DNA of 63,435 bases, counting the filler. It is 5 parts of 5 records of this genome, joined end to end, with 100 filler letters (N's around TTAATTAATTAA, not from the genome) between each part and the next. Parts side by side here need not be neighbours in the genome. Positions count along the whole stretch, not along the records: positions 11,403 to 29,393 come from SRR20825010_2416; 4 more parts are not named here. One strand, written 5' to 3'. Below, piece after piece: positions 1-63,435 of the stretch. Each line of letters opens with the position of its first letter. Position 1 is the stretch's first letter. Below the pieces are notes generated by a model. The model was given only the letters and a program-made list of their open reading frames with translations. It was not told where the DNA came from and searched no databases. Made by a program: the position numbers and the translations under genes.

Positions 1-29
1 TACATGGGTCAGTTTGGCAAGAATTTCCA
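1..29. mobile_element. Terminal inverted repeat of a probable IS21-family element (contig starts inside the IS)
   Basis: Minus strand reads TGGAAATTCTTGCCAAACTGACCCA, resembling IS21-type TG...AAACTGACC ends. It starts exactly where the ATPase frame departs from the expected FDDLG motif. Confidence 0.55.
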
Positions 30-465
30 CTAGATCATCAAAACAATAAAATCGGTGATCTCCATATTGTTCAATTATTCGGTACCCGATATTGTTAAAT
101 CCAAAAACGATATTTCGAGAAGGAATAAGCTCATACGGCTTTTGATGGGGTACTAAATAACGCATCAGTTTCATCAAACTGGTTTTTCCACACCCTACAG
201 GCCCGGATAGTAAAAGCCCTTTCCCGAGATCAATTCCTAATTTCTTACAAGAAGCTTCATCTTTGATGTAATACACAAAAAGCTTGTACAAAATACTGTG
301 ATCTTCTTTGTAAATCTGAAACTTCTTTCCAAATAAAAGTTTTCCTTTGGCATCAAGGTATATCAGCATTTTTTTAAAATCATACAAAACAAGTCCCCCA
401 CGAAATTCACCCAGATGAAATTCAACACCTCCCTCCTTTATGATATGTGGTTGATATTTTCTCAC
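30..465 (-). pseudogene. P-loop ATPase (IstB/DnaC-like, Bacteroidota ICE type), interrupted after Walker B
   Basis: Manual translation from GTG at 465 (GTGA overlap with the upstream stop) gives LLLSGPVGCGKTSLMKL (Walker A) and FYCFDDL (Walker B), then IS-like sequence. Absent from the ORF track because it runs off the contig. Confidence 0.8.
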
Positions 466-1004
466 AATGGCTCATTGTAATTTTTATCCGTACTAATCTT
501 TAGGTGATCCAAAAATTGGCCAACAGGCTGCTTGGTTTTATTTGTTGGCAATTTTTTAAATCTAGAATTTTCAATAAAATTATGTTTGCCCATGTTTTTA
601 TAGTTTTCTAAAGTTTGTATAGGTTTGTTAATAGATACCACGGCTGGTTCATTACCTGTCCCTGTATTGGTACGCCTAGGGTACATAACTTGTCTATCGG
701 TTGTCCCAAAAATGGTCATGCAAATCATACTCCCTTTAAATGGATTATGAGAGGGGTTGTATTGTAAATAGCCCCAATAATCTAGTTCTTTTATACACCG
801 ATGATAGGTAGTCTTGGATCCTATCTTTGAAAGTAGCATGACTTCCCCTCGTATTACATGAAAACTTCGCATAAAATGAGCGGCATTCCACAATTGGAAT
901 AAAGCCATATACAAACTAATATGTGTCGGGTTTAACCGATTATCTTCAGTGAACTTTTCATAGGTAGCATTAAGCTGTTTAATGTAATTTACTCCTGCTG
1001 CCAT
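462..1004 (-). CDS. ICE-associated wHTH / replication-organiser-like protein
   Basis: NYIKQL...RLNPTHISLYMALFQLWN...SKTTYHRCIKEL...YNPSHNPFKGS pattern typical of Bacteroidota ICE genes; coupled to the ATPase. Confidence 0.65.
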   Translation of the reverse strand: MAAGVNYIKQLNATYEKFTEDNRLNPTHISLYMALFQLWNAAHFMRSFHVIRGEVMLLSKIGSKTTYHRCIKELDYWGYLQYNPSHNPFKGSMICMTIFGTTDRQVMYPRRTNTGTGNEPAVVSINKPIQTLENYKNMGKHNFIENSRFKKLPTNKTKQPVGQFLDHLKISTDKNYNEPL

Positions 1005-1008
1005 ACGC

Positions 1009-1287
1009 TTAAAATCCGTTTCTTATTTTATTGTTTTCCAATACCTGCATAATTTCCTTGTAATCATAATACAACACCCCTCCTATTTTGGTATACGGCA
1101 GTGTCCCATTGATTCGTAAATTTTGTAGTGTCCCTGGTGAAATTCCCAACAGTTCGCGCACTTCATTGGATTTGAGCCACTTTTTAGAAGGCGTTCCGTT
1201 TTGTTCCTGTAATACTTGTTTGATCGCATCCAACAGTTCCAATTTAAACTGATACAGATCTTCGGTAGTAATAATTGTTGCTCCCAT
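1009..1287 (-). CDS. Helix-turn-helix (excisionase-like, HTH_17) protein
   Basis: IITTEDL...KKWLKSNEVRELLGISPGTLQNLRINGTLPYTKIGG; likely start is the ATG at 1287 (MGATIIT), not 1320. Confidence 0.85.
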   Translation of the reverse strand: MGATIITTEDLYQFKLELLDAIKQVLQEQNGTPSKKWLKSNEVRELLGISPGTLQNLRINGTLPYTKIGGVLYYDYKEIMQVLENNKIRNGF

Positions 1288-1307
1288 AAAATTTGTGTTT
1301 GTTAAAA

Positions 1308-1355
1308 ACAAAGCCGCCATTTGAAAACGTATTTATAAACCAATGACGACTTTGT
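1308..1355 (-). promoter_or_regulatory. Leader hairpin followed by U-tract upstream of the excisionase gene
   Basis: Minus strand ACAAAGTCGTCATT...AATGGCGGCTTTGT pairs fully with two G-U wobbles, followed by TTTT about 20 nt before the ATG. Confidence 0.45.
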
Positions 1356-1415
1356 CATGATTTGACTTTCATGATACAAATTTGGATGGAGTCTATGAGA
1401 ATCTTTCGGTATAGG

Positions 1416-1564
1416 TTCGTAGTTACGAATACATTTTAACACTTTTTATTTGGGGTACTTTTGGTTAATTTGACTTCCTTATTTACATTCATGTGCAAGA
1501 AATCCAATCCATTTTCATCTTTTTAATATGCTGAATAAGAAATCGTAGTGCCATCGTAGTTACG
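1416..1564. promoter_or_regulatory. Repeated palindromic motif TCGTAGTTACG (candidate operator)
   Basis: Copies at 1417-1427 (within TTCGTA-GT-TACGAA) and 1554-1564, plus a partial TCGTAGT at 1543, between rteC and the excisionase gene. Confidence 0.45.
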
Positions 1565-1632
1565 TACCAATTTTCTATAAAACACCAATATAGTATCCCT
1601 AAAAAATACCATTTTCACTAAATTGACATACA

Positions 1633-2475
1633 TTATAAAGCGTCGTCTTCTTGCATTTTTTCTTGTAAATCGGTCACCAACTCTTGTAGAAAACGTGCCC
1701 GATTTCCTTTGCGAGCCTTCATCTCTGCATAGGTTTTATAAAAATTACCCAAGTTGATATGAAATACTTTCTCAAAAATAACAGCGATACTTTTTAAGTC
1801 CTCTTTACCGTGATTAATAGCACCATTGGAATACAGCGCATAAGCTAATTCTATAAGGGCTGTTTTAGAGGCCGTCCACTTTAGTGTTTTCCCTTGAACT
1901 TCCTGTAAATGGGTATGGTTTGCTTGCAACTTTAAGTGCTGGCATTCAACTTCTATAAACCTAGCATACAATTGCGTGGTTTTAATGCGTGTCCATAACA
2001 TATCATATGGGGTTGAAAAATCCCTATCCCAGTATCGGTTTTCTTTTAAATTAATATGGACTTTTTTCAACTTTCTTGTAAAATAGTATTCATCCATATC
2101 ACTACGATTCCGTTGCATATAATAAATCAGTTCTCGGTGTTTTGCGTAAAACTTATTGATTTTACGAAATTCTTTTTTCAAAAATTGTTGTTGCTCATCA
2201 ACATCGAGTTGTGGTAGTAGAAGTTGGTACGTTCGTACTTTATAGAGGTAATACAAATAAGATTCTGGAGGTGTTTTTTGCATTTTGAAAAAATGGATTT
2301 CTTCTATTTCATTTTGAAACCCATCCAAAAGCACCTTTCGTTTAAGGTGCTGTAGACATTGGTAACATAGTTCAACCCCCTCTTCTAATTGATCAAATGA
2401 GTTAAAGGATGCTAATTGTAATTGATCATATTTCTTTTGAAACCGTTCAACAATTTCTTGATACGTTTCCACCAT
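1633..2475 (-). CDS. rteC: RteC-domain regulator
   Basis: EEIHFFK..K.P N-terminal motif and LKWTASKTALIELAYAL...F...F.I.L...Y...K.RK....FL C-terminal RteC signature. Confidence 0.85.
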   Translation of the reverse strand: MVETYQEIVERFQKKYDQLQLASFNSFDQLEEGVELCYQCLQHLKRKVLLDGFQNEIEEIHFFKMQKTPPESYLYYLYKVRTYQLLLPQLDVDEQQQFLKKEFRKINKFYAKHRELIYYMQRNRSDMDEYYFTRKLKKVHINLKENRYWDRDFSTPYDMLWTRIKTTQLYARFIEVECQHLKLQANHTHLQEVQGKTLKWTASKTALIELAYALYSNGAINHGKEDLKSIAVIFEKVFHINLGNFYKTYAEMKARKGNRARFLQELVTDLQEKMQEDDAL

Positions 2476-2567
2476 TATCTTTTATTTAATAGTGATTTAT
2501 GGAAGTGTTTACCCTTTTTTACAGCGGTACGTTCCCGATTAATTTGCTTAGGTTAAAAACGGTATGG

Positions 2568-3368
2568 CTACATTCTTTTTATAAAAGCACTCGGTGACAT
2601 TCCTGTATACTTAGAAAAGAAAGCTGAAAAATGATGCACCGAACTAAATCCCATAGTAGTTGCAATTTCTTTGAGAGGCTTGTGTTTTTTAAAAAGGCTT
2701 TTGGATTCCAAAAGGATAGTATTCACAATGAAGTAGCGTGGAGACTTCCCACTTATTTGTTTAACGACTTTTGACAAATAATTGGTGCTTATAAATAACT
2801 TCCCTGCATAATATCCAATGCGATGCTCTTTGCCTTTATTTTCTTTTACTTCCATTAGAAATGCTAAAAATAACCGCGTTTGTCGTGAGGCTTTTTCATG
2901 GGGTTTTAGAGGCAGGTTTTCATACAATGCAAAAAACAGTAACTGCCAAGCTATGGAGAATGGTTCTTTATCCATTTCCAAAATAGATGATATTCTTTGC
3001 CTCCTATACCAAAGATACCCCAACAATCCCACTATAAGTTGCCCTTGTTGCTTGTTTAAAGAAATGACAACAAGACACTCTATCGTGCCATATAAAAACA
3101 ATAACGGAAATGATACTCCAAACCTTTTTAAGGAATCAAGATCACTGACAACTACATATGCCAACTGCACATGACCATGTATGTTAAGGGTAAGAAAATG
3201 AGGAGTTTCAACAAGTAGACACTGTCCCCTTTTTAGGATTTGCAGATCCTTATTAATATGCACTGTTAGTTGACCTGCATGCGCCAAACATAACAAATAA
3301 CAGTTGTTATATTGCTTTGTAAATGCTACGTCTCCTTGGAATTGGATTATAAAAAAATCCATAGCCAT
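2568..3368 (-). CDS. AraC-family transcriptional regulator
   Basis: C-terminal YYAGKLFISTNYLSKVVKQISGKSP...EIATTMGFSSVHHFSAFFSKYTGMSPSAF. Confidence 0.85.
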   Translation of the reverse strand: MAMDFFIIQFQGDVAFTKQYNNCYLLCLAHAGQLTVHINKDLQILKRGQCLLVETPHFLTLNIHGHVQLAYVVVSDLDSLKRFGVSFPLLFLYGTIECLVVISLNKQQGQLIVGLLGYLWYRRQRISSILEMDKEPFSIAWQLLFFALYENLPLKPHEKASRQTRLFLAFLMEVKENKGKEHRIGYYAGKLFISTNYLSKVVKQISGKSPRYFIVNTILLESKSLFKKHKPLKEIATTMGFSSVHHFSAFFSKYTGMSPSAFIKRM

Positions 3369-3417
3369 TATTAAATGTGGGGTTTACCTCCATCTGCTGT
3401 AATAGGTATATTATACA

Positions 3418-3454
3418 AAGGGTTAAAACAGTATTCATAACTGCTTTAACCCTT
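3418..3454 (-). terminator. Probable intrinsic terminator after the lipoprotein gene
   Basis: AAGGGTTAAAACAGT / ACTGCTTTAACCCTT inverted repeat just downstream of the stop at 3465. Confidence 0.5.
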
Positions 3455-3464
3455 GTTTATGTGA

Positions 3465-4163
3465 TCATTCGTTATCATTGGCTACACTTAGAATGAGTGC
3501 ATTGTGAATCCCTTGCGCATTGCTTTGCAAATCCCCTTCTAACCAATTGTATATGTGTCCAATGGAAATATTCCAATCCTCATCTTCCCGACCTCCACCA
3601 TCATCATCGTCATCATCTCCCTCACTCAGAACACTGGGGATTGATTCCTCTTTATTTAGCTCGGTTATAAACCATAAAGTCCCCAAGAGCACTCTTTTGT
3701 CCTCTGAAGTGAATAACGGATCTTTATCAATTTCACCCCTAAAACTATCATATAATTGGGGAAGTCCACTGAAATCTTCAGGTAGTAACAATGTTTCTGT
3801 CATTGCCCGCATACGATCTTTAGCTAATGTACTGAGTTGTGAATCATCTAGTATATCATCGAATCGAATCTCTGTCGAATCCCTTGAAACGGGACTAGGC
3901 AATTGCCAAAGATGCTCCCCAAATGTGTCTGTACAAAGTGCAGCTATCGCTTCATATTTTTGAGTAGCGACTAACGATCCTGTTTGTGCTCCTAATAACT
4001 CCTCCTGAAGCTGATTATAATAATAAGCCAATGAATCTGTTGCTCCAGATGTAGCAGTAACCAAATAGGGTGTTTTTAAGACTTCTTCTTCTATCTCTAC
4101 GGATTCCTTGCTACAAGAAACCAGTATCGTCATTAAAATGAAATAGGTTTTAATTGTTTTCAT
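3465..4163 (-). CDS. Hypothetical acidic lipoprotein
   Basis: MKTIKTYFILMTILVS-CSKES lipobox with a K/E-rich segment after the Cys; poly-Asp tract near the C-terminus. Confidence 0.7.
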   Translation of the reverse strand: MKTIKTYFILMTILVSCSKESVEIEEEVLKTPYLVTATSGATDSLAYYYNQLQEELLGAQTGSLVATQKYEAIAALCTDTFGEHLWQLPSPVSRDSTEIRFDDILDDSQLSTLAKDRMRAMTETLLLPEDFSGLPQLYDSFRGEIDKDPLFTSEDKRVLLGTLWFITELNKEESIPSVLSEGDDDDDDGGGREDEDWNISIGHIYNWLEGDLQSNAQGIHNALILSVANDNE

Positions 4164-4310
4164 GCTTTTTAGTTTTTGTAATACTGAAACTTCTATTCTT
4201 GTTCAGTTTACCCGGGTAAGCAGAATGACAGTCATGACAAGACTACCTGTTGTTTTTGAATTCCCCGTAAAACTAAAAGCTTGAAATAAGGCAAACAATC
4301 ACTTCTTATT

Positions 4311-4349
4311 TGATTTTCTGAAAACAAACTATGATTTTCAGAAAATCAT
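4311..4349. promoter_or_regulatory. AraC-type binding-site array between divergent genes
   Basis: TGATTTTCWGAAAA direct repeat at 4311 and 4332 (21-bp period); the second copy lies in the palindrome ATGATTTTC-A-GAAAATCAT. Confidence 0.5.
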
Positions 4350-4452
4350 ACGCCTACAAAAACCACCGAATTACTGATTTCCAAAGATTTATACTACTTT
4401 TAAGGTATTAAATACTTTTTACCACTTTACTATCATAGTATGATAAAATACT

Positions 4453-6159
4453 ATGGTCAAATCAACCGATACAATGAAATACTACTACTTAGTCTTCTTA
4501 TGCCTATTTCAATATTGGGGATTCTCCCAACAAAATAAACCGATAGCCCCTGTACCTTTAACGAACCACTCCTACGATATTCTCTTTGACAGTATCAAAA
4601 ATTCGGATCCTTTAAGTGCACAACAACGAGGTTATTTAAAAGTCTTTTTGGAAAAAGCTAAGCGTGAAAACAATACTGTAGAGATTGTTAATGCATATAA
4701 AAACTACCTCCATCACGGAACAAAGAATTTACAACTAGTCTATGCTGATAGTATGATTTTAACCGCTACCCTTGCCAAGGACACAACACTTATAGGAAGT
4801 AGTTACCTCACCAAAGGAATTGTCTATTATGGATTAAAACAACATGACAAGGCATTGGATTATTATTTAAAGGCTAATGAGCTATTAATCAATTCCTCAG
4901 ACACCTACCTGACGTACAAAACAAAATACCATCTCGGTATGGCTAAATATTTTCTAGGCTATTACCATGAAGCTGTTTCTTTATATCAAGAATGTCTGGC
5001 CTTTTTCAAAGACTCCTATCCTAGGCCGTATCTGAATACATTACATTCATTGGGGCTTTGTTACAATCAAATGAAAAATTACGCATCAGCTTCTGACATA
5101 AACACCCTCGGACTAAAGGAAGCAAAACGTATGGACATGCACGTAATGGATTCTTATTTTAAGCTCTCCGAAGGTATCAATCTATTTGATAAAGAAACCT
5201 ATATACCATCTCTCAAGCTTCTTAAAGCCTCCATTAACGATTCCATTATTCTTAAAGACAGTACCAATTTGAGTATTGCCTATTTTTTCATTGCCAAGAA
5301 TTATCTAGAGCAAAAACAATCAGACAATGCAATAGCATACCTTCTAAAGGTAGACCGTATCTATGAAGATACTGGATACCTCCGCCCTGACCTTAGGGAA
5401 ACCTTCGAATTATTAATTAATTATTACGACTCTAAAAACCAACCCAAAGAAAAGCTTTATTATATTGAAAGACTGTTGGAATTTGATGACTTGATCAATA
5501 CATACTATAGATACCTCTCCTATAAAATTCACAAGGAAAGTATCTACACTACTCAAAAATTACGGCAAGAAAAACAAAAAGCAGAGCGTCAACTTTTTAT
5601 AGAAAAACACGGTAAGAGGATCTTGTATTTTGCACTCATTTTAGTAAGTATTCTCCTCATTTTTATATTTAACCGTCACCTCTATCTAAAAAAATTATAC
5701 AAGAAGCGTTTTGAGCAATTAATGGCAACCAACCATAAACTTCCATTAAAAAAAACTTCAAAAGAACACCATAAAAAAACAGATTATCAATTAAACCTTG
5801 AAGTAGAAACTGATCTCTTACAGAAATTACACAACTTTGAAGATAAGAAGCGATACCTGGCTGACGATATTACGCTAGCCAAAGTAGCTGCTGATTTTGA
5901 TACCAATACCAGATACCTATCCCAACTAATTTTAAAACATCGAGAAATGCGGTTCAAGGAATATGTCAACAGCCTTAAAATAGCCCATCTGATTGATCTA
6001 TTAAAATCAAATACCCTCATCCGAAACTATAAATATGATGCCTTAGCCAAAGAAGTAGGATTCACAGGAAAACAAGGCTTTGTAGCAGCGTTTAAAGCAA
6101 ACACAGGCATTACACCAGCATTCTTTATTGAAAAATTAAGTACAAAAAGTACCCATTAA
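4453..6159 (+). CDS. Membrane-spanning TPR-AraC one-component regulator
   Basis: Signal peptide (MKYYYLVFLCLFQYWGFSQ, start probably 4474), TPR-like helices, TM segment ILYFALILVSILLIFIF, C-terminal AraC HTH (LAKEVGF...FKANTGITPAFF). Confidence 0.85.
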   Translation: MVKSTDTMKYYYLVFLCLFQYWGFSQQNKPIAPVPLTNHSYDILFDSIKNSDPLSAQQRGYLKVFLEKAKRENNTVEIVNAYKNYLHHGTKNLQLVYADSMILTATLAKDTTLIGSSYLTKGIVYYGLKQHDKALDYYLKANELLINSSDTYLTYKTKYHLGMAKYFLGYYHEAVSLYQECLAFFKDSYPRPYLNTLHSLGLCYNQMKNYASASDINTLGLKEAKRMDMHVMDSYFKLSEGINLFDKETYIPSLKLLKASINDSIILKDSTNLSIAYFFIAKNYLEQKQSDNAIAYLLKVDRIYEDTGYLRPDLRETFELLINYYDSKNQPKEKLYYIERLLEFDDLINTYYRYLSYKIHKESIYTTQKLRQEKQKAERQLFIEKHGKRILYFALILVSILLIFIFNRHLYLKKLYKKRFEQLMATNHKLPLKKTSKEHHKKTDYQLNLEVETDLLQKLHNFEDKKRYLADDITLAKVAADFDTNTRYLSQLILKHREMRFKEYVNSLKIAHLIDLLKSNTLIRNYKYDALAKEVGFTGKQGFVAAFKANTGITPAFFIEKLSTKSTH

Positions 6160-6239
6160 AAATTAAAGCCTGCTAAATGTACTTTATATAAATGTAGAAT
6201 ATTTAGTTCTTAAAATACACGTAAAAAAACAATACTACG

Positions 6240-6282
6240 AAAAAAATGGTCAGATAAGGAAACTAAATTTCCCTTCTGACCA
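6240..6282 (-). terminator. Intrinsic terminator between convergent genes
   Basis: TGGTCAGA...TCTGACCA stem with an A-run at 6240-6246 (U-tract on the minus strand). Confidence 0.55.
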
Positions 6283-6311
6283 AATTTACTCTTTCATCAA
6301 GTAAATACCTA

Positions 6312-7283
6312 TTAATGGGATGATTTTGTGTCCAGCTGATAATTTGCTAGAATATCCTCAGCCCCTGGGAAAGGAATATCATTTAATTCACACCAAGTTT
6401 CAACTTCTCCAGTTAATACTACTAGTTGTCTCTGAATATCTCTATTCGAAGGTCTTACTCCGTGGTGATGTCCTTTAAAATATACTTCCCAATCCGTTTT
6501 TACGGTTCCTTTGTATTCCTTACCCTCATAAACTTCATAAGTTAATCTAAATGAATAAGTATAACCTTTTTGCAAAGAAGACATAAGAGAAAGTCCTGAA
6601 GAAACTGATTCAGTCGAATCAATTCTATTTATAGTAGCAGGATTGATAAGTTCTGAAGCCACAGATGGTATAAGCTCTTGATTTTTTGAATTTGCATCTT
6701 TTAAAAGTTCAAAAATCTCTTTCGATCTTTTGATAAAATCTAAAAGTTCTTTATCATTAAAATCCATTTTCATCAATTGTTCCTTATACGCTTGTAAAAA
6801 AGTATTGAATGTTATTTTATCAACATCAACGCTAGATTTTACGGCAGTAAAAGTCATTGCATTTTCAATTGCAGTTGTAATTCCAGTCGCCTCTATTCTT
6901 CGCTGCCAGGCCATAATATCAAACCTTGTTATTGAAAGTCCATCTACTATTATATAGTAAGAATGCATTTCTGATTGTGTACCTTCTCCAGCACCTAAAA
7001 TAGCTTCTAAGCCTCCAGTTACTAGTTCTCCAATGCCGTCAACTATTCCTTCTGCATCGCCACCTATAAATTTTTTCACCGCCCCTGTAACAGTTTCAAC
7101 TAGGGTTCCAGCATTTTCAGATACATAAGCTCTTGTCTCTCCATGAAAAGCTAGTGTGTTAGTTATTGGAATTGTAGGATTTTCAGGTGTCCCAGTAGTT
7201 CTAAGCAATTGTTTTAAAGATTCTTTCTGCAAAGCATTTTTTTGCTCTGCTAATTCAAAAAGTAAATTAACTGCTAGCGTCAA
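6312..7283 (-). CDS. Hypothetical protein, probably 5'-truncated
   Basis: 323-aa ORF whose frame stays open upstream (STDKKKELTLAV) into the IS110 remnant, with no ATG at the junction. Confidence 0.65.
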   Translation of the reverse strand: MTLAVNLLFELAEQKNALQKESLKQLLRTTGTPENPTIPITNTLAFHGETRAYVSENAGTLVETVTGAVKKFIGGDAEGIVDGIGELVTGGLEAILGAGEGTQSEMHSYYIIVDGLSITRFDIMAWQRRIEATGITTAIENAMTFTAVKSSVDVDKITFNTFLQAYKEQLMKMDFNDKELLDFIKRSKEIFELLKDANSKNQELIPSVASELINPATINRIDSTESVSSGLSLMSSLQKGYTYSFRLTYEVYEGKEYKGTVKTDWEVYFKGHHHGVRPSNRDIQRQLVVLTGEVETWCELNDIPFPGAEDILANYQLDTKSSH

Positions 7284-7299
7284 TTCTTTTTTCTTGTCT

Positions 7300-7830
7300 G
7301 TTGAGGTTTTGAAATCTTTAAAAAGACAGTTAAAAAATATAGATAAAGAGCTTGTGAAGCTGGAAGCTACACTGTCTGAAAAAGTAAAATTAGAGTATCA
7401 AAAAGAAGCCACTTTATTAAAATCAATTCCAGGTATAGGAGAGAAAACTGCATTAATGTTGTTGGTGTTTACAAATGGTTTTAAGCAATTTAAATCGGCC
7501 AGTGATCTTTGTAGTTATGCAGGTATTACACCTACCACGAGAGAGTCTGGAACGAGTATAAAAGGTAGACCTAGAATCAGTAAAATGGGTAACCCTAAAC
7601 TTAGAAACTTACTATTCATGTGTAGTTTTAATGCATGTAAATATAATCGCGCATGTAAGGCGCTTTACGAGCTTATTGTTGCAAAAGGAAAGAGTAAAAA
7701 GTTAGCATTAATTGCCATGTGTAATAAACTACTTAAACAAGCTTTTGCTATTGTGAAAAATGGAATCCCTTATGATGAAAATTTTGTTTCAAGATTGAGG
7801 TAAAAACCAAAGGATTTTACCTCAGTTCTT
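7300..7830 (+). mobile_element. IS110-family element remnant (C-terminal half of transposase, stop at 7803, plus short right end)
   Basis: LLKSIPGIG, SYAGITPTTRESGTS, ISKMGNPKLRNLL, KKLALIAMCNKLL motifs; the N-terminal DEDD/RuvC domain is missing. Confidence 0.85.
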
Positions 7831-7831
7831 T

Positions 7832-7845
7832 GTTGTGCATAGTGC
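7832..7845 (+). repeat. attC-like core box (left), GTTGTGCATAGTGC
   Basis: Inverted match of 13/14 to 11211-11224; directly follows the IS110 right end. Confidence 0.55.
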
Positions 7846-7896
7846 TTTTCAAATTCAGCTTGGTTTTCCGATGTTTGTTATTTAGTTCTAATGTGT

Positions 7897-7983
7897 GCGT
7901 TGGCGAGACATACTCTTTTGCAATTTTTGGTGTAGTGTTGGATGATGCGAATTGCAAATGTGTATGGCTTTTTAGTGTTGGCT
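7897..7983. repeat. Structured non-coding element, copy A
   Basis: GCGTTGGC...CTCTTTTG-N34-CAAATGTG...GTTGGCT with stem TTTGCAATT/AATTGCAAA; same layout as copy B. Confidence 0.6.
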
Positions 7984-8002
7984 TGAAACAAACAAATTTC
8001 CA

Positions 8003-9316
8003 TTAATCCATTACAAACTTAAATCCTGCTGTAACAATATTAGAACTAAAAGATGTATCTCTATCGTACTGATAAAATTTTAAGTCAATACTTTTTAGAC
8101 CTAGTTTCCAAATATGTGCCTTTGCGAAAATATCTGTGTACGACACTCCAAAACCAATTTGGTTAGCAGAATATTCGGAAAGGTCATAATCAGAAGTATA
8201 AAAGTCATCGGTAGATAAAGTACTTTCATAAGGTCTAAAATAATCGGCTGCTGTTTGATTATAAAATCTGTAAGATGGATACAAAGTAAACTTATCAGTA
8301 ATTTTAATTGGCACTTCAATACTTGCAGTATGTGAAGATATTCCCCAATCATCAAAATAATAGCGATAGAATGTTCTTACTGTAAATGTTTCATTTAAAT
8401 ACCAATTTAAACGACCACCAACAGCTACTTTAAATCTTGAATCTGGTAAACGCTCAACTGCATCTGCAAGTTGAAAATTATCTATGAATGAATCTGCAAC
8501 ATCGCTAAAATAAACTCTTTGAAATGGTGTAGATAATAATCCATCTTGTTTTACAAAATCTAGTGCTAAAGAACCTTGCACATTTTTATGAAGAATTTGA
8601 GAGAAGCCAAATCCTAAAGAATAAGAATTACGACCTTCATCTTTAAATTCACTAAATCTAGGATTGTAATTTGTGTTTCCTGTAATTGTATTTTGAGTAA
8701 ACAAATTATCATTTAAACCATTGCCATTTTCTCCGAATGGTCTTAATTCGGTTGGGTAAATGGCGTTCCAAGTATCAATATAAACATTTGCATTTACACT
8801 TAATTCTGTATTCTTTTCATTAAATAATTTTGTGTAACTACCACCAACACCAGCTGAAAAATAATCGTATTCTGATGAAATAGATATTTTTGCAGACCAA
8901 ATATCATTTCTATCGTCAGAACTATGACTATAACTTCCTGTTAAATTTGCCCAAAGGTCGCTACTTGATGCGCCAGAAGATGCTTGAAATGGGTCTGCTG
9001 GCCCATCATCAAAAGGTCCAACGTTACTTGAAGATGCTGATGTGTAAGCAGAAACTCCAGCGTCAATGGTTAGAACATCATCATCATTTAAAGGTATTGA
9101 AACTACAAAGGTTCCTGTAACATCTGTTAATTCTTCAGTGCCTATTCCGCCACTTACCGCAGCATTATCTCCATCTTGCGAGTAGTAACTTGTTAGAAAA
9201 TCTACTTCTGTAGTTTCTAATACACGTTTTTTATAAACTTTTGTCGAGTCTTGTTCTGTTTGCGAATAAGATTTAACAAAAGCAAATACGCATAATATCA
9301 AAATAAATTTTTTCAA
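8003..9316 (-). CDS. DUF3570-type outer-membrane beta-barrel protein
   Basis: Probable TTG start at 9316 (KKFILILCVFAFVKSYSQ signal peptide); SYYSQDG, TSASS and SGAS motifs, ERLPDSRFK, YRYYFDDWGI; barrel-like C-terminus. Confidence 0.8.
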   Translation of the reverse strand: MKKFILILCVFAFVKSYSQTEQDSTKVYKKRVLETTEVDFLTSYYSQDGDNAAVSGGIGTEELTDVTGTFVVSIPLNDDDVLTIDAGVSAYTSASSSNVGPFDDGPADPFQASSGASSSDLWANLTGSYSHSSDDRNDIWSAKISISSEYDYFSAGVGGSYTKLFNEKNTELSVNANVYIDTWNAIYPTELRPFGENGNGLNDNLFTQNTITGNTNYNPRFSEFKDEGRNSYSLGFGFSQILHKNVQGSLALDFVKQDGLLSTPFQRVYFSDVADSFIDNFQLADAVERLPDSRFKVAVGGRLNWYLNETFTVRTFYRYYFDDWGISSHTASIEVPIKITDKFTLYPSYRFYNQTAADYFRPYESTLSTDDFYTSDYDLSEYSANQIGFGVSYTDIFAKAHIWKLGLKSIDLKFYQYDRDTSFSSNIVTAGFKFVMD

Positions 9317-9329
9317 CTTTCTTGTTTTA

Positions 9330-9542
9330 TTAGTTACAGCCACAGCCTCCTCCAGTTTTCCCTCCATTTGCTCCTACAGCAGCTTCACGATATGAATGCA
9401 TCGTGGAAACATTTCGGTCAGCTTTCTTGTCTGCCAATGCCATATCTGGGTCATTTATATTTACTTTTTCGTATTCTTTAACTACAACGCAACTACTAAG
9501 ACAAGTAGTAATTAATGTAGCACATATAAATTTTTTAATCAT
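9330..9542 (-). CDS. DUF4266-type small lipoprotein
   Basis: Lipobox LSS-C; C-terminal YREAAVGANGGKTGGGCGCN signature. Confidence 0.85.
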   Translation of the reverse strand: MIKKFICATLITTCLSSCVVVKEYEKVNINDPDMALADKKADRNVSTMHSYREAAVGANGGKTGGGCGCN

Positions 9543-10519
9543 AACTTATCTATTTCTATATTCTTTGATTTCGTGATATTTCCTTTATCATCAATGATAA
9601 TACATTCTATTTTTGGTAATTGATTAATGCGGTCTAAACCAGCTTCTTTTCCCATAACAAATACTGAAGTTGCAAGTGCATCTGCCAATTCTGCTTTTGG
9701 TGCAAATACGGTTACACTTATAATTCCGGTAGAAGGATATCCAGTTCTTGGGTCAATAATATGTGTGTATCGTTTGCCATTAAAATTTACATATTTTTCA
9801 TAATTTCCAGAAGTAACTACAGCTCCATTTGTAATTGGTAATAATGCAAAGACTTTATTTTTATCCATTGGATTTGTGATGGCTACTTTCCATTCATTAC
9901 CATTAGGTTGTTTTCCCCAAGTATTCATATCTCCAGAAGCATTAATAATTCCAGAAGGTACACCTTTTGAAATAAGTAGATTTTTTGCCATATCAGCTGC
10001 ATATCCTTTTCCAATAGCACCAAAACCTATTTTCATTCCTTCTAATTTAAGAAAGATTGTACTATTCATTTTATCTAAAACTATGTTTTGATAGCCAACT
10101 TTTTCTACTGAAGCTGTTATTTCCTCTTTTGAAGGCATTTTGGCCATACTGCCATCAAACTTCCAAATTCTGTCCATTGAAGCATAGCTAATGTCAAAAG
10201 CACCATCAGTCAATTTTGAAATGCCTATTGCTCTTTCAATTAAATCAAACAATTCTTTGTCAACTTTCACAGGTTTAATTCCTGCATTGCGATTAATTTC
10301 GGATGTTTGAGAAGTATTATCCCAAGATGAAATTAAATTTTCAATTCTTGATATTTCTGCAACAGCAGTATCGATATATATGTTTGCTTTTATAGAATCG
10401 TTTGCAACAACAGTAATGTCAAATCGACTACCCATTAATTTGAGTGTTCTCTTATATGGTTGTTGTGCTGTACAACCCATTATTGAGAATAAAAATAATA
10501 AAGTGATTATATGTTTCAA
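9539..10519 (-). CDS. apbE: FAD:protein FMN transferase
   Basis: LMGSRF, TDGAFDIS, GAIGKGYAAD, VTSGNYEK, HIIDPRTGYP, ADALATS motifs. Confidence 0.95.
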   Translation of the reverse strand: MKHIITLLFLFSIMGCTAQQPYKRTLKLMGSRFDITVVANDSIKANIYIDTAVAEISRIENLISSWDNTSQTSEINRNAGIKPVKVDKELFDLIERAIGISKLTDGAFDISYASMDRIWKFDGSMAKMPSKEEITASVEKVGYQNIVLDKMNSTIFLKLEGMKIGFGAIGKGYAADMAKNLLISKGVPSGIINASGDMNTWGKQPNGNEWKVAITNPMDKNKVFALLPITNGAVVTSGNYEKYVNFNGKRYTHIIDPRTGYPSTGIISVTVFAPKAELADALATSVFVMGKEAGLDRINQLPKIECIIIDDKGNITKSKNIEIDKL

Positions 10520-10520
10520 A

Positions 10521-10961
10521 TTACTTTGTAAAAGCGTTTAATTCTTTAATATAATTTTCTGGTGTAGTCTTTTTATAACTACTTTCTCCTAACACTTGGC
10601 CATTAGAGTCAAGTACTACAACAAAAGGAAAAAAACCTTGTTTATTGTATTTTTCTGCAAGTAATGCATTCGCTTTTGTTTGTTTTTCTGACAATATGTT
10701 TTTCTTTCTTCTAGGAAAATCTGCCTTTAGCATAACATAATTATCTTTTGCATACTTTTTAAAAGTTTCTGTGCTCCAAATTTCTCTGTCAAGTTTAATA
10801 CAAGGTGCACACCAATCTGAACCTTGAAATACTAATATTATGGGTTTACTTTCTTTTGATGCAATTTCTTTTGCAACGTTAATATCTGTTTGCCATTCTT
10901 GAGCAATTATTGTATTTATACTTACAATCATTACAATTAATGCCGCAATAACTTTTTTCAT
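10521..10961 (-). CDS. Exported thioredoxin-family protein
   Basis: Signal peptide, FQGSDWCAPC active site, ADFPR, FP cis-Pro loop. Confidence 0.9.
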   Translation of the reverse strand: MKKVIAALIVMIVSINTIIAQEWQTDINVAKEIASKESKPIILVFQGSDWCAPCIKLDREIWSTETFKKYAKDNYVMLKADFPRRKKNILSEKQTKANALLAEKYNKQGFFPFVVVLDSNGQVLGESSYKKTTPENYIKELNAFTK

Positions 10962-11088
10962 TTTATTATTATTTATTATTGATAAATGAGATTGTCAACA
11001 ACTAGACAATACCTATTTAACGAATATATTGTTTTTTTGTTATGAACAACTCATTTTTTTTTTCAGTTTAATATTAGCATCAATTTGA

Positions 11089-11174
11089 GCGTTGGCAAAT
11101 AAACTGCTCTTTTGTTTTTTCAGAGTTGGCTTATGTGTTGAAAAAAAAACAAATGTGCTGTTTGTGGGTTGGCT
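11089..11174. repeat. Structured non-coding element, copy B
   Basis: GCGTTGGC...CTCTTTTG-N35-CAAATGTG...GTTGGCT with stem TTTGTTTTTT/AAAAAACAAA. Confidence 0.6.
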
Positions 11175-11210
11175 TTTTTTGTTCAAATGTTAAATTTTAG
11201 CACGATTTTC

Positions 11211-11224
11211 GCATTATGCACAAC
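11211..11224 (-). repeat. attC-like inverse core box (right), GCATTATGCACAAC
   Basis: Reverse complement GTTGTGCATAATGC matches 7832-7845; the intron boundary lies 8 nt further right. Confidence 0.55.
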
Positions 11225-11232
11225 GGTTTTGT

Positions 11233-11302
11233 GTCGAGTAGACAGGGGGAGTTTCACCCCGAGCCTCTCACAGAACCGTACGTGATAGTCTCCCATCATA
11301 CG
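11233..11302 (-). ncRNA. 3' end (domains V-VI) of a group II intron
   Basis: Minus strand CGTATGATGGGAGACTATCACGTACGGTTC (long DV) then TGTGAGAGGCTCGGGGTGAAACTCCCCCTGTCTACTCGAC (DVI with bulged A, AC terminus); truncated by the contig end. Confidence 0.9.
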
Positions 11303-11402
11303 NNNNNNNNNNNNNNNNNNNNNNNNNNNNNNNNNNNNNNNNNNNNTTAATTAATTAANNNNNNNNNNNNNNNNNNNNNNNNNNNNNNNNNNNNNNNNNN
11401 NN
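11303..11402. other. Artificial contig linker
   Basis: 100-nt N-run containing TTAATTAATTAA (stops in all six frames). Confidence 0.98.
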
Positions 11403-11403
11403 A

Positions 11404-11706
11404 AACGGAATTCTAATTGTTGAATTTGCCAACCAAAGGAAGGCCGATGGATTGAGCGTTCGCGATGCTGTTTTGGATGCCGCTAAATCACGTTTTCGAC
11501 CAATCCTTATGACATCTCTTTCTACCATTTTAGGGATTTTACCAATAGCCTTAGCACTTGGTGCAGGAGCTGAAAGTAGGGTTTCCATGGGAGTGGCCAT
11601 TATTGGTGGATTGATATTCTCTACCATTTTGACACTTTTTGTTATTCCCGCTGTCTATACCTATTTCTCCAGTAAAAAAAGTAGACTTTCTAGAACGACT
11701 GCCTGA
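11404..11706 (+). CDS. RND efflux transporter (AcrB family), C-terminal fragment
   Basis: NGILIVEFAN...SRFRPILMTSLSTILGILP...GGLIFSTILTLFVIPAVY. Confidence 0.9.
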   Translation, partial: NGILIVEFANQRKADGLSVRDAVLDAAKSRFRPILMTSLSTILGILPIALALGAGAESRVSMGVAIIGGLIFSTILTLFVIPAVYTYFSSKKSRLSRTTA

Positions 11707-11708
11707 TT

Positions 11709-13013
11709 ATGAAAATGAAAATAGCTTTAGTACTCTTCTTTGCCGCTTTAGTAAAAGTTAGTGCACAAGAACCCCTAACTATTACTGAGGCCGTTCAGTT
11801 GGGCCTTGAACATAACTTGTCGATTAAGATTTCAAAGAAATCGGCAGAAACCAGTGCCAATAATTCTAATATGAGTTATGGTGCACTGCTGCCCACTTTT
11901 GGCGTTACTGCGAATAAATCTTTTAGCAATACAGATGTTACACAGCAATTGGCTAACAGTAATGAGACGAGAGAGATTAAGGATGCCAAGACCAATAACT
12001 TGAACATCTCTCCAACTTTAAACTGGACAGTTTTTGATGGTTTGGGGATGTTTCATACCCGAGACCGACTGAAAGTACAAGCCCAATTGGGAGAAGATGA
12101 TCTTCAAATTCAAATTGAAAATAATATCGCACTTATTTCTAATGCCTATTACAGAGTAGTGCTAGAACAAGAAAGGGCGCGTGTTTTTCAAGATGCGCTA
12201 GATTTGAGTAAACAGCGTTTGGAGCTGGCTTATACTAGATACGAAGTGGGTAAAGCTTCTAAACTAGTATACCTTCAGGCGCAAGTGGATTACAACTCTG
12301 ATTCGTCTAGTTTCTTAATTCAAGAGGAGTTAATCCACAATGTAAAACTGGAGTTGAATCGGCTATTGGGTCAAGACTTAGAAAACGAGTACGAAATCAC
12401 TTCTGGCTTTTCTTTCGATAGTTCAATAGCCTTAGATGAAGTACTTGCTGACGCCAATTTGAATAGTCCTACTGTGGTGAGAGCGCAACGAAACAGGGAC
12501 ATAAATTACCTTCAAATGAAGGAATTGAATGCTGAAAAATTCCCACGAGTGAGCTTGAACTTCGGCTATACTTACAATGACAGAAACTCTGATGCTGGGG
12601 CGGTTTTGAGTAACCTTTCAACAGGTTTTAACTATGGTGCAGGACTCTCGTTTAATATTTTCAATGGTTTTGATTTAAAAAGAAGAGAGCAAAATGCTCA
12701 GATTCAACTAGAGATGACGGAACTTCAAATTCGTGATCTTACTCAATCTTTGGAGTCTGATGTTCGTAAGGTGTATGGGAATTATAGAAACAGTATTCGC
12801 CTTAATCAATTGGAAGAATTGAACCTAGAAGTGGCCAAAGAAAACTATGATATAGCACTCGAAAGGTTCAAAGTGGGTAACTCAACTGCCATTGAATTGC
12901 GTGAAGCACAGATTAACCTAGTGCAGGCCGAAATTAGAAAAATCACTTCTCAATACAACGTTAAATTGTCTGAAATCGAGCTTAAAAGACTTTCAGGAGG
13001 GAACGTAAAGTAG
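11709..13013 (+). CDS. TolC-family outer-membrane efflux protein
   Basis: Signal peptide, duplicated OEP pattern (RYEVGKAS / RFKVGNST); follows the RND gene. Confidence 0.9.
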   Translation: MKMKIALVLFFAALVKVSAQEPLTITEAVQLGLEHNLSIKISKKSAETSANNSNMSYGALLPTFGVTANKSFSNTDVTQQLANSNETREIKDAKTNNLNISPTLNWTVFDGLGMFHTRDRLKVQAQLGEDDLQIQIENNIALISNAYYRVVLEQERARVFQDALDLSKQRLELAYTRYEVGKASKLVYLQAQVDYNSDSSSFLIQEELIHNVKLELNRLLGQDLENEYEITSGFSFDSSIALDEVLADANLNSPTVVRAQRNRDINYLQMKELNAEKFPRVSLNFGYTYNDRNSDAGAVLSNLSTGFNYGAGLSFNIFNGFDLKRREQNAQIQLEMTELQIRDLTQSLESDVRKVYGNYRNSIRLNQLEELNLEVAKENYDIALERFKVGNSTAIELREAQINLVQAEIRKITSQYNVKLSEIELKRLSGGNVK

Positions 13014-13129
13014 TTGATATATCCCTGTTGGCTTTGATTCCATAGTTTTCTTGAGTATTTTATCTGATTGAATTTGAACGATTTGCCCCTTGGGCTGGTT
13101 TAAGTTCTTGCTCACCATCAGGAGAGAAT

Positions 13130-14635
13130 ATGATAAAAAGAAAGTCGTTAGTGATTTTTATGGCCTTGGTTTCGGGGCTCCTTCTATTTACATCGTGTCG
13201 AAAAAGCGCCACCACAAACGGTGGTGAAGTCATTATGCCTGAATTACGTGCAGCGCCAGTTAATTTTGGTTTTGATGAAATTAAGGAACAAGGCACCCTT
13301 ACTGCGGTAGTTGATAATAGTTCTACGGGATATTTTATTTACAGAGGCCAACCTATGGGTTACGAGTACGACCTGCTTTCTCGAATGGCTTCTGACTTGA
13401 ATCTTTCCCTCAAAATTAAGCTTACATCAGATATTGAAGAAGCATTTTTTATGCTGAATACGGGAGCAGCAGATGTAATGGCCTACCACTTAACTGTGAC
13501 CAAAGAACGGACAGAGCGTGTAGCTTTTACAGATAGCCATACTGAAGTAAGACAAGTATTAGTACAGCGCAAACCAAAAGGCTGGAGAAAAATGAAACTC
13601 CATGAAATTGAAGAAAGCATGATCAGAAATCCTCTTGATTTAGGGGGGAAAGAAGTTTATACGCGAAAAGGTTCTTCCTTTTCGGAAAGGCTCGAAAATT
13701 TATCTAATGAAATTGGGGAAGATATAATTATCCTAGAAGACGTTGCCATAATGGACACGGAGTCGCTGATCAAAAAAGTAGCTGAAGGCGAAATTGAATA
13801 CACCATTGCCGATGAAGACATTGCAATGATTAATGCCACTTATTACCCTGATTTGGATGTGAAAACTGCCATTAGCTTCCCTCAGAAGATAGCTTGGGCA
13901 GTGCGGAAAAATGCGCCAGTTTTAAAAGACACAATCAACTATTGGTTGGACGAAGTAAAGGCAACTCCTGATTTTAATATGATTTATGATCGCTACTTTA
14001 AGTATAGAAAAACACAAAATTTAAGGGCGCAAAGCGATTTTAGTTCTGTGGGTGGAACCATGATTTCCCCCTATGATGAATTGTTTAAATCCGCTGCTGA
14101 AAACCTTTCCGTGGACTGGGTGATGTTGGCTTCTTTGGCCTATCAAGAATCAAAGTTTGATCCGGAAGTGGAATCATGGGCAGGAGCAAAAGGGCTATTG
14201 CAACTGACAGACATATCGATTGAGCAGTTTAATGTCCAAGATCCTTTTAACCCTGAGGAAAGCATAGAGGCAGGGACTGAGTTTTTAGAATGGCTGGAAG
14301 ACTACTGGGCGGATAAAGTAATCGATCCCAAGGAACGGCTAAAGTTTGTGTTGGGCTCTTACAATGTGGGCCAAGGTCATGTAATGGATGCCGTAAAACT
14401 GACGAAGAAATACGGAAAGGATCCTCAGGTTTGGGATGATAATGTTGCAGAATACTTGATAGCTAAATCCACCGAGAAATTCTATACCGACCCAGTTGTT
14501 AGGTTTGGGTATTGTAGGGGAGATGAACCAGTGAATTACGTGAAGAAGATTTTGGAAAGGTATGATCAATACAAAACCTTGTTTGCAAAGAACCTGGAAG
14601 AACAGTCGGACTCTACTTTGGTTACGGCACGTTAA
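13130..14635 (+). CDS. MltF-like lytic transglycosylase (substrate-binding domain plus SLT)
   Basis: GYEYDL binding-protein domain; YQESKFDP and GAKGLLQ SLT motifs; SYNVGQGHV. Confidence 0.85.
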   Translation: MIKRKSLVIFMALVSGLLLFTSCRKSATTNGGEVIMPELRAAPVNFGFDEIKEQGTLTAVVDNSSTGYFIYRGQPMGYEYDLLSRMASDLNLSLKIKLTSDIEEAFFMLNTGAADVMAYHLTVTKERTERVAFTDSHTEVRQVLVQRKPKGWRKMKLHEIEESMIRNPLDLGGKEVYTRKGSSFSERLENLSNEIGEDIIILEDVAIMDTESLIKKVAEGEIEYTIADEDIAMINATYYPDLDVKTAISFPQKIAWAVRKNAPVLKDTINYWLDEVKATPDFNMIYDRYFKYRKTQNLRAQSDFSSVGGTMISPYDELFKSAAENLSVDWVMLASLAYQESKFDPEVESWAGAKGLLQLTDISIEQFNVQDPFNPEESIEAGTEFLEWLEDYWADKVIDPKERLKFVLGSYNVGQGHVMDAVKLTKKYGKDPQVWDDNVAEYLIAKSTEKFYTDPVVRFGYCRGDEPVNYVKKILERYDQYKTLFAKNLEEQSDSTLVTAR

Positions 14636-16099
14636 TTACTCAAAGTTATCGGCCACAATTTTGGCGGACAATAAGCACAATGGGATTCCACCTCCTGGGT
14701 GAACGCTTCCACCACAAAAATACAATCCTTTGATCCGTTTTGAAAAATTAGGATGCCTCAAAAATGCAGCATACTTATTATTTGAGCTGTTTCCATAGAG
14801 CGCGCCTTGCGTAGATGAGGTACGGACCTCAATTTTTATTGGGTCTAAAATGTCTTCTACTTCAATCAAAGGCTCAATATCTTCACCCAATTGTTCAGAG
14901 AGTTTGACTAAGATATTCTTTCTAGCTTCTTTAATTATCTCTTCCCAATCTTGCCCTTGATTATTAGGTACATTAATCATGGTGAACCAATTTTGACAGC
15001 CTTCTGGGGCATCATCTGGCTTTTGGGTCGAAGTGATATTTACATACACTGTAGGGTCTTCGTAAACACTTCCTTTTTTGAATATGTGTTGGAATTCTTT
15101 TTCATAATCATTTGAGAAGAAAATGTTATGAAGATCGAGTTGTTTAAAGTTCTTCTTGATCCCCCAATAAAAAATAAGCGCAGAGCTGGACTTGGGCTGA
15201 TTGATGAGTTTTGTAGGTTTTTGTTCGCCTTTCAATAGTTTTTCATAGGTGTTTACAATATCCATGTTACTCACTACCCTATCCATTTTATGGAATCCAA
15301 ATTTGGTAATCACCCCTTTGGTTTGCCCCTTGTGTAATGTAATCTTGCTGACGGGTGTATTGAAAAGGAATTTGACTCCCACTTTTTTTGCCAAAGTGTA
15401 AAGACTTTGTGTGATATCATGCATCCCTTGAGTCGGAAAGTAGGCACCTATCCCAAATTCCAAATGCGGAATAATGTTCATTGTGCCAGGGGCTTGGTAA
15501 GGATCCGAGCCATTATAAGTAGCGTAACGATCAAAGAGTTGTACCACTTTTTCACTTTTAAACCTCGCCTTGTTGACCTGATGCATGCTGCTATTAAAAT
15601 TGAATTTAGATAGCTTCCCGTAGGATAGGATCGCGCGCTTACTTAGCCATGTACTAAGTTTATGCAATGACTTTTGCATAAATAGCGGTGATAGAGATGA
15701 ATAGAGGAAAGCACTTTTACTCAGTGCTTTCTCAATGTTTTCCTTTGGCTCTCCTGTTTTTTGATGGATCTCCTCTTTTAATGCCTCAATGTCTGCCACA
15801 GCATTGATCTCGGTGCCATCGGGGTAGAAATATTTACAGGTAGTATCAAGTTTTTTGTAATTAAAGTATGCTTTGGTGTCCAAACCATGCAACTCAAAAA
15901 GTGCTTCAATTTCTTCTGGTAATGTAAATAATGAAGGTCCAGCGTCAAAGCGATAGTTACCCAATTGAATTTCGGTAAGTTTTCCTCCTGGGTAGTTATT
16001 GGCTTCAAAAACAGATACGATATATCCCTTCTTCGCTAATCGAATAGCACATGCCAAACCTGCAATACCAGAGCCTATAATGGCCACGGTTTTTCTCAT
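14636..16099 (-). CDS. crtD: Phytoene-desaturase-family carotenoid desaturase (CrtD-like)
   Basis: GSGIAG dinucleotide fold, YRFDAGPSLFTLP, RYATYNGSDP, GGSVHPGGGIPLCLLS. Confidence 0.75.
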   Translation of the reverse strand: MRKTVAIIGSGIAGLACAIRLAKKGYIVSVFEANNYPGGKLTEIQLGNYRFDAGPSLFTLPEEIEALFELHGLDTKAYFNYKKLDTTCKYFYPDGTEINAVADIEALKEEIHQKTGEPKENIEKALSKSAFLYSSLSPLFMQKSLHKLSTWLSKRAILSYGKLSKFNFNSSMHQVNKARFKSEKVVQLFDRYATYNGSDPYQAPGTMNIIPHLEFGIGAYFPTQGMHDITQSLYTLAKKVGVKFLFNTPVSKITLHKGQTKGVITKFGFHKMDRVVSNMDIVNTYEKLLKGEQKPTKLINQPKSSSALIFYWGIKKNFKQLDLHNIFFSNDYEKEFQHIFKKGSVYEDPTVYVNITSTQKPDDAPEGCQNWFTMINVPNNQGQDWEEIIKEARKNILVKLSEQLGEDIEPLIEVEDILDPIKIEVRTSSTQGALYGNSSNNKYAAFLRHPNFSKRIKGLYFCGGSVHPGGGIPLCLLSAKIVADNFE

Positions 16100-16296
16100 A
16101 GAATTAAGTTTTCTACTGTATTGTAACTAAATGGGCGTTGGGGGGAGGTGTTTGTTTGTAATCAACAAGGAATACATGGCGAAAAAATATACTTTCGTTT
16201 ACAATTCCAAACAAATGGAGAGTTTATGATCTAGATTAATGCTTTTGGTATCTCATTTTCTATATTAACTCACCATGACAGAAGTGATTTGGGTAT

Positions 16297-17550
16297 TTAT
16301 GCAAATCGCTCAACATCTAGTAAAGGAGATACAATTGATGGTTTCTTACCCAAGATCTCTTCTGAGAGCATATGTCCTGTAATTGGCCCCAAAGTAAAAC
16401 CAAGCATTGCGTGTCCAGTTCCCACAAGGAGGTTTTTGTATTTTTTTGTCCGGCCAATGTAGGGCAGGCCATCTGGTGTGCATGGACGCAAACCAGCCCA
16501 AGTTTCAATTTGAGAGAAATCTTGCTCTTGAAACTGAGGCATAAATTCCTTCACGGATTTGATGATCCCCTGAACCCTTTTTTCATTGATATTCAAACTC
16601 GTGCCAGCAATTTCCATGGTGCCAGCAATGCGTAAACCATGCATCATTGGTGTGGTCGCCACTCTTCCTTCCACCAAAATTGAAGGAAGCTTAGGCATAG
16701 CAATTGGGCTTGGAAGTGTAAAACTATATCCTTTTCCTGCTTGTAAAGGAATGTCAACCTTCAACTGCTTCATCAGTATTGGCGACCAAGAACCCGCAGA
16801 AAGCACATACTCATCAGCAGAGAATTCTCCTTTTGAAGTAATCAGTTTTTCTAATTTAAAACCTTTATGAATGATTTTTTCCAGTTCGGTATTGTACTGG
16901 AAGTTGACACCCATTTGGGTTAGTATTTCCTTGAACTTTTGCATGAATACATTGGGTGTCATCCATGCATCGCAACCAAAATATACCGAACCCGCCATAT
17001 TATACTGCACGTTTGGCTCCATGGCTTCGGTCTCAGTACGGCTCAAAACCTCAGCTTCGAGCCCAAAGGATTTGGCTAGTTCTACCAATTCAATTTCGTG
17101 GTGAAGAGCACTTTCGGTCTTGCAGATCATCAGAAGCCCAGGTTTCTTATAACCCGCTTCAATGTTTTCCTCAGCCATGATTTTTTCATAGAGCGATTGA
17201 CTTTGAACCGTCAGGTCATAAAGCACTTGGGCAGCAGCTCCTGCTTTAACTATCGTTGCCGATTTCTTGAAAAGTAATCCCCATTTAATAAGGTCTCGAT
17301 TAAGGCGCGGCTTAATATAAAATGGACTTTCAGCATTGAGCATCCACTTAAGGCCCTGACTGATAATTCCCGGAGAAGCCATTGGAATTAAGTGGCTAGG
17401 CGCAACGTATCCCGCATTTCCCATAGAGCAGTTACTATTACCATCTGTGTTGTCGATTACGGTGACTTCCACTCCTTGTTTACGAAGGAAATAGGCAGTG
17501 CTTAGCCCCACAATGCCAGCACCAATCACAATTACTTTTTTCGTTTCCAT
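16297..17550 (-). CDS. FAD-dependent D-amino-acid dehydrogenase (probable D-hydroxyproline dehydrogenase)
   Basis: GAGIVG, SMGNAG, GKGYS, WAGLRPCTPDGLP, GHAMLG motifs; lies in the hydroxyproline operon. Confidence 0.85.
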   Translation of the reverse strand: METKKVIVIGAGIVGLSTAYFLRKQGVEVTVIDNTDGNSNCSMGNAGYVAPSHLIPMASPGIISQGLKWMLNAESPFYIKPRLNRDLIKWGLLFKKSATIVKAGAAAQVLYDLTVQSQSLYEKIMAEENIEAGYKKPGLLMICKTESALHHEIELVELAKSFGLEAEVLSRTETEAMEPNVQYNMAGSVYFGCDAWMTPNVFMQKFKEILTQMGVNFQYNTELEKIIHKGFKLEKLITSKGEFSADEYVLSAGSWSPILMKQLKVDIPLQAGKGYSFTLPSPIAMPKLPSILVEGRVATTPMMHGLRIAGTMEIAGTSLNINEKRVQGIIKSVKEFMPQFQEQDFSQIETWAGLRPCTPDGLPYIGRTKKYKNLLVGTGHAMLGFTLGPITGHMLSEEILGKKPSIVSPLLDVERFA

Positions 17551-17553
17551 TGT

Positions 17554-18552
17554 CTAAATCACCTGAAAACCATAGGCGTATGGATCATCGTCATCAATTA
17601 CTATTGTATTGTATCCCGTGATTCTGGCCCAGCCTTCTATGCTTGGAATAATACCCGAATACGCGCCTAATTTAACTACATCTTCGACTTTTCCAGTAAA
17701 CTGGCTGCCAATAATACTCTCGTGAACGAATTGGTCTCCTTTATTCAGTTTTCCTTTGGCAGCCCATTGTGCCATCCGTGCCGAAGTACCTGTGCCACAA
17801 GGAGATCTGTCGATGGCTTTGTCTCCATAAAATACTGCGTTTCTAGCCGTAGAATTAGGTTGAAGCGGTAGCCCCGTCCAAAGTACGTGACTTAAACCGC
17901 CAATGGTGTCATTTTCTGGATGGCTGAAAGTGTTTTCTGCATTGATGCGCTCTCTAATCTTCAAACTCCAACCGATCAATTGCATGGCGGTGTAATCGGC
18001 CATGTCTCGGTAATTTTCTTGAGGGTCAACAATGGCATAATAATTTCCGCCATAGGCCACATCCACCTTAAGCATTCCTAAATCAGGACATTCAACTTCG
18101 ATATTTTCTTTCGCCAAGTAAGCAGGCACGTTGGTCAGCTTTACCGAAGTCACTCTTTTCCCTTCCTGCTGATATTCAATTTTCACCAAACCCGCTGGTG
18201 TTTCTAGCCTCAAGTGCCCTGGTATTTTGGGTTGAACCAAACCCTCCTCAATCATAATTGTCACTGTACCGATGGTTCCATGGCCGCACATGGGCAAGCA
18301 ACCACTGGTTTCGATAAACAACACTCCGATGTCATTTGCGGGGTCAGATGGCGGATAAAGAATACTCCCAGACATCATATCGTGTCCACGCGGCTCAAAC
18401 ATCAATCCCTTTCGAATCCAGTCGAATTCTCTGAGAAAATGCTGTCGCTTTTCACTCATATTGGCACCTTCTAGAATAGGACCGCCCCCAGCTACCAGTC
18501 TAACTGGATTACCGCAAGTATGGGCATCGATGCAGAAAAAACGCTTGTTCAT
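17554..18552 (-). CDS. 4-hydroxyproline 2-epimerase (proline racemase family)
   Basis: DAHTCGNP, EPRGH, MCGHGTIG and DRSPCGTGTSA catalytic Cys motifs. Confidence 0.92.
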   Translation of the reverse strand: MNKRFFCIDAHTCGNPVRLVAGGGPILEGANMSEKRQHFLREFDWIRKGLMFEPRGHDMMSGSILYPPSDPANDIGVLFIETSGCLPMCGHGTIGTVTIMIEEGLVQPKIPGHLRLETPAGLVKIEYQQEGKRVTSVKLTNVPAYLAKENIEVECPDLGMLKVDVAYGGNYYAIVDPQENYRDMADYTAMQLIGWSLKIRERINAENTFSHPENDTIGGLSHVLWTGLPLQPNSTARNAVFYGDKAIDRSPCGTGTSARMAQWAAKGKLNKGDQFVHESIIGSQFTGKVEDVVKLGAYSGIIPSIEGWARITGYNTIVIDDDDPYAYGFQVI

Positions 18553-18610
18553 ATTAATGAGATAGGGGATTAGTGAATTAATGAAATAAGGGAAAGAATG
18601 ATTGAATGTT
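18553..18610. repeat. Degenerate octamer tandem array downstream of four-helix-bundle gene 1
   Basis: ATTAATGA GATAGGGG ATTAGTGA ATTAATGA AATAAGGG AAAGAATG ATTGAATG; fills the whole intergenic space. Confidence 0.75.
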
Positions 18611-18970
18611 TTAGCGGTTGGTGTTTTTTCTGGCCTTTGATACGACTTTGAGTATTTCTAATGCTTCACTTTTGAATGGTGCTATTTGTTCTGGTTGAGC
18701 TAAATCTGCTTCCTCCATTACTTCCAGCCAAAAGAGTGTTTCATCGGCTTCTTCATTTACAATTGACATTTTAGCGAAAAATTCTGCTTGGGATCGGGCA
18801 ATACAAGCTGCTCTATAATTTGCTGCGGTCGATGTAACTGAACGTACTAGCTGTTTCCCCACAATATAGGTAGTGTCTGTCTTTTTGAGCTTACCATAGA
18901 ATTTAATTATTTCTACCGCCAGCTTTTTAGTTCTTGCCCTAAAAGCTTCAATAAATTCTACCTTTTCCAT
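18611..18970 (-). CDS. Four-helix-bundle protein (23S-IVS-protein / Avd-like family)
   Basis: MEKVEF...KQLVRSVTSTAANYRAAC.ARS.AEF.AK.SIV.EEADETLFWLE; 119 aa from the ATG at 18970. Confidence 0.9.
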   Translation of the reverse strand: MEKVEFIEAFRARTKKLAVEIIKFYGKLKKTDTTYIVGKQLVRSVTSTAANYRAACIARSQAEFFAKMSIVNEEADETLFWLEVMEEADLAQPEQIAPFKSEALEILKVVSKARKNTNR

Positions 18971-18978
18971 AGTCTTTT

Positions 18979-19181
18979 TTAATGAATTAAGGGAATAGTG
19001 AAGTAATGAGAAAATGAACGAAGGAATAAATGAGTTAATTGAGAAGTATAAAAAAGCAAGTAACTTATTAAAGCCCTTCTTCCTTCTTCCTTCTTCCTTC
19101 ATTAATTCATTCTTTCACTAACCCCATTTCTCCATATTTCATTCTTCCCTTAATTCCCTGACTCATTAATTCCTTAATCAA
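18979..19181. repeat. Inverted octamer arrays plus (CCTTCTT)n upstream of four-helix-bundle gene 1
   Basis: Purine-rich octamers 18979-19043, (CCTTCTT)x3 plus CCTTC at 19075-19100, complementary pyrimidine-rich octamers (ATTAATTC-like) 19101-19181. Confidence 0.8.
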
Positions 19182-20750
19182 TTATTTCCTTAACTCATTG
19201 TCAACTTTTCGCCAAATATTGAGAGCGTTCTCGGTCTTCAATTCCGAAGGAAGCATCTGATCAGGCCAATTTTGGTAGCAGATGGATCGGGTGAAACGAT
19301 AGATAGCATCCGTACCCACCGAAGTATATTTTCCATTAGTGCTGGCAGGGAATGGACCTCCATGATGCATGGCTGGGCAAACTTCAACTCCCGTTGGCAT
19401 TCCGTTAAAGAGGATTCTACCCACCTTTTGCGCAAGCGCGTCTACTGTTTCAGCATTTTCGGTCATGTCAATTTCTGTGGCCAATAATGTGCCTGTCAAT
19501 TGCCCTTGAAGTGATTGAGCTACTTGCTTCATTTCACTCTCATTTTCGCAGACCACCAATAATGTAAAGGGGCCGAAAACCTCTTCGTGAAGTTTTGGGT
19601 TATTTAGAAACTCATAAGCAGGAACAAACGCAGTTAATCCTTGTCCGCGGTTATCATCAGTTTCTGTAGCGTTTCCACTTAAGGTTACTCCTTGTTCTTT
19701 TAACAGCGCTTTTCTGTTGGCGTAATAGTTTTCAGCGATACCTTTATTCAGCATTGTAGAAGGAGCTGTTGCGGCAAGTGCTTCAGAAAGGGAAGAAGAA
19801 AATGCCTCCAATTCTGGCGATTGAATCCCCACCAATAAACCAGGGTTGGTACAAAACTGACCTACACCCATACTAACCGATGCGGCTACGGCCTTACCCA
19901 AATCGGCTGGGCTTTCTTTTAGTTTGTTAGGGAAAATAAATGTTGGGTTGATGCTCCCCATTTCTGCATACACAGGAATTGGTTCGTCTCTTTGGTTGGC
20001 CAAATCGAAAAGGGCTTTTCCTCCTCTAAATGAACCCGTAAAACCTACCGCCTTGATTTGCGGATGCTTTACCAATTGCTGACCCACAGGAATTCCGCCA
20101 TTCAACATGGAGAAAACGCCCTCGGGCATTCCGGTTTTTTGTGCAGCATTCAGAATTGCTTGCGACACCATTTCATTAGTGCCCAAATGTGATTCGTGCC
20201 CCTTTACGATTACTGGGTTTCCAGCGGCCAAAGCAGAAGCGGTATCGCCACCAGCCGTTGAAAAGGCCAAAGGAAAATTACTTGCTCCAAAGATGGCAAC
20301 AGGGCCAATGGCTACTTCCATTTTGCGCAAATCAGGTTTAGGCGCTGGCGCTCTGTCTGGAATTGCAGTGTCGATGGTGGCATTTACCCATGAGCCTTCG
20401 CGCACCAAATTGGCGAACATTTTCAACTGATTACAGGTACGGCCTCTTTCTGCTTGGATTCTGCCTTCTGGTAAACCTGATTCTCCACAAGCGCGTGCTA
20501 CTAAAGCATCACCCAAAGCCATGATTTCATCTGCAATGGCCTCTATGAAATCAGCTTTTTTAGATTGTGCTATGTTCTTGTAAGTTTGAAATGCCTGTGT
20601 TGCTTTTGCAACGGCTTTATCTATTTCAGTAGAAGTAGCCACCGAAAATGATTCAGCGAAAGCCTCGCCATTGGCTGGGTTGTGTGCAAAGAGTTGTGTG
20701 GTACCTTCTTTCGAAGGGGTTGATCCTATAAAGTTTGTTCCTTTAATCAT
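19182..20750 (-). CDS. Aldehyde dehydrogenase (alpha-ketoglutaric semialdehyde dehydrogenase type)
   Basis: FGASNFPLAFSTAGGDTASALAAG, GFTGS, AEMGSINP, GQFCTNPG, EEVFGP. Confidence 0.9.
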   Translation of the reverse strand: MIKGTNFIGSTPSKEGTTQLFAHNPANGEAFAESFSVATSTEIDKAVAKATQAFQTYKNIAQSKKADFIEAIADEIMALGDALVARACGESGLPEGRIQAERGRTCNQLKMFANLVREGSWVNATIDTAIPDRAPAPKPDLRKMEVAIGPVAIFGASNFPLAFSTAGGDTASALAAGNPVIVKGHESHLGTNEMVSQAILNAAQKTGMPEGVFSMLNGGIPVGQQLVKHPQIKAVGFTGSFRGGKALFDLANQRDEPIPVYAEMGSINPTFIFPNKLKESPADLGKAVAASVSMGVGQFCTNPGLLVGIQSPELEAFSSSLSEALAATAPSTMLNKGIAENYYANRKALLKEQGVTLSGNATETDDNRGQGLTAFVPAYEFLNNPKLHEEVFGPFTLLVVCENESEMKQVAQSLQGQLTGTLLATEIDMTENAETVDALAQKVGRILFNGMPTGVEVCPAMHHGGPFPASTNGKYTSVGTDAIYRFTRSICYQNWPDQMLPSELKTENALNIWRKVDNELRK

Positions 20751-20786
20751 GTTGTGTTTTTTGCTGCGCGAATAATTGACTTCAAT

Positions 20787-21701
20787 TTACAAATTCAAAT
20801 AGTCTGGCAATTCAGGACGGGTTTTAATTCCTGTTTCGATAATCTGTAGTACGTGATTTCTTTCTGCGCCTGAAAGCGCAAGTCTTGGTGCACGAACGTT
20901 TTCGGTACCAATCCCAGTGGCGACTTCTGCCAGTTTAATATTCTGAACCAATTTAGCATTAATATCAAGCTCCAATAACGGCAAGAACCAACGGTAGATT
21001 GTCAAAGCTTCTAAATGCCTTCCCGCTTTCTGAAGTCTATAAATGGCCACGGTTTCTTTTGGGAAAGCGCAAACCAAACCAGCTACCCAGCCATTGGCAC
21101 CCATAAATAAGCTTTCCAAAGCCAGTGTGTCAACGCCAGAAAGGATTTTGAAACGATCGCCAAAACGATTGATCATTCGGGTGATGTTTGAAATGTCGCG
21201 GGTAGATTCTTTTACCGACTGGATGTTTTCGCATTCGGCCAGTTGCTCGAACATGTCCAAAGTCACCTCAATTTTATAATCTATGGGGTTGTTATAGACC
21301 ATGATAGGCAAGTCGGTAGAGTTGGCAACTGCTTTATAATAAGTAACCGTTTCATGATCGTCAGCTTTATAGCGCATTGGAGGGAGCATCATTAAACCGC
21401 TAGCCCCGTTCTTTTTGGCTTTTTCCGCAGCAATAATGGCCGCTTTCGTAGTTTGCTCAGCAATGTTCATGATCACAGGAACTTTGCTCGTTACCATGTC
21501 AACTGTGGCGCTTACAAGCTCATCCTTTTCATCTTCCAAGAGTGCACTGGCTTCGCCTAAAGTGCCACCTAAAATAATGCCGTCAACACCAGCGGCCAAT
21601 TGCGCTTGGATGTTGGTTTCAAACATTTTTAAATCAAGCTTATCGTCATTTGTAAACTTTGTGGTTACCGCTGGGTAAACGCCTTGCCATGCTACTTTCA
21701 T
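20787..21701 (-). CDS. DapA-family enzyme (probable pyrroline-4-hydroxy-2-carboxylate deaminase)
   Basis: WQGVYPAVTT, GTLGE, YNNP, KES motifs; start at MKVAW; operon context. Confidence 0.85.
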   Translation of the reverse strand: MKVAWQGVYPAVTTKFTNDDKLDLKMFETNIQAQLAAGVDGIILGGTLGEASALLEDEKDELVSATVDMVTSKVPVIMNIAEQTTKAAIIAAEKAKKNGASGLMMLPPMRYKADDHETVTYYKAVANSTDLPIMVYNNPIDYKIEVTLDMFEQLAECENIQSVKESTRDISNITRMINRFGDRFKILSGVDTLALESLFMGANGWVAGLVCAFPKETVAIYRLQKAGRHLEALTIYRWFLPLLELDINAKLVQNIKLAEVATGIGTENVRAPRLALSGAERNHVLQIIETGIKTRPELPDYLNL

Positions 21702-21826
21702 CGTATTGTTTTTTTTGGCTAAGGTAGTGGAGTCCATGCTGTACAACTTTGCGAAAATTCACCAATACTAATATGATATTTGCTACTTGGTTAACTTAGG
21801 TTTATTTTTAGGCTTAAATAATACAG

Positions 21827-22675
21827 GTGAAAGTACTTCCTTTTAAAATTCCAAAAACCGAAGCGTCATCGCTTTACTTACAAATTGATGATGAACAGTA
21901 TTTCTATGACATGCTTCATCAGCATTCTGAAATTCAAATTACATGGATCATCTCAGGGGAAGGAACGCTGATTCATGGCGATCATTTAGGGAGTTTTAAA
22001 CCGTGGCAAGTCTTTGTGATGGGCTCCAATGTTCCTCATGTTTTTCGATGCGACAAAAAGTATTACGAACAGGAAATGCAAGCCTTGTCGAAGTCGATTT
22101 TCTTTCGTGCCGAACATTTGAGAGAAACTTCAAAGCTGTTTCCTGAAATCAGAGAACTACTCCAGTTTATTCAGAATGCGGAAAGAGGTATTAGGGTGAA
22201 GGATAACTTCACGCCTCAAATGATAAGTGCTTTTGAAAAGGTATTTGAAACCAATGGCTTAAAACGGTTGAATGCATTTTTTGAACTGCTCCATTTGTTT
22301 GGGAACGAGCAAAGCATCGCTTACCTCAATGAGTTGCCCCAAAAATCAGTGAAAGAAGCTGAGGGAAGACGACTGGATGATATCTTCCGCTTTACCTTAG
22401 AAAATTTTGGCAGACGCATTACTTTGGAAGAAGTGGCCGAAGTAGCCAATATGAACAAAGCCTCTTTCTGTCGCTATTTCAAGCAACACACCCGCAAAAC
22501 CTATATTGATTTTCTAAACGACTACCGCATAGGACAAGCCTGTAAACTCTTGCTCAATAAAGACAATACGGTTTCTCAAGTTTGCTTCGAATCTGGCTTT
22601 AGTAACCTCTCCAACTTCAACCGAAAATTTAAAGTAGTAACAGGCAAAACTCCAAGGGAGTATCGGGGGAGTTAA
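21827..22675 (+). CDS. AraC-family regulator divergent from the hydroxyproline operon
   Basis: Cupin LHQHSEIQ N-terminus; FCRYFKQHT...SGFSNLSNFNRKFK..TGKTPREYR HTH. Confidence 0.92.
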   Translation: MKVLPFKIPKTEASSLYLQIDDEQYFYDMLHQHSEIQITWIISGEGTLIHGDHLGSFKPWQVFVMGSNVPHVFRCDKKYYEQEMQALSKSIFFRAEHLRETSKLFPEIRELLQFIQNAERGIRVKDNFTPQMISAFEKVFETNGLKRLNAFFELLHLFGNEQSIAYLNELPQKSVKEAEGRRLDDIFRFTLENFGRRITLEEVAEVANMNKASFCRYFKQHTRKTYIDFLNDYRIGQACKLLLNKDNTVSQVCFESGFSNLSNFNRKFKVVTGKTPREYRGS

Positions 22676-24026
22676 ATGGATCTAACTTCTTGCCAAGGTA
22701 GTACATCAAAACCATCGGACCTTTTTTGTGCCTCTTTGCCTCCGTATATTACTTTTCCATCTGTTTGCCCTGTGATTTTTTGCCAAAAGTGGAGGTTTTT
22801 AAAATAGCTTGAGTTGACTGTCATTCCAGATTTGATTTCAATGACCTGTGAAGAAATACCATGATCAATTAATAGATCAATTTCATTACCAGAGTTATCG
22901 AGCCAATAATATAGATTAGAAACCTCTCCTTGGTTATATCTGTTTTTCAAAGCTTCAGTAATCACAAAATTTTCAAAAATTGCCCCTCGAAATGGGTGCT
23001 GTGCCAATTGTTCTGGGTTTGTAATTCGGAGTAGACTACAGAGCACCCCTGTATCATAGAAGTATATCTTAGGTGACTTAACTATTCGCTTATTGAAGTT
23101 TTTGTAGTAAGGAGGAAGTTGGTAGACAATATAACTGGCTTCCAAAACACCAAGCCATGATTTAACAGTTTTGTTATCTATCCCCGTTTCTATGGCCAAA
23201 TTATTATAATTGACCCTTTGTCCGGCCCTACCAGCACAAAGGGAAAGAAACCTTTCAAAAACTAATAGGTTTTCTATACCCTTGATTTGACGAACATCAC
23301 GTTCTACATATGTTTGAGTGTAAGCCGGAATCCAATCGGTTGGAGGGATATGTTCAGCTTGTATTGAAGGGTATTGTCCCTTCCATAGTAAGGTGTTTAG
23401 GTCGGACAGTGCATGTGGGATTTGACTTAACTCTGATGTAGAAAATGGTAGAAGGTGAATTTGCCCTGTTCTTCCTGCCAAACTCTGGCTAACACTCTCT
23501 AGTAACTGTAAGTTGTTTGACCCTGTCAGTATAAACCTTCCTTTTTCGTCACTCTCATCAAGGATTTGCTGAAGATATGAAAGAAGCTGAGGAGCCCTTT
23601 GGATTTCGTCAAGAACAGCACCTTTTGAATATTGGTTTAGGAATCCACGTGGATCTTCGATAGCAAAATTTCGGGTGTCGGGGTTTTCTAAAGAAAGATA
23701 AGGCTTGTCTTTAAAATACATGCGGGCTAGGGTGGTTTTTCCACTTTGTCTTGGGCCAGTTATGACCACTGCCTTAAACACTTTAGCTAAGTCCATTGCT
23801 TTCTTAGCCGCAATTCTTTCTTTTTTTACAAAATTGGATTCTGATTCCATATTTGTAAATATAGGAATTTTCCGAATATTTTGTGCTTCTAGTATTGAAG
23901 TAAATACCAGCTATGTTGAAAGACGGTTTGGCTATTTTAGGTTCTTATTGCAGCAAGCTCTTTAACTTCAACCGAAAATTTAAAGAAGTAACAGGCAAAA
24001 CTCCGAGGGAGTATAAGGGGAGTTAG
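22613..24026 (+). repeat. 63-bp direct repeat (22613-22675 and 23964-24026) flanking the ATPase gene
   Basis: 58/63 identical; corresponds to the 3' end of the AraC gene. Confidence 0.9.
22672..23850 (-). CDS. AAA_14 ATPase with DUF4143 domain
   Basis: GPRQSGKTT, LDEIQ, ILTGS, YVERD, PKIYFYDTG, GAIFEN, EIDLL...IEIK. Confidence 0.9.
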   Translation of the reverse strand: MESESNFVKKERIAAKKAMDLAKVFKAVVITGPRQSGKTTLARMYFKDKPYLSLENPDTRNFAIEDPRGFLNQYSKGAVLDEIQRAPQLLSYLQQILDESDEKGRFILTGSNNLQLLESVSQSLAGRTGQIHLLPFSTSELSQIPHALSDLNTLLWKGQYPSIQAEHIPPTDWIPAYTQTYVERDVRQIKGIENLLVFERFLSLCAGRAGQRVNYNNLAIETGIDNKTVKSWLGVLEASYIVYQLPPYYKNFNKRIVKSPKIYFYDTGVLCSLLRITNPEQLAQHPFRGAIFENFVITEALKNRYNQGEVSNLYYWLDNSGNEIDLLIDHGISSQVIEIKSGMTVNSSYFKNLHFWQKITGQTDGKVIYGGKEAQKRSDGFDVLPWQEVRSI

Positions 24027-24081
24027 ATATTGATTATAAATTTAGAAATTAGAGAATTGCTTTGCTGAGTGCTTAAACCTG

Positions 24082-24771
24082 ATGGAAATGAGAGATAGAG
24101 ATATCAGAAAATATATTGACCTTTTAAATAAAGGCAATATAGAGGAAGTGATTTTTTTGAGACCAATTAGTGAGAATGTCGATTTAGCCAAGGTTTGGTA
24201 TAGACAGTCAAGAAAGACTGGAGGAGTGGTTTGTTCGCTTGATTTCTTCTTTATCAAAAGTGAGGATGAAATCTACATAGGTGCTATTCTAGATATGTGC
24301 GATGATTTACATTGGTACATTGTTCCTAAGCAAAGGAAAAAGGGATATTTAACAAGAGCCTTGACAAATGAAGTGCTTCCATATATTTTTCTTAATGGTA
24401 GAGAAAGTCAAAGGATAACCGTTAGTCTTGGCTTAGGTAGATTGGCTTACCTCAATTCTAAAAGTGTTGCAACAAAGGTGGGCTTTAAGTCGATTGATAA
24501 GGAGGAGTCAGTTTTCTTGTTAGAAGAAAGGGACGTGAGCTTTCAAAATAAGACAATTCAGGAAAGAAATATGGGGCTATCAAAAGATAGGTGTGAGATA
24601 CTCAAAAGGAGGGTTAATGATCTTTCTAAAGAGTTACATAAGATAAGTGATGAGTTAAAAATGGCTTATGGAGATGATAGTTGCTTGAAAGAAATTTCTA
24701 AAGAAGTCTATTCATATGTCCATATTATTGAAGATTTGGAATGGAAGAATGATAAAAACCGAGTTGACTAA
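24082..24771 (+). CDS. Hypothetical protein with GNAT-like motif
   Basis: WYIVPKQRKKGYLTRAL (acetyl-CoA-binding-like) and NSKSVATKVGF. Confidence 0.6.
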   Translation: MEMRDRDIRKYIDLLNKGNIEEVIFLRPISENVDLAKVWYRQSRKTGGVVCSLDFFFIKSEDEIYIGAILDMCDDLHWYIVPKQRKKGYLTRALTNEVLPYIFLNGRESQRITVSLGLGRLAYLNSKSVATKVGFKSIDKEESVFLLEERDVSFQNKTIQERNMGLSKDRCEILKRRVNDLSKELHKISDELKMAYGDDSCLKEISKEVYSYVHIIEDLEWKNDKNRVD

Positions 24772-24808
24772 GTAGTTTTCAGGTAGAAAGATGTGAGGTA
24801 AATGTAAA

Positions 24809-26134
24809 TTATTTTAACCTCCCCACAATCCCCTCAAAATCTAAACCTTCCCAAACCTCTTCAATATTCGGTTGGGCTAACACCTGGTCCATAATGGCTT
24901 GTTGTTTTTTACCTAACGCATGGGCTTCTGAATAACGGAAATCGCTAAAAGTAACCATGGTGTAGAGCGGTACCCATTTGTCTGGAAAAAGTTCGTTCAG
25001 GCGCTTTTCAATTTTCTTTTGCAGCACAAACATTGGGTCGGCTACTTTGTCGCGCATTTCTATAAAGTTATAGAGCGCCAAATCGGCAATGGCATTTCCA
25101 TCAGGAATTCGTAAAGCCTCATATTCCGCCAGTAAGGCAGGGTTAATTGCTCCGTGCTTCTCGAGCAATTCATTAAAGACAAAGCAATCTTCAAAACCCG
25201 CATTCATGCCTTGGCCATAAAATGGCACTAGTGCATGGGCGGCATCGCCAATCAAAGCCGTATTCCCTTTCACCCAAGGTTTGCACCTCACGGTAATCAG
25301 ACTGGAAGTAGGGTTTTCAAAAAACTCAGTTTTCAATTCAGGAAGAAAAGGCAGTGCATCTTTGAATTTACTTTCGAAGAATTGCTGAACATCATCTTCT
25401 GTTTTTATGGCTTCGAAAGATATTTTTCCTTCAAAAGGGAAAAAAAGGGTGCAGGTAAAACTCTTGTCTAAATTGGGTAAGGCAATGAGCATATATTCGC
25501 CTCTGGGCCAAATGTGAAGCGCGTTGGGCTCTAAAGCAAAATCGCCATTGGCGGTGGGCGGCATAGTCAGTTCTTTGTAACCAGCCGAAATATATTCTTG
25601 GGCGTAATTGAATCGATCCGTTTTTTGCATGGCCGAACGCAGAGCGGAAAAAGCACCATCAGCCCCGAAGAGAAAATCGGCACTTACCTTTTCGCCATTT
25701 CCAAAATGAGCGGTGGCGGTATCAAAATCTACTTCTTCACATTTATGATCGAAACGAATTTCAACGCCATGCGCTTCAGCTTCGGTCATCAATAACTCAT
25801 TCAAACCACCTCTGGAAACCGAGTTAATAAATTGGCCTTCTTTTCCATAAGGTTGAAAACCAAGGTTTCCTTCCAAATCATGAATCATTCTGCCGGGCAT
25901 GGGAATGCAGCTTTCTTGTACTTTTTCTTTCAGTCCAACGGCCTCCAGAGCTTTCAGTCCACGTCTGCTTAAGGCGAGGTTGATAGAGCGTCCACCTAAG
26001 GCACCCGCTTTGCGCATGTCGCCCCTTCGTTCAAAAATGGTAACAGAATAGCCTTTCTTCGCTAAGAAAATTGAAAGTAATGAGCCTACAAGGCCCGCTC
26101 CCAAAATTGATACTTTTTGATTCTGGCCATTCAT
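24809..26134 (-). CDS. kmo: Kynurenine 3-monooxygenase
   Basis: GRSINLALSRRG, GADGAFS, NALHIWPRG, GDAAHALVPFYGQGMNAGFEDC, NFIEMRD. Confidence 0.93.
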   Translation of the reverse strand: MNGQNQKVSILGAGLVGSLLSIFLAKKGYSVTIFERRGDMRKAGALGGRSINLALSRRGLKALEAVGLKEKVQESCIPMPGRMIHDLEGNLGFQPYGKEGQFINSVSRGGLNELLMTEAEAHGVEIRFDHKCEEVDFDTATAHFGNGEKVSADFLFGADGAFSALRSAMQKTDRFNYAQEYISAGYKELTMPPTANGDFALEPNALHIWPRGEYMLIALPNLDKSFTCTLFFPFEGKISFEAIKTEDDVQQFFESKFKDALPFLPELKTEFFENPTSSLITVRCKPWVKGNTALIGDAAHALVPFYGQGMNAGFEDCFVFNELLEKHGAINPALLAEYEALRIPDGNAIADLALYNFIEMRDKVADPMFVLQKKIEKRLNELFPDKWVPLYTMVTFSDFRYSEAHALGKKQQAIMDQVLAQPNIEEVWEGLDFEGIVGRLK

Positions 26135-26145
26135 GATTACATCAT

Positions 26146-27414
26146 TTAGAGGTTTTTCTTAAGTAGATGAGCAAACTGATACACGTCTTCGAAACGGTTG
26201 TAAAGCGGAACTGGAGCCACACGAATTACATCCGGTTCGCGCCAATCTGCAATCACTCCAGCAGCAGCCAGTGCATCAAAAAGTCTTCGGCCATCTTTGT
26301 GAAAGAAGATTGAGAGCTGACATCCGCGTTGCTCAGGATCTGAAGGCGTGATGATTTCGAAAATACCAGAATCACCAGCAATGTCTTTAATCAAAAACTC
26401 AAGAAAGCCCGTGAGCTTTAGACTTTTCTTTCTCAGTTTTTCAATGCCTACTTCATCAAACAATTCTAAGGCAGCCAAATGAGCAGCTGTAGAAATGACG
26501 TTTACATTGCTCAGCTGCCAACCGTCCGCACCGGGCATGGGCTGGAAACCTTTTTTCATTTTAAATCTTTCCTTTTCATCGTGGCCCCACCAACCTGCAA
26601 ATCGGTCAAGTGAACTGTCGTTGGCATATCGTTCGTGAACAAAAATTCCTGAAACGTTTCCTGGGCCAGAGTTTAAGTATTTGTACGAACACCATGTGGC
26701 GAAATCTACATTCCAGTCGTGCAATTGCAAAGGCACATTCCCGAAGGCATGCGCTAAATCAAACCCTACTTTAGCACCCACTTTTTGCCCCGCTTCAGTA
26801 ATGGCCTTCATGTCGAATAACTGGCCAGTATAGTACTGAACGCCACCAATTAACACCAAGGCCAGTTCATTACCTACTTCATCAATTTTGCTTAAAATAT
26901 CTTCACCACGCAGCGTGTTTTCGCCTTTTCTAGGTTTGAGTTCAATCAGTGCTTCATCAGGATTGAGTCCGTGAAATTTAAGCTGCGTTTCGAACATGTA
27001 TTGATCGGAAGGAAAAGCACCTGCTTCGCAAATGACTTTGTAGCGCGTTTTGGTAGGCTTGAAAAACGATACCATCAGTAAATGGAGGTTCACTGAAAGG
27101 TTGTTCATAGAAACCACTTCGATTGGTTTTGCCCCAACAATTCTGGCCAAGGCATCTTTACTGAATTTATGGTATTCCATCCAAGGCCTTTTGCTCGATG
27201 CAAAATGCCCTTCTACGCCCAAGGTTTCCCAACCTTTCATTTCTTCTTCAATATAAGTTCTGGCAGTTTTGGGTTGAAGGCCAAGTGAGTTTCCAGTAAA
27301 GTAATAGCTGTCTTTGCCATTCACTTTTGGAATATGAAAACGATTGCGGTAATCTCTTAACGGATCGTTTTTGTCTAAATACTGAGCGTATGCTAATGTG
27401 TTCTCGTATGTCAT
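26146..27414 (-). CDS. kynU: Kynureninase
   Basis: YFTGNSLGLQP, FPSDQY, FDLAHAFGN, WCSYKYLNSGPG, GWWGH; start MTYENT at 27414. Confidence 0.93.
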   Translation of the reverse strand: MTYENTLAYAQYLDKNDPLRDYRNRFHIPKVNGKDSYYFTGNSLGLQPKTARTYIEEEMKGWETLGVEGHFASSKRPWMEYHKFSKDALARIVGAKPIEVVSMNNLSVNLHLLMVSFFKPTKTRYKVICEAGAFPSDQYMFETQLKFHGLNPDEALIELKPRKGENTLRGEDILSKIDEVGNELALVLIGGVQYYTGQLFDMKAITEAGQKVGAKVGFDLAHAFGNVPLQLHDWNVDFATWCSYKYLNSGPGNVSGIFVHERYANDSSLDRFAGWWGHDEKERFKMKKGFQPMPGADGWQLSNVNVISTAAHLAALELFDEVGIEKLRKKSLKLTGFLEFLIKDIAGDSGIFEIITPSDPEQRGCQLSIFFHKDGRRLFDALAAAGVIADWREPDVIRVAPVPLYNRFEDVYQFAHLLKKNL

Positions 27415-27908
27415 TAAAATAAACTGGTTTGTGCCATTCCAGGCATGCTCTTTTCGTGTTTTAATAGCCAAGCTTTTTTGTCGAGCCCGCCTGCGTAGCC
27501 CGTCAAACTTCCATCTGAACCAATGACTCTGTGGCAAGGGATAATGATGGCGATTGGGTTTTTACCATTGGCGGTTCCTACGGCTCTAATCTTCTTTATA
27601 TCACCCAATTTAACGGCCTGCTTAGCATAAGTGCTCGTTACTCCAAAGGGAATGTCTTGCAAAACCTGCCAAACTTGTTGTTGAAAATCTGTGCCTTCTG
27701 GTGCCACAGGAATGTTGAATTGCTTGCGCTGCCCAACAAAATATTCATGAAGCTGTTTTTTGCATTTACGCACTACCAACGGAATAATCCCTTCGTTCTC
27801 TTCTCCTATTTCATCCACAAAAACCACCATCTTAATGGCGTTTGCGTCTCCCACTATTTTGATGGCGCCCAAGGGCGAGTCCATGTACGTGATTGCTGTA
27901 TTTTTCAA
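27414..27908 (-). CDS. ogt: Methylated-DNA-protein-cysteine methyltransferase
   Basis: GTDFQQQVW, RAVGTANGKNP, IPCHRVIG active site. Confidence 0.93.
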   Translation of the reverse strand: MKNTAITYMDSPLGAIKIVGDANAIKMVVFVDEIGEENEGIIPLVVRKCKKQLHEYFVGQRKQFNIPVAPEGTDFQQQVWQVLQDIPFGVTSTYAKQAVKLGDIKKIRAVGTANGKNPIAIIIPCHRVIGSDGSLTGYAGGLDKKAWLLKHEKSMPGMAQTSLF

Positions 27909-27911
27909 TGC

Positions 27912-28931
27912 TTAATTTAAAAATTGTTCCTTAGATAAGTTTAACCACTCCAAAGTGGCATTGCAGAATATGTCTTCCACCACTTCGTTTGATAAGCCCA
28001 TTTTCTCAATAAAGGCCCCAATTTCAAGGTCGCCTAAAGGGAAAGGGTAATCAGAACCAAGGGTGACTCTTTTAGATCCCTGCATCTCTAAAATGTATTT
28101 CATCATTAATGGGTCGTGGGTGATAGAATCTACCCAAAACTTCCCAATGTATTCTCGTGGGCTTACGGTATTGTCAATCGCCACTAAATCTGGACGGCAG
28201 TTAAAGCCGTGCTCAATTCGGCCAATGGTAGGTAAAAAGGAACCGCCAGCATGGGAGAAATTGAACCTTAGGTTAGGAAGTCTCTCCAACACGCCTCCAA
28301 AAATAAGGGAACAAGCGGCCCTTGAGGTTTCAGCAGGCATACCCACCAACCAAGGCAGCCAGTAACGTTCAATGCTATGAAAGCCCATCATGTTCCATGG
28401 GTGAATCATCACAGCCATGTCCAGTTCTTCACAAGCTTTAAAGATTTGAAAGAAGCGTTCGCTGCTTAAGTTTTTATCATTGATGTTCGACCCAATCTGA
28501 ATCCCAGGTAGCTTCAATTCATGCTTACAACGATGTAATTCCTGAATGGCCAAATCTTCATCCTGCATCGGGATAGTGGCCAGCCCGATGTAATTTTTAG
28601 GGTAGTCGCGGCAAATGCCGGCAATGTGGTCGTTCAAAAACCTACTGACTTCCAGTCCATCATGCGGCTTGGCATCATAAGAAAACATGACTGGAATGGT
28701 AGAAATAACCTGCACTTGTGTTCCAAACTGCGCATACTCTTCCATTCTGATTTTTGGATCCCAACAATTCGATTGGATTTCACGGAAGAATTTGCTGCCT
28801 TTCATCATCATGGCGGCTCCCTCTTTGTGGTGGTGCAGATGAATGAAATCACCATAGCCAAACTTCTCTGTCCATTTGGGCAGATGTTCCGGAATGATGT
28901 GGGTGTGCATGTCTATCTTTAAGTCAGTCAT
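27912..28931 (-). CDS. 2-amino-3-carboxymuconate-6-semialdehyde decarboxylase (ACMSD-type amidohydrolase)
   Basis: DMHTH, STIPVMFSY, HPW, WLPWLVGMPAET, GSDYPFPLG; kynurenine operon. Confidence 0.88.
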   Translation of the reverse strand: MTDLKIDMHTHIIPEHLPKWTEKFGYGDFIHLHHHKEGAAMMMKGSKFFREIQSNCWDPKIRMEEYAQFGTQVQVISTIPVMFSYDAKPHDGLEVSRFLNDHIAGICRDYPKNYIGLATIPMQDEDLAIQELHRCKHELKLPGIQIGSNINDKNLSSERFFQIFKACEELDMAVMIHPWNMMGFHSIERYWLPWLVGMPAETSRAACSLIFGGVLERLPNLRFNFSHAGGSFLPTIGRIEHGFNCRPDLVAIDNTVSPREYIGKFWVDSITHDPLMMKYILEMQGSKRVTLGSDYPFPLGDLEIGAFIEKMGLSNEVVEDIFCNATLEWLNLSKEQFLN

Positions 28932-28958
28932 TCGTTAATTAGTCAATGGTCATTCGTT
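28926..28958. repeat. Degenerate heptamer array (AATGACY on the mRNA strand) overlapping a stop and a start codon
   Basis: Minus strand AACGAATGACC ATTGACT AATTAACG AATGACT. Confidence 0.65.
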
Positions 28959-29315
28959 GTTTGCTGTTTTACCAATTGTTTTAATATAGGCATTCAGCGA
29001 TTTATGAAGATCTTCAAGATCGGTCATTAGTTGGTCATATTGTTCTTTTGGAAGAAAGCCTCTTCTGAAACTTTTACCAAGCCAATTTTTAGTTTCTAGT
29101 AATGACCCTCGGGAATAAAAGCAGAAATTGCGATTCTCTTTATAGAAGTAGCGACCATAACCTTCTGCAATATTAGCGCTAATCGAATCTACGCTTCGCG
29201 CCATTTGTTTGACTATCGTGTCTTTGGCAAAATAATCCCAGTCAACAATAATGTTCCATATTTTGTCTGAAAGAATGTCTGCCTGATTATAAACTCTTAG
29301 CTCTTCTAGTTTCAT
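28950..29315 (-). CDS. Four-helix-bundle protein (23S-IVS-protein / Avd-like family)
   Basis: LEELRVY...KQMARSVDSISANIAEGYGR...F..YSRGSLLETKNWL. Confidence 0.92.
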   Translation of the reverse strand: MKLEELRVYNQADILSDKIWNIIVDWDYFAKDTIVKQMARSVDSISANIAEGYGRYFYKENRNFCFYSRGSLLETKNWLGKSFRRGFLPKEQYDQLMTDLEDLHKSLNAYIKTIGKTANNE

Positions 29316-29363
29316 TTTAAAGCTTTTTTAATTCTGAACAAAAGCGGTGAATTCGAACTTTCT

Positions 29364-29393
29364 CCAATGACCAATGACCAATGACCAATGACC
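29364..29393. repeat. Perfect heptamer tandem repeat (CCAATGA)x4, truncated at the contig end
   Basis: CCAATGACCAATGACCAATGACCAATGACC. Confidence 0.9.
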
Positions 29394-29493
29394 NNNNNNN
29401 NNNNNNNNNNNNNNNNNNNNNNNNNNNNNNNNNNNNNTTAATTAATTAANNNNNNNNNNNNNNNNNNNNNNNNNNNNNNNNNNNNNNNNNNNN
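29394..29493. other. Artificial contig linker
   Basis: N-run with TTAATTAATTAA. Confidence 0.98.
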
Positions 29494-29558
29494 AGCGCCA
29501 CATGGATGTGCTTGAGCGTGTTTCGGGAGGGGGCTTCCTCCCCGGTTCTCGCAGAAAA

Positions 29559-31094
29559 TTAAGAAGACTTGTTGTTCCCGGCTCCCAAAAACAGCTGATA
29601 AGCCTCATTGTCAGTCATGTTTTCGTAGCGGAAGCCAACCTTGTCGAGCATCTTCTCGAAGTCTTTCACTTCGTCGTCTTCCACCTGGGCGCCCAGCAGA
29701 ACACGGCTGTAGGCCGCACCGTGGTTGCGGTAATGGAACATGGAGATGTTCCAGCGCGTGCCCAAGGACATCAGGAACTTCAGCAAGGCACCCGGGCGCT
29801 CCGGGAACTCGAACTGGAAAACTTTCTCGTTGGTGATGGTTGGCGCATGACCACCCACCATATGGCGAATGTGCTGCTTCGCCAGATCGCTCTCGGTCAG
29901 GTCAATCACTGAGTACCCGGTTTCCCGCAGGTCCTGGATAAGGTCTTCACGGCCATGGCCGCCCGCCGCAATCTGGATGCCCACGAAGATGGTCGCATTG
30001 GTGGCATCGGCGTAGCGGTAATTGAACTCGGTGATGCTGCGCTTGTGCAGGGCGTTGATGAACGTCTTGAAGGCCCCCGGTTTCTCCGGGATGGTCACCG
30101 CCAGGATGGCCTCGCGCTTTTCACCGATTTCCGTGCGCTCCGAGATATAGCGCAGGCGATCGAAGTTCATGTTGGCCCCACTGAGGGTGGCCACCAGGTT
30201 TTCATTCTCGATCTGTTCGCGCTCGATGTACTTCTTGATACCAGCCACGCCGAGCGCACCGGCCGGTTCGGCGATGGAGCGGGTGTCTTCGAAGACATCC
30301 TTGATGGCGGCGCAGATTTCGTCGGTGGAGACGGTGATCACCTCGTCTACGTGATCCTTGCAGATCTCCCAGGGGTATTTGCCGATCTGCTTGACGGCCA
30401 CGCCATCCGCGAAGATGCCCACTTCGTCCAGTACCACCCGCTTGCCAGCCTTCATGGCCGCCTGCAGGCAGTTGGAATCCTCGGGTTCAACGCCGATCAC
30501 CTTGATTTCCGGGCGCAGGTACTTGATGTAGGCAGCCATACCAGCAATCAGTCCGCCGCCGCCAACGCAGATAAAGATGGCATGAATGGGTTTGCTGAAC
30601 TGCCACATGATTTCCATGGCCACAGTGCCCTGCCCGGCGATGACGTCCGGGTCGTCATAGGGCGGGATGTAGGTGTAGCCGTGCTTCGCAATCAGCTCCT
30701 GAGCATGGGCTGCGGCCTCATCAAAAGCGTCGCCCTTGAGAACCACTTTGGCGCCGTGATCACGCACAGATCGCACTTTGATCTCTGGCGTGGTCTGAGG
30801 CATGACGATGACCGCCTTGATACCCAGGTTCCTGGAAGCCAGGGCCACGCCCTGGGCATGGTTGCCAGCAGAGGCACAAATCACGCCCTTGGCTTTCTGC
30901 TCTTCAGAGAGCTGCGCAATCCGGTTGTAGGCGCCACGAATCTTGAAAGAAAACACCGGCTGAAGGTCTTCGCGCTTGAGCAGAATGTTGTTGCCAAAGC
31001 GCTTTGAGAGGCTACGGGCCTCGGTCAGCGGAGTCTCAATGGCCACGTCGTAAACACGGGCATCGAGGATTTTCTTTATGTAGCGTTGCGGCAT
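29559..31094 (-). CDS. ilvA: Threonine ammonia-lyase, biosynthetic
   Basis: KREDLQPVFSFKIRGA, ASAGNHAQG, GGGGL, C-terminal regulatory FPERPGAL. Confidence 0.97.
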   Translation of the reverse strand: MPQRYIKKILDARVYDVAIETPLTEARSLSKRFGNNILLKREDLQPVFSFKIRGAYNRIAQLSEEQKAKGVICASAGNHAQGVALASRNLGIKAVIVMPQTTPEIKVRSVRDHGAKVVLKGDAFDEAAAHAQELIAKHGYTYIPPYDDPDVIAGQGTVAMEIMWQFSKPIHAIFICVGGGGLIAGMAAYIKYLRPEIKVIGVEPEDSNCLQAAMKAGKRVVLDEVGIFADGVAVKQIGKYPWEICKDHVDEVITVSTDEICAAIKDVFEDTRSIAEPAGALGVAGIKKYIEREQIENENLVATLSGANMNFDRLRYISERTEIGEKREAILAVTIPEKPGAFKTFINALHKRSITEFNYRYADATNATIFVGIQIAAGGHGREDLIQDLRETGYSVIDLTESDLAKQHIRHMVGGHAPTITNEKVFQFEFPERPGALLKFLMSLGTRWNISMFHYRNHGAAYSRVLLGAQVEDDEVKDFEKMLDKVGFRYENMTDNEAYQLFLGAGNNKSS

Positions 31095-31233
31095 GGGTCC
31101 GTCCGGAGTTGGATTGTCGTTGGGAAAACGGACAGTGTAGAAACTTTGCCGGGGTTCCGTCTATAAGCTCGCCCCACAGAAGGGCTATAATGGCGGCTTT
31201 AACCACACTTTCCTGCAAAACCGGAGTCGATCG

Positions 31234-31914
31234 ATGAATCAGGACGAACTGAAGAAAGCCGTCGCCAAGGCCGCACTGGACTATATCAGGCCGCACCTGG
31301 ATCAGGAGAGCGTTATCGGCGTGGGTACCGGCAGTACGGCCAACTGTTTCATCGATCTGCTGGCGGATATCCGCACCGATTTCGATGGCGCCGTCGCCAG
31401 TTCCGACGCCACGGCTGAGCGCCTGAAGAGCCATGGTATTCCGGTTTACGACCTCAACAGTGCCGGCCCCCTGGAGTTCTATATCGATGGTGCCGATGAG
31501 ACCAATGAACGCCTGGAGTTGATCAAGGGGGGCGGCGGCGCCCTGACCCGTGAGAAGATCGTAGCGGCGGTGGCCAAGACGTTTATCTGCATTGCCGATG
31601 GGTCCAAGAAGGTGGATATTCTGGGCGCGTTTCCGCTTCCGGTGGAGGTGGTACCCATGGCTCGCAGCCACGTTGGCCGCGAAATCGTCAAGCTGGGCGG
31701 CGACCCGGTTTATCGCGAGGGTTTCACCACCGACAACGGCAATATCATCCTGGACATCCACAATCTGGATATTTCCCGCCCGCTTCAGGTGGAAGAGCAG
31801 TTGAACAACATTGTGGGCATTGTGACCAATGGCCTGTTTGCTCGGCGTCCTGCGGACTTGTTGTTGCTGGGTACCGAAGACGGGGTAAAGAGTTTCTCCC
31901 GACAGGACGGCTGA
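31234..31914 (+). CDS. rpiA: Ribose-5-phosphate isomerase A
   Basis: [24 protein letters not shown]; divergent from ilvA. Confidence 0.97.
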
Positions 31915-31926
31915 CTACGGAGGAGA

Positions 31927-32032
31927 CCGTGAAGAGACAGGGACATCAGGGGCACGCTGTTAATACGTCCGTGTACGCTCGACAAAAACATCCTTGTTTT
32001 TGACGTCCCCTGATGTCCCTGTCTCTCCACGG
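31927..32032. repeat. Long palindromic REP/MITE-like intergenic element
   Basis: 26-bp arms with one mismatch (CCGTGAAGAGACAGGGACATCAGGGG) around an inner CAAAAACA-TCCT-TGTTTTTG hairpin. Confidence 0.8.
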
Positions 32033-32131
32033 CCTGGACTCTTTTCGGGCCTTCTGCAAACCAAGCGCTTGCTTGGTTGCTGAAATTGAGTGAGACTGCT
32101 TCCATGATTTTTGATCACAGGGAGGCTTTCC

Positions 32132-33271
32132 GTGTCTGATTATTTCAACGATACCCACGAACAGGTTCGCCAGAGTGCCCGCAAGTTCGTTGCCACTCAT
32201 GTGTTGCCCTACATAGACGACTGGGAGGAAGCTGGCGAGTTCCCCAGGGAGCTTTATAAGACCGCTGGGGAGGCCGGGCTGCTTGGGGTCGGTTTTCCGG
32301 AAAGTCTTGGCGGCATTGGTGAAGGCGATATTTTCATGAAAGTCGCCGTCTCCGAAGAGCTGATGCGATCCACCTCCGGCGGCCTGGTGGCTGGGCTGGG
32401 GTCGCTGGATATCGGCCTGCCTCCGGTGGCGAAGTGGGCGCAGCAGGACGTAAAAGCAGCGATTGTGCCCCCGGTGCTGCGAGGCGAGAAGATTGCCGCG
32501 CTGGCAGTTACCGAGCCCGGCGGCGGGTCCGACGTTGCCAATATCAAAACCCGGGCCGTCAGGGACGGCGATGACTACATCGTCAACGGCAGCAAAACCT
32601 TTATCACCAGCGGCATGCGTGCCGATCATTACACCGTTGCGGTACGCACCGGTGGCGAGGGCCATGGTGGCATCAGTCTGTTGTTGATTGACCGCGATAT
32701 GCCCGGCTTTTCCACCGGCAAGAAGCTCAAGAAAATGGGCTGGTGGGCCAGCGATACGGCGGAGCTGTTTTTCGAGGACTGCCGGGTGCCTGCCAACCGC
32801 CTGATCGGTGCCGAGAATGCGGGCTTTATCGCGATCATGAGCAATTTTCTGTTTGAACGCCTCAGCTTATCCATCATGGCCTACATGACAGCCGAAATCG
32901 CCCTTGAAGCCTCGATAGCCTGGGCCGGCCAACGGGAGGCTTTTGGCCGGCCGGTGAACAAATTCCAGGTCACCCGTCACAAGCTGGTCGACATGGCCAC
33001 CCAAGTGGACGTGGCGCGGGAGTATACCTATCGCTGTGCCGCGCTGATGCAGGCGGGCAAGAACCCGATTAAGCAGGTTGCCATGGCGAAGAACTTTGCG
33101 GTGGAGGTGTGCGAGAAAGTCACCCGCGAGGCCGTTCAGATTCACGGCGGCATGGGGTACATGCGTGAATCCGTCGTAGAGCGGCTTTACCGGGATGGCA
33201 AGATCCTGTCGATTGGCGGCGGTACCGATGAGATCATGAAGGAACTGATCGCCAAGCAGATGCGGTTGTAG
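32132..33271 (+). CDS. Acyl-CoA dehydrogenase
   Basis: GTG start after GGGAGG; ALAVTEPGGGSD, NGSKTFIT, QIHGGMGY, IGGGTDEIM. Confidence 0.93.
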   Translation: MSDYFNDTHEQVRQSARKFVATHVLPYIDDWEEAGEFPRELYKTAGEAGLLGVGFPESLGGIGEGDIFMKVAVSEELMRSTSGGLVAGLGSLDIGLPPVAKWAQQDVKAAIVPPVLRGEKIAALAVTEPGGGSDVANIKTRAVRDGDDYIVNGSKTFITSGMRADHYTVAVRTGGEGHGGISLLLIDRDMPGFSTGKKLKKMGWWASDTAELFFEDCRVPANRLIGAENAGFIAIMSNFLFERLSLSIMAYMTAEIALEASIAWAGQREAFGRPVNKFQVTRHKLVDMATQVDVAREYTYRCAALMQAGKNPIKQVAMAKNFAVEVCEKVTREAVQIHGGMGYMRESVVERLYRDGKILSIGGGTDEIMKELIAKQMRL

Positions 33272-33373
33272 CGGTAAGGCGATACCAACGTTTAGTTTCG
33301 ATCCACACCATTGTCCCGTATAATTGCGCCCACTTTTTAAACGCAGTTAAACGCACTTCAGAAAGGATCGACC

Positions 33374-33901
33374 ATGAACTTCGACCATATCCCTGCTGGC
33401 AAGAACCCGCCGGAAGACATCTACGTGGCCATCGAAATCCCGTCCAACAGCTCCCCGGTGAAGTATGAGCTGGATAAGGACATGGGCGCCCTGCTGGTAG
33501 ACCGCTTCATGGCTACGCCAATGTTCTACCCGGCCAACTACGGCTTCATTCCCCACACCCTGGCTGACGACGGTGACCCGATTGACGTGCTGGTGGTGAC
33601 CCCGTATCCGGTTCAGGCCGGTTCGGTGATTCGCTGCCGCCCGGTTGGCGTGCTGAACATGGAAGACGAAGCCGGTGGCGACGCCAAACTGGTTGCCGTA
33701 CCCCACGACAAGCTCACCAAGAGCTACACCGACGTGAAAGATGTGGAAGATCTTCCGCAACTGCTCCGCGACCAGATCCAGCACTTCTTCGAGAACTACA
33801 AGACGCTGGAGCCGGGCAAGTGGGTTAAGGTTCAGGGCTGGGCCAACGCCGCCGAAGCCAAGAAGGCCATCGAAGCGTCCGTGAAGGCCTACAAAGGCTG
33901 A
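33374..33901 (+). CDS. ppa: Inorganic pyrophosphatase
   Basis: [33 protein letters not shown]. Confidence 0.97.
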
Positions 33902-33925
33902 TCGGCGACGCTTTCAGTCGATGAC

Positions 33926-33957
33926 AAAAAAACCGGGCTGCGTGGCCCGGTTTTTTT
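33926..33957. terminator. Bidirectional intrinsic terminator
   Basis: AAAAAAACCGGGC-loop-GCCCGGTTTTTTT between convergent genes. Confidence 0.9.
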
Positions 33958-33979
33958 ATGCGGCGATGCTGTACCGGCA

Positions 33980-35029
33980 TCAGCCTCGGGTCAGCAGGTC
34001 ACGCATGTCGCTGATCGCAGCGCTGGCGCGGGACAGGTACGCCGCCATGGTCAATGAGTGATTGGCCAGCACACCGAAGCCGCTGCCGTTCAGAATCACG
34101 GGGCTCCACATTTCACCCTGCGCACCTTCCAGTTCGATAATGATCTGTTTGGCGCTGGCCAGGGCGTTCTTGTCGTTAAGCACCTTGCGGAAGTCCACTT
34201 CAATGGCGCGGAAGATATGCAACAGAGCCCAGGCACTGCCGCGCGCCTCATAGAACACGTCGTCTATCTTCGTCCAGGAGGTCTTGACCTCCTCGCCCAT
34301 GACATCTTCCGAAAGCGGGTCGCCGGGATTGACGTTAGACACGGCGTCGGACACTGACGCTTTGCCAACACTCTCACCAAGCGTTCGGGATAGACTGCCC
34401 AGGCGGGTTTCCAGGTCCGCCAGCCAGTTGGCCAGGTTGTCAGCCCTGGCGAAAAACTGGGCGTTGGGTTGATCGGGGCGTGATAAGCGGTCCAGGTAGC
34501 TATACAGGGCCTGGATGCCACGACGATACTCCGCCTCGGTGGAGGGAATGGCCCAGCTACCGCTGTCGAAGTGGAACTGAGGCTCAGCAATTGTCAGGTC
34601 AGGGTCCTCAGCGGACTGACTCTGGGAACGACTGATGTCCTTGCGCATGGCACGGGACAGGTCGCGAAGCTGAACGAGCACCCCGTATTCCCAGTTAGGC
34701 ATGTTGTCGAGCCAAAGCCCCGGGGGGAATATGTCGTTCGAAACGTAACCGCCAGGCTTATCGAGAAGAGTCTCCGCCACCCGGATCATGGTTGCCGTTG
34801 TTGCGAAACCGGCCACCGGTTCACGCTGCATCTCATTGGCCACGGCGCGTGTGTGTTCGCGTACCGAGAAAACGTCTGGCTCGCTGCTCCAGATCATGCC
34901 TAGCACCAGGGCAACAAGCAGGTACACAACCACAACGGCCAGTATAAATTTGCCGACAACCCCTCCGCCGGTGTAGTCCTGAACGTCGTCTTTGCGATCA
35001 CTGAAATACTGTCTGATTTTTCCTGGCAT
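33980..35029 (-). CDS. DUF2333-family membrane-anchored protein
   Basis: LLDKPGGY.SND..PPG.WLDNMPNWEYG, FFARADNL, IDDVFYEARG, ANHSL. Confidence 0.8.
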   Translation of the reverse strand: MPGKIRQYFSDRKDDVQDYTGGGVVGKFILAVVVVYLLVALVLGMIWSSEPDVFSVREHTRAVANEMQREPVAGFATTATMIRVAETLLDKPGGYVSNDIFPPGLWLDNMPNWEYGVLVQLRDLSRAMRKDISRSQSQSAEDPDLTIAEPQFHFDSGSWAIPSTEAEYRRGIQALYSYLDRLSRPDQPNAQFFARADNLANWLADLETRLGSLSRTLGESVGKASVSDAVSNVNPGDPLSEDVMGEEVKTSWTKIDDVFYEARGSAWALLHIFRAIEVDFRKVLNDKNALASAKQIIIELEGAQGEMWSPVILNGSGFGVLANHSLTMAAYLSRASAAISDMRDLLTRG

Positions 35030-35158
35030 CGGTTTTCAGTTCCCCTGTTTGTCGTTTTATCCCGGACGCTATCCGTTCGCGCACTGCGAATACCATGAAG
35101 CAACGGCAACGTTTATGCAATTTGCGGCGTTTTTCGGCACTGTAACCGCGATCACACA

Positions 35159-37147
35159 CTAATGTCCCACCTCAAATGGCCGGCCCAAATGGTACCCCAT
35201 TGCGCCATCGATACCGACACCCTGCAGTGCCGCATATTCACCGGCTGTTTCAACACCCGTGACGTAGACCCGCACGCCGCGGCTGTGGGCGATGGTCGTC
35301 ACGGATTCGAGGTAGAAGCGGTTGTCGTCGTGGCTGTCGATATCATGAACGAAGCTGTTATCAATACGCAGTGCCTGGAACCTCAGATTCCTCAGGTAGC
35401 TGAAGGGCACCCCGCCTACACCGAAGCGGTCGACAATCACCGGCACCTTGAGCCGGTTCAACCCACGCACCAGGAGTCCTACCGCCGTCCGGTGGTGGTG
35501 AACAGCCTGCTCGGAAATACCAATCTGCAATCGCCGGCGCTCCTTGCCGGCAGCGGACAGCTGCTCCAGAAGTTCTTTGCGGAATGCCTCACTGGCCACC
35601 GAAACCATGCCCAGGCTTAACGCCAGGCGAGTGTCTGGTTCCGTATGCAGAAGCGCCAGGGAACGCTCAAGGACCCAGCGATCAATGTCGGGGATCATGC
35701 CAAAGCGTTCCGCCATGGGCACGAAAATACCAGCCTTGATCCAGCCTTCCTCCGTTCTCATCCGGGAAAAGACCTGATGGAACAGCACCCCGTTATCGCC
35801 ATTGCTGATCATGGGCTGCATCCACAGCGACATCTGTCCCTGGGTGATCGCTTCGCCAATCATGATCCGCCACTTTTCACTGTCATGGTGCTCAGGCCGG
35901 TCGCGATCAGCGGCATGACAGGCAGATCCCTCCTCCATCTGTGCCTGCCGAAGCGCTTCGTCGGCCGCTGACATAAGCTCGCCCGCTTTGCGGGTTTCAG
36001 CAGCCTGGGCAATGCCTGCATGAACAGACACATCCATGGGAGCGGAGAGGTCGGAATAGATGCCATCCAGCTCTTCGACCAGTTGGCGACACCAGATCAC
36101 CCCATCGGCACGTGAAACACCAGGCAGGAAGACAGCAAACCCGGCACCCGTCATGCGGCCGGCGAACGAATCGCTGTGCGCATGGACAAACGTATTCAGC
36201 GCCCCCGCAATGCGAACCAGCAAGCGGTCGGCCTCGTCGCGGCCATAACTCTGGTTATACTGGGCGAACTCTTCCAACTGGATCAGGAACAGCACCCCGG
36301 GGGCGGACCGCTCTTCCGATTCCACTTCAACCTTCAAGCGTTGCTCGAACGCCTGCCGGCTCGCAAGACCGGTCAGGCTGTCTTCGTTGTTCACCTTGCG
36401 CAGGTGCTGGATCAGTTTGGCCTGCCCTTCAAAAAGTCGCCCGAGGTCATCCGCCATCTGGTTCATAGCGTGGGTGACCTGGTTCAATTCCCGCGTGGAG
36501 GTAATGTCGACCCGACGCCTGAAGTCCCGTTTACCCAAGGCCCTGGCCTGTTTCTCAACAGCCCTGAGCGGACGCATCAGGCGTGTCATCATCCAAAACA
36601 GGCCGATCAACCCAAGGCCACCAATCAGGGCAGAGCCGGCCACGATTCTAACCGTCACCACCCACAGGTCTTCGTAGGCCCGGCCAGGGTGGCTTACGAC
36701 CCGCACCTTACCCAGTCGACTCCAGCCGCGCACCACTTCCGCTTCACCCACCGGCAGTGGCAGATCCGCCAGCGCCACAAACCAGCCCGGCACATCCACC
36801 TCACGCAGGGAGGTTTCCCGCCCGGCCACCTCCTCACCCTGATTATTGACGTAGACCACCGAGAGATAACGACCACTGTCGAAAACCGCATCGATCAATG
36901 AAGACGAGGCCACTGGATCGCGACCGTCAATGGCATTGGATAGGGACAGGCCAATGGCCGTGGCACCATCCCGGGCATGGCCCTGGAGCTGACCCGACAT
37001 GTAGTCCCGGAACCGGTCAAAACTGACGCTGGCCGCCGCCACCAGCACAAGCAGCAACATGCCACCGGTAAACAGCAACAGCAGACTGCGCAAGGTAATA
37101 ACACCTTGCTGGCGAGAGATCTGTCGGTCGTCTTGCGTCCGTGCCAT
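35159..37147 (-). CDS. LapD/MoxY-type c-di-GMP receptor (periplasmic, HAMP, degenerate GGDEF-EAL)
   Basis: LIDAVFDSGRY and VPGWF periplasmic motifs; GGDEF degenerate (TGAGF); EAL degenerate (QVFSR, DRFG). Confidence 0.8.
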   Translation of the reverse strand: MARTQDDRQISRQQGVITLRSLLLLFTGGMLLLVLVAAASVSFDRFRDYMSGQLQGHARDGATAIGLSLSNAIDGRDPVASSSLIDAVFDSGRYLSVVYVNNQGEEVAGRETSLREVDVPGWFVALADLPLPVGEAEVVRGWSRLGKVRVVSHPGRAYEDLWVVTVRIVAGSALIGGLGLIGLFWMMTRLMRPLRAVEKQARALGKRDFRRRVDITSTRELNQVTHAMNQMADDLGRLFEGQAKLIQHLRKVNNEDSLTGLASRQAFEQRLKVEVESEERSAPGVLFLIQLEEFAQYNQSYGRDEADRLLVRIAGALNTFVHAHSDSFAGRMTGAGFAVFLPGVSRADGVIWCRQLVEELDGIYSDLSAPMDVSVHAGIAQAAETRKAGELMSAADEALRQAQMEEGSACHAADRDRPEHHDSEKWRIMIGEAITQGQMSLWMQPMISNGDNGVLFHQVFSRMRTEEGWIKAGIFVPMAERFGMIPDIDRWVLERSLALLHTEPDTRLALSLGMVSVASEAFRKELLEQLSAAGKERRRLQIGISEQAVHHHRTAVGLLVRGLNRLKVPVIVDRFGVGGVPFSYLRNLRFQALRIDNSFVHDIDSHDDNRFYLESVTTIAHSRGVRVYVTGVETAGEYAALQGVGIDGAMGYHLGRPFEVGH

Positions 37148-37347
37148 CACTGGCAGCCCCTAGTCTGAAACAACGATTGTCGGCTATCTGGTGTGACCTG
37201 CCCCGCAGAGTTGACAAACATTTACACAGCGTCACCTACGCCGACAACATTAAACACTATAGACTCTGCAAAAAGACTAATGTTGAAAATATCCGCTTGT
37301 ACCGGAAACGGGCGGCTCAGAACGAGAAAAACACAGGCCGGAGCACA

Positions 37348-38961
37348 ATGAACGACGATAGCCAGAAAGACAAACTCAGGCAGCACTTCGCTCGCCGTGT
37401 CACCACCCAGGCGCGCGTCGTCCTGGATACATGGCAAAAGATCCACGAAGACACCGGCCAGTCTGCCGCCTTCAGGGGCGATTTTGCCAGGGCAGCCGAC
37501 AAGCTGGTTCGCTACGCAAAGCGCTTCGACATGGAAAGCCATGCCGATTCCGGGCGCCAGGTTTTTGACCTGATCGGTGAGTGGCCGGAAGGCACCGCGC
37601 TTCCCGAAAGCCTGGATCGCAAGCTCCAGGACGCCATAGAGCAGCTGTCCCAATGCACGTTGAGACGGACCGACCAGGAAGCCAGCGAGGCTCCCCAACA
37701 GTATCGACGCACGCCCGTCTATATTGCTCTGGCCAGTGAAGAGATGGCCAGCCGCCTGATCCGCCAGCTTGAGTTCTTCGGCTTCCGTGCGTCAGCGTTC
37801 AACACCGCCGACAAGCTGATCGAAGCCTGCGCACTTCACAAACCCGAAACCATCCTGATGGACGTTAACTACGGCGGCGAGCCGCTGAGCGGCATTGCCA
37901 CCATCGAGCGGCTTCAGGAGCGACACGACACACCCATCCCCATCATCTTCATGAGCGACGAAGATGGCACCATCCAAACCCGCCTGCGGGCGTCCCGCTG
38001 CGGTGGCGAGGAATTCTTCTACCCGGCGGTTGATCCCGGCCAGCTGATCGAGAAGATCGAGACCTACACCCACGGCAATACCGTTGAGCCCTACAAAGTG
38101 CTGGTGCTGGATGACTCCCGCGCTCAGGCCAAGTTCATGGAAACGGTTCTGAAAAAAGCGGGCATGAATGCCCACATCATCACCGATCCGATGGAAATCA
38201 TTCATGCATTGGAGTCGTTCTCGCCGGAGATCATCATTCTGGACATGTACATGCCCGGCTGCACCGGCATGGAAATCGCGCGGGTAATCCGCCAGCAGGA
38301 CCGTTTTCATAGCGTGCCAATCATCTACCTATCCGCCGAAGAAGACGTTTCCAAACAGCTGCATGCCATGAGCCTGGGGGGCGATGACTTCCTGACCAAG
38401 CCGATTGACCCGAAACACCTGATCTCCACCATACACAATCGGGGCCGCCGCGCCCGGTCACTGCTGGCGCTGATGATCCGCGACAGCCTCACCGGCCTGT
38501 TCAATCACACTCATACCCTGCACCTGCTCGATCAGGAGATCGTGCGGGCGCGGCAGAAAGACCAGCAACTGTGCTTTGCAATGATCGACATCGACTACTT
38601 CAAGAAGGTGAATGACACGTTTGGCCATCCCATTGGCGACCGCGTGCTGCGAAGTTTGTCCATGTTCCTGAAACAGCGCTTGCGCAAGACCGACCACATT
38701 GGCCGATACGGTGGCGAGGAATTTGCCATTATTCTGCCGGACACCCGCGAGAGCGATGCCCGCAATGTGCTGAACGAAATCCGCGAGCGTTTCTCGGAGC
38801 TGCTGCAACCGGCTGGCGACCGGGAGTTTAATGTCACCTTCAGTTGCGGCGTTGCCGCCTGGAAGGGTGATACCTCCCAGGCTCTCTGCGAACGGGCGGA
38901 CAAGGCTCTTTACCGGTCCAAGGCCCAGGGCCGCAACTGCGTGACCGCCGCCGGCGACTGA
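37348..38961 (+). CDS. Diguanylate cyclase with two receiver domains
   Basis: Two REC domains, RDSLTGLFN, I-site RKTD, intact GGEEF; ATG at 37348. Confidence 0.9.
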   Translation: MNDDSQKDKLRQHFARRVTTQARVVLDTWQKIHEDTGQSAAFRGDFARAADKLVRYAKRFDMESHADSGRQVFDLIGEWPEGTALPESLDRKLQDAIEQLSQCTLRRTDQEASEAPQQYRRTPVYIALASEEMASRLIRQLEFFGFRASAFNTADKLIEACALHKPETILMDVNYGGEPLSGIATIERLQERHDTPIPIIFMSDEDGTIQTRLRASRCGGEEFFYPAVDPGQLIEKIETYTHGNTVEPYKVLVLDDSRAQAKFMETVLKKAGMNAHIITDPMEIIHALESFSPEIIILDMYMPGCTGMEIARVIRQQDRFHSVPIIYLSAEEDVSKQLHAMSLGGDDFLTKPIDPKHLISTIHNRGRRARSLLALMIRDSLTGLFNHTHTLHLLDQEIVRARQKDQQLCFAMIDIDYFKKVNDTFGHPIGDRVLRSLSMFLKQRLRKTDHIGRYGGEEFAIILPDTRESDARNVLNEIRERFSELLQPAGDREFNVTFSCGVAAWKGDTSQALCERADKALYRSKAQGRNCVTAAGD

Positions 38962-39256
38962 GCCCAAACGCCACTGGCGGGCTCTCCCCAGCAACGGCCC
39001 CGCCCCGCTCTCGGGGCCGTTCTATGAAACCAACGTCTTATAGAACTCCTGATCCCCCTTCACGACAATGACCGTGCAAACGACAAAGATTGCTTGTGCG
39101 TGGGTAAGATTCTTTTCGACACAGAGATAAGATACTTTTCGACACACACCCGATTGTCAAAAAGTGTTGATCTGAAGACTTCAAGAACGCACCATTGTGG
39201 GAAAATGTCGCTAAATTCGGCGATCCTGTAAAAAAGTCAGCAAGGCAGACGAAATC

Positions 39257-39697
39257 ATGTCGACCATACTCGTACTTCATGGCCCCAACCTGAACATGCT
39301 GGGAACCCGCGAGCCGGAGGTGTATGGCCACGAGTCGTTGGCGGACATTGACGACCGTTTGCACCGGAAAGCCGCCGAAGATGGCCATCACCTGCTACAT
39401 TTACAGTCAAACGCGGAATATGAACTGATTGAGCGGATACATGAAGCCAGATCAGAAGGGGTTGATTTCATCATCTTCAACCCGGCGGCGTTCACCCACA
39501 CCAGTGTTGCACTGCGGGACGCCATGTTGGCCTCGGGCATACCGTTTATTGAGGTCCATCTTTCCAACGTGCATGCGCGGGAAGCATTCCGTCATCACTC
39601 ATACTTTTCTGATATCGCCGATGGCGTTATCTGCGGGCTGGGCAGCCTGGGGTACGACCTTGCACTCGAAGCCGCCCTGCAACGAATTCATCGATAG
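39257..39697 (+). CDS. aroQ: Type II 3-dehydroquinate dehydratase
   Basis: [37 protein letters not shown]. Confidence 0.97.
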
Positions 39698-39725
39698 AAC
39701 TGATTAAAACGGGATCGGACTGACT

Positions 39726-40086
39726 ATGGACATTCGCAAGATCAAGAAACTTATCGAACTGCTGGAGGAATCCGACGTCGAGGAGCTGGAGATTCACGAG
39801 GGTGATGATTCTGTTCGCATCTCCCGGCGTCGTGAACAACTGGCTGCGCCACAGTATATGGCACACTATCCGTCACCAGCACCCCAGCCCGCCTCACCGC
39901 AGCCGTCCGCGCCAGCCGCCGACGAGCCCGCAAAGCCGGCAGAGCCTTCCGGCCATGCGGTGAAGTCGCCAATGGTCGGCACCTTCTACCGCTCGCCCTC
40001 ACCCACCGCGAAAGCGTTTGTGGAAGTCGGGCAATCAGTGAAAGCCGGCGACGTGGTGTGCATCGTCGAAGCCATGAAGATGATGA
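39726..40086 (+). CDS. accB: Biotin carboxyl carrier protein (3'-truncated by the gap)
   Basis: [26 protein letters not shown]. Confidence 0.95.
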
Positions 40087-40186
40087 NNNNNNNNNNNNNN
40101 NNNNNNNNNNNNNNNNNNNNNNNNNNNNNNTTAATTAATTAANNNNNNNNNNNNNNNNNNNNNNNNNNNNNNNNNNNNNNNNNNNN
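40087..40186. other. Artificial contig linker
   Basis: N-run with TTAATTAATTAA. Confidence 0.98.
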
Positions 40187-40321
40187 TACGTGCTGAACAC
40201 TCATCGTGTGGAGACCTTGGGCCGCAGGCATGTCGTTCTGATGCCTTTGAATGTGGAAGCGGGGGGCGCACGCCTGGAACTGAATTTGATGCCTGGTGAT
40301 TTGCCTAGGGGACTTGAATGA
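40187..40321 (+). CDS. 3' fragment of the gene preceding pilQ (possibly pilP-like)
   Basis: Open 45-codon frame ending in an ATGA overlap with pilQ; identity inferred from position only. Confidence 0.4.
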   Translation, partial: YVLNTHRVETLGRRHVVLMPLNVEAGGARLELNLMPGDLPRGLE

Positions 40322-42399
40322 CTATTAAATCTATAAAACACGGTGCTTTTTTCTTGACAAATGCTTTGTTGGGTTTGGGGCTTTTCTTTGTGTTCATGCA
40401 ACAAACTTGGGCGTTGTCGGTTGTCGACGTCAAGGTGGCGGAACTCGATGATCGCACCGAAGTGAGTCTGCAGTTTGACCAAACGCTGGATGGCAAGCCT
40501 GGCTTGTTTCGAATTGCCAACCCTGCGCGGCAGGTGGTTGATTTTTCTATGGAGCTAAGCAATAAATCCTTGCCTGTTGTCTTTGCTTCGAACAGCAGGA
40601 TCAAGAAGTCGCAGTTGATTGCTTCTGGCGGGAAAAGCCGGTTGGTGTTTGAAATGGCTCAAAATTATGACGTTCAGGTGAGTCAGTCGGATCGTTCGGT
40701 TGATCTGGTTTTTTCGGGACCCAAGCCTTTTGTGCCAGGTATTGATCAAGTCGCGGTGTTGCCCGAAAAAAGTGTTTTGAAGGAAACGGTTTCCGAAGTG
40801 CTGGGCAAGCCGGTCGTGATGGAAGGAGGACCTGTGCTGATCGGCTGGGGTATAAGCGAGCAAGACGGCAAGCAATTGATTCGAATCGAGTTCGATCGCA
40901 GCGCAGTGGTGGCCGATGCAGTGCTGAACAACGAACGCTTACGGCTTCGATTTGCCAATGCAAGGATCAATCCCCAGATTCCGAAACAGTTGCCAACCAC
41001 GCCTGATTCGCCGATTCAAGCATTGGCATTGATGCCTGGTACCCAAACTCTTTTGTTGCAGATGGATTTGAAAAATGCCACGCACATTGTCCGACAGCGC
41101 GGGCCGATTGTTGAGGTGGAGGTGACGCCAATCGTTAAGCCCCTCGTGCAGGCCAGCAGCCAAGCAGAAGCGAAGTCCGCAGGGCAGGGGCAAAGCTTGG
41201 CAGCGCGTTACAGCGGTCGTCCTATCACGCTGGATTTCAACGACGTCGACATTCGAACCGTGATGCAGGTTTTTGCTGATTTCACAAAAATGAACCTGGT
41301 GTTGAGCGACTCCGTTAAAGGCAACGTGTCTGTGTTTCTGAAAGAGGTACCTTGGGATCAGGCATTGGACATCGTGATGCGCTCCAAGGGTTTGGTGTCG
41401 AGCCAGTCTGGCAACGTACTTTTAGTTTCAACGCCTTCGGATGTCAGCAATGACAAGTCTCAGGCGGCCAATCGCCAGGCTCAAGATGACATGGAGCCGC
41501 TTGTGTCGAGGTCGTTTCAGGTCAGTTATCAAAAAACCGCGGATTTGGTCGCCTTGATTAAATCAGCGGACTCCAAGTTGTTGTCATCACGCGGAACCTT
41601 GATCTCAGACGAGAGAACGAGTCAGGTTTTCGTGCAGGACACACCAAGCCGCATGGAGCGTATCAGCATGATTGTCACGAGTTTGGACAAGCCTGTGAAG
41701 CAAGTCATGATTGAAGCGCGTGTGGTGTTGGCCGATACCTCGGTTTCCAAAGAGTTGGGTGTTCGCATTCAGTCTGCTTCTTCCGGGGCGACTGCATTTA
41801 CCGACATTGGCGAGCAGTTTGGCAGCAAAGGGTTCGCGGACACTGGGGCGAGTGCGTCAACCACGCTGGCGTATACCCTGTTTAATGCGAATTCCACACG
41901 ATTGATCAATTTACAATTGCGTGCCCTTGAAACTGAAAACAAGATTCGCACGGTATCCAATCCGCGGGTTATTACTTCGAACAAAGAGCCGGCCTTGATT
42001 GAGCAGGGCACGGAAATTCCGTATCAGATCGCCACCAGCAGCGGCGCAACTGCCACGGAATTCAAGGAGGCCAACTTGAAGCTGGCGGTAACCCCCCAGA
42101 TTGCGCCAGACGGCACTGTGTTGCTCGACGTGGATGTGGCCAAAGACTCGGTCGGTATTCAAACCGCCAACGGCCCGGCCATTGACACGCGCCGCGTGAA
42201 AACCAAGGTGCTAGTTGCTGATGGTGGCACCGTGGTGCTGGGTGGTATCTTTGAAGAAGACGACAATTTGCAGAACGAAAAGGTGCCTTTCTTTGGTGAC
42301 ATTCCTGGCGTGGGCTTGCTGTTCAAAGGCAAAACCGACAACAAGCGCCGGGCTGAACTGTTAATCTTTTTGACACCGGTTGTGCTGGCAGACCAATAA
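40318..42399 (+). CDS. pilQ: Type IV pilus secretin
   Basis: AMIN-like N-terminus, VPWDQALD, QVMIEARVV, IEQGTEIPY, KVPFFGDIPGVG; pilQ-aroK-aroB synteny. Confidence 0.9.
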   Translation: MTIKSIKHGAFFLTNALLGLGLFFVFMQQTWALSVVDVKVAELDDRTEVSLQFDQTLDGKPGLFRIANPARQVVDFSMELSNKSLPVVFASNSRIKKSQLIASGGKSRLVFEMAQNYDVQVSQSDRSVDLVFSGPKPFVPGIDQVAVLPEKSVLKETVSEVLGKPVVMEGGPVLIGWGISEQDGKQLIRIEFDRSAVVADAVLNNERLRLRFANARINPQIPKQLPTTPDSPIQALALMPGTQTLLLQMDLKNATHIVRQRGPIVEVEVTPIVKPLVQASSQAEAKSAGQGQSLAARYSGRPITLDFNDVDIRTVMQVFADFTKMNLVLSDSVKGNVSVFLKEVPWDQALDIVMRSKGLVSSQSGNVLLVSTPSDVSNDKSQAANRQAQDDMEPLVSRSFQVSYQKTADLVALIKSADSKLLSSRGTLISDERTSQVFVQDTPSRMERISMIVTSLDKPVKQVMIEARVVLADTSVSKELGVRIQSASSGATAFTDIGEQFGSKGFADTGASASTTLAYTLFNANSTRLINLQLRALETENKIRTVSNPRVITSNKEPALIEQGTEIPYQIATSSGATATEFKEANLKLAVTPQIAPDGTVLLDVDVAKDSVGIQTANGPAIDTRRVKTKVLVADGGTVVLGGIFEEDDNLQNEKVPFFGDIPGVGLLFKGKTDNKRRAELLIFLTPVVLADQ

Positions 42400-42448
42400 C
42401 ACAAGCTTTACCGTACAATGATTTGATTGTTTACGAAGATTTAACGAA

Positions 42449-43006
42449 GTGTCCAATCAATGCATTGTGCTGGTGGGCATGATGGGTGCCGGCAAAAGCA
42501 CAGTCGGCAAGGCCTTGGCCAAGCATCTGTCCTGGGAATTTACTGACACCGATCACCTGATCGAGCATCAAACCGGTGTCAGCATTCCCGTCATTTTCGA
42601 AATTGAAGGCGAGGCCGGTTTTCGTCGACGCGAGTCGATGGCGCTGGCCAGTTTTGTTGGCAAAGAACGGCAGATCATTGCCACCGGCGGTGGCATCGTT
42701 CTAGCGGCAGAAAACCGGGAGATGCTGAAACAGATCGGCGCTGTGGTGTACTTAAGCGCCTCCTCAGCGGAGCTATACCAGCGCACCCGCCTGGATAAAA
42801 ACAGGCCTTTGCTTCAAGGGCCAAACCCCCGACGTAAAATTGAGGAACTATTGGCTGCTCGCCTGCCTTTGTACAAAGAATGTGCAACTGTGGTGGTTGA
42901 AACTGGCCGGCAGCCTGTGTACCAAATTGTTCACAAAATCAGCCATGCTTTAAAATTGGGTCAGAAAGCACCCGGAATCGAACAAAAGGCAACTGGAACA
43001 GAATGA
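42449..43006 (+). CDS. aroK: Shikimate kinase
   Basis: [27 protein letters not shown]. Confidence 0.96.
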
Positions 43007-44097
43007 GTCGATACACTTTGGAAGTTGATTTGGGCGACCGCAGTTACCCGATTCACATTGGCGCAGGTTTGCTGGGCAACGCCGAATTATTCAAACCCCA
43101 TGTGGCGGGAAAGGTGGTGATGGTTTGCACCAACACCACGGTCGGTCCCTTGTACGCTGACAAGGTGAAAGCCACTTTGCAGCATGCAGGGGCAAAACTT
43201 GTTCACATGGTCAGCCTGCCCGATGGAGAGGAATATAAAGACTGGCCCACGCTGCAACGTGTTTTCGATGCTTTGTTGCAAAACCATTGCGATCGCAAAA
43301 CCGTGCTGGTGGCCTTGGGCGGTGGCGTGATTGGCGACATGGGTGGATTTGCGGCCTCGGCCTTCATGCGTGGCATTCCGTTTATTCAGGTGCCCACAAC
43401 CTTGCTTAGCCAGGTAGACAGTTCCGTGGGCGGGAAAACCGGCATCAACCACCCGCTGGGCAAAAACATGATCGGTGCGTTTTACCAGCCGCAAATGGTG
43501 GTGAGCGATATTTCCACATTGAATACCTTGCCCGATCGTGAGCTTAGCTGTGGCCTGGCGGAAATTATCAAACACGGTGCGATTGCCGACAATGAATACC
43601 TCGACATGGTCGAAGCCAACATGCCCGCCCTGTTGAACCGCGATCCTGAGTTGCTGGCGATGGTGGTAAAGCGTTCTTGCGAGATCAAGGCCGATGTGGT
43701 GTCAAAAGACGAACGCGAAGGCGGTATTCGTGCCATTCTGAATTTTGGTCATACCTTTGGCCATGCGATTGAAGCGGGCATGGGTTATGGCCAGTGGTAC
43801 CATGGAGAAGCAGTAGGTTGTGGCATGGTGATTGCGGCTGACTTGTGCCGCCGCATGGGCCGCTTGAGTGCGGAAGAGTCTGCGCGCCTGACAAAAATTG
43901 TAATTGATGCCCGTTTGCCGGCTATTCCGCCGCGTTTGGGCGTGGACAAGTTTATGGACTTGATGGCGCACGACAAAAAAGCCGATTCTGGTTCCATCAA
44001 GTATGTGCTGCTGAACGGACTGGGTGGTGCATCCATCTCGCCCGCCGATGAGGCGCTGGTGCGGCAAACATTGCAGGAAATGGGGGCGGGGGACTAA
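43003..44097 (+). CDS. aroB: 3-dehydroquinate synthase
   Basis: [40 protein letters not shown]. Confidence 0.97.
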
Positions 44098-44099
44098 CA

Positions 44100-45236
44100 G
44101 TGCGCAACTTTGAGCTTGGTTTGGCCCCCTATGCAGTCAGTTCCGCGAATACCCGTGGCCGCCTGCACCCCGAGAAAAGCCCGGAAGGCCGAACCGAGTT
44201 TGAACGCGACCGCGACCGAATTATTCACAGCGCTGCCTTTCGCCGCCTTGAGTACAAAACCCAAGTGTTTGTAAACACCGAAGGCGATTTGTACCGCACC
44301 CGCTTGACCCACAGCCTTGAAGTGGCGCAAATTGCGCGCAGCATTTCCCGTAACCTGGGTCTGAATGAAGAGCTGACTGAAGCCGTTGCGCTGGCCCACG
44401 ATTTGGGCCACACGCCTTTTGGCCACGCCGGGCAAGACGCATTGAATGAATGCATGGCCCCGTACGGCGGGTTCGAGCATAACTTGCAAAGCCTGCGGGT
44501 GGTCGATGAGCTTGAAGAGAAATATGCCAGTTTCAATGGTTTGAACCTTTGTTTTGAAACACGTGAAAGTATTTTGAAACACTGTTCCAGGCCCAACGCA
44601 GAAAAGCTGGGTGAGGTGGCCGACCGGTTTCTAAGTAATCGCCGCCCGGTGCTTGAAGCGCAGGTCACGAACCTGGCCGACGAAATTGCTTACAACAACC
44701 ACGACATTGACGACGGGTTGCGTTCAGGCCTGATCACGCTGGAGCAAGCGGCTGAAGTACCCTTGTTCAAAATACACCTGGATCGCGTGAAAGCCCGCCA
44801 CCCCAATATTGACGGCCGCCGGCTGATTCATGAAACAGTGCGCGGAATCATCAACGCACTGGTTCAGGATTTGCTGCATGAATCCGAGCGACGAATTCAG
44901 TTGATGAAACCGACCAGCGTTGCCGACGTGCAGTTGGCTGACAAATTGATTGGTTTTAGCGGCGAAATGGCCGAGTTGAATCATGAGCTGAAAGTGTTTT
45001 TGCGCAAAGCCCTGTATCAGCATTACCAGGTGCTTCGGGCCACCCTGAAAGCGCGTCGCGTGGTTGAAGACCTGTTCCAGATTTTTATGGAAGACCCTCG
45101 CTTGTTGCCCCCACAATTCTTTCGCCGGTCTGAAGCCGACATACCCCGCGCCATTGCCGACTACATTGCTGGCATGACCGACCGCTACGCCATGAAAGAG
45201 CACCAGCGCCTGACCGTTCCCGGCATCCAGTCCTAA
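44100..45236 (+). CDS. dgt: dGTP triphosphohydrolase-like HD protein
   Basis: [43 protein letters not shown]. Confidence 0.92.
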
Positions 45237-45246
45237 GGCTCCTCAA

Positions 45247-45951
45247 ATGGCTCGCCAGGCCCGCCTGTTCATCCCTGAATGCCCCATGGTGCTGGAGTTG
45301 CAAGGCATTGCAGGGCAAGAGGTGTTCAAAACCCGCGAGGCTTTTCAGCTTTTTCACGCCCAGCTACCCTTGAGCGCAGCTGAGGAGGGGGTCGCCCCGC
45401 ATGCCTACTGCCTGGTGCCCACAGTGGCCTTGCTCATGATTTCTGCGCAAGAGGCATTGCAAGTGGGGCGGTTTGTGCAAAACCTGAATCGCCGTTTTTC
45501 GCCTGCGGTGCGCCAGGTGCAATTGGTTAATTCCAGTGCACTTTGGGAGCCGCGTTTTAAATCAACCGTGGTGCAACCCGGGTCGCGAAGCCTGAAGGCC
45601 TGCCTGTATGTCGAGCAACTGGCAGCCCGTGCGGCGGGAGCCCATGACCTGGCCACCTACCCCTGGAGCAGTTTTGCGGCTCATGCCGGCGTGGTGAATG
45701 AAGCCTGGCTGAGCGACTTGCCCGTGTACTGGCAATTGGGCAACACGCCCTTTGAGCGCCAAAGCCGTTACCGTCAGTTCAGTGATCAGGGCTTGAGTGA
45801 GCGGGATGGCATTGAGCTGGCAGAGAGCTTGCAAAAAGGCTGGCTTTGGAGCGATGATGCCTTTTGCGCGCAAATTCAAGACCTTGCGAACCGCCCGGTT
45901 CGCCCCCGGCCCCGCGGACGTCCAACAAAAAAAACCAAAATCACAAATTAA
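45247..45951 (+). CDS. RAYT/Y1 transposase-like protein with degenerate HUH motif
   Basis: MARQAR start, HAYCL, LWEPRFKS, YPWSS and PRGRP tail typical of REP-associated tyrosine transposases; NHxH replaced by TVAL. Confidence 0.75.
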   Translation: MARQARLFIPECPMVLELQGIAGQEVFKTREAFQLFHAQLPLSAAEEGVAPHAYCLVPTVALLMISAQEALQVGRFVQNLNRRFSPAVRQVQLVNSSALWEPRFKSTVVQPGSRSLKACLYVEQLAARAAGAHDLATYPWSSFAAHAGVVNEAWLSDLPVYWQLGNTPFERQSRYRQFSDQGLSERDGIELAESLQKGWLWSDDAFCAQIQDLANRPVRPRPRGRPTKKTKITN

Positions 45952-46008
45952 GTGCATTTGTATTTGGTGTGTCCCTAATTATTGTCCCCCGAATTCGGTG
46001 CGCCATTT

Positions 46009-46031
46009 TAAATGGGGTCAGACCCCATTTA
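46009..46031. repeat. REP-like perfect palindrome
   Basis: TAAATGGGGTC-A-GACCCCATTTA; degenerate relatives TGTCCC at about 45969 and 45983. Confidence 0.7.
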
Positions 46032-46096
46032 TTTCTCTTGAGAATCTTGCCGCACTGCAGTAAAGTGACCAACGTACTGAAATCAGGGGCTTTTCC

Positions 46097-49000
46097 ATGC
46101 AACAAGACATTAGAAAGATTGCCGAAGAAAAAGGCATGTACTCCGCCAGCAATGAACACGACGCTTGTGGCGTTGGTTTTGTGGCGCACATCAAAGGCAA
46201 GCGCACGCACGACATTATTGCGGGCGGCCTGAAAATTCTGGAAAACCTGGACCACCGTGGTGCCGTGGGTGCCGACCCCTTGATGGGCGACGGCGCCGGT
46301 ATCCTGATTCAAATTCCCGATGCTTTTTTCCGCCAGGAAATGGCCAAGCAGAATGTGACGTTGCCACCCGCTGGCGAATACGGTGTGGGCATGTTGTTTC
46401 TGCCCAAAGAAACCGCATCACGCATTGCCTGCGAACAGGAAATTGAGCGTGCCGTGAAAGCCGAAGGCCAGGTGTTGCTGGGTTGGCGCGACGTGCCGAT
46501 CAATGCCGACATGCCCATGAGCCCCACTGTGCGTTTGAAAGAACCCGTGATTCGCCAGGTGTTTGTAGGCCGCGGCCGCGACATCATGGTGACCGACGCG
46601 CTGGAACGCAAACTGTACGTGATTCGCAAGCGCGCGGTGCACGCCATCAAGAACCTGAACCTGGCGCACGGCACGGAATACTTCAGCCCCTCCATGAGCG
46701 CCCGTACCATTGTGTACAAGGGCTTGCTGCTGGCCAACCAGGTTGGCGAGTACTACCTCGATTTGAAAGACCCACGTTGTGTGTCTGCATTGGCACTGGT
46801 TCATCAACGTTTCTCCACCAACACATTCCCCGAGTGGCCGCTGGCTCACCCCTATCGCATGTTGGCGCATAACGGTGAAATCAACACCGTGAAAGGCAAC
46901 TTCAACTGGATGCGCGCTCGCGAAGGTGTGATGAAAAGCGCCGTGCTGGGCGACGATCTGCAAAAGCTGTACCCCTTGATTTTCGAAGGCCAATCTGACA
47001 CCGCCTGTTTCGACAACTGTCTGGAACTGTTGGTGATGGCGGGCTACACCATTGCCCAGGCCATGATGATGATGGTGCCCGAGGCATGGGAACAGCACAC
47101 CTTGATGGACGACAACCGCCGCGCATTCTACGAATACCATGCGGCCATGATGGAACCCTGGGACGGCCCCGCCGCCATGGCCTTCACCGATGGCAAGCAG
47201 ATTGGCGCCACACTGGACCGCAATGGTTTGCGCCCTGCACGTTACATCGTGACCGAAGATGATTTGGTGGTCATGGCTTCTGAATCGGGCACATTGCCCA
47301 TTCCAGAAAGCAAGATCGTAAAGAAGTGGCGCTTGCAGCCCGGCAAAATGTTCCTGATTGACATGGAAGCTGGCCGCATTATTGACGACGACGAACTGAA
47401 AAACCAGCTCAGCGCCGCCAAGCCCTACAAGCAGTGGATCGACACCATCCGCGTGAAGCTGGATGAAGTGGAAGGACAACCCGAGCCGATCGAGCCCAAT
47501 GAAACATTGCTGGACCGTCAGCAGGCTTTTGGTTACACCCAGGAAGACTTGAAATTCCTGATGGCCCCCATGCTGCAAAACGGCGAGGAAGCCACCGGTT
47601 CCATGGGCAACGACAGCCCCTTGGCTGTGATGTCCAACAAGCTTAAGCCGCTGTACAACTACTTCAAGCAGTTGTTTGCACAGGTTACAAACCCACCGAT
47701 CGACCCGATCCGTGAAAACCTGGTGATGAGCCTGAACAGCTTCATTGGACCCAAGCCCAACTTGCTTGACCTGAACAACATCAACCCGCCCATGCGCCTT
47801 GAAGTGTCACAGCCCGTGCTCACATCGAAAGACATGGCGAAGATTCGCAATATTGAACAATTCACGGGTGGCAAATTCACCAGCCATGAATTGAACATTT
47901 GCTACCCCGTTGCATGGGGCAAGGAAGGCATTGAAGCGCGCATCGCTTCACTGTGCGCGGAAGCCCGCGACGCAGTAAAGCAAGGTGTGAATGTGTTGAT
48001 CGTCACCGACCGCATGATGAGCCGTGACAACGTGGCCATTCCCGCGTTGTTGGCCGTTTCTGCCATTCACCAGCACTTGGTGAAAGTGGGTCTGCGTACT
48101 TCCACTGGTTTGGTGGTTGAAACCGGTTCCGCACGGGAAGTGCATCACTTCGCCCTTCTGGCTGGTTACGGTGCGGAAGCTGTTCACCCTTACCTGGCAA
48201 TGGAAACAATTGCCGACATGGCCCGTGGCTTGCCTGGCGACCTGAGCCCTGAAAAAGCGGTGTACAACTACATCAAGGCGGTGGGCAAGGGCTTGATGAA
48301 GGTGATGTCCAAGATGGGCATTTCCACGTACATGAGCTACACCGGTGCGCAGATTTTCGAAGCGGTTGGTTTGAACCAAGCCTTCATCGACGCTTACTTC
48401 GCCGGCACACCCACCAAGGTAGAAGGGATTGGCGTGTTCGAGGTGGCAGAAGAAGCCATTCGCATTCACCAGGCCGCATTCAGCCCCGACCCTGTGTTGG
48501 CTGGCGCACTGGACGCAGGCGGTGAATACGCCTGGCGTACTCGCGGTGAAGAACACATGTGGACCCCCGATGCAATTGCGAAATTGCAGCACGCCACCCG
48601 TTCCGGCACCTACAACACCTACAAGGAATACGCGCAGATCATCAACGATCAAAGCAAGCGCCACATGACCTTGCGTGGTTTGTTTGAATTCAAGATTGAT
48701 CCTTCCAAGGCCATTCCAATCGAGGAAGTGGAGCCCGTCGAAGAAATCGTGAAGCGCTTTGCAACGGGTGCCATGTCACTGGGTTCCATTTCGACTGAAG
48801 CGCACTCCACCCTGGCAGTTGCCATGAACCGCATTGGCGGCAAAAGCAACACAGGTGAAGGCGGTGAAGACGAAAAGCGTTACAGCGCCGAACTGCGTGC
48901 TGGTTTGGAAAAATTTGGTCCGGGTCAAGGCTTGATTCAAGACGGCGAAACGCTGAAGAGTTTCCTTGGTGATGTGGTGGTTGCCGACTTCCCCTTGAAG

Positions 49001-50821
49001 AAAGGCGATTCACTGCGTTCACGCATCAAGCAGGTGGCCTCTGGTCGTTTCGGTGTAACAGCTGAATACCTGACCTCCGCTGATCAAATCCAGATCAAGA
49101 TGGCGCAAGGTGCCAAGCCCGGTGAGGGCGGCCAGTTGCCTGGCGGCAAGGTGTCTGATTACATCGGCAAACTGCGTTATTCCGTACCGGGCGTGGGTTT
49201 GATTTCCCCACCCCCGCACCACGACATTTATTCCATTGAAGATTTGGCCCAGTTGATCCACGACCTGAAAAACGTGAACGCACAGGCTTCCATTTCGGTG
49301 AAACTGGTGTCTGAAGTGGGTGTGGGTACCATTGCGGCTGGCGTTTCCAAAGCCAAAGCAGACCATTTGGTAATTGCTGGTCAAGACGGCGGTACAGGCG
49401 CATCGCCAGTTTCTTCGATCAAGCACGCAGGTACAAACTGGGAACTGGGATTGGCTGAAACACAGCAAACCCTGGTGTTGAACGGCTTGCGTGGTCGCAT
49501 TCGCGTGCAGGTTGATGGCCAGATGAAAACTGGTCGCGACGTGGTGATTGGTGCCATGCTGGGCGCCGATGAATTCGGCTTTGCCACCGCACCGCTGGTG
49601 GTTGAGGGCTGCATCATGATGCGCAAGTGCCACTTGAACACCTGCCCCGTGGGTGTGGCCACACAAAACCCCGAGCTTCGCAAGAAGTTCACCGGCAAGC
49701 CAGAACACGTGGTGAACTACTTCTTCTTCGTGGCCAACGAAGTGCGCGAAATCATGGCGCAATTGGGCATTCGCAAGTTTGACCAGCTGATTGGTCGCGC
49801 GAATTTGCTCGACATGAAGAAAGGCATCACCCACTGGAAAGCAAGGGGATTGGACTTTAGTCGCCTGCTGTGGGTGCCGGAAGGTACTTCCGAGCCGCTG
49901 TTGCACACCGGCAGCCAAGACCATGGTCTGGAAAAGGCGCTCGACCAGAAACTGATTCAGCTGGCCAAACCTGCTTTGGAAAAAGGCGAGCGTGTTTCAT
50001 TCATCACACCCATCAAAAACGTGAACCGCACGGCCGGTGCCATGTTGTCTGGTGAAGTGGCCAAGAAGTACGGCCATGCTGGTTTGCCCGATGACACCAT
50101 TCACATTCAGTTCACCGGCACAGCTGGTCAATCCTTTGGTGCCTTCCTGGCCCATGGCGTAACAGCCGACCTGGTGGGTGAAGGCAACGACTACGTGGGC
50201 AAGGGCTTGAGTGGCGGTCGCATTATTGTGCGCCCCACCAACGACTTCCGCGGTTTGTCTGAAGAAAACATGATTGTGGGCAATACGGTGTTGTACGGTG
50301 CCATTGCAGGTGAAGCATTCCTGAGTGGTGTGGCAGGCGAACGTTTCGCCGTGCGCAATTCGGGCGCAGCAGCCGTGATCGAAGGCACCGGTGACCACGG
50401 TTGTGAATACATGACTGGCGGTACTGTGGTTGTGCTGGGTGAAACCGGGCGCAACTTTGCCGCCGGTATGAGCGGTGGCATGGCCTATGTGTACGACATT
50501 GATGGCCTGTTCGCCAAGCGTTGCAACATGGCGCAAGTGGAGCTGGAAGAAGTGGTGTCCGCGACTGAACAGGAAGCCTTGAGCAACCGCGAAATCTGGC
50601 ACAGCCCGGCACGTGGTGCAGACCGTCAGCCTGACGAGGTGATTTTGAAAGGCCTGATCGAGCGCCATGCCCGTTACACCGGCAGCGAACGCGCCAAGGA
50701 AATTCTGGAGAACTGGAGCATCGAGCGCAAGAAGTTCGTGAAAGTATTCCCGACCGAATACCGTCGCGCCTTGAAAGAACTGTATGTGGTAGCGCAGGAA
50801 AAACCTGCAGTGGCTGCTTGA
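46097..50821 (+). CDS. gltB: Glutamate synthase large subunit
   Basis: [49 protein letters not shown]. Confidence 0.98.
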
Positions 50822-50851
50822 GAACCAACCTGTTAACGAGGATTTAGAAAA

Positions 50852-52339
50852 ATGGGAAAGGTCACAGGATTTATGGAATTTGAACGTTTGAAGGAAGCCA
50901 GCGAGGCTCCTGAGAAACGCGTCAAACACTACAAAGAATTTGTTATTACGCTGAACGACGACGAAGCCAAAATTCAGGGTGCGCGTTGTATGGATTGCGG
51001 CATTCCGTTTTGCAACAACGGCTGCCCGGTCAACAACATCATCCCTGACTTCAATGATCTTGTTTACAAGCAAGATTGGAAAGCAGCGTTGCACACCCTG
51101 CACAGCACCAACAACTTCCCCGAGTTCACGGGTCGTATTTGCCCCGCACCTTGCGAAGCAGCGTGCACATTGGGCATTAACGAAGACCCGGTTGGCATCA
51201 AGAGCATTGAGCACGCGATCATCGACAAGGGCTGGGAAAACAACTGGGTAGTGCCACAGGCGCCTGCACAGAAAACCGGCAAGAAAGTTGCGGTGGTGGG
51301 TTCAGGCCCGGCAGGCATGGCAGCCGCCCAGCAGTTGGCACGTGTTGGTCACGATGTCACCGTGTTCGAGAAGAACGACCGCATTGGTGGTTTGCTGCGC
51401 TATGGTATTCCCGACTTCAAGATGGAAAAATTCCACATTGATCGCCGTGTTGAGCAAATGCAGGCTGAAGGCGTGACCTTCAAAACCAGCGTGTTTGTGG
51501 GCGAGAAACTGGCAGAGGGCGGGATTACCAACCTGGCCCGCGAAACCATTACACCGAAAGAATTGATGGCGCAATTTGACGCTGTTATTTTGACGGGTGG
51601 TTCAGAAGTGCCACGCGACTTGCCAATTCCCGGTCGCCAGTTAAAAGGTGTTCACTTTGCAATGGAATTCTTGCCACTGCAAAACCGTGTGAATGCGGGC
51701 GACAAGTTGAAAGACCAGATCATGGCAACAAAGAAAAGCGTGCTAGTGATTGGTGGTGGCGATACGGGTTCCGACTGCGTGGGTACATCCAACCGCCACG
51801 GTGCGAAGCAGGTTACGCAAATTGAATTGATGCCCCAGCCACCCGAAGAAGAAAACAAGCCTTTGGTGTGGCCTTATTGGCCCATGAAAATGCGCACCTC
51901 TTCTTCTCATGAAGAAGGTGTGGAACGCGATTGGGCTGTCACCACCAAAGAATTCATCGACGATGGCAAAGGCAATGTGAAAGCAGCCAAATGTGCCAAA
52001 GTTGAGTGGGTGAAAGACGAAGCCACCGGCCAGATGAAGATGCAGGAAATTGCAGGTTCGGAATTCATGGTTGAAGCGGATTTGGTGTTGTTTGCCATGG
52101 GCTTTACAAACCCTGCGAAAAGCATTCTTGATGCATTTGGTGTTGACAAAGACAACCGTGGCAATGCCAAAGCCACCACCGATGGCGAAGGCTGCTACCG
52201 CACCAACGTGGACAAGGTGTACGCTGCTGGCGACATGCGCCGTGGCCAGTCACTGGTGGTATGGGCCATTCGCGAAGGCCGCCAGGCTGCACGTGAAGTG
52301 GACGAGTTCCTGATGGGCTCGACTGTACTGCCGCGTTGA
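50852..52339 (+). CDS. gltD: Glutamate synthase small subunit
   Basis: [45 protein letters not shown]. Confidence 0.98.
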
Positions 52340-52369
52340 TTCGCAGCACGCAGCATCATTGCGCCTTGA

Positions 52370-53221
52370 TCAAGTCGAGTTTCCCGCTGTTGAATTGTCA
52401 GCAGTGGGCTCGGCTTTCTTTCTTTTAAATTCAAGGTATTCGTTCAAAACCTGTTCTTGACTCAACGGCCCCCATATTGGTCGGTGATGATAGGGATAGT
52501 CCTTGTGTCTCAGGTTCAAAAGCGTTTTCAGCGAACGCAGGTGGTTGAGCAGTGTTGGCGCATTTTCAAGGGCATCAAGGTCGTCTTGATCCGCAAAGTT
52601 GACCTGCGCCTCCAGGTGCATTTTCAGAACCCGAATTTTTGTGAAGCCACTTTTTTCAGCAAGCATCAACAGTCTGCCACCGAAATCGCTCAAGGCAATT
52701 TGTACGTCTTTTGCACACCGGGTTTTGTCATCGTTGACATGGCCACAATCATGAAAATTCGTCAGGTGACCTTTGGTCGATCGAAGGCCTGCCCCCGAGT
52801 GATTGACATGCTGAAAAATGAAGTTATCAATTTTTGGGTTGCCGTGAAACACGTTGTTGGCGTGTATTTCAGTCAACGCCGAAAAGCACGAAATCATTGC
52901 CTCCAGGCATTCATTCACATGGCGCCATGTGGGTAAAATCTGGCACGGAATGCTCTCAAATTCAGCGTGAATAACATGCTCACCACTTTTTTCGAAACGT
53001 TTGTAGCTCAATAGTTTCTGAACTGATGCACCAGCATCAGTAAGTTGTTTATGTATTTGTAATTTACTTCCAAGATCAGTAGCTGATTCTGCGGCATCGT
53101 TTTTAAAGCGCCATTCGACCGTTGTAGGGGATAAAGCCCTGCTGGTTGATTCGTCATGGTTGGATGTATTTTGACCGACTGGGCAACTGCCGATTGGTTT
53201 TCGAGTGGGTGAAACTGTCAT
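52370..53221 (-). CDS. Hypothetical kinase-like protein (probable pseudokinase)
   Basis: [18 protein letters not shown] and LTNFH resemble the HxDxKxxN and DFG motifs; probable ATG at 53221 (MTVSPT). Confidence 0.55.
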
Positions 53222-53309
53222 AGATTGATGTACTAAAACGACGAGATCAGATGCACTTGCCCATGCGGCGGTGAACTGCGATGGGCAAGTTTTGTATTGA
53301 CGTATATTT

Positions 53310-54203
53310 TTAAGTGCTTGATGGTGTAACTGGCAATTCTGCGGGTGCGTTACTTGGACACATCGTGACATGCGGGAATGGAATCTCGATGCCCACTTTG
53401 TCGAAGGCTGCCTTGATGCGCTTGTTGTACTCGCGGCGTACGCCCCACTGCTCACCTGGCAAAGTTTTGAATCGCAGGCGAACAATCACCGCCGAATCAG
53501 CAAGTTCTTGTACGCCGAATGTCGACATCGGATCGGTAATTTTTGAACCCCAGTCGGCATCCTCTGCCAACTCGGTTCCCACTTTCTGCATCACCTGAAT
53601 GGCCGCATCCACGTCTTCCTTGTAGGCAATACCCACGTCAACAACGGCATAGGCAAAATCCATGGTGGAGTTGGTAACCGAATCAATTTGACCATTTGGA
53701 ACGAAGTGCACATTGCCGTGCGCATCGCGTAAACGCACATAACGCAGGGTGACGTTTTCCACTGTGCCCGATTTGCCGCCAACTTCGATAAAGTCGCCTG
53801 CCCGAATCTGGTTTTCAAGCAATAATACGATGCCAGTGAAGTAATCTTTCACCAGGCTTTGCGCGCCAAAACCAACCGCCAAGCCGACTACGCCTGCAGC
53901 GGCCAGCACCGGGGCGATTGAAATGCCGATGGTGCCCAGCGCAATCAATGCGCCCAGTAGCAAGATGACCACATTGGCCACGTACTTCAACACGCGCATC
54001 AGGGTTTCAACCCGTTTTTGATCGTCCAGTGTGGAGCTACGGCTTTGCATGCGTTTGCCCACGCGGTCTATTGCTGTTTTCACCAATCGCAGCACAACAA
54101 GCGCCACAATGATGACCAGAACAAACTTTGCGGCCTGCAAACCAAGTTCCAGCAGTTTGGCTGGTTCGATGTACTTGAATAGGGTTTCGAGTTGTTCGTT
54201 CAT
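53310..54203 (-). CDS. MscS-family mechanosensitive channel
   Basis: GVVGLAVGFGAQSLVKDYFTG, GDFIEV, VPNG, GIEIPFP. Confidence 0.92.
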   Translation of the reverse strand: MNEQLETLFKYIEPAKLLELGLQAAKFVLVIIVALVVLRLVKTAIDRVGKRMQSRSSTLDDQKRVETLMRVLKYVANVVILLLGALIALGTIGISIAPVLAAAGVVGLAVGFGAQSLVKDYFTGIVLLLENQIRAGDFIEVGGKSGTVENVTLRYVRLRDAHGNVHFVPNGQIDSVTNSTMDFAYAVVDVGIAYKEDVDAAIQVMQKVGTELAEDADWGSKITDPMSTFGVQELADSAVIVRLRFKTLPGEQWGVRREYNKRIKAAFDKVGIEIPFPHVTMCPSNAPAELPVTPSST

Positions 54204-54282
54204 GGTGCTCCCACTGCTTTAAAGAGCTACCTATTGTACATGACTCAAAGTACACCACTATTTCAGCCCCGATCCGTGTCTG

Positions 54283-57168
54283 TCAGGTAGAGCTACTCAC
54301 CCTTTGCGCCTTGTCAGCTTCATCGTTGTAAAACCGCGCAAGAAACTTTCCGGTGTGGCTGTTCTCGTTTTTTGCAATGTCCATCGGTGTGCCTTCGGCA
54401 ATCAGCATGCCGCCGTTGTCGCCGCCTTCGGGGCCCATGTCCAGAACCCAATCGGCACACTTGATCACATCCAGATTGTGCTCGATCACCAACACGGTGT
54501 TGCCTTGCTCAACCAGTGGGTTCAGCACTTTGAGCAACATGGCAATGTCGTGAAAGTGCAGGCCGGTGGTGGGTTCGTCCAGAATGTAAAGTGTTTTGCC
54601 CGTGTCGCGTTTTGACAGTTCAAGCGACAACTTCACACGTTGTGCTTCACCGCCAGAAAGTGTGGTGGCCGATTGCCCCAAGCGAATGTAACCCAGGCCC
54701 ACATCAATCAGGGTTTGCAGTTTTCGCGCAATATTGGGCACCGCTGAAAATACTTCCAGCGCCTGTTCAACGGTCAATTCCAGCACCTCGGCAATGCTTT
54801 TTCCACGGTACAGAATTTCAAGTGTTTCGCGGTTGTAGCGTTTGCCGTGGCACACGTCGCAAGGCACATACAGGTCGGGTAAAAAGTGCATTTCCACTTT
54901 CACCACGCCATCGCCCTGGCACGCTTCACAGCGGCCACCTTTCACGTTGAATGAAAAGCGGCCCACATCGTAACCGCGCTCTCGCGAGGCCGGAACACCT
55001 GCAAACAATTCGCGAATGGGGGTGAACAAACCCGTGTACGTGGCAGGGTTGCTGCGTGGTGTGCGGCCAATCGGGCTTTGGTCTACTGCAATCACTTTGT
55101 CAAAGTGTTCAAGCCCGCTGATGTGGCTGTGCGGCGCGCCTTCCTTGTGCGCACGGTTCAACTGGTGCGCGGCTTCGGCCAACAAGGTGTCGTTGATCAG
55201 TGTTGATTTGCCTGAGCCGGAAACACCCGTGACACACACGAACAGACCCACCGGAATACTGGCGCTGACGTCTTTCAAATTGTTGCCGGTGGCATTGTGA
55301 ATGGTCAGCATGCGCGTCGGGTCAGGTTTGCGCATGGGGCTTAGGCGTTCAATTTTTCGCTTGCCATTCAGGTACTGGCCAGTCAGCGATTCCGGGCTGG
55401 CCAGAATTTCGGCAGGTGTGCCTTGCGCCACAATTTGCCCGCCGTGTTCACCTGCGCCAGGGCCCATGTCTACCACGTAATCTGCGCAGCGAATGGCGTC
55501 TTCATCGTGTTCCACCACCAACACGGTGTTGCCCAAATTTTTCAGGCGCAACAGGGTTTGTATCAATCTGTCGTTGTCGCGCTGGTGCAGGCCGATCGAA
55601 GGCTCATCCAGCACGTACATCACACCCGTCAGGCCGGAACCAATTTGGCTGGCCAGGCGAATGCGCTGGCTTTCGCCGCCACTCAGGGTGTCGGCACTTC
55701 GGTTCAGCGTTAAATAGTTCAAACCCACATCGTTCAAAAACTGCAAGCGCGCCTTGATTTCCACTACAATTTTGTCGGCGATCTGGCCTTTCGCACCATG
55801 CATCTGCATGGCCTCGAAATAGTTCAGCGCTTTGTGAATGGGCAGCTCTGTAACTTGGTGCAAGGCCTTGCGGTGTTCCTGTTCACCAATAAATACGTGG
55901 CGTGCGCCGGTTTTCAGGCGCGAACCCTGGCAGGCCTGGCAACTGCGCACTGCCATCAGTTTGCCAAGTTCGTCGCGCACAGCACTTGAATCGGTGTCGC
56001 GGTGGCGGCGTGTCAGGTTGGGCAATATGCCTTCAAAGGCGTGGGTTTTGGCCACGGGTTTGCTGCGTTCGCTTAAATAAGTAAATGTAATTTGTTCGCT
56101 GCCCGAACCGTATAGCACCACCTGTTGCACATCTTCCGGCAATTCATTCCAGGTTGATTCCGGGTCGAAGCCATAATGCCCAGCCAGGCTTTGAATCATT
56201 TGGTAGTAAAGGGCGTTGCGGCGGTCCCAACCGCTGATTGCACCTGCTGCCAGCGAAATATCGGGGTGGGCCACCACGCGCAGCGGGTCGAAAAAAGTTT
56301 CGTGCCCCAGGCCATCGCACACCGGGCAGGCACCCGCCGGGTTGTTGAAGGAAAACAAACGAGGCTCAAGTTCAGTCAGGCTGTAATCGCACACCGGGCA
56401 GGCAAACTTGCTGGAGAACACGGTTTCGGTTTCTGTGTCCAAATTCACGGCAATTGCTTTGCCATCGCTTAAGCGCAATGCAGTCTCGAAACTTTCAGCC
56501 AAGCGTTGGCGGGCGTCCACGCGCACTTTCAAGCGATCGACCACCACATCCAGGTTGTGTTTGTGGTGTTTGTCCAGGGGGGGCAGGCGGTCCAGTTCCA
56601 GAATTTCCGGTGCATCCTGCGGGCCTTTTTTCAGGCGAATGCGCACAAAGCCCTGCGCGCGCAGGTCGTTGAGCAAGTCGACGTGCTCGCCTTTGCGCTG
56701 GTTCAGCACCGGCGCAAGAATCATGATGCGCGCTTCTTCTGGCCAGCCCAATACCGTGTCCACCATTTCCGAGACCGTTTGCACGCTCAGTTCCATGTCA
56801 TGTTCAGGACAGCGGGGGGTGCCAGCGCGGGCAAACAGCAGGCGAAGGTAATCGTGAATTTCAGTCACAGTGCCCACGGTAGAGCGCGGGTTGTGGCTGG
56901 TGGCCTTTTGCTCAATGGAAATGGCCGGGGACAGCCCCTCGATCAAATCGACATCGGGCTTTTCCATCAATTGCAAAAATTGGCGGGCATAGGCCGACAA
57001 ACTTTCAACATAGCGGCGCTGGCCCTCGGCATACAGGGTGTCGAAAGCCAGGCTGGATTTGCCCGAGCCGGATAGCCCGGTGAGCACCACGAGGGAATCG
57101 CGGGGCAGGTCGAGCGAAATGTTTTTCAGGTTGTGGGTTCTAGCGCCACGAATGCGAATGGAGTTCAT
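54283..57168 (-). CDS. uvrA: Excinuclease ABC subunit A
   Basis: GARTHNLK, two ABC cassettes ([23 protein letters not shown]), zinc fingers. Confidence 0.98.
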
Positions 57169-57270
57169 GCGGTACGGCAAATGGAATCAGCGGCCAACCT
57201 GATACTATAGACGGTTTCCTGGACCAACACATCTACACGGGTTGTTCGAGCCCTTGAATTTCCACACCAA

Positions 57271-58548
57271 ATGAACCGTAACACCGTGAGCCGTAACACT
57301 GCCCCCGATGCTTTCAAAATGTTGCCCGCCGAGCGCAAAGCCGCCGGGTGGCTGGCCAGCATCTATGCATTGCGCATGTTTGGCATGTTCATGATCTTGC
57401 CGGTATTTTCCCTGCACGCAGCGGGCATGCCCGGTGGCGACAATTTAAGCCTGGTGGGTCTGGCCATGGGCATTTACGGCCTGGCGCAGGCCTGCATGCA
57501 AATTCCGCTGGGTTGGGCTTCCGACAAAATTGGCAGAAAGCCCGTCATCATCGGCGGCTTGTTGTTGTTTGCAGCGGGTTGCTGGCTGGGCTATGTGGCT
57601 GAAACGGTCGAGCAACTGGTGTGGGCACGTGCCTTGCAGGGGGCGGGCGCCATTTCAGCGGCTTTGTCGGCCTTGCTGGCCGATGTAACCCGTGATGAGG
57701 TGCGCTCCAAGGGCATGGCCATGATTGGCGCGTCCATCGGGATTACTTTTGCCCTGTCGCTGGTGTTTGCGCCAGTTCTGTACAAGTTTTTCGGGCTCAG
57801 TGGTTTGTTTGGCATCACCGGTGTGCTCAGTATTCTGGGCATTGGGGTGGTTATTTGGTTGTTGCCCACCCCGAATTTGGCGGATCAGGAGGCCAAACTA
57901 AAGGGCAGTTTTACCGATGGCTGGGCGGTGCTGACGCAGCCGGACCTGCTGCGCCTGAATTTGGGTATTTTTACCCTGCATTTAACGCAGATGTCCTTGT
58001 TTGTGGTGGTGCCCAGCCTGCTGCTTGTTGGCCTGGAATTGCCGCTGGAAGAACATTGGAAGGTGTACCTGCCCGTGGTGCTGGGTTCGTTCCTGCTGAT
58101 GGTGCCGCTGATGGTGTGGGCTGAGAAGAAAGCAAAAACAAAGTTGGTGAAGTTGGGCGCAATTGGCCTGATGGGCGTGGTACTTTTGGGCTTCGTGCTG
58201 TACGCAGAACAAGGCTGGGCCGTGGTGCTGCTGCTGTTGGCGTACTTCGTGGGCTTTAATTTGCTCGAGGCTACCCTTCCCTCGTGGGTATCACGAGTGG
58301 CACCCCTCAGTCACCGGGGTTTGGCTTTGGGTGTATATAATACTTCTCAAGCGTTGGGGCTTTTTGCCGGTGGCGCGCTGGGTGGCTTGGCATTTCGCCA
58401 TTTGGGCGCACAAGGCGTGTTTGAAGGCGTGCTGTTGCTGGTGGTGTTGTGGTTTTTGTTGGCTTTGGGCATTAAAGCCTTGCCCCCGCGAGCATCAACT
58501 GCGGTTGCAGCACAGGCACCCGTCGATGGCTCAATAAGTCACACTTAG
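57271..58548 (+). CDS. MFS transporter (YajR-like)
   Basis: LRMFGMFMILPV, SDKIGRKP, RALQGAGAIS; uvrA-MFS-ssb synteny. Confidence 0.9.
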   Translation: MNRNTVSRNTAPDAFKMLPAERKAAGWLASIYALRMFGMFMILPVFSLHAAGMPGGDNLSLVGLAMGIYGLAQACMQIPLGWASDKIGRKPVIIGGLLLFAAGCWLGYVAETVEQLVWARALQGAGAISAALSALLADVTRDEVRSKGMAMIGASIGITFALSLVFAPVLYKFFGLSGLFGITGVLSILGIGVVIWLLPTPNLADQEAKLKGSFTDGWAVLTQPDLLRLNLGIFTLHLTQMSLFVVVPSLLLVGLELPLEEHWKVYLPVVLGSFLLMVPLMVWAEKKAKTKLVKLGAIGLMGVVLLGFVLYAEQGWAVVLLLLAYFVGFNLLEATLPSWVSRVAPLSHRGLALGVYNTSQALGLFAGGALGGLAFRHLGAQGVFEGVLLLVVLWFLLALGIKALPPRASTAVAAQAPVDGSISHT

Positions 58549-58608
58549 CCTGCCCCACTTAAACGCATTTCAATACTCATTTCAAGAATTTAAGGAGCAT
58601 TTCATTCC

Positions 58609-59124
58609 ATGGCCTCAGTAAACAAGGTAATTCTGGTTGGTAATTTGGGCAAAGATCCCGATGTGCGCTATTTGCCCGATGGTGGCGCTGTGGTGAACCT
58701 GGCCCTGGCCACGTCCAGCAACTGGAAAGACAAAAATACAGGTGAAAAGCGCGAAGAAACCGAATGGCACCGTGTGGTCATTTACGGTCGCCTGGCTGAA
58801 ATTGCAGGTGAATACTGCAAGAAAGGCCGCTCTGTGTACATTGAAGGGCGCCTGAAAACCCGCAAGTGGCAAGACCAGTCGGGTGTGGACAAATACACCA
58901 CTGAAATTATTGCGGATCAAATGCAACTGCTGGGTGGTCGTGAAGGCGGCGGCGGTGGTGGTTCGTCCATGGGTGGCGGTGATGATTTTGATCAGTCACC
59001 TGCACCAAGCCGCAGTTCAGGTGGCAGTTCAGGCGGTGGTAGCAGCATGCGTTCGTCTGCACCCGCACCACAGCGCTCAGCCCCGCAAAGTGTGGCTGAT
59101 CTGGATGACGATATTCCGTTTTGA
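58609..59124 (+). CDS. ssb: Single-stranded DNA-binding protein
   Basis: [20 protein letters not shown], Gly-rich linker, DDDIPF tail. Confidence 0.98.
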
Positions 59125-59142
59125 TTTTTTCAGATCTTCAAT

Positions 59143-59179
59143 AAGAAAGCCTGTGGCTGTTGCAGTTGCAGGCTTTTTT
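59143..59179 (+). terminator. Intrinsic terminator after ssb
   Basis: AAAGCCTGTGGCTG...CAGTTGCAGGCTTTTTT. Confidence 0.75.
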
Positions 59180-59297
59180 ATTTTTCAGCCTTGTTCTGTG
59201 TGCCAAGCCACATTATGCTGATTGCACCAACCATAGCAGCAGAGGTTTGTCATGAAGTACCGTTTTTCCCTGTTGGCTTGTTTTAGTGCTGTTTTAT

Positions 59298-59397
59298 NNN
59301 NNNNNNNNNNNNNNNNNNNNNNNNNNNNNNNNNNNNNNNNNTTAATTAATTAANNNNNNNNNNNNNNNNNNNNNNNNNNNNNNNNNNNNNNNNNNNN
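59298..59397. other. Artificial contig linker
   Basis: N-run with TTAATTAATTAA. Confidence 0.98.
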
Positions 59398-59398
59398 C

Positions 59399-59749
59399 AA
59401 GATCGGCACCTATCTGAAGGCGCTGGCCGCGCACGACAATGGTGTTCCGTTCCATGTCGCCCTGCCTGGCCCCACCATCGACTGGTCTGTCCGCGACGGC
59501 GTGCGGGAGATACCGATCGAGGAACGAAGCGGGGATGAGGTCGGGCGGATAACGGGGCGGCTGGATGACGGGTGCATTGGCACCGTGGATGTGTTGCCCC
59601 CCGGCGCACGGGCGGCAAATCCGGCTTTCGATGTCACGCCCGCGCGGCTGGTCACCGGTCTGATCACCGAACGTGGCCTCTGCCCTGCGTCGGAAGCGGG
59701 TTTGAGCGCGCTTTACCCTGAGCAGGCGAAGGATGTGGCCAATGGTTGA
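59399..59749 (+). CDS. mtnA: Methylthioribose-1-phosphate isomerase, C-terminal fragment
   Basis: KIGTYLKALAA.DNGVPF, IPIEERS..EV, NPAFDVTP..LVTGLITERG. Confidence 0.92.
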   Translation, partial: KIGTYLKALAAHDNGVPFHVALPGPTIDWSVRDGVREIPIEERSGDEVGRITGRLDDGCIGTVDVLPPGARAANPAFDVTPARLVTGLITERGLCPASEAGLSALYPEQAKDVANG

Positions 59750-60401
59750 TGGTCGCGCAGACCTGCTGGCGGCGGCGCAGGCGATGGCTGCGGTGCGCCT
59801 GTCGCCCGGCACTTCCGGCAACCTGAGTGTCCGGGCCGTGGCCACGGGTGATGAGCGTGACGGGTTCTGGATCACCCCGTCCGGCGTGCCCTATGACCAG
59901 CTGGAAGCCGACATGATGGTCTTCATGGACATGGCGGGGGACTGGTCCGGGCGGCTGAAGCCGTCAAGCGAGTGGCGCTTTCATCTGGACATCTATCAGG
60001 CGCGGCCCGATGCGCATGGCATCTGCCATACCCATTCGATCCACGCCACGGCGCTGGCCTGCAGCCGTCAGGGGATACCGGCGTTTCACTATATGGTCGC
60101 GGCGGCAGGTGGCGCGGATATCCGCTGTGCGCCCTATCGCACCTTTGGTACGCAGGACCTGTCGGATGTGGCCCTGGCCGCCATGGTCGACCGCCGCGCC
60201 TGCCTGCTGGCCAATCACGGTGTGATCGCGCTGGGTGCCAATGTGGCCAGGGCCCTGGCGCTGGCGCAGGAGGTGGAGGTGCTGGCACAGCAGTACATCC
60301 TGTCGCGCCAGATCGGCGACACCGTGATCCTGCCCGCCGATGAGATGGAAACCGTGCTGGAGAAATTCCGCACCTATGGCCAGCAGCCCGCGCGCGAATA
60401 G
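59742..60401 (+). CDS. Class II aldolase (FucA/Ald2-like)
   Basis: GTSGNLS, ITPSG, PSSEWRFH, HTHS, FHYMVA, LLANHG; overlaps the mtnA stop. Confidence 0.9.
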   Translation: MVDGRADLLAAAQAMAAVRLSPGTSGNLSVRAVATGDERDGFWITPSGVPYDQLEADMMVFMDMAGDWSGRLKPSSEWRFHLDIYQARPDAHGICHTHSIHATALACSRQGIPAFHYMVAAAGGADIRCAPYRTFGTQDLSDVALAAMVDRRACLLANHGVIALGANVARALALAQEVEVLAQQYILSRQIGDTVILPADEMETVLEKFRTYGQQPARE

Positions 60402-60467
60402 CGGCACCTGTGGCCAGCAGACCGCGCACGGCGGGACAGTGGGTTGCGCCATTGATGACGTGACATG

Positions 60468-61124
60468 TCAGCCCGTCGGATTGATGATGACCGTATCCGC
60501 CGCCTCACCACCGGACGCATCGATGCTGACGGCATTGCCGATCACCCGTGCGCGACCTTCGGCAACCAGTTTCACGGCCAGCGGATAGATCCGATGCTCG
60601 ACGCCCAGCACGCGCGCGCCCAGGCTGTCGGGGGTGTCGCCGGACAGGACCGGCACCGCGCCCTGCGCGATGATCGGCCCCTCATCCATTTCGGCACGGA
60701 CGTAGTGCACGGTGCAGCCGGTGAACTTCACGCCGTAGTCCAGCACCCGCTCGTGCGTGTTCAGGCCCTTGAACGCGGGCAGCAGCGACGGGTGGATATT
60801 GATGATCCGGTCACGCCAGTGATCGACGAAGCCCTTGGTCAGCAGACGCATGAACCCGGCAAGGCAGACCAGCCGCACCTGATGCGCATCCAGTGCCGCT
60901 GTCAGGGCCGTTTCGAATGCGGGTCGGCCATCATGGGCCTTGTGATCGACCACCGCGATGGGGATGCCCGCCTGCGTCGCCCGGTCGAGCCCCTGAACGT
61001 CCGCGATGTTGGAGATCACCACGGCAATCTCGGCAGGGAACGCCGGGTCGGCGGTGGCGTCGATCAGGGCCTGCAGGTTGCTGCCACGACCGGAAATCAG
61101 CACACCGAGTTTCAGTCGTGCCAA
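60468..61124 (-). CDS. purN: Phosphoribosylglycinamide formyltransferase
   Basis: [36 protein letters not shown]. Confidence 0.97.
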
Positions 61125-62185
61125 CGATCAAGCCCCGCAATCATGACAGTGCCATCGGCGTCGCTGACCACTTCGCCGATGTTGAAGACGGCTTCCCCCT
61201 TGTAGGTGAGGAAGGCGCTGACCTTTTCGGCCTCCGCAGCCGGGACCACGGCGATCATGCCGATGCCGCAGTTGAACGTGCGCGCCATCTCGGCTGCGGC
61301 CACCCCGCCTTCGCGCATCAGCCAGCCGAAGACCGGCGGCAGATCCCAGGCGGCGGTGTCCAGGTGGACTCCCAACCCGTCTGGCAGCACGCGGGGAATA
61401 TTCTCCGTCAGGCCACCACCGGTGATGTGGGCCAGGGCGGAAATGCTGCCCAGCCTGATCGCAGCCAGCAGGTTCCGCACATAGATCCGGGTTGGTGTCA
61501 GCAGGCTTTCGCCCAGACTGATCGACGGATCATAGGGTGCGGGCGCCGTCAGATCGGCCCCGCTGCGTTCAATGATTCGCCGCACCAGGGAAAATCCGTT
61601 CGAATGGATGCCCGACGATGCAATGCCCAGAATGCGGTCACCGGGCCGAATCGCGTCACTGTTGGGCAACAGGCCATCGCGTTCCACCGCCCCGACGCTG
61701 AACCCGGCCAGGTCGTATTCGCCGGGTCGATAAAGGCCAGGCATCTCCGCCGTTTCGCCGCCGATCAGGGCGCAGCCGGACTGGCGACAACCTTCTGCAA
61801 TGCCTGCGACGACATCCGCCGCCTGGTCCACCGAAAGCGCACCCGTCGCGAAATAATCGAGGAAGAACAATGGCTCCGCCCCCTGCACGATCAGGTCGTT
61901 GACGCACATGGCGACCAGATCCTGCCCCACCGTGTCATGCCGCCCGACATCCGCCGCCAGGGTCAGCTTGGTGCCCACGCCATCGGTGGCCGCAACCAGC
62001 AAGGGGTCGGAATAACCGGCCGCCTTCGGGTCGAACAGCCCGCCAAACCCGCCAATGGCACCCAGGGAACCGGGACGGTTGGTGGATGCGGTATCGGCCT
62101 TGATGCGGTCGACCAGTGCGTTGCCGGCATCGACATCGACGCCCGCATCGCGGTATGTGAGTCCGTTCGTGATGACGCCCTCCAA
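61112..62185 (-). CDS. purM: Phosphoribosylformylglycinamidine cyclo-ligase (start uncertain, 62173-62185)
   Basis: [52 protein letters not shown]. Confidence 0.95.
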
Positions 62186-62236
62186 CAGCTCGGCTAAAAT
62201 GTTGGCCGACGATGCCGCCAACGGAGTCTGATTGCA

Positions 62237-63409
62237 ATGCCTGGACACGTCCTGCGCCATCTGTCGCGCCTGTTACCCGATCCGGGTACGGTCCGCGCAT
62301 GGGTCATCGGCCGGATTCTGCTGCTCGCCCTGGCTTGCGCATCGGTGGGTGGTGCGGCGGCATCCGACCTGTACACCGTGTTCGCCGTTCCGGTGGATGT
62401 GGTCGCTGAAAGTGCGGATGTCGCAAAGCAGCAGGGGGTCGCCACGGCCCGGCTGCAGGCCGCACAAAGCCTGATGCAACGCCTGACACGCCAGGCTGAC
62501 TGGCCGACCCTGCCTGTCCCGGATGAGGTGACGCTGGCGCAGATGGTCAAGTCCTTCCGGGTCGCGAACGAGAAGACCGCACCGGATCGCTATATCGCCG
62601 ACCTGACATTCACGTTCGAGCCACCTGCCGTGCGCGCCCTGCTGAACAGCGCCGGCATTGCCTTTACCGAAACCCGCGCGCTGCCGGCGCTGATCCTGCC
62701 GGTGCTGCGCGCCGGGGGGGACATGGTGCTCTGGGCCGACCCCAATCCATGGCTGGAAGCATGGGCCAGGTTCGACGGGCGGGACAGGCTGGTCCCCATT
62801 GTTGCGCCATTCGGCGATGTCGATGACGTGCTGACCATCAGCGCCGAACAGGCGGTGACAGGTGCGGGGGCGGCGCTGGACAAGGCTGCGCAGCGGTATC
62901 GGGCGGAGGGTGTGCTGGTGGCAGACGCATCCCTGTTCGTGAATGCCGAACTGCAGACCGCGCGGCTGGATATCGTGCTCTACAGCTTTGGCCCGGACCC
63001 CTATCCGGTCGTGATCCGCAGCTTTGAAAGTACGCCCGATGCCGATGTCGCCGCCTTCATGAATGCCGCCGTCGATCTGATGGTCGTGGAGATCGAGGAC
63101 CTTTGGAAGCAGCGCAGCATCCAGAGTTTTGGCGACGTGCGACGGCTGAGTGCGCTGGTGCGGATCACCGGCCTGGCCGACTGGCAGGATCTGGAGCGCA
63201 CCGTTGCCGCCGTATCGCTGGTGCGGCAGGTGGAACTGGCCCAGATTTCGATAGGCGACGCCATTGTGGTCCTGCATCACCTGGGTGACACGGCCTTGCT
63301 GACCCGGGCGCTGGCGCAGCAGAATCTGGCACTGGAAGAAAATGACGGATACTGGACCCTGCGCCGACAGGGTGGCGCGGCAGCCAACGGAGGGGATACC
63401 CGCCAGTGA
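62237..63409 (+). CDS. DUF2066-type exported protein
   Basis: Signal-like N-terminus, [23 protein letters not shown]; divergent from purM as commonly seen. Confidence 0.7.
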
Positions 63410-63435
63410 GCCCGCAGCGCCAAGCCAGTTTCTGG
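63406..63435 (+). CDS. Start of the next gene ([10 protein letters not shown]), possibly an AI-2E/PerM permease
   Basis: GTGA overlap with the upstream stop; identity inferred from synteny only. Confidence 0.35.
   Translation, partial: MSPQRQASFW

Follow-up and report, generated by a model that had tools for sequence, protein, structure and literature searches.

In the window, the 63,435-nucleotide stretch of DNA analysed here, the gap between an aldehyde dehydrogenase gene (ALDH) and a 4-hydroxyproline epimerase gene on the minus strand is filled by a 119-aa four-helix-bundle (FHB) gene of the PF05635/TIGR02436 family. ALDH presumably performs the alpha-ketoglutarate-semialdehyde dehydrogenase step of hydroxyproline (Hyp) catabolism. 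Three degenerate octamer arrays are situated around the FHB gene, array A with an AATGA-type core and arrays A'prox and A'dist, both of the TCATT type, and together they make up a 629-bp cassette (18553-19181) whose arms span the distance between the stop codon of ALDH and the start codon of the epimerase (Table 1). The GC content of the cassette is 0.347, compared with 0.453 and 0.455 in its neighbours. The eight ORFs at 14636-23850 comprise oxidoreductases, Hyp-pathway enzymes, an AraC regulator and a DUF4143 ATPase.

Table 1. Features of the FHB cassette and its host genes, listed in mRNA order (positions along the window).
Feature	Position	Strand	Evidence or remark
Aldehyde dehydrogenase (ALDH), upstream host gene	19182..20750	-	Pfam Aldedh 5.5e-42
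ALDH stop codon	19182-19184	-	
Array A, 13 degenerate phased octamers with AATGA-like core, purine-rich in mRNA; cassette 5' arm	19097..19199	-	
GAAGGAA heptamer run, 3.7 perfect copies	19075..19100	-	Tandem Repeats Finder: period 7, 100% matches
Upstream hairpin loop, not conserved	19044..19096	-	33-35% identity to L001-L003
Array A'prox, pyrimidine-rich TCATT-type octamers complementary to A	18976..19043	-	
FHB gene, 119 aa, 'ANYRAAC' subfamily of PF05635/TIGR02436	18611..18970	-	
Array A'dist, second TCATT-type array; cassette 3' arm	18553..18610	-	0 nt from epimerase ATG (18552)
4-hydroxyproline epimerase, downstream host gene	17554..18552	-	NCBIfam NF010578 equivalog 600 bits (cut-off 376); Pfam Pro_racemase 1.1e-133

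The order and positions of the features in a preliminary description of this DNA are borne out, with array A beginning 18 nt earlier than claimed there, inside the last ALDH codons, and the two inverted matches it quoted, 25/32 (19101-19132 vs 18559-18590) and 22/27 (19130-19156 vs 18984-19010), are exact. Parsed from 19199, the octamer phase of array A is already present in the last six ALDH codons. A repeat search returns inverted-repeat arms of 56 nt (71%), 39 nt (77%) and 31 nt (81%); Tandem Repeats Finder reports just the heptamers and one stretch with a 16-nt period at the locus, the arrays being degenerate. The GAAGGAA run forms the start of the upstream hairpin loop and is absent in L001-L003, where the whole loop is replaced (L001-L032 denote the 32 loci with an FHB protein at least 53% identical to the 119-aa one). 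A'prox ends 5 nt ahead of the ORF start codon, and an A-rich stretch covers its last bases together with the gap. The longest FHB reading frame opens at an ATG at 19102 and has 163 aa, yet all homologues begin at 18970. An internal promoter or terminator was rejected, as sigma-70-type promoter and terminator matches in the cassette region occur only at chance level and the sense strand of 18500-19400 contains no Bacteroidota -7 motif (TAnnTTTG). A known RNA family was likewise rejected on the Rfam search, in which the best match, at 33 bits, fell short of its gathering score of 100 and 18300-19400 gave no rRNA match.

The FHB protein scores 55.1 bits against Pfam PF05635 (cut-off 33.8) and 77.8 bits against TIGR02436 (cut-off 24). 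PF05635 is a very large family that, to our knowledge, has been linked in print only to rRNA intervening sequences (IVSs), to the Avd protein of diversity-generating retroelements (DGRs) and, in a remark, to cas loci. The AlphaFold2 model (pLDDT 94.9) contains four helices, at residues 3-27, 32-56, 61-87 and 93-116. The closest solved relatives are two structural-genomics members of the family, BT_0352 (PDB 2rld), which is the nearest (E 1.7e-13, 29-32% identity), and Xcc0516 (PDB 2gsc), with Foldseek TM scores over both normalisations of 0.81-0.89 and 0.74-0.82, respectively. The 2rld entry contains five chains, and the Xcc0516 assembly is a pentamer. Avd (PDB 4dwl, 8ub7) belongs to the same Pfam family and shares the four-helix-bundle fold, with TM scores of 0.72-0.80 over both normalisations and 4dwl among the Foldseek matches of the model, but its sequence identity to the FHB protein is 9-10%. 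The family assignment proposed earlier, including the connection to Avd and the 23S rRNA IVSs, stands on profile scores above the curated cut-offs and on the fold matches. No reverse transcriptase, as looked for in a DGR, is present among the eight neighbouring ORFs, and we know of no Avd gene with octamer-array arms.

The motif GxxRxxxSxxxNxxE has been reported for members of the family (PMC3936711); in the FHB protein, its R, S and N are present and the last position is A (ANYRAAC). The ANYRAAC-type ending is found in 13 of 16 aligned sequences, including members from Bacteroides, Akkermansia and Planctomycetes, and the other three have the classic ANIAEG form; on this alignment, the departure from the motif appears to distinguish a subfamily. 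No variation is seen at Q40, N51 or E77. Furthermore, strong purifying selection acts on the FHB protein, to the same degree as on the neighbouring enzyme: its dN/dS is 0.032-0.035 at dS 0.42-0.69, equal to that of the epimerase (0.029-0.037). A known anti-phage defence system was rejected, the two FHB proteins of the window matching none of the PADLOC defence models.

In L001-L003, array A is 75-82% identical to that of the window, and the alignments contain indels of 8 and 24 columns. A'prox is 90% identical, compared with 72-80% at the third codon positions of the ORF, and A'dist, at 69-72% identity with 31-36 gap columns, is the least conserved array. The hairpin loop retains 33-35% identity while the arrays flanking it retain 75-90%. 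In L005, the arrays are expanded to about 130-200 nt.

In all 32 loci L001-L032, phased AATGA units precede the FHB gene and TCATT units follow it, and at least three upstream AATGA units occur in only one of 48 more distant loci; there, the inverted arms are made of other 7-8-mers (z at least 5 in 33 of 43). The survey of PF05635 genes in five Roseivirga genomes fetched 30 loci, of which three are the Hyp cassette itself and four gave no ORF, and most of the 25 further loci combine a short gap, co-directional genes and inverted 7-8-mer arms of their own. Flanking inverted arrays of 7-8-mers are thus strongly enriched around FHB genes in the near, distant and Roseivirga loci surveyed, as the preliminary description had anticipated. 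The second FHB cassette of the window has arms of the GGTCATTG type. The three-array layout exists in just five of the 32 related loci, in addition to the window, and the flavobacterial loci L005 and L006 both show it; most of the 27 loci without it lie in Hyp operons, with four Aquimarina copies at another junction.

Among 65 non-redundant loci, the FHB gene is co-oriented with both neighbours in 48 and opposed to both in 2. The 5' arm begins a median of 4 nt past the upstream stop codon (at most 10 nt in 37/46) and the 3' arm stops a median of 7 nt short of the next ATG (at most 10 nt in 28/46), the inner gaps between arms and FHB ORF being larger, 25.5 and 12.5 nt. Arms hugging the stop and start codons are also expected of any element with inverted ends that has landed in a very short spacer. 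The 5' arm has more G than C in 31 of 42 cassettes and less in 7; this polarity of composition is not relied on, since the cassettes are not phylogenetically independent and 13 come from one clade.

Orthologous operons differ in the presence of the cassette. Without it, the junction of ALDH and epimerase measures 4-33 nt in 17 of 20 operons; the remaining three have 84-171 nt. Of 151 evenly sampled Flavobacteriaceae, 83 bear the epimerase, two of them with the cassette; among 61 Tenacibaculum genomes, it occupies 4 of 40 Hyp operons, and it is absent from all of the best 80 epimerase loci of other lineages. Filled and empty junctions coexist at 92-94% epimerase identity. Members of the AATGA clade sit between ALDH and epimerase in Roseivirga, between epimerase and a gene of the D-amino-acid oxidase family (DAO) in Flavobacteriaceae and Reichenbachiella, and between 2TM and LytTR genes in Aquimarina; at a gcvT-amylase junction in a Calditrichota genome there is a relative with AATGA arms that is more distant (40% identity). 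The Aquimarina copies from two junctions group together with 100/100 support. Patchy occupancy and several junctions show a discrete intervening element and not a fixed operon gene. A search of sequencing runs for the locus returned no RNA run. In the case of the three DNA runs (contigs), all are cassette-positive and none carries a cassette-free allele; one of the three, from a relative, covers the stretch from end to end and differs from it at 151 positions and by 8 gaps. In the filled Tenacibaculum junctions, the cassette takes the place of the native spacer, and its last arm unit contains the start codon of the downstream gene.

The earlier proposal that the element is selfish is half right: it is a discrete and patchy insert, but its ORF is under purifying selection that matches that on the enzyme, and its divergence goes along with that of the adjacent epimerase (Mantel r 0.52; 0/2000 permutations as high). 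One copy is broken (G164, internal TGA), and gene-less AATGA arrays and one ORF-less hairpin also occur in cassette-bearing genomes. A phage or plasmid vehicle was rejected, there being no phage match for the cassette and 14 matching plasmid records that are all below 60% identity and mostly cyanobacterial. The AATGA pattern has 11 matches in G001-G003, about eight of them away from the cassette, none in G004-G005, and 0-1 in two cassette-bearing flavobacterial genomes; one long AATGA array occurs in a Chryseobacterium genome whose Hyp operon has no cassette. On these counts, action of the FHB protein in trans on AATGA arrays elsewhere was dropped.

The complementarity of the arrays exceeds chance. 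The duplex of A with A'dist has an energy of -42.9 kcal/mol (0/300 shuffles as good) and that of A with A'prox -41.8 kcal/mol (4/300), and the upstream hairpin A-loop-A'prox reaches -59.9 kcal/mol (z -4.84; 0/200 dinucleotide shuffles as good). Across 63 non-redundant cassettes, own arms pair at -25.2 kcal/mol vs -16.3 kcal/mol with the arms of other cassettes, a difference equalled in 0/5000 permutations. Chance or low complexity as the source of the pairing was rejected by these shuffles and permutations. The whole 671-nt region folds no better than shuffles (z -1.07, 3/20 as good). Within the AATGA clade, the own 3' arm is no better a partner for the 5' arm than the 3' arms of 21 other cassettes (-30.6 vs -31.3 kcal/mol; 3648/5000 permutations at least as good), which argues that there has been no compensatory evolution at the variable trinucleotides.

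Both alternative pairings of array A put forward in the preliminary description are energetically feasible by computation, with the distal pairing extending over the region where the epimerase is initiated. In the minimum-energy fold of the locus, A is long enough to accommodate both partners simultaneously, with A'dist on the 5' half of A; the outer stem in the computed fold is AU-rich and heavily interrupted, its longest unbroken helix being about 11 bp. In the folds of L001-L003, the local hairpin consumes all of A and A'dist is left free. In a purely thermodynamic model, the start region of the epimerase has a mean probability of being unpaired of 0.33, which increases to 0.55 with a ribosome footprint masked at the ALDH stop; when A'prox is masked, the accessibility of this start goes from 0.33 to 0.45.

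The stretch 18553-19181 is best explained as one copy, resident in the Hyp operon, of a repeat-armed FHB cassette that corresponds, among operons, to the ORF-bearing IVS of 23S rRNA. The cassette would be transcribed within the mRNA of the Hyp operon, where array A would pair locally with A'prox and, through its 5' part, over a long range with A'dist. This would loop out the FHB ORF and bring the stop of ALDH and the start of the epimerase together at the foot of one stem. Ribosomes completing ALDH would melt this foot and expose the epimerase start, so that translational coupling across the junction would survive the insertion. Such a co-transcribed IVS-like element, with an end-to-end stem that keeps the epimerase start covered while ribosomes have yet to complete ALDH, is a plausible though tentative reading of the locus. 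By analogy with rRNA IVSs, the same stem is a candidate RNase III substrate. The FHB protein may be a nucleic-acid-binding oligomer like Avd and BT_0352, probably serving the upkeep or rare relocation of the element itself and not hydroxyproline chemistry.

The arms may instead act at the DNA level, as terminal inverted repeats or hairpin/cruciform ends for moving, copying or deleting the cassette, the tandem structure being a by-product of replication slippage and the RNA pairing incidental; this is possible, if rather unlikely. Among 38 cassettes, G·U is not enriched among the arm mismatches on the sense strand (27 G·U vs 57 A·C vs 150 transversion-type; 11 cassettes have more G·U than A·C and 15 the reverse) and selection for pairing of the sense-strand RNA leaves no sign in them, and sense and antisense duplex energies are no different (9 vs 12 cassettes, Wilcoxon p 0.79), both of which favour action as DNA. 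So do the array lengths, which shift in octamer-compatible steps (the 8 and 24 columns in A, 31-36 in A'dist) and expand in L005, the relocation between junctions with patchy occupancy among close relatives, the gene-less arrays, ORF-less hairpin and broken copy, and the upstream palindrome, which also folds as single-stranded DNA (z -3.3). Against this, neither the cassette nor its neighbours include a recombinase or transposase, and the filled and empty Tenacibaculum junctions reveal no clean target-site duplication. In addition, arm sequences vary between cassettes of one genome, so that their sequence could not guide any one enzyme acting in trans to all of them. The co-orientation of 48 vs 2 loci is not required by action as DNA either, though polarity selection could yield it.

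Two further readings give the locus a function within the operon, and both appear very improbable. The riboregulatory switch suggested earlier, in which A alternates between A'prox and A'dist and toggles translation of the epimerase (and of the D-amino-acid oxidase), agrees with the nearly isoenergetic duplexes, with the local hairpin of L001-L003 that frees A'dist, with the gain in modelled accessibility on masking A'prox, with the conservation of A'prox above synonymous sites and with the recurrence of three arrays in L005 and L006. However, it needs three arrays, which only five of the 32 related loci and the window possess; both pairings coexist in the minimum-energy fold of the locus, A'dist is the least conserved array and has large indels, and no ligand- or protein-sensing element is evident, with nothing near the gathering score in Rfam. 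That hydroxyproline catabolism has domesticated the FHB protein as an accessory factor (such as a regulator or chaperone), with the arrays as its expression signals, would accord with 24 of the 27 best non-Roseivirga homologues lying in Hyp operons, with the dN/dS of 0.03 and with the divergence correlated to that of the epimerase, but the same correlation is equally expected if the cassette merely travels with the adjacent gene. Meanwhile, the gene is missing from 81/83 Flavobacteriaceae and 36/40 Tenacibaculum Hyp operons and from the best 80 epimerase loci of other lineages, its position within the Hyp operon differs between lineages, the same clade also occurs in an Aquimarina two-component-system operon, and family members reside in unrelated operons throughout the surveyed genomes.

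Extended beyond this locus, the reading as a repeat-armed cassette becomes doubtful: FHB cassettes might be widespread autonomous 'operon introns without splicing' that settle exactly on stop/start junctions, their terminal octamer arrays zipping the flanking cistrons together in the transcript as a translational-coupling bridge, for RNase III excision or for both, so that they would go almost unnoticed by the host, with the Avd-like protein binding nucleic acid on their behalf, to maintain them or, rarely and possibly through RNA, to relocate them, and with the 23S rRNA IVSs as the special case in rRNA. A mobile, transcript-riding element at operon junctions would explain the origin of ORF-bearing rRNA IVSs, would account for a class of short tandem intergenic repeats, in function or at any rate in origin, and would offer a way for an insert to sit in an operon with translational coupling unbroken. 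Annotation would be affected too, since the arms in the AATGA clade overlap, and even supply, host stop and start codons. The copy in the window is a good test case, as its marine host is culturable and harmless, the operon should be hydroxyproline-inducible, and the three-array layout amounts to two competing stems that can each be mutated separately.

In the literature covered, with supplements and subscription journals outside its range, no description of repeat-armed FHB cassettes outside rRNA was found. The 23S rRNA IVSs share with the cassette the PF05635 cargo, a size of about 430-630 nt, an ORF enclosed by complementary ends able to form a long stem, horizontal acquisition followed mostly by inheritance with the host locus and, for the cassette by presumption, embedding in and dependence on a host transcript. 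A 428-nt IVS in helix 45 with an S23p ORF of this family is reported to be excised by RNase III, its ORF being untranslated and decaying (PMC4990558). Compared with it, the cassette is hosted by a protein-coding operon junction and not by rRNA helix 25 or 45, its arms are tandem octamer arrays, three here instead of two, and its ORF is intact, with a dN/dS of 0.03; RNase III excision is demonstrated for the IVS and would be a prediction for the cassette.

FHB-family genes wedged between operon genes were in print earlier: the passages of PMC3936711 considered here place 23S_rRNA_IVP genes at such positions, for example between cmr3 and cmr2, and read them as CRISPR-associated functions, flanking repeat arms and cassette behaviour forming no part of the account in those passages. 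Miniature inverted-repeat elements and short tandem intergenic repeats have been compared as well. Unlike these, the cassette has a conserved protein gene and tandem-octamer arms that differ between cassettes, with no transposase or target duplication identified; the inverted ends, the gene-less arrays in the same genomes and the length changes by whole units are features in common with them.

The window belongs to a Cytophagales bacterium resembling Roseivirga, and its nearest loci (L001-L003; R. ehrenbergii and two Roseivirga MAGs) encode the small-ORF protein at 96-97% identity. Its hydroxyproline (Hyp) operon, in which the DHDPS, ALDH and DAO genes presumably play their established pathway roles, contains a 629-bp ALDH-to-epimerase interval holding repeat arrays and the ORF of a four-helix-bundle (FHB) protein. 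Along the mRNA, the order is array A, a run of perfect GAAGGAA heptamers, a spacer, array A'prox, the 119-aa ORF and array A'dist. The observation in the preliminary description of an FHB gene wrapped in complementary octamer arrays within a Hyp operon is confirmed, and the two inverted matches quoted there (25/32 and 22/27) were both reproduced exactly.

Features of the Hyp operon and of the second FHB cassette in the window
Feature	Position	Strand	Remark
DHDPS-family gene	20787-21746	minus	Hyp operon
ALDH (aldehyde dehydrogenase)	19182-20750	minus	Hyp operon, upstream of cassette
Array A	19199-19097		13 degenerate octamers, AATGA-like core; begins at 19199 within the final six codons of ALDH
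Array A'prox	19043-18976		complementary to A; TCATT-like core
FHB ORF	18611-18970	minus	119 aa
Array A'dist	18610-18553		complementary to A; terminates at the epimerase ATG
4-Hydroxyproline epimerase	17554-18552	minus	NF010578 equivalog, 600 bits vs cut-off 376
DAO (D-amino-acid oxidase family)	16297-17550	minus	Hyp operon
AraC regulator			beside the Hyp operon, divergent from it
Second FHB gene	28950-29315	minus	TIGR02436, 1.8e-25; 95% identical to L183
Second cassette, upstream arm	~29394-29355
Second cassette, downstream arm	~28949-28922		complementary, degenerate
ORF directly after second cassette	start at 28931
N run	29394-29492		Ns around TTAATTAATTAA linker

The 119-aa protein is a clear PF05635/TIGR02436 member by profile match and is confidently predicted to form a four-helix bundle (pLDDT 94.9), its solved relatives being, nearest first, BT_0352 (2rld), Xcc0516 (2gsc) and the DGR protein Avd (4dwl, 8ub7). 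It falls in the 'ANYRAAC' subfamily, with alanine at the final position of the published GxxRxxxSxxxNxxE motif. Compared with L001-L003, the dN/dS of the ORF is 0.032-0.035 at dS 0.42-0.69, the same level as in the neighbouring epimerase (0.029-0.037). Judged from its sequence, the FHB ORF is a working protein gene, whereas the S23p ORF is described as decaying in PMC4990558.

At all 32 loci with an FHB protein at least 53% identical, phased AATGA units lie upstream and TCATT units downstream. At more distant loci, at least three upstream AATGA units occur in 1 of 48, a Calditrichota relative with AATGA/TCATT arms and an ORF of 152 aa (L041:2995-3453), which appears to carry an in-frame insert of ~30 codons within the conserved ANYRAAC...ARS stretch. 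The suggestion that flanking 7-8-mer inverted arrays might recur around family members is borne out, since other 7-8-mers make up the inverted arms of more distant members, which reach z >=5 at 33/43 loci (duplicates retained). Across 63 non-redundant cassettes, own arms pair at -25.2 kcal/mol versus -16.3 kcal/mol for foreign arms (0/5000 permutations). Five Roseivirga genomes hold 4-11 FHB-family genes each; among the 30 loci fetched from them, three are the Hyp cassette and four gave no ORF with a simple finder, and most of the remainder occupy a narrow interval flanked by genes of one direction and have octamer or heptamer arms of their own. In the openly available main texts searched, no description of a repeat-armed cassette was found; there, only the rRNA intervening sequence (IVS) work, a remark on family genes placed between cas genes (PMC3936711) and annotation tables (PMC8700078, PMC8491059, PMC5524665) are already in print.

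In the 46 cassettes whose arms could be scored, the distance from the upstream stop to the 5' arm has a median of 4 nt and that from the 3' arm to the downstream ATG a median of 7 nt, the gaps between the arms and their own ORF being larger (25.5 and 12.5 nt). In flavobacterial Hyp copies, the first AATGA unit often includes the upstream stop, and the DAO start lies within the last arm unit (TTG in 10/22, ATG in 10/22, GTG in 2/22); gene callers may therefore misplace oxidase starts. In the cassette-bearing flavobacterial operons among L004-L032, the downstream oxidase opens with codons (M-K-H/N-C-I...) that keep the phase of the TCATT array. At Tenacibaculum empty sites, DAO begins with ATG and another N-terminus after a 74-75-nt spacer. 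Between the window and L001-L003, identity is 90% in A'prox, 75-82% in A (indels of 8 and 24 columns), 72-80% at ORF third positions, 69-72% in A'dist (31-36 gap columns) and 33-35% in the loop, which is replaced outright.

The cassette is a long-lived insert, and reading the FHB gene and its arms as one cassette is very probably correct. Its GC content is 0.347 versus 0.453 and 0.455 in the neighbours, and ALDH-epimerase spacers lacking a cassette measure 4-33 nt in 17/20 operons and 84-171 nt in 3/20. The presence/absence comparison of orthologous operons proposed earlier revealed patchy occupancy, with the cassette in 2/83 epimerase-bearing genomes from 151 evenly sampled Flavobacteriaceae and in 4/40 epimerase-bearing Tenacibaculum genomes (61 sampled), one of these four copies being broken by an internal stop. 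It is missing from the best 80 epimerase loci of other lineages, including three other Roseivirga/Roseivirgaceae assemblies, and is present in 3/3 public DNA runs with this locus. Filled and empty Tenacibaculum junctions coexist at 92-94% epimerase identity. The Roseivirga and Reichenbachiella FHB clade is nested in the flavobacterial set with support of 82/87, a weak value explained by the small size of the protein. Furthermore, FHB and epimerase identities across 25 cassette-bearing operons (means 66% and 81%) are correlated (Mantel r 0.52; 0/2000 permutations as high), and the cassette therefore shares its history with the adjacent gene, by descent or co-transfer.

The Tenacibaculum epimerase-DAO junction (L202-L209, L015) shows three states in close relatives, namely a spacer of 74-75 nt that contains a small GC hairpin (G188, G192, G201), the FHB cassette (G007, G202, G198, and G164 with the internal TGA) and another insert of ~340-360 nt, whose 90-aa ORF has no NCBIfam match (G171, G189). 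In the ALDH-epimerase gap of some Roseivirga and Saprospiraceae operons, an ornithine cyclodeaminase/mu-crystallin family gene is located instead (L081:3055-3993, L083:2989-3963).

When the whole region is folded, the minimum-energy structure splits array A between two partners, its 5' half pairing with A'dist and its 3' half with A'prox, and blocking either partner costs ~18-22 kcal/mol in the computed fold. The predicted duplexes reach -41.8 kcal/mol for A:A'prox (4/300 shuffles equal or better) and -42.9 kcal/mol for A:A'dist (0/300). The upstream hairpin of A, loop and A'prox has a folding energy of -59.9 kcal/mol (z -4.84; 0/200 shuffles equal or better) and is significant in each of L001-L003, L005 and L006 (z -2.4 to -6.1); the whole 671 nt, mostly ORF, has no unusual fold stability (z -1.07). 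The three-array layout is confined to the window and 5/32 related loci, which are L001-L003 plus, independently, L005 and L006. The alternative-pairing switch of the preliminary description is considered improbable. A Hyp-specific host function of the FHB protein is equally doubtful. The nearest FHB relatives likewise lie in Hyp operons, at a different junction, epimerase-DAO (23 flavobacterial loci and Reichenbachiella). An Aquimarina sister copy, flanked by a 2TM gene and a LytTR response regulator gene, clusters with the Aquimarina Hyp copies (support 100/100). The Calditrichota relative is located between gcvT and an amylase gene.

We tentatively favour an IVS-type element transcribed together with the host operon, whose end-to-end stem would maintain coupling between the two flanking host cistrons and may be cut by RNase III. 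Three observations speak for transcript dependence: both neighbours are co-oriented in 48/65 cassettes and both opposed in 2/65, no promoter-like signal was found inside the cassette, and masking a ribosome footprint at the ALDH stop raises the accessibility modelled for the epimerase start from 0.33 to 0.55. Three others speak against selection for RNA pairing on the sense strand: the arm mismatches (27 G·U, 57 A·C and 150 transversion-type) approximate the random expectation, sense and antisense duplex energies show no difference, and AATGA-clade arms match partners from other cassettes as well as their own. Arms acting purely at the DNA level rank next after the co-transcribed element and are somewhat unlikely; such dynamics would fit the array lengths shifting by whole units, the gene-less arrays and one ORF-less hairpin within cassette-bearing genomes, and the one broken copy.

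The window also contains a second, unrelated FHB cassette, with at least four GGTCATTG units upstream, a count that is only a lower bound because the N run begins exactly within this array. At one host junction shared by two Roseivirga genomes, between a small upstream ORF and a downstream ORF with the same N-terminus, the FHB gene of L171 (G004) is only 26% identical to those of L183 (G003) and the window, and the arms differ, which suggests that the cassettes inserted independently or that one replaced another. Meanwhile, L191-L200 (G001-G003) hold AATGA-type arrays between co-directional ORFs with no FHB gene, L200 being an ORF-less hairpin of AATGA units followed by TCATT units; none were found in G004 and G005. 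Some gene-less AATGA arrays adjoin GGAAGNCC-type repeats resembling the arms of another cassette (L190). One Chryseobacterium genome lacks the cassette in its Hyp operon (L142) and has a single long perfect (AATGATTA)n array at G010:C4:838308-838424.
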